A stretch of DNA of 33,702 bases from Candidatus Nanopelagicales bacterium (GTDB taxonomy: Bacteria > Actinomycetota > Actinomycetes > S36-B12), in the NCBI GenBank assembly GCA_044240285.1, contig JBIHZU010000003.1, forward strand, positions 1 to 33,702, written 5' to 3'. The position numbers were made by a program, and so were the translations under genes. The notes beneath the pieces are model-generated. The model worked only from the letters and a program-made list of their open reading frames with translations, was not told the DNA's origin and searched no databases. Positions 1 through 33,702 of this stretch are shown piece by piece. The first letter of the stretch is position 1. Every line of letters starts with the position of its first letter.

Positions 1-511
1 AGCCAATCGCAAGGCCACTGGCTGCCTTCGGACCACCGATTGCCATCGGGTCACGACCGGCTGCGATCGCCGCCATACGAAGTTTCATCGACTCGGCAGT
101 CTGGTTGACCAGCACCCCGGTGACGTCCTGCACAAGGCCGCGGCCGTACTGAGCAGCTGCTCCAGAAATTTGCAGTTCCATACTGATGTTGACTCGGGTC
201 GCCCCGCCAAGCGGCTGCAGACTGATGGTCAACTGTGTGCTGGCAGCGCCGCGGCCCTTCTTGTCGGCCCCGGAGCCATCGAGCACGAGGATCCGGCGCG
301 CGTTGTCGCGTGAGGCAACCTTGACTGCGCCAGAGAACTCCAGCTTTACCGGGCCAGCTGAGATGATTACGCCACCTTCAAAGGAGCCATCCTCTACTTC
401 ATTGGTGAGGTCAGCTCCGGGGATGCACGCGGCAATCAGGGGAACATTTTCGAAGAAATTCCACACGTTGTCGACCGGCTGGTCGACATCGAAGGACTGA
501 GTGATCAGCAT
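1..511 (-). CDS. coxG: CoxG / SRPBCC-family CO dehydrogenase accessory protein; 3' end runs off the window
   Basis: Missing from the ORF track because it has no stop in the window. Manual translation from ATG 511 (GGAGG RBS upstream, 7-nt overlap with the preceding gene): MLITQSFDVDQPVDNVWNFFENVPLIAACIPGADLT...GPVKLEFSG...GADKKGRG...LQISGAAAQYGRGLVQDV. This is the CoxG pattern, and it sits in a cox operon. Confidence 0.9.
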   Translation of the reverse strand, partial: MLITQSFDVDQPVDNVWNFFENVPLIAACIPGADLTNEVEDGSFEGGVIISAGPVKLEFSGAVKVASRDNARRILVLDGSGADKKGRGAASTQLTISLQPLGGATRVNISMELQISGAAAQYGRGLVQDVTGVLVNQTAESMKLRMAAIAAGRDPMAIGGPKAASGLAIG

Positions 512-1464
512 GTGGCCTCCTGGTGGATGAACGAGCCCGGATTTTTCTCGAACGCCACGCGACAGCCCATGGCGCAGAAGTAGTAGGTAGTGCCCTCGTG
601 AACAAACGGACGATTTGCCGGAACTGCTTGAACGGTCATGCCGCACACGAGGTCAATGACCTCCTGCGGTTCGAGCATGGGAAGCATCGCGCGCTGGTGA
701 GGCTTTAGCTGCCCGGCTGCGCGCAGCTGGACCAACTCGGCGAGAATCGAAACGGCGATCTCTCGGTGGGTGGTATGGCCGAGGTCAAGGCCGATGGGGA
801 CCTGTACGCGCGCCAGATCCAACTGTGACGCTCCGCGATCGGCAAGATACCCACGCACTACATCGCCACGCTTACGCGAGGCGACTAGACCGACAAATGC
901 CGGACTAGCAGCCAAGGCCGACTCGAGGGCCTCTTCGTCTCCATGCCCCTGAGTCGCAACGATCACGACGCTCGTCGGGGTGACCATGGCAGATGCAAAT
1001 GCCGATCCATCGACCAATTCACCGCGCCAGCCGATATCGCGCACCAGATCCAGCAATGTGGCGGCCATCGGCGAGTTGCCCACAACAAGAACGTGTGGAG
1101 CAGCCATGACAGGCTCGATGTAGATCTGCAGCGCGCCGTCGCTCTGGCAGGAAATCGGAATAGTCAACACACCTTCCGGCACGTGCATGCCAGAGAAGTC
1201 TGCTTCCTGCCCGAGCCACACCAGAGACGGCGTACCTTCAGCAAGCACGCGCTTGGCCTCGCGGATAAGCACCGGTTGGGCGCATGCCCCACCGATCCAT
1301 CCGATTAACTCACCCTCGGCAGTCACGATTGCACGCGAGCCGTGCTGACCCGAAGACGGAGCTTGGCGCCACACAACGGTCGCCAAGACAAAGGACTCAC
1401 CGGATCGCGCGAGTGACGCCGCGCGTTCCATGATGTCCAACCCGTCAACGGATCCAGCGGTCAC
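505..1464 (-). CDS. XdhC/CoxF-family molybdoenzyme maturation protein with a C-terminal YHS (TRASH) domain
   Basis: N-terminal XdhC motifs (LATVVWRQAPSSG, GWIGGAC, ISCQSDG), XdhC_C motifs (VIVATQGHGDEEAL, FVGLVASRKRG, PIGLDLG...EIAVSILAEL), then DLVCGMTV...YYFCAMGCRVAFEKNP (YHS). GTG start lies 1 nt after the coxL stop; an alternative ATG is at 1431. Confidence 0.9.
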   Translation of the reverse strand: MTAGSVDGLDIMERAASLARSGESFVLATVVWRQAPSSGQHGSRAIVTAEGELIGWIGGACAQPVLIREAKRVLAEGTPSLVWLGQEADFSGMHVPEGVLTIPISCQSDGALQIYIEPVMAAPHVLVVGNSPMAATLLDLVRDIGWRGELVDGSAFASAMVTPTSVVIVATQGHGDEEALESALAASPAFVGLVASRKRGDVVRGYLADRGASQLDLARVQVPIGLDLGHTTHREIAVSILAELVQLRAAGQLKPHQRAMLPMLEPQEVIDLVCGMTVQAVPANRPFVHEGTTYYFCAMGCRVAFEKNPGSFIHQEATC

Positions 1465-1465
1465 G

Positions 1466-3844
1466 TCATCCAGCCTTCACCGGTGGCATACCCGAGACGT
1501 CTTTACCTGTCTGCAATGCCTCATAGACGCGGTTAGGCATCAGCGGCATATCGATATTGCGAACACCGGTGTGCTTGAGGGCATTCATGACCGCATTGAC
1601 GAAGGCGGCGGGGCCACCCACAGTCGCACACTCACCAATGCCCTTGGCACCGATGGGGTGATGTGGACACGGTGTGACGACCTCGTAAAGCTCAAAGCCC
1701 GGGGTCTCCCACGCTGTCGGCAACAGGTAGTCCATGTAGTTTGAGCCGATGCAGTTGCCCTCTTCATCGAAGGTGATGTACTGCATGCTCGCCATGGCGT
1801 ACGCCTCTGTGAGACCGCCCATGATCTGACCCTCGACGATGAGTGGGTTGATACGCACTCCACAGTCGTCCACGGCAACGAACTGCAATACGTCCCAGAC
1901 GCCCGTCTCCGGATCAATTTCGACCTTGCAAATGTAGGCGGCAAACGGCCACGTGAGGTTGGGCGGGTCGTAGTAGGCGTTGTTCTCTAGGCCAGGCTCC
2001 ATGCCGTCAGGCACATTGCTATAGGCGGCAAGAGCGCAATCCTGAATCGTGACTCCACGCTCTTGATTGCCGCGGACGTAGAACCGACCAAGCTCCCACT
2101 CAATGTCCTCCTCCGAAACCTCAAGAAGGTGAGCGGCGATCTTGCGCGCCTTGGCTCGAATCTTGCGCGCCACCATCGCGACCGCCGCACCAGCGACGGG
2201 AGTCGACCGGGACGCATAAGTGCCCATGCCAAACGGTGCCGTGTCGGTATCGCCCTCTTCAACGACAATGTCGTCCGCCGGGATGCCCAACTCGTGCGCA
2301 ACGATCTGCGCCCACGTGGTCTCGTGACCCTGGCCTTGTGTCTTAGCGCCGGTGCGCAGAATCGCCTTGCCTGTCATGTGCACGCGCAACTCGGCTGAGT
2401 CGAACATCTTGATGCCGATGATGTCGTATTCGCGGCTGTTGCCAGCACCAAGCGGTTCGGTCATCGTCGAGATGCCAAGACCGAGAAGCTTGCCGCGCTT
2501 GCGCGCTTCTTCTTGCTCCTGAGCGAAGGTGCTGTAACCAATCGCTTCGAGACCGAGATCAAGGCACTTCTGGTACTGACCTGAGTCCGTGAGGAACCCG
2601 AACGCCGTGCGGAAGGGGAACATGTCGTCCTTGACCATATTGATCCGGCGGAACTCTGCCTGATCCATTCCAAGGTCATCCGCAGCGGCATGAATCATGC
2701 GCTCCTGGAAGAACATTGCTTCCGTCACACGGAAAGAGCAGCGATAGGCGACGCCACCAGGCGCCTTGTTGGTGTACCAGCCTTCACTCGTTAAGTGCGC
2801 TGCTGGAACGTCGTAGCAGGCGAACGCTGAGTGCATCAGGCCGATCTTGAACTTTGTGGGCTGAGCATCCGCGAAGAATGCGCCGTGATCGGAGACGGTA
2901 TGCATGCGCATACCGAGGATCTTGCCGTCTTTGCGCAGTGCCAACTCGCCCTTGAGGTAGACATCACGGCCGAAACCGGTCGAGATGAGGTTGCTGCTCT
3001 TGTCCTCGACCCACTTGACCGGATGCTCCGTGAGGATCGACGCAAGGATCGAGATGACGTAGCCCGGGTAGATTGGCACCTTGTTGCCGAAGCCACCACC
3101 GAGGTCAGGAGACACGATACGGATCATGTGCTCCGGAAGTTCGGCGACCATGGCAACAGCAGCGCGCACGATGTGCGGTGCCTGCGAGGTCATGTAGACC
3201 GTGAGCTTTCCCGTGGCACGGTCAAAGTCGGCAATCGAACCACAGGTCTCCATGGGCGACGGGTGTGACCGTGGGTAGTGCAGCTCCATCTTGGACACCA
3301 CGTCAGCGTCGGCGAATGCACGATCAGTTGCGCTCTTGTCGCCAATCTCCCAATCGAAGATCTTGTTGTTGGTCTGATTTTCCTTGTCATCGCGAATCAG
3401 CGGCGAGTTGGGGTCCTGCGCCTGCATCGGGTTCACGATGGCGGGGAGCTGTTCGTACTCGACGATGATCTTGCTGGCGGCGTCCTTGGCAATGTAGGGA
3501 TCGTCCGCGATAACCGCAGCGACCTCTTGGCCCTGAAAGCGGACCTTGTCTGTCGCGAGCACTGCCTGCGTGTCGTAGGACAGTGTCGGCATCCACGCCA
3601 GGTTGCGAGCGGCCATCGTGTCGCCAGTCATCACCAGGCGAACGCCGGGCACCTCCCACGCCGCACTTGTGTCGATCGACTTGATGCGCGCATGTGCGAC
3701 TGGGCTACGCAGAATTTCCATGTGCAGCATGCCGGGCAGCACGATGTCATCGACGTACTGACCCTTGCCGCGGATGAATCGGTTGTCTTCGACCCGGCGG
3801 CGGCTTGCGCCCATTCCACCGATCTTGAGTTCGTCGAGCGCCAT
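1466..3844 (-). CDS. coxL: Aerobic carbon monoxide dehydrogenase large (Mo-Cu) subunit, form I
   Basis: 792 aa molybdenum hydroxylase large subunit. Active-site loop VAYRCSFRVTEA (nt 2729-2749) is the form I AYxCSFR signature; also GGGFGNK, QGQGHETT, GTYASRS, AKGIGE. GGAGG RBS. Confidence 0.97.
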   Translation of the reverse strand: MALDELKIGGMGASRRRVEDNRFIRGKGQYVDDIVLPGMLHMEILRSPVAHARIKSIDTSAAWEVPGVRLVMTGDTMAARNLAWMPTLSYDTQAVLATDKVRFQGQEVAAVIADDPYIAKDAASKIIVEYEQLPAIVNPMQAQDPNSPLIRDDKENQTNNKIFDWEIGDKSATDRAFADADVVSKMELHYPRSHPSPMETCGSIADFDRATGKLTVYMTSQAPHIVRAAVAMVAELPEHMIRIVSPDLGGGFGNKVPIYPGYVISILASILTEHPVKWVEDKSSNLISTGFGRDVYLKGELALRKDGKILGMRMHTVSDHGAFFADAQPTKFKIGLMHSAFACYDVPAAHLTSEGWYTNKAPGGVAYRCSFRVTEAMFFQERMIHAAADDLGMDQAEFRRINMVKDDMFPFRTAFGFLTDSGQYQKCLDLGLEAIGYSTFAQEQEEARKRGKLLGLGISTMTEPLGAGNSREYDIIGIKMFDSAELRVHMTGKAILRTGAKTQGQGHETTWAQIVAHELGIPADDIVVEEGDTDTAPFGMGTYASRSTPVAGAAVAMVARKIRAKARKIAAHLLEVSEEDIEWELGRFYVRGNQERGVTIQDCALAAYSNVPDGMEPGLENNAYYDPPNLTWPFAAYICKVEIDPETGVWDVLQFVAVDDCGVRINPLIVEGQIMGGLTEAYAMASMQYITFDEEGNCIGSNYMDYLLPTAWETPGFELYEVVTPCPHHPIGAKGIGECATVGGPAAFVNAVMNALKHTGVRNIDMPLMPNRVYEALQTGKDVSGMPPVKAG

Positions 3845-3852
3845 GATGCCTC

Positions 3853-4377
3853 CTAGGCCTGCTGGTCGCGCATCTTGTCGGCCGCCCAGAGGACTGCCTT
3901 CACGATGTTCTGGTAGCCCGTACAGCGGCAGAGGTTGCCGGACAGGGCCCAGCGCACCTCGTCTTCTGTCGGATTGGGGTTTTTCTCAAGCAGCGCCTTC
4001 GCAGCAAGCATCATGCCGGGGGTGCAGAAACCGCACTGCAGCCCGTGCTCCTCCTTGAAACCTTCTTGAATTGGGTGCAGTTCGCTGGCGGTGCCCATGC
4101 CCTCAACGGTCTCAACCTTGTGACCATCGGCTTGTACGGCCAACATGGTGCAGCTCTTAATCGGTCGACCGTCGAAGAGCACCGTGCATGCTCCGCAGTT
4201 TGACGTATCACAGCCAGAGTGAGTGCCAGTCAGCTTCAACCCCTGGCGAATCAGATGCGCGAGCAGCAGACGCGGCTCGACGTCAACGGTGCGCTTTTGT
4301 CCGTTGACTGTGATGCTCACCCGACGCGTAGGAACGCCGTCAGGAACCTGGGTGACTTCCTCGTACAGGCTTGTCAT
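3853..4377 (-). CDS. coxS: CO dehydrogenase small [2Fe-2S] subunit
   Basis: [12 protein letters not shown]...KSC and QCGFCTPG...NLCRCTGY iron-sulfur motifs. Start moved to ATG 4377, 1 nt after the coxM stop (174 aa). Confidence 0.96.
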
Positions 4378-4378
4378 C

Positions 4379-5254
4379 TCACGCTGCTTTCTGCTCGGTC
4401 CGGGCAATCCCAGTGAGAATGCGGGTTACGAAGGTCTTCACAATGTGGCGCTTGTAATCAGCAGAGCCACGATGGTCGGTACGCGGATCTGCGGCATCTG
4501 CGACGGCCTCTGCAGCCGCAGCAATGTTCTCAACCGTCAACTCTTTGCCGTTGAGCACAGAGATTGCATCGTTGGCATCGATAGTGCGGCCCCCAACGCC
4601 GGCAAGCGCGCAACCAGCCCGATTGACCGTGGCGCCAGACATATCCAGGTAAACGGCCACCGAAGCAGTCGCGAAATCGCCCACACGCCGCTCAAGCTTG
4701 AGGTAGCCACCACGAGCAGTGCCCTTGGCACCGGGGATAACTGCTTCAACCGCGATCTCATTGAATGCCAAAGCTGTCACGAATGGGCCGAGAACAAATT
4801 TGCTCATCTCAATCTCGCGTCGGCCGTTGGGGCCTTGAGCCACAATGCGTCCACCGAGCGCGATCATGGTCGCCGCCCAGTCGCCCTGCGGGTCGGCGTG
4901 ACATACGGACCCGACAAAGGTGCCTCGCACGCGCACGATCGGGTCTGCGACGAGAGACGCGGCTCCGGCGAGGGTGGGGTAAGACTTCTCCAGGAGCGCG
5001 GAGTTCTCCATGTCCTCGTGGCGGACCAGCGCCCCGATGCGCAAGGTGCCATCGGCATCCACTCGGACATGGTTAAGCCCGGGGATTCCGTTGATGTCCA
5101 CGATGCGCTCCGGTGAGGCGAACCTCAGCTTGAGCATCGGAATTAGGCTCTGCCCACCGGCAAGAACCTTCGCCTCACCGCCGCTGCGATCGAGGATGGC
5201 GATCGCCTCCTCAAGAGTCTTCGGGGCGTCGTACTCAAAGCGTGATGGGTACAT
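4379..5254 (-). CDS. coxM: CO dehydrogenase medium (FAD) subunit
   Basis: MYPSRFEY start with GAGAGGA RBS (ATG 5254, 291 aa); FAD-binding motifs AKVLAGGQSLIP, RVRGTFVGSVCHADP, RRVGDFA, DHRGSADYKRH. Confidence 0.96.
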   Translation of the reverse strand: MYPSRFEYDAPKTLEEAIAILDRSGGEAKVLAGGQSLIPMLKLRFASPERIVDINGIPGLNHVRVDADGTLRIGALVRHEDMENSALLEKSYPTLAGAASLVADPIVRVRGTFVGSVCHADPQGDWAATMIALGGRIVAQGPNGRREIEMSKFVLGPFVTALAFNEIAVEAVIPGAKGTARGGYLKLERRVGDFATASVAVYLDMSGATVNRAGCALAGVGGRTIDANDAISVLNGKELTVENIAAAAEAVADAADPRTDHRGSADYKRHIVKTFVTRILTGIARTEQKAA

Positions 5255-5271
5255 GAGTGTCCTCTCGGTGA

Positions 5272-5502
5272 CTATGCCTGCGGGTCGCGCACGGCGACCG
5301 GCATCGAGTCGGCATCGGGATCGGGATGTGGCTCCTGGTGCGGCGGCCACGGTCCCTGCACAGGCTGGCTCGCCACCTTCAAGAAGTCGACGAATTGCGG
5401 CCAAGCCCACACTGTGGGGCTCTTGCCGGTTTTAGGGGAATTCTCAATCAACGCATACAGACGTGGCGTACCACGCTCTTGTCCACTGGATTCAACGCCC
5501 AC
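5272..5502 (-). CDS. Small hypothetical protein (about 76 aa) at the head of coxMSL
   Basis: GTG 5502 is preceded by GAAAGGGAG; the stop is 17 nt before the coxM ATG. It fills an otherwise empty 338-nt gap. Sequence ...PRLYALIENSPKTGKSPTVWAWPQFVDFLKVASQPVQGPWPPHQEPHPDPDAD... No family recognised. Confidence 0.55.
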   Translation of the reverse strand: MGVESSGQERGTPRLYALIENSPKTGKSPTVWAWPQFVDFLKVASQPVQGPWPPHQEPHPDPDADSMPVAVRDPQA

Positions 5503-5533
5503 GAGGCTCCCTTTCACATGACCGGTTGCCGGG

Positions 5534-5561
5534 ACACTACTCCCATTCAAAGCACCCGCAA
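5534..5561 (-). promoter_or_regulatory. Putative sigmaA-type promoter for small ORF-coxMSL
   Basis: Minus-strand TTGCGG (5561-5556), 16 nt, TAGTGT (5539-5534), about 30 nt upstream of the small ORF start. Confidence 0.3.
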
Positions 5562-5577
5562 CTGGAAACTCGAAAGA

Positions 5578-5599
5578 AAAGTAAGGACTGACTTACTTT
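5578..5599. promoter_or_regulatory. Perfect 8-bp inverted repeat, candidate operator upstream of the cox promoter
   Basis: AAAGTAAG-gactga-CTTACTTT; AT-rich dyad with a 6-nt spacer, overlapping the xdhC stop codon. Confidence 0.4.
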
Positions 5600-6474
5600 C
5601 GCCTTAGCCCGATGATCTCCGCCGCCACGGAGACAGCGATCTCGGCTGGCGTCTTGGCCCCCAAATCGAGTCCGGCTGGCCCATGAACCCGTGACACGTC
5701 GTGGACATCTTGGTAGGCAAGCCATTCCGCGCGGGACTGCTGCATTGACTGGGAGCCAAGCGCGCCGATATACCCCGCGTCGCTTTCGAGTGCGGCAAGA
5801 AGGCACTTACTCGACGACTCCACGTCGTGGCCCATGACGACGATGGAATCGATCGACGACAAAGTCGCAGCGATTCCGGCGACAAGCCCAGGGCGCGGCT
5901 CGACGAGCACCTTGAGTCCGAGGAGAGCCCCTTGTTGTGCCAAAGCCTCGGCGATCGGCCCCTGCCCAGCGACCACTAGACGCGGGAAAGGCGCAAACAC
6001 TGTGGTGGTGACGAGGCCTTCGGTCTCGACGGCAGAGACACCCGCTTCCAACAACTCGCGATTACGTCCCTGCGCATCGTCGAGAGTCGATATTGAGATA
6101 TCCGTTACGTCGTCTTCGGAGAGCGTCGCCGACACTGCAACAGCCTCACGGTTGAGCAGTCGCAGCCAGATCGTGCTCGGTAGTTGATCTGCCGGCACCA
6201 CAAGGAAACCCACCTTGGTGCCAGCCGGCAGACCAGAGGGCGAACTTTCGAGTTCGGTGACCACATGTTCGATGTGTCGACCGGTCGACAACTTCCGCGA
6301 GGCCACATCAGCGAGAAATCCATCGAATGCACCACCCGCGACGCTTCCGATACGCCCACCACCGGGAGTAAACGCCACTGCTTCATCTGAGGCTGACGGA
6401 GACACAATCCACGCCACATCCGCGCGCGTGCCCGAGCGGACACATGCAGAAACACTCAATGCAATGTCATACAC
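5593..6474 (-). CDS. Second XdhC/CoxI-family molybdoenzyme maturation protein
   Basis: Start re-called at GTG 6474 (MYDIALSVSAC..., 293 aa), 4 nt after the guaA stop. Motifs GGRIGSVAGG, LVVAGQGPIA, YIGALGS, HGPAGLDLGAKTPAEIAVSVAAEI. Confidence 0.88.
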   Translation of the reverse strand: MYDIALSVSACVRSGTRADVAWIVSPSASDEAVAFTPGGGRIGSVAGGAFDGFLADVASRKLSTGRHIEHVVTELESSPSGLPAGTKVGFLVVPADQLPSTIWLRLLNREAVAVSATLSEDDVTDISISTLDDAQGRNRELLEAGVSAVETEGLVTTTVFAPFPRLVVAGQGPIAEALAQQGALLGLKVLVEPRPGLVAGIAATLSSIDSIVVMGHDVESSSKCLLAALESDAGYIGALGSQSMQQSRAEWLAYQDVHDVSRVHGPAGLDLGAKTPAEIAVSVAAEIIGLRRK

Positions 6475-6478
6475 GTGG

Positions 6479-8032
6479 CTACTCCCACTCGATAGTGCCC
6501 GGCGGCTTGCTGGTGACATCGAGAACCACGCGATTAATCTCGCGAACCTCGTTAGTGATGCGGTTCGAAATTCGCGCAATGAGGTCGTAGGGGAGGCGAG
6601 ACCAGTCTGCGGTCATCGCGTCTTCGCTCGACACCGGACGAAGGACGATTGGGTGGCCATAGGTTCGTCCGTCACCTTGCACTCCCACCGAACGCACATC
6701 GGCCAGGAGGACCACCGGGAACTGCCATACGCTCGCATCGAGCCCCGCAGCTGTGAGTTCATGACGAGCAATGGCATCTGCTGCACGCAAGATTGCAAGA
6801 CGATCGGAGTCAATGGCACCCACGATGCGGATTGCCAAGCCAGGGCCGGGAAACGGATGCCGCATGACAATCTCACGAGGCAGCCCAAGCTCTAATCCCA
6901 CCGCGCGCACTTCATCCTTGAAAAGGGCGCGAAGAGGCTCAACCAGCGCAAACTGCATGTCATCAGGAAGCCCGCCGACGTTGTGGTGGCTCTTGATGGT
7001 GGCGGCGCCCGCCCCCACGCCTGACTCCACAACATCGGGATAAAGCGTGCCTTGGACGAGGAACTCAACCGGATCGGAGTCTCCACCCTCGGCCACTACC
7101 TGACGCGCGGCGTCCTCGAATACGCGAATGAATTCGCGTCCGATGATCTTGCGCTTTTGCTCTGGGTCGGTCACTCCCGCGAGTGCGACAAGAAATCGTT
7201 CTTGGGCATCAACGACGACAAGGTGTACGCCCGTTGCGGCAACAAAATCCCGCTCAACTTGTTCGGCCTCGCCCTCACGCAACAAACCGTGGTCAACGAA
7301 GACACAGGTCAACTGATCGCCTACTGCTCGCTGAACTAAGGCCGCGGCTACTGCGGAATCGACACCTCCAGACAGCCCGCACAACACTCGCTTAGCGCCG
7401 ACCTGCTCGCGGATCGCGGCGATCTGTGCGTCAATCACACCTTCAGTTGTCCATGAGGGCTCGCAACCGGCGATGCCATGTAGGAATGCTTCGAGCAGCC
7501 TTTGGCCGTTTTCGGAATGCAACACCTCAGGATGGAACTGAACGCCGGCAAGGCGACGAGACGAATCTTCGAAGGCCGCGACCTGTGCACCGGGTGACTG
7601 TGCAGTCACCGTGAAGCCATCAGGCGCAACTGTCACTGAGTCGCCATGTGACATCCATACGGTCATTTCAGTCGGCAATCCGTCGAACAACCGCGACTGA
7701 CCTTCGACCGTGAGTTGTGTTGATCCGAATTCGCTCTGCCCTGTGCGCTCGACAGTGCCGCCTAGTGCCTGGGCCATAGCTTGGAATCCATAACAGATAC
7801 CGAACACGGGAATGCCTGCGTCAAAGAGAGCAGGATCAATGCTCGGGGCACCTTCGGCGTAGACGCTCGACGGTCCACCCGACAGCACAATCGCCGCTGG
7901 CTTCTTCGCGATCATCTCGGCTGCGGACATCGTGTGGGGCACGATCTCGGAGTAGACATGGGCCTCCCGTACGCGTCGAGCGATGAGCTGCGCGTACTGG
8001 GCTCCGAAGTCAACGACGAGAACGCTGGTCAT
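6479..8032 (-). CDS. guaA: GMP synthase (glutamine-hydrolysing)
   Basis: [52 protein letters not shown]-terminal KPPGTIEWE. Confidence 0.99.
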
Positions 8033-8054
8033 GCGTTGAGCGTAGTCGTCGGTC

Positions 8055-8540
8055 CTAGAAGCCTGTCGGGGACGGGACTACCGTGAAGTTGATATTGCCC
8101 GGTTCATTGGCAAGTAGGACCAAGACGACCAGTAGCCACACGATTCCGACGAGAACCCAAAGTCCGAGCCCCACGATTCCGATGATCAGCCCCGCCTTGG
8201 CCGTGCCCTTGTTGTTGGCGATGCCCCGATCGGCGTTCTTCATTCCCAAGATGCCAAAGACGACACCCAAGACACCGCCGACAAAGGGGATACAGCCCAC
8301 GATTCCGAGGATGGACAACACCAGCGCAGCAACGCCTAGCCCGTTTTGGGGCTGCCGAACAGGCTGTCCGCCGTATGGGCTCGGGGACGTGTAGGTCGGG
8401 TACGTCACTGCAGGCACAGGAGGGGGCGGCGGAGTCCCGGGCGGGGGCACAGCACCGGCTGGCGGCCATACGGGGGGCGGTGGGGCGGTGGGTGGTTCTG
8501 GTGCCGGGATGGGCGCAGTGCCTTCAGGCTGTTCAGTCAT
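8055..8540 (-). CDS. Pro-rich DUF4190-like membrane protein
   Basis: Pro-rich N-terminus, then [14 protein letters not shown]...GVVFGILG...[10 protein letters not shown] with 2-3 hydrophobic helices. Confidence 0.85.
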
Positions 8541-8623
8541 AGGGACAGGGTAGTCGCCGACTCTGAGTTACAGAAGGTTTTAGGGCCGCGCTCCGCTGTG
8601 AGGACGATATGCGTGACTGTCCA

Positions 8624-10315
8624 CTAGATGACACTCAACGGCAAACGCAGCGCGCCTGGGGCAGCTGAGGGGACCACGGGAGATCGCGGCACGATGGGCT
8701 CCAATCGCTCATACTCAGAGCCGAGAGGCGGGCGCGAGTCCACATCACCCTTATTGGGCCACAACGACATCGCCCGCTCAGCTTGCGCGGTGATAGTCAG
8801 GGATGGGTTGACACCGAGATTTGCGGTGATAGTCGAGCCATCGACAATGTGCAGACCCGGATGTCCATAGGCGCGGTGATAAGCGTCCACCACTCCTGAG
8901 CCAGAGTCTGCACCGATCACGCAGCCACCGACGAAGTGCGCAGTGAGCACCGCATCGAAGTTATCAAAGACATTGCCGGCTGCCCATCCGTCGATAATCT
9001 CAGCGGCACGCTCAACTACCTCAGCAGCAGCGGGGATATGAGTTGGAGCAGGCGATGATGCATCCTTGCGAGTCGTCATACGCCAGCCGAGACGGCCACG
9101 ATGGCCAGTGAGCGTCAGTGAGTTGTCCACCGACTGCATCACGAGTGCGATGACGCCACGCTCGCTCCATTGGTGGACATTGAGCAACTTCACGGCAGTG
9201 TCACGCTGCTGCCACATCTGCGTCCCCCAGGTTTTCCAACGCGCGACTCCGGGCACGGGTCGAGTCAGCACTGATTGCAATAGGCCCATGGAGTTCGAAC
9301 CCTTGCCGTAGCGCACAGGCTCGATGTGCGTATTTTCTTCGGGAAAGAAGCTCGAAGTGATCGCCACACCACGGGAGAAGTCTTTGGCCGCAGACTTACC
9401 CACCGCGCCGAGGATCGACTCCGAATTGGTACGCGATAAACGGCCAAGTGAACGAGACAGACGCGGCAGCCGGCCCTCGTCGCGCATGCGATGCAACAAC
9501 TTCTGTGTGTTGTAAGTGCCGGCAGCCATAATGACGTGCTCACAACTAAAGGACCGAGTCTTGCGATTGGTCCACGAACCGGTGCGCGCAGTGACCACGT
9601 CATAACCGCCGCTAACACGCTCGCGAATTTCGGTCACAGTTCGCAGCGGATGCACAACAGCGCCAGCTGCTTCGGCAAGGCCTAGGTAGTTCTTGGGCAA
9701 GGTGTTCTTGGCATTGTGGCGGCACCCGGTCATGCATTCACCACACTCAATGCAACCGGTGCGCGCCGGACCCACCCCGCCAAAGAACGGATCAGATTTT
9801 GTGACGCCGGGTCCTCCACCGAAGTAGACACCTACGGGAGTCATTCGGAACGTGTGCCCAACCCCCATTTCGTCTGCGACAGCTTTCATCACGACATCGC
9901 TGGGAGTCATCGTGGGATTGTCGATAACGCCAAGCATTCGAGCGGCTTGGTCGTAGTGCGGTGCAAGTTCGTCTGCCCAATTGGTGATGCCACTCCATTG
10001 TGGGTCATCGAAGAATCGCTTCGGTGGCACGTAGAGCGTGTTTGCGTAGTTCAGCGAGCCACCACCAACGCCTGCCCCCGCGAGCACCACAACATCTTTA
10101 AGAATGTGAATGCGTTGTAAGCCGGTGCAACCCAGGCGAGGCGCCCACAGGAACGACGACAATCGCCATGATGTTTTGGGAAAAGTCTGCTCGGTGAAGC
10201 GGCGCCCTGCCTCAATGACGCCGACGCGATAGCCCTTCTCCGTGAGGCGAAGGGCGGACACAGATCCGCCAAATCCGGACCCCACAATGACTACGTCGTA
10301 GTCGAAACCAGCCAT
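8624..10315 (-). CDS. choD: GMC-family FAD oxidoreductase, ChoD / cholesterol oxidase-like
   Basis: DYDVVIVGSGFGGSVSALRL, GAGVGGGSLNYAN, CIECGECMTGC, TAHFVGGC, NLGVNPSLTI; usual position between guaB3 and guaA. Alternative GTG start at 10321. Confidence 0.9.
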   Translation of the reverse strand: MAGFDYDVVIVGSGFGGSVSALRLTEKGYRVGVIEAGRRFTEQTFPKTSWRLSSFLWAPRLGCTGLQRIHILKDVVVLAGAGVGGGSLNYANTLYVPPKRFFDDPQWSGITNWADELAPHYDQAARMLGVIDNPTMTPSDVVMKAVADEMGVGHTFRMTPVGVYFGGGPGVTKSDPFFGGVGPARTGCIECGECMTGCRHNAKNTLPKNYLGLAEAAGAVVHPLRTVTEIRERVSGGYDVVTARTGSWTNRKTRSFSCEHVIMAAGTYNTQKLLHRMRDEGRLPRLSRSLGRLSRTNSESILGAVGKSAAKDFSRGVAITSSFFPEENTHIEPVRYGKGSNSMGLLQSVLTRPVPGVARWKTWGTQMWQQRDTAVKLLNVHQWSERGVIALVMQSVDNSLTLTGHRGRLGWRMTTRKDASSPAPTHIPAAAEVVERAAEIIDGWAAGNVFDNFDAVLTAHFVGGCVIGADSGSGVVDAYHRAYGHPGLHIVDGSTITANLGVNPSLTITAQAERAMSLWPNKGDVDSRPPLGSEYERLEPIVPRSPVVPSAAPGALRLPLSVI

Positions 10316-10324
10316 GCCCACAGG

Positions 10325-11974
10325 TTACTGGTAGGTGGCCGCAGCGCGTTCAGCTTCAGCCGGACTCCAGCCCAAGGCTCGCCCGAGCAGCTCAGCCGCA
10401 TCCACCGCGGCACTCTTCGCACCATCCCGTGTCTCCAGCGCAATTCGCGTGCGCCGAATCAGGACATCCTCCACAGCCAATGCAGCTTCGTGAGTGCCGG
10501 CGTGCACGATTTCGGCTCTTAGATACGGCTCTCCCTCGACCAGCGGCTCAGCGAGCGCAGGATCGTCCAGCAGGTCGAACACCTCGTTGACGCGTCCCCC
10601 ATGACGATGCAAAAGTGACTCCACAGCTTCGACCGAGAGACCCGCTTCTTCCGCGATCTGAACTCGAGCGGCCCAATCAGTCTCATAGCCAGCCGCCCCC
10701 ACCAAGGGGATGTCTGCGGTCCGTGACTCACGCACGGATGAGTGGCCCTGGGAAATAAGATCAGTGACAGCGGCGTCGACCACATCGGCAGCCATCACGC
10801 GATAGGTCGTGTACTTCCCACCAGCAATCTGCACTAGCCCCGGCACGGGGCGGAAAATCGCGTGCTCACGCGAAAGTGTCGTCGTCGCGTCATCAGCGTT
10901 TCCATCAGACACCAACGGGCGCAGACCGGCATAAACCCCAACGACATCCTCACGTCGCAGCGGACGCGTGAGCCAACGGTTTGCTTGACCAATGAGGTAA
11001 TCGATATCGGATTCTTCGGCAGCCGGATTAGCCAGATCGCCTTGCCAATCGGTATCAGTAGTTCCCACCAACCAATTGCGACCCCACGGAAGTAGGAACA
11101 ACACACTGGCCGGCGTTCGAGCGATGACCGCTGTGCTCGAACGGAAAGCGTCGCGAGGAATGACTAGATGCACCCCCTTGCTCTGTCGCACTTCCGCAGC
11201 GGGTGGTCCGCCTAGGAGAGCGCGAACGCTATCTGTCCATACACCAACCGCACTGATCACCACGCGCGCATAGATGTCGTACGTCTCGTCCGTCAGAACG
11301 TCCTTGACGCGTACGCCGTTCACGTGGTCGTCGCCCTCAATCGTGACGCGCAGCAATGCGACCACTTCGGTGCGAGTGACGAGCGCTGCCCCATACGACG
11401 CTGCCGTGCGCGCGACAGCGACTGTGTGCCGGGCGTCATCGATTTGCGCGTCGTAGTAAGTGACTCCCCCGGTGACTTCGTCAAGGTTGAGGTCGGGGGC
11501 GAGCGCACCAAGCTCCTCCTTCGACAAACTTTTCGGCTTCGGCATCAGACCGCCCGAGGCGCCGACACGTGACATCACGTCGTAGATCCGCACGCCTGAA
11601 GCCACGTAAGGTCGTTCCCACTTCTTTGACACTGGAAAGACAAACGCCACCGGATGCACGAGGTGCGGAGCGAGGTGATCAAGGAGGAGTCCGCGTTCGG
11701 TGAGTGCTTCGCGTACGAGTCCAAACTCGCGCTGCTCGAGATAACGCAGCCCGCCATGTGCCAGACGCGAGGAGCGTGAGGAAGTCCCCGATGCTAGGTC
11801 GTTCATCTCGACCAGACCGACGTGCAGCCCGCGCGAGGCGGCGTCTAGGGCCGCTCCGCATCCCACAACGCCACCACCGATGATCAGCACATCAAGCGGT
11901 GCGTCTGCAGTGGTCGACATCAGCCGACGCACAGATTGCGCCCGATAGGACGGTCCTAGCCGATCGGTAGTCAC
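10325..11974 (-). CDS. glpD: FAD-dependent glycerol-3-phosphate dehydrogenase/oxidase
   Basis: IIGGGVVG, GTSSRSSRLAHGGLRYLEQ, DAQIDDAR, SKGVHLV, GTTDT, AGLRPL, SREH, GGKYTTYRVMA. Confidence 0.95.
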   Translation of the reverse strand: MTTDRLGPSYRAQSVRRLMSTTADAPLDVLIIGGGVVGCGAALDAASRGLHVGLVEMNDLASGTSSRSSRLAHGGLRYLEQREFGLVREALTERGLLLDHLAPHLVHPVAFVFPVSKKWERPYVASGVRIYDVMSRVGASGGLMPKPKSLSKEELGALAPDLNLDEVTGGVTYYDAQIDDARHTVAVARTAASYGAALVTRTEVVALLRVTIEGDDHVNGVRVKDVLTDETYDIYARVVISAVGVWTDSVRALLGGPPAAEVRQSKGVHLVIPRDAFRSSTAVIARTPASVLFLLPWGRNWLVGTTDTDWQGDLANPAAEESDIDYLIGQANRWLTRPLRREDVVGVYAGLRPLVSDGNADDATTTLSREHAIFRPVPGLVQIAGGKYTTYRVMAADVVDAAVTDLISQGHSSVRESRTADIPLVGAAGYETDWAARVQIAEEAGLSVEAVESLLHRHGGRVNEVFDLLDDPALAEPLVEGEPYLRAEIVHAGTHEAALAVEDVLIRRTRIALETRDGAKSAAVDAAELLGRALGWSPAEAERAAATYQ

Positions 11975-11997
11975 CCTAGGAGGCTACCTCGCCGCAG

Positions 11998-13116
11998 TCA
12001 TCGAACCGGATCGACGACGACTTCTACTCGCTGGAACTCTTTAAGTTCGCGGTAACCTGTCGTTGCCATCGCCTTCCGTAGTGCTCCGCTGAGGTTCGCT
12101 GATCCATCTGCATAACGCGAAGGGCCGTTGAGGATCTCGTCGTAGGTGCCCACGGTGCCTAAGCTCGGCCGGTTACCACGTGGTAAACGTGCGTGCCATG
12201 CTTCGTGGCCCCAGTGAATGCCGGCGCCAGGAGAATCTTCAGCGCGAGCGAGGAGTGATCCCACCATGGCCGCGTCTGCTCCGCAGGCGATCGCTTTAAC
12301 CAGATCGCCACTGCGGCCAACGGATCCGTCGGCAATGACATGAACATAACGTCCGCCAGACTCGTCCAAATAATCACGTCGAGCAGCAGCCACATCAGCG
12401 ACCGCACTTGCCATCGGAACGCGAACGCCAAGAACGTCGGCAGTCGTGTGTGCGGCTCCTCCTCCAAATCCCACCAAGACACCGGCCGCACCAGTGCGCA
12501 TCAGGTGCAATGCGGCCTGATAGGTCGAACAACCTCCCACAATCACGGGCACGTCGAGGTCGTAGATGAACTTCTTCAGGTTCAGCGGCTCTCCGTTGTC
12601 GGCAACGTGTTCGGCGCTCACCGTCGTGCCGCGGATAACCAGAATGTCGATGCCTGCTGAAACCGCGATAGGAGCAAGAGTTGCTGCAGATTGTGGCGAG
12701 ACACCGACAGCGACAGTCGCTCCACCAGCGCGAATTTCGGCAATGCGCTGCTTGAGCAAGTCGTGATCAACAGGTGCAGCGGCATAGACGTCCTGCAGGA
12801 CTGCGCCAGCTGACTCTGCTGGCGCAGTGCGAATGCGATCAAGCGCGGCAGCGGGATCGGCGTAGCGTGCCCAAAGGCCGTCGAGGCTCCAAGCCGCCAT
12901 AACGCCGAGTTTGCCCAACGTGATCGCAGTCGACGGAGAGACGACGGAGTCCATCGGAGCTGCGACGACCGGCAAATCGAAACGATAGGCGTCGATCTGC
13001 CACACGGTCGACACCTCATCGGCGTCTCGAGTGCGTCGACTCGGCGCGACGGCGATGTCATCAAAGGAATACGCCGTGCGCCCGCGCTTGCCGCGACCGA
13101 TCTCGATCTCGTTCAT
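11998..13116 (-). CDS. guaB3: GuaB3-family IMP dehydrogenase-related protein
   Basis: EIEIGRGKRGRTAYSFDDIAVAPSRRTRD, ALHLMRTGAAGVLVG, ARRDYLDESGGRYVHVIADG, LKEFQRVE; directly downstream of guaB. Confidence 0.95.
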   Translation of the reverse strand: MNEIEIGRGKRGRTAYSFDDIAVAPSRRTRDADEVSTVWQIDAYRFDLPVVAAPMDSVVSPSTAITLGKLGVMAAWSLDGLWARYADPAAALDRIRTAPAESAGAVLQDVYAAAPVDHDLLKQRIAEIRAGGATVAVGVSPQSAATLAPIAVSAGIDILVIRGTTVSAEHVADNGEPLNLKKFIYDLDVPVIVGGCSTYQAALHLMRTGAAGVLVGFGGGAAHTTADVLGVRVPMASAVADVAAARRDYLDESGGRYVHVIADGSVGRSGDLVKAIACGADAAMVGSLLARAEDSPGAGIHWGHEAWHARLPRGNRPSLGTVGTYDEILNGPSRYADGSANLSGALRKAMATTGYRELKEFQRVEVVVDPVR

Positions 13117-13138
13117 CGTTGACTCTTTCCGTTGACCA

Positions 13139-15602
<2,464 letters not shown>

Positions 15603-15626
15603 GCGTTGATTGTGGGGCAGTTGGGC

Positions 15627-15658
15627 CATCCTCGCATTCTGAGGGCGCGGCGAGGATG
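15627..15658. repeat. 9-bp inverted repeat in the regulator/whiD divergent region
   Basis: CATCCTCGC (15627-15635), 14 nt, GCGAGGATG (15650-15658). Confidence 0.5.
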
Positions 15659-15682
15659 TGGCACAAATCGCACAGAAACCAC

Positions 15683-15711
15683 TTGACTCGGTTTTGACAC
15701 GGTTCTAAAGT
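15683..15711 (+). promoter_or_regulatory. whiD/whiB3 promoter overlapped by tandem 11-bp direct repeats
   Basis: TTGACT (15683-15688), 17 nt, TAAAGT (15706-15711). Repeats TTGACTCGGTT (15683-15693) and TTGACACGGTT (15694-15704). Confidence 0.7.
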
Positions 15712-15736
15712 GTTCCTACAACCTGAGGAGGTCGCA

Positions 15737-16039
15737 ATGGCTGATGTGTCCCGGCTACCTGGACCGAACGCCGACATCTGGAATTGGCAGCTCGAAGGCG
15801 CCTGCCGCGGCGAGGACCCTGGTTTGTTCTTCCACCCCGAAGGTGAGCGTGGACCGCTGCGCATGGAGCGAGAAGAGGCCGCCAAGGCCATCTGTGCTCG
15901 CTGCCCAGTAGTCACCCGATGCGCCACCCATGCGGTGGCTGTTCGCGAGCCCTACGGCGTGTGGGGCGGACTCACCGAGGAAGACCGCGAGGCAATGTAC
16001 CGCCGCAGCCTCGCACCGGTGAGCGAGCTCATAGCCTGA
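15737..16039 (+). CDS. whiD: WhiB-family [4Fe-4S] transcriptional regulator, WhiD/WhiB3 type
   Basis: MADVSRLPGPNADIWNWQLEGACRG...FFHPEGERG...AKAICARCPVVTRC...EPYGVWGGLTEEDR; four Cys plus GVWGG; GAGGAGG RBS before ATG 15737; typical position next to groEL1. Confidence 0.93.
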   Translation: MADVSRLPGPNADIWNWQLEGACRGEDPGLFFHPEGERGPLRMEREEAAKAICARCPVVTRCATHAVAVREPYGVWGGLTEEDREAMYRRSLAPVSELIA

Positions 16040-16045
16040 ACGCAG

Positions 16046-16087
16046 AAAAAGGAAAGAGCCCGGGATTTCCCGGGCCCTTTCCTTTTT
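16046..16087. terminator. Bidirectional intrinsic terminator between whiD and groEL
   Basis: AAAAAGGAAAGAGCCCGGG-attt-CCCGGGCCCTTTCCTTTTT; 19-bp arms with one mismatch and a U-tract in both directions, between convergent genes. Confidence 0.92.
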
Positions 16088-16096
16088 AGTCAGTCT

Positions 16097-17785
<1,689 letters not shown>

Positions 17786-17799
17786 CAGTCGTTGGGGTC

Positions 17800-18099
17800 T
17801 TACTTCTCGACGACTGCGAGGATGTCGCGCGCGGAGAGGATGAGGTACTCCTGACCGTCGTACTTAACCTCTGTGCCGCCGTACTTCGAGTAAATAACGA
17901 CGTCGCCCGCCTTGATGTCGAGCGGAATGCGCTTGGCGCCGCTCTCATCGAAACGACCCGGGCCAACTGCAAGGACCTTGCCCTCCTGGGGCTTCTCCTT
18001 GGCAGTGTCCGGGATAACCAGGCCAGAGGCCGTGGTCTGCTCGGCTTCGAGGGTCTGAACGAGGATGCGATCCTCAAGGGGCTTGATGGAGACCGACAC
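17800..18099 (-). CDS. groES: Co-chaperonin GroES
   Basis: [11 protein letters not shown]...[18 protein letters not shown]...[10 protein letters not shown]; GTG 18099 after GGAGG (99 aa). Confidence 0.99.
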
Positions 18100-18150
18100 G
18101 AGCTGTCCTCCACGATCGATGGGTTCTTTCGGTGCGGCGAACCACACCAA

Positions 18151-18177
18151 CTAGCAGTCCCGGGCTGGGAGTGCCAG
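18151..18177. promoter_or_regulatory. CIRCE element (HrcA operator), groES-proximal copy
   Basis: CTAGCAGTC-N9-GAGTGCCAG versus consensus TTAGCACTC-N9-GAGTGCTAA. Confidence 0.85.
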
Positions 18178-18182
18178 AACTG

Positions 18183-18211
18183 AGATTAAAGGGTCGTTAG
18201 CACTCCGTCAA
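18183..18211 (-). promoter_or_regulatory. sigmaA-type promoter of groES-groEL
   Basis: Minus-strand TTGACG (18211-18206), 17 nt, TAATCT (18188-18183); the -35 lies inside the distal CIRCE spacer. Confidence 0.75.
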
Positions 18212-18223
18212 ACCGAGTGCCAG
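18197..18223. promoter_or_regulatory. CIRCE element (HrcA operator), distal copy
   Basis: TTAGCACTC-cgtcaaacc-GAGTGCCAG. Confidence 0.92.
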
Positions 18224-18253
18224 AAACGACCACCCAAGGACTACGGTTTCCTC

Positions 18254-19462
18254 ATGGAGCCCGCTGATATCGACTGGGTGGCGGGTCCGGGCCGGGACAT
18301 CCGGCGGGCGGCTCAAACAGACCTACCGGTCCTCGGCCCGCTGGCCACGGTCACCCACCTGCGGGCGGCCTATCCCGAAGTGGCCCCGGCACAGATTTCA
18401 GCCGCATGTGCTGTGGCAGAAGCGTGCATCTCCCACGCAGGCAAACTCGGCAACGGCGCCAAGACACTCCTGCTGACGGACACCCTCGCGCAGCAAGTGA
18501 CGAACCCATTGGTGTCGGCATATCGGACCCAACGCATGATCGCGGCTGGAGTCAAGGCGGTGATTGATGCGACGAGTGGTGCCGGCCTGGACTCACTCGC
18601 ATTTCACGCCGGTGGACTGGACGTGACAGCGATCGAAATGGATACGGTCGCCTTCGCATGTGCCCGCGCAAACTTGCCCGAATCCGTTGAAGTCCTTCAC
18701 GGTGACGCGCGCGCGATCGTGGCCGAGCTGCTTTCCACGAGGGAGAGAATTGCATTGTTCGTCGACCCAGCGCGTCGCGATTCCACCGGCCCACGACGCA
18801 GCGACGGCAGCCGCGCGTACGCAGAGCGCGACCCGGAACGCTGGTCACCTCCGTGGTCTTGGGTGTGCAATGTGGCTGGGCTCACACCCACTGTGGCCAA
18901 GGTGGCTCCGGGCATTCCACTGTCTCTTGTTCCCGTTGGCGCCACAGTCGAGTGGATCAGCATCGGAAGTGAGGTTGTCGAAGCCTGCGTATGGTTTGCC
19001 CCGATCAATGACTCAGCCTCACGTCGTGCCACTGTCATCAGTCGCGTGGGCGTGATTGAGTCAATCGATAATTCCTTGGATGCAACGCCTGCAGGAATAT
19101 CCAGCATCGGCGAACTTCTACTTGAGCCACACGACGCGGTAGAACGAGCTGGCCTCGTCGACCATCTTGCTGCTCACTGCGGTGCGACTCGAATCACGCC
19201 GGCAAGCACGTGGCTCACTGGGCCGCCTTCTGAGAGCAGCCTTGTGCGAGCGTGGCGGGTGCAAAAGGTCGTACCCGTGAGCGAACTCCGCGACGCACTT
19301 CGCGCATTTGAGCGAGTGAGTTACAAGACGTCCGACATTGATCGCAGTGCCGAAAGCATGGCTCGCGCCATCGGGCATCGAGCGAAGAGTGATGCTCATG
19401 GTGAGGCCTGGGTCGTCATGATGCGCGATGCAACTTTCGCGGCCATCGTGCAGCCTGCCTAA
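18254..19462 (+). CDS. Class I SAM-dependent methyltransferase with THUMP-like C-terminal region
   Basis: VIDATSGAGLDSLAF...AIEMD...ARANL, FVDPARR, WSPPW, KVAPGI, EWIS, LLEPHDAVERAGLV; usual position divergent from groES. Confidence 0.87.
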   Translation: MEPADIDWVAGPGRDIRRAAQTDLPVLGPLATVTHLRAAYPEVAPAQISAACAVAEACISHAGKLGNGAKTLLLTDTLAQQVTNPLVSAYRTQRMIAAGVKAVIDATSGAGLDSLAFHAGGLDVTAIEMDTVAFACARANLPESVEVLHGDARAIVAELLSTRERIALFVDPARRDSTGPRRSDGSRAYAERDPERWSPPWSWVCNVAGLTPTVAKVAPGIPLSLVPVGATVEWISIGSEVVEACVWFAPINDSASRRATVISRVGVIESIDNSLDATPAGISSIGELLLEPHDAVERAGLVDHLAAHCGATRITPASTWLTGPPSESSLVRAWRVQKVVPVSELRDALRAFERVSYKTSDIDRSAESMARAIGHRAKSDAHGEAWVVMMRDATFAAIVQPA

Positions 19463-19509
19463 CGTCAGCCTTTACTTTTCAGACGACCACATCGAGCCCA
19501 CCGAGGCGA

Positions 19510-20529
19510 TCAGGTGGGACGGATAGATAACCCAAAGTCGCTAGCTGGTCTGCCACGCGCCACTAGCGCGGCACCCATAGACGCCACCATGGCTCCGTTG
19601 TCGGTGCATAAGCGTGCGGGAGGGACTCTCAATTGAATCCCAGCCGCATCGCAACGCTCTTGTGCCATCGCCCGCAGCCGCGAATTAGCTGCCACCCCGC
19701 CGCCCAAGATGAGGTGCGAAATGTTCTCCGCACGGCATGCCGCCACCGCCTTCATAGTCAGCACATCCACGACCGCTTCTTGAAATGAAGCCGCCACGTC
19801 TGCCACAGGTACCGACTCGCCGCTCGCCTCGCGGGCCTTAATCCATCTGGCTACCGCGGTCTTCAGACCGGAGAAGGAGACATCAAAACGATGTTCTTCC
19901 TGATCTCTCGCAGCGGTGAGACCACGTGGGAAGTCCACATACGCGGCATCACCTTCGCGAGCCGCCTGATCGATCCATGGTCCACCCGGGAAGGGCAGCC
20001 CCAGCACACGTGCAACCTTGTCAAATGCCTCGCCAGCCGCATCGTCGATTGTGGCCCCGAGAGTTACGACATCAGCAGTGATGTCATCTACCCGCAGGAT
20101 GGACGAGTGCCCGCCGGACACCAGCATGGCAATTGCGGGCTCGGGTAGTTCACCGTGCACGAGTCGATCTACTGCAACATGCGACGACAAGTGGCTCACG
20201 CCATATAAGGGCTTCCCGAGGGTCAATGCGAGCGCCTTAGCCGATGCAACACCCACGAGCAACGCGCCCGCCAAGCCGGGAAACGCGGTGACTGCTATCG
20301 CATCAACATCGCGAAGAGTGACACCAGCCGTCGCACATGCTCGCTCCAACGTCGGGATTATTGCCTCGAGATGGGCGCGACTGGCGATCTCTGGGACTAC
20401 TCCTCCGAAACGGACGTGCTCGTCCACACTCGAAGCGACTTCATCCGCGAGCAATGTGCTGCCGCGTACGAGCCCCACACCAGTCTCGTCGCAAGATGTC
20501 TCGATACCTAAGACAAGAGGCTCACTCAT
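19510..20529 (-). CDS. tsaD: tRNA N6-threonylcarbamoyladenosine synthesis protein TsaD
   Basis: [69 protein letters not shown]. Confidence 0.98.
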
Positions 20530-21674
20530 TGCGCATCCCGCTGCATGAGAACTGCGTCTTGCCCAGCACCGTAGTAGTCACGTCGACGTCCGTTGATCAC
20601 AAATCCAAAGGATTCATAGAGCGAAATGGCAGCAATATTGTCTGCGCGGACTTCAAGAAGCATGCGCCTACAACCACGCGCGACTGATTCACCTAGCAAA
20701 GTCTCAAGAAGTGCACGCCCTGTGCCATGTCTTTGCAGCCAAGGCGCGACGGCAATCGTCTGCACTTCAGCTTCGGGCGGATAGATCGTGATACCGGCAT
20801 AGCCGACTATTTGTTCTGCCTCTTCTGCGACGACGTAGTGTCGGGTGTCGGGCGCACCTGCCAACTCCGACCAGAACGTGCCGGCACTCCATGCCGTGGT
20901 CAAAAAGAGCTGCGGCTCAAGTGCGCTTACCGCATCGATATCCCACCAGCGCATGACCCGCACGTTAGGTCGAGGTCCGGTAGCGGAGACAACACTGACG
21001 GGTGGGACAGCATCCGGACGCCTTAGGTACAAGGCCTCAGCAGCGAGGAGCGTTCGGCCTCGGATGAAGTCAGCAGTGCTAGCGCCATCTCCCCCTGCCG
21101 GTTGCTCCACGTCAATGGCACCTAGGGGTGCCGGTTCCTCTCCCCTAGCAATCGCCTCAACAGCAATCTGCGCGATCCAATGTGCATCTGGGATCGCCGG
21201 CGAACTCGGTGTGCCCACTACTGCACCAAAATTCGAGAGATTCTCCTCGCGTGCAACTTCGGGACCCGCAATGCGAGTCCCACTGGTGTCGTACGAAGCC
21301 CAGTAGAACTCATGTCGGCGAGCACCGGTCACAACCGTGATGGACTCTGCTCTAGACGCCTGATGTGCGCGAGCAATCGCATCCAGCGAGCAGATGCCGA
21401 CTACCGGGATCCCAAGGGCGTAGCCCATGGTCTTTGCTGTCGCAAGGCCCACCCGCAATCCGGTGAAGGGGCCCGGGCCTACCCCACACGCGATATGTGT
21501 GAGCTCGGACATCGTGACGTCCGCTTCCGCGAGCACATCACGCACTAGGACTGCGAGCACCTCGGCATGCTGGCTCGCATCAGCCACCCGACGAGACACA
21601 AGAACTCTTTCACCATCGTGAACAGCCACAGTCGATGCCGGTGTCGCGGTATCCAGCGCTAGAAGTCTCATCAT
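20526..21674 (-). CDS. tsaB-rimI: Fused TsaB / RimI N-acetyltransferase
   Basis: N-terminal LLALDTAT...HAEVL...[13 protein letters not shown]...LYLRRPDA (TsaB) continues in frame into MRWWDIDAV...EVQTIAV...[10 protein letters not shown]...LEVRADN...RRDYY (RimI). ATG 21674 overlaps the tsaE stop. Confidence 0.93.
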
Positions 21675-22135
21675 GGCCAACCGCGCAACGCATCAATCAC
21701 AGCAGCCCAACGATCAAGTGAGCCAGCGAGAGTCAATTGTCGAACATCGCCATCGACTTCGGGTCTAATGCGAACGTACAACGGCTCCTCAGACAATCTC
21801 TCTGCTCGACCCTCACCCCACTCCACCACCGTGACTGAGGTGTCGAGATCTGCATCGAGATCGAGGTCGTCGAATTCGACATGGGAGCCAAGGCGGTAAG
21901 CGTCCACATGCACGAGAGACGTGCGAACTCCTTGATGCACATGAGAGATCACGTACGTCGGACTGGTGATGGGATCGGTGACACCCAAACCGAGTGCCAG
22001 ACCTTTCGTCAGAGTGGTTTTACCGGCTCCGAGAGGACCATCGAGAATGACTACATCGCCCGCCTGGAGAAGGCTGCCCAACGATTCGCCGAAGCGCATC
22101 ATCGCTGTGGCATCAGCCAGGATGAAAGTCGTCAT
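21671..22135 (-). CDS. tsaE: tRNA threonylcarbamoyladenosine ATPase TsaE
   Basis: GPLGAGKTT P-loop, TSPTY, HVDAYRL, VVEWG. Confidence 0.97.
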   Translation of the reverse strand: MTTFILADATAMMRFGESLGSLLQAGDVVILDGPLGAGKTTLTKGLALGLGVTDPITSPTYVISHVHQGVRTSLVHVDAYRLGSHVEFDDLDLDADLDTSVTVVEWGEGRAERLSEEPLYVRIRPEVDGDVRQLTLAGSLDRWAAVIDALRGWP

Positions 22136-23181
22136 GCCCCGCGGGCCCGCTCTAATAACGCCAACAGATGCGCATCGACTTCTTCATGTCTCTCGAGCGT
22201 CAGCATGTGCCCTGCAGATTGCAGAACCACGAATTCTGCCCCCGGCAGTCTTCGAACAATTTCGTGACTATGTGACTCGGGGATCAACAGATCCGAATCC
22301 CCCACCATCACTAGCGTCTCGACTCTTTCCAGTGCTGAGAGAGCCTCGACCTTGTCGTGACGTTCGAGCGCGGGAAGAAAACTAGCGATGACTTCCACGG
22401 GCGTCGAATCGATCATTTCTGCCACAAAGGCAGTCAGACCAGGGTTCACTCGAGGGTTCCCAAAAGAAAAAAGTTGCGTCAATATCAGGCCTAAGTCACT
22501 ACCACTTCGACGACCACTCTCCACCAAGGCAGGACGCTTGGCTAACGCCCCGGCGAACGTCGGAGCCCACCGATGAAGCAACTTGCCGATCGGCGTAGGC
22601 AAGCCGAAGGAAATGTCGGAAATGCCTCCCGCGGTCGTCGCGAGGAGAGCAACACCGGTGACGCGTGTGCCGAATAGCTCGGGATATCGCGCGGCGAGCG
22701 CCATGATCGTCATCCCACCCATCGAATGCCCAACCAGCACTATGTGACCTGTCGGAGCGAGGTTGTCCATTACACAACGCAGATCCTCGCCAAGTTCGTC
22801 GATGGTTGGTGCGGCGCCCGATCGCTGCGATCGACCATGACTGCGTTGATCCCAGAAAACGAGCCGGGCGTGAGGTCGAAGCGCAAGACGCTGAAAGTGC
22901 CATGAGTGCAAATTCAACGCGTAGCCATGACAGAAGATCACCGTCACGTCGGAGGGTTGCACAGGTTCATCAACCTCTGCGTGGATGTAGACGTTGTCGT
23001 CAGCGATGACACCTGCCTCTTCGCCGGACAGCGTGCCGTATGGCGAAGACAGCAGGTCGAACCTACGACCAACGAGGCGTCGTTCGGTGAATACTCCGAC
23101 GGCGGCACCAGCCGCAACTGACCCCACTGCACCAAGCCCCAACAAGGCCAGTCGCGCAGCGACCGGAATCTGGCGTCCCAT
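22132..23181 (-). CDS. Alpha/beta hydrolase with an N-terminal hydrophobic anchor
   Basis: FCHGY, WDQRSHGRS, nucleophile elbow GHSMGG, GDSD, AGHM; usual position between alr and tsaE. Confidence 0.92.
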   Translation of the reverse strand: MGRQIPVAARLALLGLGAVGSVAAGAAVGVFTERRLVGRRFDLLSSPYGTLSGEEAGVIADDNVYIHAEVDEPVQPSDVTVIFCHGYALNLHSWHFQRLALRPHARLVFWDQRSHGRSQRSGAAPTIDELGEDLRCVMDNLAPTGHIVLVGHSMGGMTIMALAARYPELFGTRVTGVALLATTAGGISDISFGLPTPIGKLLHRWAPTFAGALAKRPALVESGRRSGSDLGLILTQLFSFGNPRVNPGLTAFVAEMIDSTPVEVIASFLPALERHDKVEALSALERVETLVMVGDSDLLIPESHSHEIVRRLPGAEFVVLQSAGHMLTLERHEEVDAHLLALLERARGA

Positions 23182-23190
23182 AACGGCTCG

Positions 23191-24318
23191 TTACGCCTTG
23201 TACCGGCGGCGTACACGCGGTCCAATACGCGTGACGATCTCATAAGCGATGGTGTCTGCCCACATCGCCCAATCGGCAGCCGTTGGTTCACCGTCATCTC
23301 CAGAGCCGAAAATGACCACCTCATCACCGGAAGCCACGTCGCCATCGGTCACATCAACCACGAACTGATCCATCGCAATGCGCCCTACCACTGCAAATCT
23401 TTGCCCAGCGATCTGCACCTCGGCTCCGACGCTCGATCGAGGGATGCCGTCGGCGTAGCCCAGCGGAATCAGTGCCAATGTCGAGGGCCGGTCGGCGCGC
23501 CATGTCAGTCCGTACGACACACCGTGCCCTTTCGGGACCTGCTTGAGTTGAGCAACTTGAGTGCGTAAGGACATCACCGGCGTTATGCCGAGGTCGTCCG
23601 GCGAGCCGAGATCGTGACCGGGAGAAATACCGTAGGCGCCAATGCCAATACGGACCAGATCAAACCGGGCCTCCGGGCGCATAAGCGCTCCGGCGGTATT
23701 TGCGAGGTGCGTGATCGTTGGCTCAAGTCCCATCTCACGCGCAATGCCCAAAGCTTTATTGAATAAAGCAACCTGATCGGCACTTTCTGATCGATGCGGT
23801 TCGTCCGAAACTGCGAAATGGGACCAGATTCCTCGCACAGTGAGGACTCCAGCAACTTCAGCATCGCGGGTAGCACGCACAAGAGCGGGCCAGTCCGAGA
23901 TGGGGCAGCCGCCACGTCCAAGACCAGTATCAACTTTCAAGTGAACGAACGGCTTTCGCCCAGCCCCAGCAATCACTACGTCACCTAGATCATCGATGGA
24001 CGACACGCTCACATCGACGTCAGCGGCAATACATGCCTGCAGGTGCGGATCATCCGGCGCATAAAGCCATGCGAGCATCGGACCCACATCGCCAGCGGCG
24101 CGCAACGCGAGCGCCTCAGTCGGGAAAGCGACGCCGAGCCACTCAATGCCTACTTCACGGGCGGCAGCAGCAATCTCGACGGCCCCGTGGCCATAGGCAT
24201 CTGCTTTGACAACCGCCATCACAGTTGCAGGTGCCACAGCGGACATGATGTGCGCGAGGTTGGCTTGCAACGCGTCGATGTCGATGACGGCTTCCGCCGG
24301 ACCGTGAGGTTGGGTCAC
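23191..24318 (-). CDS. alr: Alanine racemase
   Basis: AVVKADAYGHGA (PLP lysine), HLKVDTGLGR, VSYG, GYADG, GRIAMDQ. Confidence 0.98.
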   Translation of the reverse strand: MTQPHGPAEAVIDIDALQANLAHIMSAVAPATVMAVVKADAYGHGAVEIAAAAREVGIEWLGVAFPTEALALRAAGDVGPMLAWLYAPDDPHLQACIAADVDVSVSSIDDLGDVVIAGAGRKPFVHLKVDTGLGRGGCPISDWPALVRATRDAEVAGVLTVRGIWSHFAVSDEPHRSESADQVALFNKALGIAREMGLEPTITHLANTAGALMRPEARFDLVRIGIGAYGISPGHDLGSPDDLGITPVMSLRTQVAQLKQVPKGHGVSYGLTWRADRPSTLALIPLGYADGIPRSSVGAEVQIAGQRFAVVGRIAMDQFVVDVTDGDVASGDEVVIFGSGDDGEPTAADWAMWADTIAYEIVTRIGPRVRRRYKA

Positions 24319-24323
24319 AGCAC

Positions 24324-25856
24324 CTATTCCATCACTCGGCGCAGTAAAGCGATGGCATCCGGTAGTGCATCGACGACATCCATGGCCGTCACCGGGCGAC
24401 CATCTGCGGCCGCTAGGGCTCCTGCAGCGCCATGCGCCCCTACCGCAGCCGCAACGATGCGCGCCGCTTCGCCGCTATCAGTGATCTCACCACGGGCCTG
24501 CGCTGCCGCCAGCATGGAGCCAGCTAGTCCGGCGAGAATGTCACCCGTACCTGCAGTTCCGAGCTCCGCGCCACCGAAGCTGTCAACAAATGTGGTGCCA
24601 TCCGGTGCTGCGATAACTGTGCCAGGCCCTTTGAGCACCACGATGGCACCCAATTCGCGCGCTGCTACCTGCGCCGCTCCAAGTCGCCCCAACGAGAGGG
24701 CATCGCCAAAACCCAAGGCTCGAAACTCGCCGACATGAGGGGTCAATACTGAGACATCGCCTCGGCGACCACGCTCAATAAGCGCATCGCGCACCTCCGC
24801 GTAGCCGGAGATAACTCGCAACGCATCTGCATCGAAGACAATCGGCGCCTCCATCGCGAGCATTTCGCGAACCCGTACGACTGACTCCTCGTCGTTGCCC
24901 AAACCTGGGCCAATTACCCAGGCCTCGAATTCACAATCTGCAGGACGCGCATCGCTAGCCGTAACATCCCAGAAGTGCTGGACGACGGCAGCGGCAACCC
25001 CATCACTACGATCAACAAGATGCACCTTGCCTACGCCACCTTGCCGAGCACCACCCACACACAACATGGCCGCCCCCCGGTAACGCCCACTACCAGCCAT
25101 GATGCCGACGATGCCGCGCGAATACTTGTAGTCAGCACCCTGCGGCTCAGGGAGCGCAGACGCAACGTCTAGGCCATCTAGTAATGCGACGCCATAAGCA
25201 GGCAGGTAATCGTCAAGGCCAATATCAACTTCAACGACAGCGCCGGCCGCTTCGCGTCCCGGCGAGATAACTAGGCCCTGCTTGAGGCAGCCGAAGGTCA
25301 CAGTCACATCGGCGTAAATGCATGCATCAGGGTCAGCGATCAGCCCCGTGTCGGAGTCGACTCCACTTGGAACATCGACTGCTACTAGAAGCGATCCAGA
25401 GTCACGGGCCGCACGCGCGAGAGCAATTGCTGGGCCGCGTAAGGGCCCACTTCCACCGATGCCCACGATGCCGTCCATTACCAAGGCCGCACGCACGATT
25501 GCCGCAAGTGCCTCACTGTCGTCTGGACCGGTGACCATGCGAGCGCGACCGCCCGCCATTCGCAGGGCGACAACTGCTCCATCATGTGAGTGATCCGAGA
25601 GGAGCAACGCGGTGACTTGCGCTCCACGACGTGCGAGAACCGCCCCTGCATAGAGCGCATCCGCCCCATTGTTGCCGCTGCCCACCAACAGGACAATTCG
25701 TGCTCCGGCGACACCATGTTCGACATCGGTGAGGATGGCGGCGCATGTGCGCGCAAGACCGAAAGATGCGCGCTGCATCAAGGTGCCTTCGGGCAGTTCT
25801 TGCATCAGTGCCGATTCAGCTTCTCGCACTGAGGCCACGTCGTAAGCAGCTCTCAT
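24324..25856 (-). CDS. nnr: Bifunctional NAD(P)H-hydrate epimerase/dehydratase
   Basis: [65 protein letters not shown]. Confidence 0.95.
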
Positions 25857-26233
25857 GGGCGTGACTCAGCAATCACCTGAGCGATGGCAATCGGACCATC
25901 GTGACTCAATGACATGTGCCAGGTGGTGATGCCTCGCTCTTCGGCTGCAGCGGCCACCGTCCCAGTCATTCGTAGGGACGGTTCGCCGCGTTCGCTCTGG
26001 CGCACCTCACAGTGATGCCACTCAAGAGCGTTGGGAACTCCGAGCGCCTTTGCTACTGCCTCTTTGGCGGCAAACCGCGCCGCGAGCGACTCGATTGAGC
26101 GCTCAAGTCCACCGGGAGTGACCCGCTCTTCTACGGTGAAGAGCCGCTCCAAGAGGCGAGGAGTGCGATTAGCGGCCGCGCGAAAACGATCTATATCGAC
26201 CACATCAACGCCCACACCGATAATCACGGTCAC
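25853..26233 (-). CDS. acpS: Holo-[acyl-carrier-protein] synthase
   Basis: [29 protein letters not shown]. Confidence 0.97.
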
Positions 26234-28080
26234 TCCACAGTGACGGACTTAGCAAGGTTGCGCGGCTGGTCGACGTCGTGACCCTTGGCCGTCGCCATCG
26301 CACACGCGAAGACCTGCAATGGCACCGTCGACACCAGCGGCTGCATCAGCGTCGGAACCGCGGGAACGCGAATGATGTGATCTGCGTAGGGCACAACTGT
26401 TTCATCGCCTTCTTCGGCGATGACAATGGTGCGAGCTCCACGGGCCCGAACTTCTTGCATGTTGGAGATGATCTTGTCGTGCAATGTTGCCCGACCGCGC
26501 GGCGAAGGCACGACAACGACGACGGGGACGCCCTCTTCGATCAACGCGATGGGGCCATGCTTGAGTTCACCAGCAGCAAAGCCCTCAGCATGCATGTACG
26601 CGAGTTCTTTGAGCTTGAGTGCGCCTTCGAGCGCCACGGGATAACCCACGTGCCGACCAATGAAAAGCACCGAAGGAGCACTCGCGAGTTCGCGAGCGAG
26701 TTCGGTCACGGGCTCGACGGTGTCCAAAACACGGTCAACGGCCTGCGGCATGTCCTGTAGGTCACGCATCACGGAGGCAATCTCATCGCCAAACATATTG
26801 CCGCGTACCTGCGCGAGGTAGAGCCCGACGAGATAGGCCGCAATGATCTGAGTGAGGAAAGCTTTAGTTGATGCAACTGCGATCTCGGGTCCGGCATAGG
26901 TGTAGAGCACCGCATCGGACTCGCGCGGAATCGTTGAGCCGACTGTGTTGCAGATTGCGAGCGCCTTAGACCCCTGCTCGCGTGCGTAACGAAGGGCCAT
27001 CAAGGTGTCCATAGTCTCGCCAGACTGTGAGATGGCAATGGTGAGTGTGCGATCGTCAACGATGGGATCGCGGTAACGGAACTCGGACGCGAGTTCGACA
27101 TCGACCGGGATGCGAGTCCAGTGCTCGATGGCGTATTTCGCCACGAGGCCCGCGTGATATGCCGTGCCACACGCAATCACCACAATCTTGTCGATCTCGC
27201 GCAGGTCTGCGTCACTCAGTCGCATCTCGTCGAGCTGTAGACGACCATCGGCCCCAACTCGGCCGCGAAGTGCATCGGCGACTGACTTCGGCTGCTCGTA
27301 GATCTCCTTCATCATGAAGGTGTCATGGCCACCTTTTTCGGCCGCCGCTGCATCCCACGTCACGGTGAACGGCTTAGCCTCGACCGCGACACCGTCAAAG
27401 TCCGTGATGGTGACGCCTTCACGCGTGATCGAGACGACCTGATCCTGACCAAGCTCTAAGGCCTCGCGGGTGTAAGCCACGAACGCCGACACATCGGAAG
27501 CGAGGAAGTTTTCACCCTGACCAAGACCCACGACTAACGGAGAGTTACGCCGCGCAGCAACCACCACATCAGTGTCATCGGCGACAACCGCGACGAGCGT
27601 AAAGGCTCCCTCGAGACGCCGACATGTGTGACGCATAGCCTCAGCTAGGTCACCTCCGACCTCGGGCAGCGACCGAGCCAGAATGTGGGCGACGACCTCT
27701 GTATCGGTCTCGGACGAGAGGGTTACGCCCACCGCCGTGAGTTCGGCGCGTAGTTCGGCGAAGTTCTCGATGATGCCGTTGTGGATGACAGCAACGCGGC
27801 CGTCCTCGCTGACATGCGGGTGCGCATTGGCGTCGGTCGGTCCCCCATGGGTAGCCCAGCGGGTGTGCCCGATCCCGATCGTGGAGGACGCCAGCGGATC
27901 CGTGCCCAAGAGACTCTCTAGGTTGGCGAGCTTGCCGGCCTTCTTGCGCACGTCAAGGTGATCACCGCTGACGACCGCGACGCCTGCGGAGTCATAGCCT
28001 CGGTACTCGAGCTTGCGCAGCCCCTCCACCACGACCTCAAGGGCCTGCTTTTCGCCTACATAACCCACGATGCCGCACAT
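26230..28080 (-). CDS. glmS: Glutamine-fructose-6-phosphate transaminase (isomerising)
   Basis: [48 protein letters not shown]. Confidence 0.99.
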
Positions 28081-28107
28081 GAGAGCCAGCCTACGGGGTG
28101 GTCAGGG

Positions 28108-31100
28108 CTACAGGCCGCCGGTCAGGATCGCGGTGTCGGCGGGGTAGTCGATCTTAGGATCAAATGCTCCCGTGGGCCACGGGGTGTAGGGCCCCACGGG
28201 ATCTGTGCCATGAGGGCGCACGTAGGCCATGGTTACTGCACCCGAATCGCCTGCCTCAATATTCGTCGCGACGCGCCCCGGGAAGGGGATATTTGCCGCA
28301 GCGCGATACGTCGTGATCGCGCCGCTGTTGGACACCACCGTCACGAGGTACTTAATCCAGGCACCACGTGGGAACCACGACACGCTCTGCGGGAAGAGTC
28401 CTGAAATCTCTAGGGAGCCCCGGAATACCGTCGCAGTGATTCCATCGAGCGTTGCGCAGGAGCCATCAAAAGAGCAGGTTCCGAGAGTCGCATAGCCGGT
28501 GGCCTCACCCGCTGACGGAGACCGAGCATGGAGCAAGTTATCGGCCGCCGCGTCGTAGGCCGATGGCATGATCATCGCCTGCACCCTCGATGCACTGAGG
28601 TTGACGTTAGCGAGGTTCGGAAGCGCGATGCTGATCTGGCTAGAGAACTGCTGGGCGAACTGCATGGAGACGCCGACCCCGTAACCTATGTCTATCGGCT
28701 GTGGTGGATTTGCCGCAGCGACGGCCGCGTAGGCATCTGCGATGGCCTGGTTCCACGCCACAACTCGCTGTCCTTCCTCAGTGTCATCGGCAGCTACCAT
28801 CTGGTCTCCCACGAGGAGCGTGTAGTCGGGAGTCTCCCGGAAGGCCGGATCGTTCGCAGGTCCACTCCTCGCGTACTCATCAATGGCTTCGTCGAGATAA
28901 CTCGCCACTATCTCATCGAAACTCACGCGGCCAGGAACAATTGCCTTCACGATCTCCGCTTGAACTGTCTGAGTGGCAAGTTTGCCGAAGTACAGCCACC
29001 CCTGATTAATCTTCCCAATCCGGAACTGAGCTGCCCACGCCATCTGTCGGGCGACTTGTACGGGCATGCTGGTGGTCACACGCAATGCGGCTGCGGTTGC
29101 CCCAGATTTCGCTGCTGTCAAGAATTGCGCCACACGTCCTGGAGCACTCGCCGCTGCCGTTGCCGGACGCGCGGCGATTGCTGCCGCCCGCGCTGCCTTG
29201 AACGCTACGAATCCAGCTTTGAGACCTGCAAACACCGGTCCAGCAACCGTTGAACCAATGGCAAGCGCGGCACAAGTCCACGTCGAGCACGTCATTGCAC
29301 TAAAGATGTTGTAAACCGGGATCATCGACAACGCCACCGCAGTAACGGTCATCAAGAATGCGGCGACTGCCTCGCTGCGGAAAATAGCCATCCACAAGGA
29401 ATGCTGAGCATTTCGGAACCAATCCATCGCAGTATTCGCCGCCCACCACCAGGTGGAATGGATGGGAGAAGGTTCCTGCAGAACTCCACCCAGCCATTGT
29501 CCCGAAGCCGAGACAATGGCGCTTCCGGTGGTGTTGACCGCGATAGACGTGGCGTTGAGCGGGAGGCTCGATGACGCCGAGGAGATGCCCCAAGGCGTCG
29601 TAGTCGTCACAATCAGGGTGTCAGCGCTCGTTAGAGTGAAGCCCAGCGAGGAGGGATCAATTTCCATGGCCATTCGGCCGCCGATAGGCGTGATTTCTGG
29701 CTTCAGGAAAGTGGTGCCATTGCCATCACTGCTCAAACATACGCCGGAGTAGAAGCAGATCGCGATGATTTGTGAGACGCCGGAGTGCGTCAACTGCAAA
29801 GACACCATGACATTCGCCATAGAGGTCTGAACTTCCGGCGCCATGCCGGTCCAACGAGCCGCGGTCAGCACACGAAGTTTCTGACCCGCCGATTCGCTCG
29901 TAAGAGCCACCTCTGCCATCTGCGTCGTCGCCCACGGCGAGACATTAAGCGTGGTGCTCACAAGCCCGTGACCGGAGTCGGCATAGGACATGATGCCTAT
30001 GTCACGTGTGCCAACAGTCAACCCGCCGATGTCGACCGCGTCAGCTGAATCGACATTGCGCATGGACCACACGATGCAGCGAGTCAGACAGGTGAGTCCG
30101 GTGCCCGCAACGGCGCTTCGCCACTGCTCTTGTCCGCCAAAAGGAATGGATGCGGCATTAATCGTCTGTCGCTCCGAGCCGTACATCTCTGTCGCGGAAT
30201 AGAGCCGATCATTCGACCAGGAGGAATCAGGAGCGACAAATAGGGGCTTTGTGCCTGGCTGAGAAACCGCAAGGGCCATTGGCACATAGGCGTCGTCGTC
30301 TACGCCGAATACCGGGTCAATGGTGGCGCGAACAAAAGCCGTCTCTCCCACTCGAGGATCACGGACCCCCCAGTTAGACCACGAAAGGACTCGTTCAGAT
30401 CCCTCGCGATGTAGCGAGTTGTTAATGGGTGCGTACGTGCCACCGGTGATATTCGCTGAGGCGATGTCCATGCGAATCACGGGAGCGCCGGCACCATGCA
30501 CCCCTGCCTCATGTGCAGTACGTGCGGTGGTCACCGCTGTCGACCTCGCCGGTGCGTAGTCAGCAGTCACGCCCGTCTCATAGGCGCCCACGAACACTTG
30601 GCTCGTCACCGTAACCGCAAAACCACCAGCCTCAGACGCGACACTTACGGAACTCTTCGGCGTCAACATGTTGATTGTCAGACCTGCTGCAGCCAGACTC
30701 TGCTCGGTAATCGCGGATCGATTGACGTTGTTGATCACCAAGGTATCTGTGGTCGCCCCAGTCGCAAGATCGACCGTGACGTCATGTCGGGTGGGAGTGC
30801 AGTAAGTGTTGACGCCAGTACTTCCGACGCCGGTCCTGCCGCAGAAGACGGGGCGTACTGCGTGGAATGTCACTGTCCCCGTACGGAGATTCGCGGCCAT
30901 GGAACTCGGGAAAAGAACTTTGGTAGAAACCGGCACGAGATGATCACGGAGAACCGAGTCGTGGAGCAGCTGCCTAGGCGACACCGGTACCGGTGTCTGA
31001 TTGACCTGACCGCTCGCGGCAGCTGTCACGGTCACCGCACCACTATCCCCGGCCGATGTGCGAGTGATTGCCGTGAAGAGAATCGCGGTGTCGTTGGGCA

Positions 31101-33702
31101 GTCCAGAGATCGCGCATGAGGTTGACGTGGTGATGCACTGCCCAAAGGAGAGCCCGACGTAGGAGGCGGTCACCTGATAACCAATGATCGTGGTGTCACC
31201 GACAGTGGGTGGGGCAACCCATTCGAGATTTACTGTGCCCGAACCGCCCGATACCGCTGTAAGACTAATCGGCGGGCCGGCGCCGATAACCACGTCAGAA
31301 ATCGTCGACGTCCAACGAACACGTCCCGTGGCTACCGTCTGGGTGAATACACGTCCCGTCGCGGCGGAGGTGTAGGTCGCCCTCAGAGTTTCACCAACAC
31401 CTGCATCGCGAACATCGTTCGGGAAGCGGCCCGTCGCCCGACAGTCGGTCGAACAGACAATTGATGGATTGACAATTTCCGCATCAGGACCGGGTGTCTG
31501 TCCGGTAGCAAACGCGACGGTACCGAGAGAACCGGGTCCCCCTACCGTGAGCGTCGCTGTAGCGGCCTCGCCAGGACGCGTGCCAGCTGAATCCACGGTA
31601 AGAATCATTGACACCGCACTTGGCTCAACGGACACAGTGATCGGGGCCGTTGTCCGCTGGAAGCCCGAACGGCCACCACCTGCGACCACAATAAGGTTTT
31701 GGTTCCCAGCCAAAGTGGGTGTCATGTGTAGAACAGCGTTGCCTGAAGCATCCGTGAGCACAACAGCCGTGGACACCATCGTTCCGAAAGAGTCCTCGAC
31801 ATGCACCGGGACTCCTACGGCGAGAGGCGCCAGACTGGTGACTGCGAGATTAGCGTTGATCACCACATCACCACCGACATACGGAACTGGCGACGATGCC
31901 ACCGTCGCGGTGACAACGGGTGTGGGTGTTTGCGCAAGGGTGACCGGGAACATGCCACTCGTTGCACTGCACTCGCTGCCTTCCGCAACTTGCACCGTAA
32001 GGTCCTGAGTGCCGCTGGCCGTGGCAGCGAGCGCGAACCTTCCTCCGTTGGCCAAGGTGCCCGAGCCGAGTACTTTGCCCGCTGAGTCAGTCACGGTCGC
32101 AATGCTCCGAAGACACGGGAGCGTTGCAGTGCGGCCGGTGGAATCGGCTCCCACAAAGTTAGCCGCCACTGTAGCTACGCCAGGAACGCCGGCTCCGGCT
32201 GGGTACGAGAATGTTGCCGTGAGGTTCTGGGCTGGTCGGCTGCTTGCCTCCAACCAACCGCTCAGAAAGTTGAATCCCACATCGACGGTAGAGTTGTCTG
32301 GGCTCCCATCGAAGCCGACGCGAAGTGACGAACTCCCGGTCGAAATAGGCACGAGGAAAGTCGCCTCACGATTCACCAGCCAACCTTCGTAGACCTTCCC
32401 GTCGAGCATCAGCCTGACCGCACCTTGCGGGGCACGACTCAGACCCCAACCATACTTCTCTTCCACTCGGACCGTGATTCGGTGATAACCGGTGTCGGTG
32501 AGAACGGCTCCCACAATCGGGGTAGATCCATCAAGCACCGCCGTAATGATTGGACGCGCCGGAAGCAGATTGGGCTTGACCTCAAACTCTACTGAGCGCG
32601 TTGCGCTTCGGCCGTTCTCGTCGCTAGCTGCGATGACAGCGGTCCACTTACCTTGTGCCAACGTAACGGCCGAGGTGAACACATTGTTGTTTCGAGCAGC
32701 CCACGTGCGGGAGGGATTAGTAGAGATCCATTCAAAGCCACCTTGGGCACCCGATGTTCCGTTCCAGCCTTGGTAATAGGTGATGCTTCCATCTTGCGCA
32801 TAGGACAGATTGGAGGTGTCGGCTGATCCGGCCTTTATGCCATATCCACCCGAAATTGTGCCGACCAATCGAGCAGAAGGGATTACTTGCCCGTTAGAAG
32901 GGTTAGAGAGCTCAATAGTGGGTGGACTCGTATCAATGGTGAATTCCCGTGGAGTGGAGTAGCCCACGAGGCCCCCGTTGTTGGCCTGCGACACCCGAAT
33001 CACCCAGCGGCCTTCGGGAACGTAGATCTCCTTAGTCCAGCGACCATCCGCTGCCCAGGCATTCACCGTGACGGTCGAGTAAGGGGACTCCACGATTGTG
33101 GGCCATGCGGCGATGTCACTACGCCGATAGAGACTAAGGGTTAGGTCACGCAGATCTCCCGTGCGCGTGGACCTTAATCCAGCTACTTGGACACTCGTGA
33201 ACGAATAGGTATCCCACCTGCCGGAGCTCTCCATGTCGATGTACGCAGAGGGATAAGGGACCTCTCCATTAAGCGTGAAGGTTGCCGATCCTGAGACGCG
33301 CTGGATTCCCGTGCCATCTTGGGTGGTGCACACTCCCGAGTTGCTGATTGCGATGCACTTTGTGTACGCCACCGCCAACCGAGTCGCGGCAGTAAACGTG
33401 TAAGACCCGTTGGGATAGGCGCCGACTAACGTGCAGGTCCAGTTGCTCCCAGAAACGACTGGCGTGCAGGTCTTGACGGCCGATGCGGCGAGCTGGCTCG
33501 GGAAGCTAGTGATGGTGACATCCGTGCCCAATATGCTCAATGGCACTATCTCGGAGACGGGCAAGGTACCGGTGACCGTGATCGTCTGGGTACTTGACGG
33601 ATTGCTAGATCCAGGATCACGTTCACCAGTCACCGTCGCAAGTGTGACCACCGGCGCGGGAAGAGTGACTGCGAAGGTTGAGGTCGCACTCCCGGCGCCT
33701 TG
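28108..33702 (-). CDS. Giant Ig-like/fibronectin type III domain protein, probably extracellular; 5' end outside the window
   Basis: The frame stays open from the window edge (QGAGSATSTFAVTLPAPVVTL...) to TAG 28108, at least 1864 aa. Thr/Ser/Val/Gly/Ala-rich beta-strand composition, Big-like segment (FTIDTSPPTIELSNP), FN3 module at about 31020-31280, many short Cys pairs, hydrophobic helical region at about 29060-29470. Confidence 0.85.
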   Translation of the reverse strand, partial: QGAGSATSTFAVTLPAPVVTLATVTGERDPGSSNPSSTQTITVTGTLPVSEIVPLSILGTDVTITSFPSQLAASAVKTCTPVVSGSNWTCTLVGAYPNGSYTFTAATRLAVAYTKCIAISNSGVCTTQDGTGIQRVSGSATFTLNGEVPYPSAYIDMESSGRWDTYSFTSVQVAGLRSTRTGDLRDLTLSLYRRSDIAAWPTIVESPYSTVTVNAWAADGRWTKEIYVPEGRWVIRVSQANNGGLVGYSTPREFTIDTSPPTIELSNPSNGQVIPSARLVGTISGGYGIKAGSADTSNLSYAQDGSITYYQGWNGTSGAQGGFEWISTNPSRTWAARNNNVFTSAVTLAQGKWTAVIAASDENGRSATRSVEFEVKPNLLPARPIITAVLDGSTPIVGAVLTDTGYHRITVRVEEKYGWGLSRAPQGAVRLMLDGKVYEGWLVNREATFLVPISTGSSSLRVGFDGSPDNSTVDVGFNFLSGWLEASSRPAQNLTATFSYPAGAGVPGVATVAANFVGADSTGRTATLPCLRSIATVTDSAGKVLGSGTLANGGRFALAATASGTQDLTVQVAEGSECSATSGMFPVTLAQTPTPVVTATVASSPVPYVGGDVVINANLAVTSLAPLAVGVPVHVEDSFGTMVSTAVVLTDASGNAVLHMTPTLAGNQNLIVVAGGGRSGFQRTTAPITVSVEPSAVSMILTVDSAGTRPGEAATATLTVGGPGSLGTVAFATGQTPGPDAEIVNPSIVCSTDCRATGRFPNDVRDAGVGETLRATYTSAATGRVFTQTVATGRVRWTSTISDVVIGAGPPISLTAVSGGSGTVNLEWVAPPTVGDTTIIGYQVTASYVGLSFGQCITTSTSCAISGLPNDTAILFTAITRTSAGDSGAVTVTAAASGQVNQTPVPVSPRQLLHDSVLRDHLVPVSTKVLFPSSMAANLRTGTVTFHAVRPVFCGRTGVGSTGVNTYCTPTRHDVTVDLATGATTDTLVINNVNRSAITEQSLAAAGLTINMLTPKSSVSVASEAGGFAVTVTSQVFVGAYETGVTADYAPARSTAVTTARTAHEAGVHGAGAPVIRMDIASANITGGTYAPINNSLHREGSERVLSWSNWGVRDPRVGETAFVRATIDPVFGVDDDAYVPMALAVSQPGTKPLFVAPDSSWSNDRLYSATEMYGSERQTINAASIPFGGQEQWRSAVAGTGLTCLTRCIVWSMRNVDSADAVDIGGLTVGTRDIGIMSYADSGHGLVSTTLNVSPWATTQMAEVALTSESAGQKLRVLTAARWTGMAPEVQTSMANVMVSLQLTHSGVSQIIAICFYSGVCLSSDGNGTTFLKPEITPIGGRMAMEIDPSSLGFTLTSADTLIVTTTTPWGISSASSSLPLNATSIAVNTTGSAIVSASGQWLGGVLQEPSPIHSTWWWAANTAMDWFRNAQHSLWMAIFRSEAVAAFLMTVTAVALSMIPVYNIFSAMTCSTWTCAALAIGSTVAGPVFAGLKAGFVAFKAARAAAIAARPATAAASAPGRVAQFLTAAKSGATAAALRVTTSMPVQVARQMAWAAQFRIGKINQGWLYFGKLATQTVQAEIVKAIVPGRVSFDEIVASYLDEAIDEYARSGPANDPAFRETPDYTLLVGDQMVAADDTEEGQRVVAWNQAIADAYAAVAAANPPQPIDIGYGVGVSMQFAQQFSSQISIALPNLANVNLSASRVQAMIMPSAYDAAADNLLHARSPSAGEATGYATLGTCSFDGSCATLDGITATVFRGSLEISGLFPQSVSWFPRGAWIKYLVTVVSNSGAITTYRAAANIPFPGRVATNIEAGDSGAVTMAYVRPHGTDPVGPYTPWPTGAFDPKIDYPADTAILTGGL

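Follow-up and report, generated by a model that had tools for sequence, protein, structure and literature searches.

The window analysed here, a stretch of 33,702 nucleotides of a Candidatus Nanopelagicales contig, carries on its plus strand a WhiB-family gene of the whiD/whiB3 type (15737..16039; 100 aa; Pfam Whib, 6e-26), preceded by the Shine–Dalgarno sequence GAGGAGG at 15725..15731, 5 nt before the ATG at 15737, and followed by a terminator-like hairpin that a sequence scan placed at 16058..16075 on the same strand. On the minus strand upstream lie a guaB-like gene (11998-13116), guaB (13139-14698) and a gene for a CarH/LitR-like regulator of 317 aa with a MerR helix-turn-helix and a B12-binding domain (14676..15629), and beyond whiD, again on the minus strand, come groEL and groES. 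The regulator gene and the WhiB gene are separated by 107 bp, and the two 11-bp units with which this analysis is concerned both fall inside that gap.

The order guaB ... whiD ... groEL-groES is common to the window and to the related loci described below, and we take the neighbourhoods of Streptomyces whiD and M. tuberculosis whiB3 to be equivalent to it. In all 80 related loci, Streptomyces and others, the gene at the whiD position encodes a protein that is 63–79% identical to the WhiB protein of the window and matches it from residue 1, which supports the ATG at 15737. By the Pfam match, this identity at the corresponding position and the guaB/groEL synteny, the gene is of the whiD/whiB3 type. 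No Rfam family reached threshold in or near its leader, nor anywhere else in the window. Several features lie further off: GroEL (16097-17737, minus strand) ends in a histidine-rich C-terminal tail of 11 residues; a 402-aa open reading frame adjoining groES (18254-19462, plus strand) and an 1847-aa one (28108-33651, minus strand) have no Pfam family at E <= 1e-5; and a molybdoenzyme cluster of the xanthine-dehydrogenase/CO-dehydrogenase type occupies 505-6579 beside guaA (6479-8032), with genes for large, 2Fe-2S and FAD subunits and two XdhC-like genes, one of them with a YHS domain.

The whiD promoter is sigma-70-like, with the −35 hexamer TTGACT at 15683-15688, a spacer of 17 bp and the −10 hexamer TAAAGT at 15706..15711, and it was the sole promoter of this kind when both strands of 15400-16150 were scanned (1 found versus 0.1 expected). 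Unit 1, TTGACTCGGTT (15683..15693, plus strand), contains the −35 hexamer and is followed immediately by unit 2, TTGACACGGTT (15694..15704, plus strand), which occupies the promoter spacer; the two units are identical at 10 of 11 positions and differ at one. Both the coordinates and the identity agree with the sequence-only reading that preceded this work, and so does the alternative register CCACTTGACTC / GGTTTTGACAC / GGTTCTAAAGT that it gave for 15679-15711. From the position of the promoter, transcription of whiD is inferred to start near 15717-15719. For the divergent regulator gene, neither the promoter scan of 15400-16150 nor inspection by eye yielded a minus-strand promoter. A perfect 9-bp inverted repeat, CATCCTCGC / GCGAGGATG, with 14 nt between its arms (15627-15635 and 15650-15658), overlaps the regulator ATG at 15629 and in mRNA would sequester that start codon, though the 91 nt around it do not fold better than shuffled sequences (z = −0.91).

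How often such a pair would arise by chance was judged from the window itself. Adjacent 11-mers with at least 10 of 11 positions identical occur at 2 places in the 33.7 kb, versus 0.27 +/- 0.53 in 200 dinucleotide shuffles, and TTGAC-N6-TTGAC occurs exactly once. The other tandem pair, AGTCGACGGAG / AGACGACGGAG, lies at 12928-12949 within the guaB-like coding region.

The resemblance to a known operator fared differently. The sequence-only reading had likened the units to CarH repeats of the form nnnnTnnACAn overlapping a −35 box, a consensus and an overlap that the passages on CarH operators in PMC9304148 confirm; the same repeat is described in the corresponding part of PMC8156234. Scored against it, the units of the alternative register reach 3/4, 4/4 and 1/4, so that unit 2, the only full TnnACA at the site, matches completely and unit 1 has one mismatch, as had been claimed; the resemblance itself, however, is at chance level. 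The window holds no exact TnnACA-N5-TnnACA, and with one mismatch allowed it holds 14 sites, the whiD site among them, against 14.0 expected; a TTGACA −35 box is, moreover, TnnACA by construction. Because observed and expected counts coincide at the same stringency, the consensus match carries no weight, and we dropped it as evidence. The proposal of three units was not borne out either, since only two qualify: the flanking 11-mers at 15668-15678 and 15701-15711, where a third or fourth CarH unit would fall, each score 1/4 against nnnnTnnACAn, and identity is 0/11 between unit 1 and the unit before it and 4/11 between unit 2 and the unit after it.

The divergent regulator has Pfam matches to MerR_1 (5e-16), MerR (1.9e-8) and B12-binding_2 (9e-8), and scores 20.4 bits with Pfam B12-binding, below the cut-off of 32.1. 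It aligns to Thermus thermophilus CarH (5C8D) across the DNA-binding and B12-binding domains (E = 1.7e-14), with the Trp-x9-Glu-His motif, which in CarH caps the upper adenosyl ligand, and the Glu-x-His lower-ligand motif in register. Laid against the pattern ExHx2Gx41SxV/Tx22-27GG, the protein keeps E213-x-H215, has Pro for Gly and a gap of 42 rather than 41, and continues with SxT and with GG after 23 residues. The light-response signature is given in the part of PMC11796333 that sets it out as GxxW, EH, GxxH and GxxxP, and the regulator fits three of these four elements (GQRW, EH and GSRLP), with DEPH in the place of GxxH. It scores 82.3 bits with the NCBIfam CarH equivalog NF052513, far short of the cut-off of 400. 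Homologues of the regulator number 5139 at E <= 0.001, the closest being P0001 at 99% and P0002-P0004 at 56–57%. By these comparisons the regulator is CarH/LitR-like and is not an orthologue of a characterised CarH. The conserved cap and ligand residues, and these only, suggest that it may be controlled by adenosylcobalamin and light.

To place the promoter in a wider setting, we used 80 whiD loci fetched after a genome scan with the window's WhiB protein. In 15 of them whiD is preceded by a divergently oriented homologue of the regulator; these comprise 12 MAG loci (L001-L009, L016, L020 and L044) and three from Kineococcus (L013, L014 and L023). The 65 loci without the regulator comprise about 60 from Streptomyces, three from Kitasatospora and the MAG loci L011, L033 and L075; in the regulator's place, L011 and L033 have a LuxR-type response regulator together with an ECF sigma factor, and L075 has an ECF sigma factor. 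The record titles of L004, L007 and L001 name Bifidobacterium breve, Rubrivirga and Actinomyces, labels that look unreliable given that GroEL and synteny group these loci with the Nanopelagicales-like MAGs.

The related regulators are 39–51% identical to that of the window, and their alignment has 51 invariant columns that lie mostly at residues 20-56, so that the DNA-binding domain is almost invariant, which fits a conserved target. Trp-x9-Glu-His is kept in 9/9 of the MAG-type regulators aligned and is absent from 3/3 of the Kineococcus ones, where a deletion of 13 residues removes it; in two of these three, Arg replaces the cobalamin-ligand His as well. Despite the lost cap, the Kineococcus loci keep the DNA-binding domain and the best-conserved promoter block, and their regulators look like B12-independent derivatives. 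Because the block is kept there without the cap, control by B12 or light cannot hold in Kineococcus and cannot be general.

The 16 regulator-linked promoters, that of the window included, were anchored on the −35 box to give an ungapped alignment, and conservation was computed on 13 relatives, with the window left out and L014 and L023, which nearly duplicate L013, set aside. In these 13, columns −1 to +21 (23 bp) are alone conserved, at 1.17 bits per column versus 0.11–0.36 in the flanks. The relatives' consensus reads TTGACCAACTT and then nTGrmnCGrTT, with which unit 1 and unit 2 of the window align, respectively. Seven bases, T0, T1, G2, T12, G13, C17 and G18, are invariant in 13/13 relatives, and the window has every one of them; the invariant spacer bases of this set, the TG and CG of unit 2, go beyond what contacts of RNA polymerase alone explain. 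A TAnnnT box follows after a 17-bp spacer in 9 of the 16 sequences and an 18-bp spacer in 6, and none is seen in L002, where there is a run of N.

A 25-bp weight matrix built from the 15 relatives, with the window excluded, gave a single match of at least 8 bits on the two strands of the window, at 15682..15706 on the plus strand (21.6 bits), which delimits the conserved promoter/operator block. The same matrix has no match upstream of whiD in any of the 65 loci without the regulator. Presence of the block in 15/15 regulator-carrying relatives is circular, as the matrix was built from those loci, but the scores of the window and of the negative loci are not. The comparison with whiD promoters that lack the regulator, one of the checks named in the sequence-only reading, came out in favour of its operator, with the block in 0/65 of these versus 16/16 regulator loci when the window is counted. 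In four Streptomyces loci (L019, L053, L071 and L073), matrix matches of 14–17 bits, CTCGAACAACTGAAGGAACGTTT-like, lie at position 3821, just 3′ of whiD.

What is conserved across orthologous promoters is the block, at the 1.17 bits per column given above, and not the near-identity of its two halves; the near-identical tandem units first described are peculiar to the window and L016. Identity between unit 1 and unit 2 is 10/11 in the window and 9/11 in L016, and only 3-6/11 in the other 14 of the 15 relatives, none of the 15 having a full TnnACA in unit 2. Unit 1 of the window reads TCGG where 11-12 of the 13 relatives read CAAC, keeps the invariant T-T-G, and bears the hallmarks of unit 2, namely TG, CG and TT.

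Many relatives carry the element a second time. The minus strand upstream of the whiD promoter was searched with a 22-bp matrix of the element, at 45 positions per locus and against 158,988 background positions; L002 was not scorable owing to its run of N, and the scan covered the MAG relatives, with the three Kineococcus loci outside it. In 8 of the 11 MAG relatives scored (L001, L005, L007, L008, L009, L016, L020 and L044) the 5′ end of the best minus-strand match falls at exactly −10, at a background frequency of 1e-5 to 2e-3, and no such copy is found in the window, L003, L004 or L006. The inverted copy lies ∼10–31 bp upstream of the whiD −35 box and forms with the promoter copy an array of ∼53 bp with two-fold symmetry. 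Its units are more alike than those of the promoter copy, as in L044 with TTGAACAACTT / ATGAACAAGTG, and several fit TnnACA in full, so that TGAACA-type tandem units stand on the opposite strand in these relatives. No TAnnnT follows the inverted copy, which is thus not a promoter and points to a binding site; a bound protein would best account for its being conserved. In the Kineococcus loci, unit 1 instead recurs in direct orientation at −23.

An 11-bp rhythm is also visible without reference to the matrix. In 12 relatives (the window, L002, L014 and L023 being left out), lag 11 gives the top autocorrelation (z = 3.7) and lag 9 the next (z = 2.8), z values that kinship among the sequences inflates. 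Two further observations concern the stretch directly 5′ of the −35 box, which in relatives carries the inverted copy: the window has GCACA at 15661-15665 and again at 15670-15674, a spacing of 9 bp, and L006 has in the place of the inverted copy, ∼20–40 bp upstream of its whiD −35 box, a strong inverted repeat with CTTGAG...CTCAAG arms, presumably akin to the HspR-associated inverted repeat.

The strict co-occurrence of block and regulator has to be read against the phylogeny. On a GroEL tree built from the 20 rows whose GroEL match reached at least 450 aa (61 loci in which groEL lies outside the fetched flank or is cut by it were excluded), no more than 2 changes are required for the regulator-positive label. 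One or two events in evolution could account for the link of the regulator with the block, and because so few changes are needed and a single origin is compatible with them, the 16-versus-0 count is phylogenetically confounded and weak alone. The window and L016, the two cases with nearly identical units, are not neighbours on this tree, L016 being a long branch, and homogenisation of the units may have happened twice. Two such homogenisations would fit two equivalent binding units, though two cases prove little.

Taken together, the conservation confined to the block, the invariant spacer bases and the inverted copies make it probable, and in our judgement strongly so, that the block is a regulatory element to which a protein binds. 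That the protein which binds it is the neighbouring regulator is a proposition we regard as evenly poised. On the reading we prefer, with confidence that is likewise only middling, the units at 15683-15704 represent, in the window, a conserved cis element of two parts that lies over the −35 box and spacer of whiD, and this element would be a non-canonical operator of the divergent CarH/LitR-like regulator. The claim that the repeats are the operator of the adjacent regulator is thus retained in part: a conserved block, its linkage to the regulator and the CarH-like domains of that protein speak for it, and the match to the CarH consensus, the third unit and a conserved identity between units have fallen away.

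One competing explanation is that some other transcription factor binds the block, for instance an OmpR-family response regulator such as MtrA. To our knowledge MtrA is present across the phylum, and regulators of this family also recognise two short direct repeats with 11-bp phasing. The Streptomyces MtrA consensus, G/T-T-G/A-A-C-C, N5, G-T-G/T-A-C in the portion of PMC5650626 that deals with MtrA sites, is fitted by the window site with 2 mismatches, and the TTGACC of the relatives is an exact first half. The fit is nevertheless uninformative, as the window holds 42 sites at 2 mismatches against 38.6 expected, and we dropped the MtrA consensus as evidence; nor does it account for the strongly conserved CAAC, CG and TT positions. 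The block is, moreover, missing from 65/65 loci without the regulator, about 60 of which are from Streptomyces, and whiD was only slightly changed in an S. coelicolor mtrA mutant, according to the results on that mutant in PMC5650626. We consider a binder of this sort unlikely.

To much the same degree we doubt that there is no dedicated repressor site at all, and that a well-conserved promoter has in the window undergone an accidental local duplication or homogenisation that recreated its −35 box as a 10/11 repeat. Near-identity of the units is indeed confined to the window and L016, neither the TTG of the −35 hexamer nor TAnnnT is unusual in a promoter, and the co-occurrence with the regulator may reflect one or two events. 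A plain promoter does not, however, call for the TG and CG of the spacer, invariant in 13/13 relatives, for unconserved flanks around the block, or for an inverted copy that lacks a −10 box and yet holds a fixed position in 8 relatives.

A third possibility, which we rate as quite improbable, accepts the neighbouring regulator as the binder and differs in how it would act: it would work as a dimer of the classical MerR type, remodelling the spacer to activate or in a dual role, instead of assembling as a CarH-like oligomer on direct repeats. MerR activation typically works on an over-long spacer of 19–20 bp. The site does lie within the −35/−10 spacer, where MerR proteins bind according to the account of them in PMC8156234, several relatives have a CAAC-N10-GTTG dyad across the spacer, and the two elements of many relatives form a large inverted arrangement. 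Against a dimer of this type, the spacer is not over-long, being 17 bp in the window and 17–18 bp in 15/16 sequences; the CAAC-N10-GTTG dyad is absent from the window and L016, and a repeat search of the window site returned no dyad inside 15683-15711 of the kind that marks a classical MerR operator; and the C-terminal domain of the regulator is CarH-like, with no metal or drug pocket.

Two staggered promoters with two starts, TTGACT-17-TAAAGT and a second one formed by TTGACA (15694-15699) and TACAAC (15717..15722, plus strand) at the same 17-bp spacing, are highly improbable, for although both hexamer pairs exist, TACAAC is missing the conserved final T and the promoter scan did not report it, its start would fall within the Shine–Dalgarno sequence at 15725-15731, unit 2 is not −35-like in 13/15 relatives and no second −10 box is conserved.

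If the preferred reading of a non-canonical operator for the divergent regulator is correct, the regulator would bind in oligomeric form, each 11-bp unit being contacted by one DNA-binding domain and all of these domains lying on one face of the helix. The bound oligomer would occlude the −35 box and the spacer and so repress whiD, and its loss would give RNA polymerase access and relieve the repression. A spacer of 17–18 bp is already optimal, which fits occlusion and not spacer remodelling of the MerR type. By analogy with CarH, release could follow photolysis or the absence of adenosylcobalamin; that the regulator works in this CarH-like manner, with B12 and light, is possible but, in our estimation, doubtful.

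As a broader and tentative proposal, a cobalamin-dependent, light-sensitive CarH-like repressor of planktonic freshwater Actinomycetota might directly gate transcription of an iron-sulfur regulator of the WhiB3/WhiD type through a non-canonical operator of the form TTGACCAACTT plus nTGrmnCGrTT, which would be doubled in inverted orientation (∼53 bp) in many relatives and kept in Kineococcus by a derivative without the B12 cap. If so, light or B12 sensing would be tied to the WhiB redox and developmental network, and the range of sequences and architectures of CarH-family binding sites would be widened. Proteins of the WhiB3/WhiD type are at the centre of redox and developmental regulation in Actinobacteria, and the transcriptional control of their genes is largely unknown outside Streptomyces and Mycobacterium; should the regulator repress whiD here, light or B12 status would feed into the WhiB network of abundant freshwater actinobacteria. 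A search of the full-text literature (open-licence PMC and bioRxiv) returned no LitR/CarH-type regulator linked to whiB3 or whiD.

Several known systems invite comparison. MtrA-type (OmpR-family) sites are alike in having two ∼6-bp direct repeats 11 bp apart that are able to overlap promoter elements, as the treatment of these sites in PMC5650626 describes, but the match of the window to kTrACC-N5-GTkAC is at chance level and the conserved CAAC, CG and TT are not covered by it. Thermus thermophilus CarH (PDB 5C8D/5C8E/5C8F) is alike to the window regulator over both domains, Trp-x9-Glu-His and Glu-x-His included, although the similarity is low and the window protein has Pro for the Gly of ExHxxG and a gap of 42 instead of 41. 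The Kineococcus regulators, having lost the cap and kept the DNA-binding domain and the block, parallel CarA of Myxococcus xanthus without being orthologous to it, and we know of no antirepressor partner for them. CarA itself is a B12-independent CarH paralogue, as stated in the section on it in PMC9304148.

The closest parallel is with the CarH/LitR operators of Thermus thermophilus, Bacillus megaterium and myxobacteria, which share with the window the 11-bp phasing, the head-to-tail units, the overlap with the −35 box, a TTGACA −35 box within the repeat and a divergent or adjacent gene for a CarH-type regulator. They differ in the number of units, with three in Thermus, four in B. megaterium and five in Myxococcus against only two convincing ones in the window, although CarH operators with only 1-2 full repeats plus degenerate ones are known from the examples given in PMC9304148. 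They differ also in sequence and layout, being built of TnnACA units, whereas the family of the window has TTGACCAACTT and nTGrmnCGrTT and not TnnACA in every unit, and lacking the inverted second element that many relatives of the window add. Finally, the known CarH operators target carotenoid genes, whereas the candidate operator of the window would target the gene of a WhiB-type regulator.
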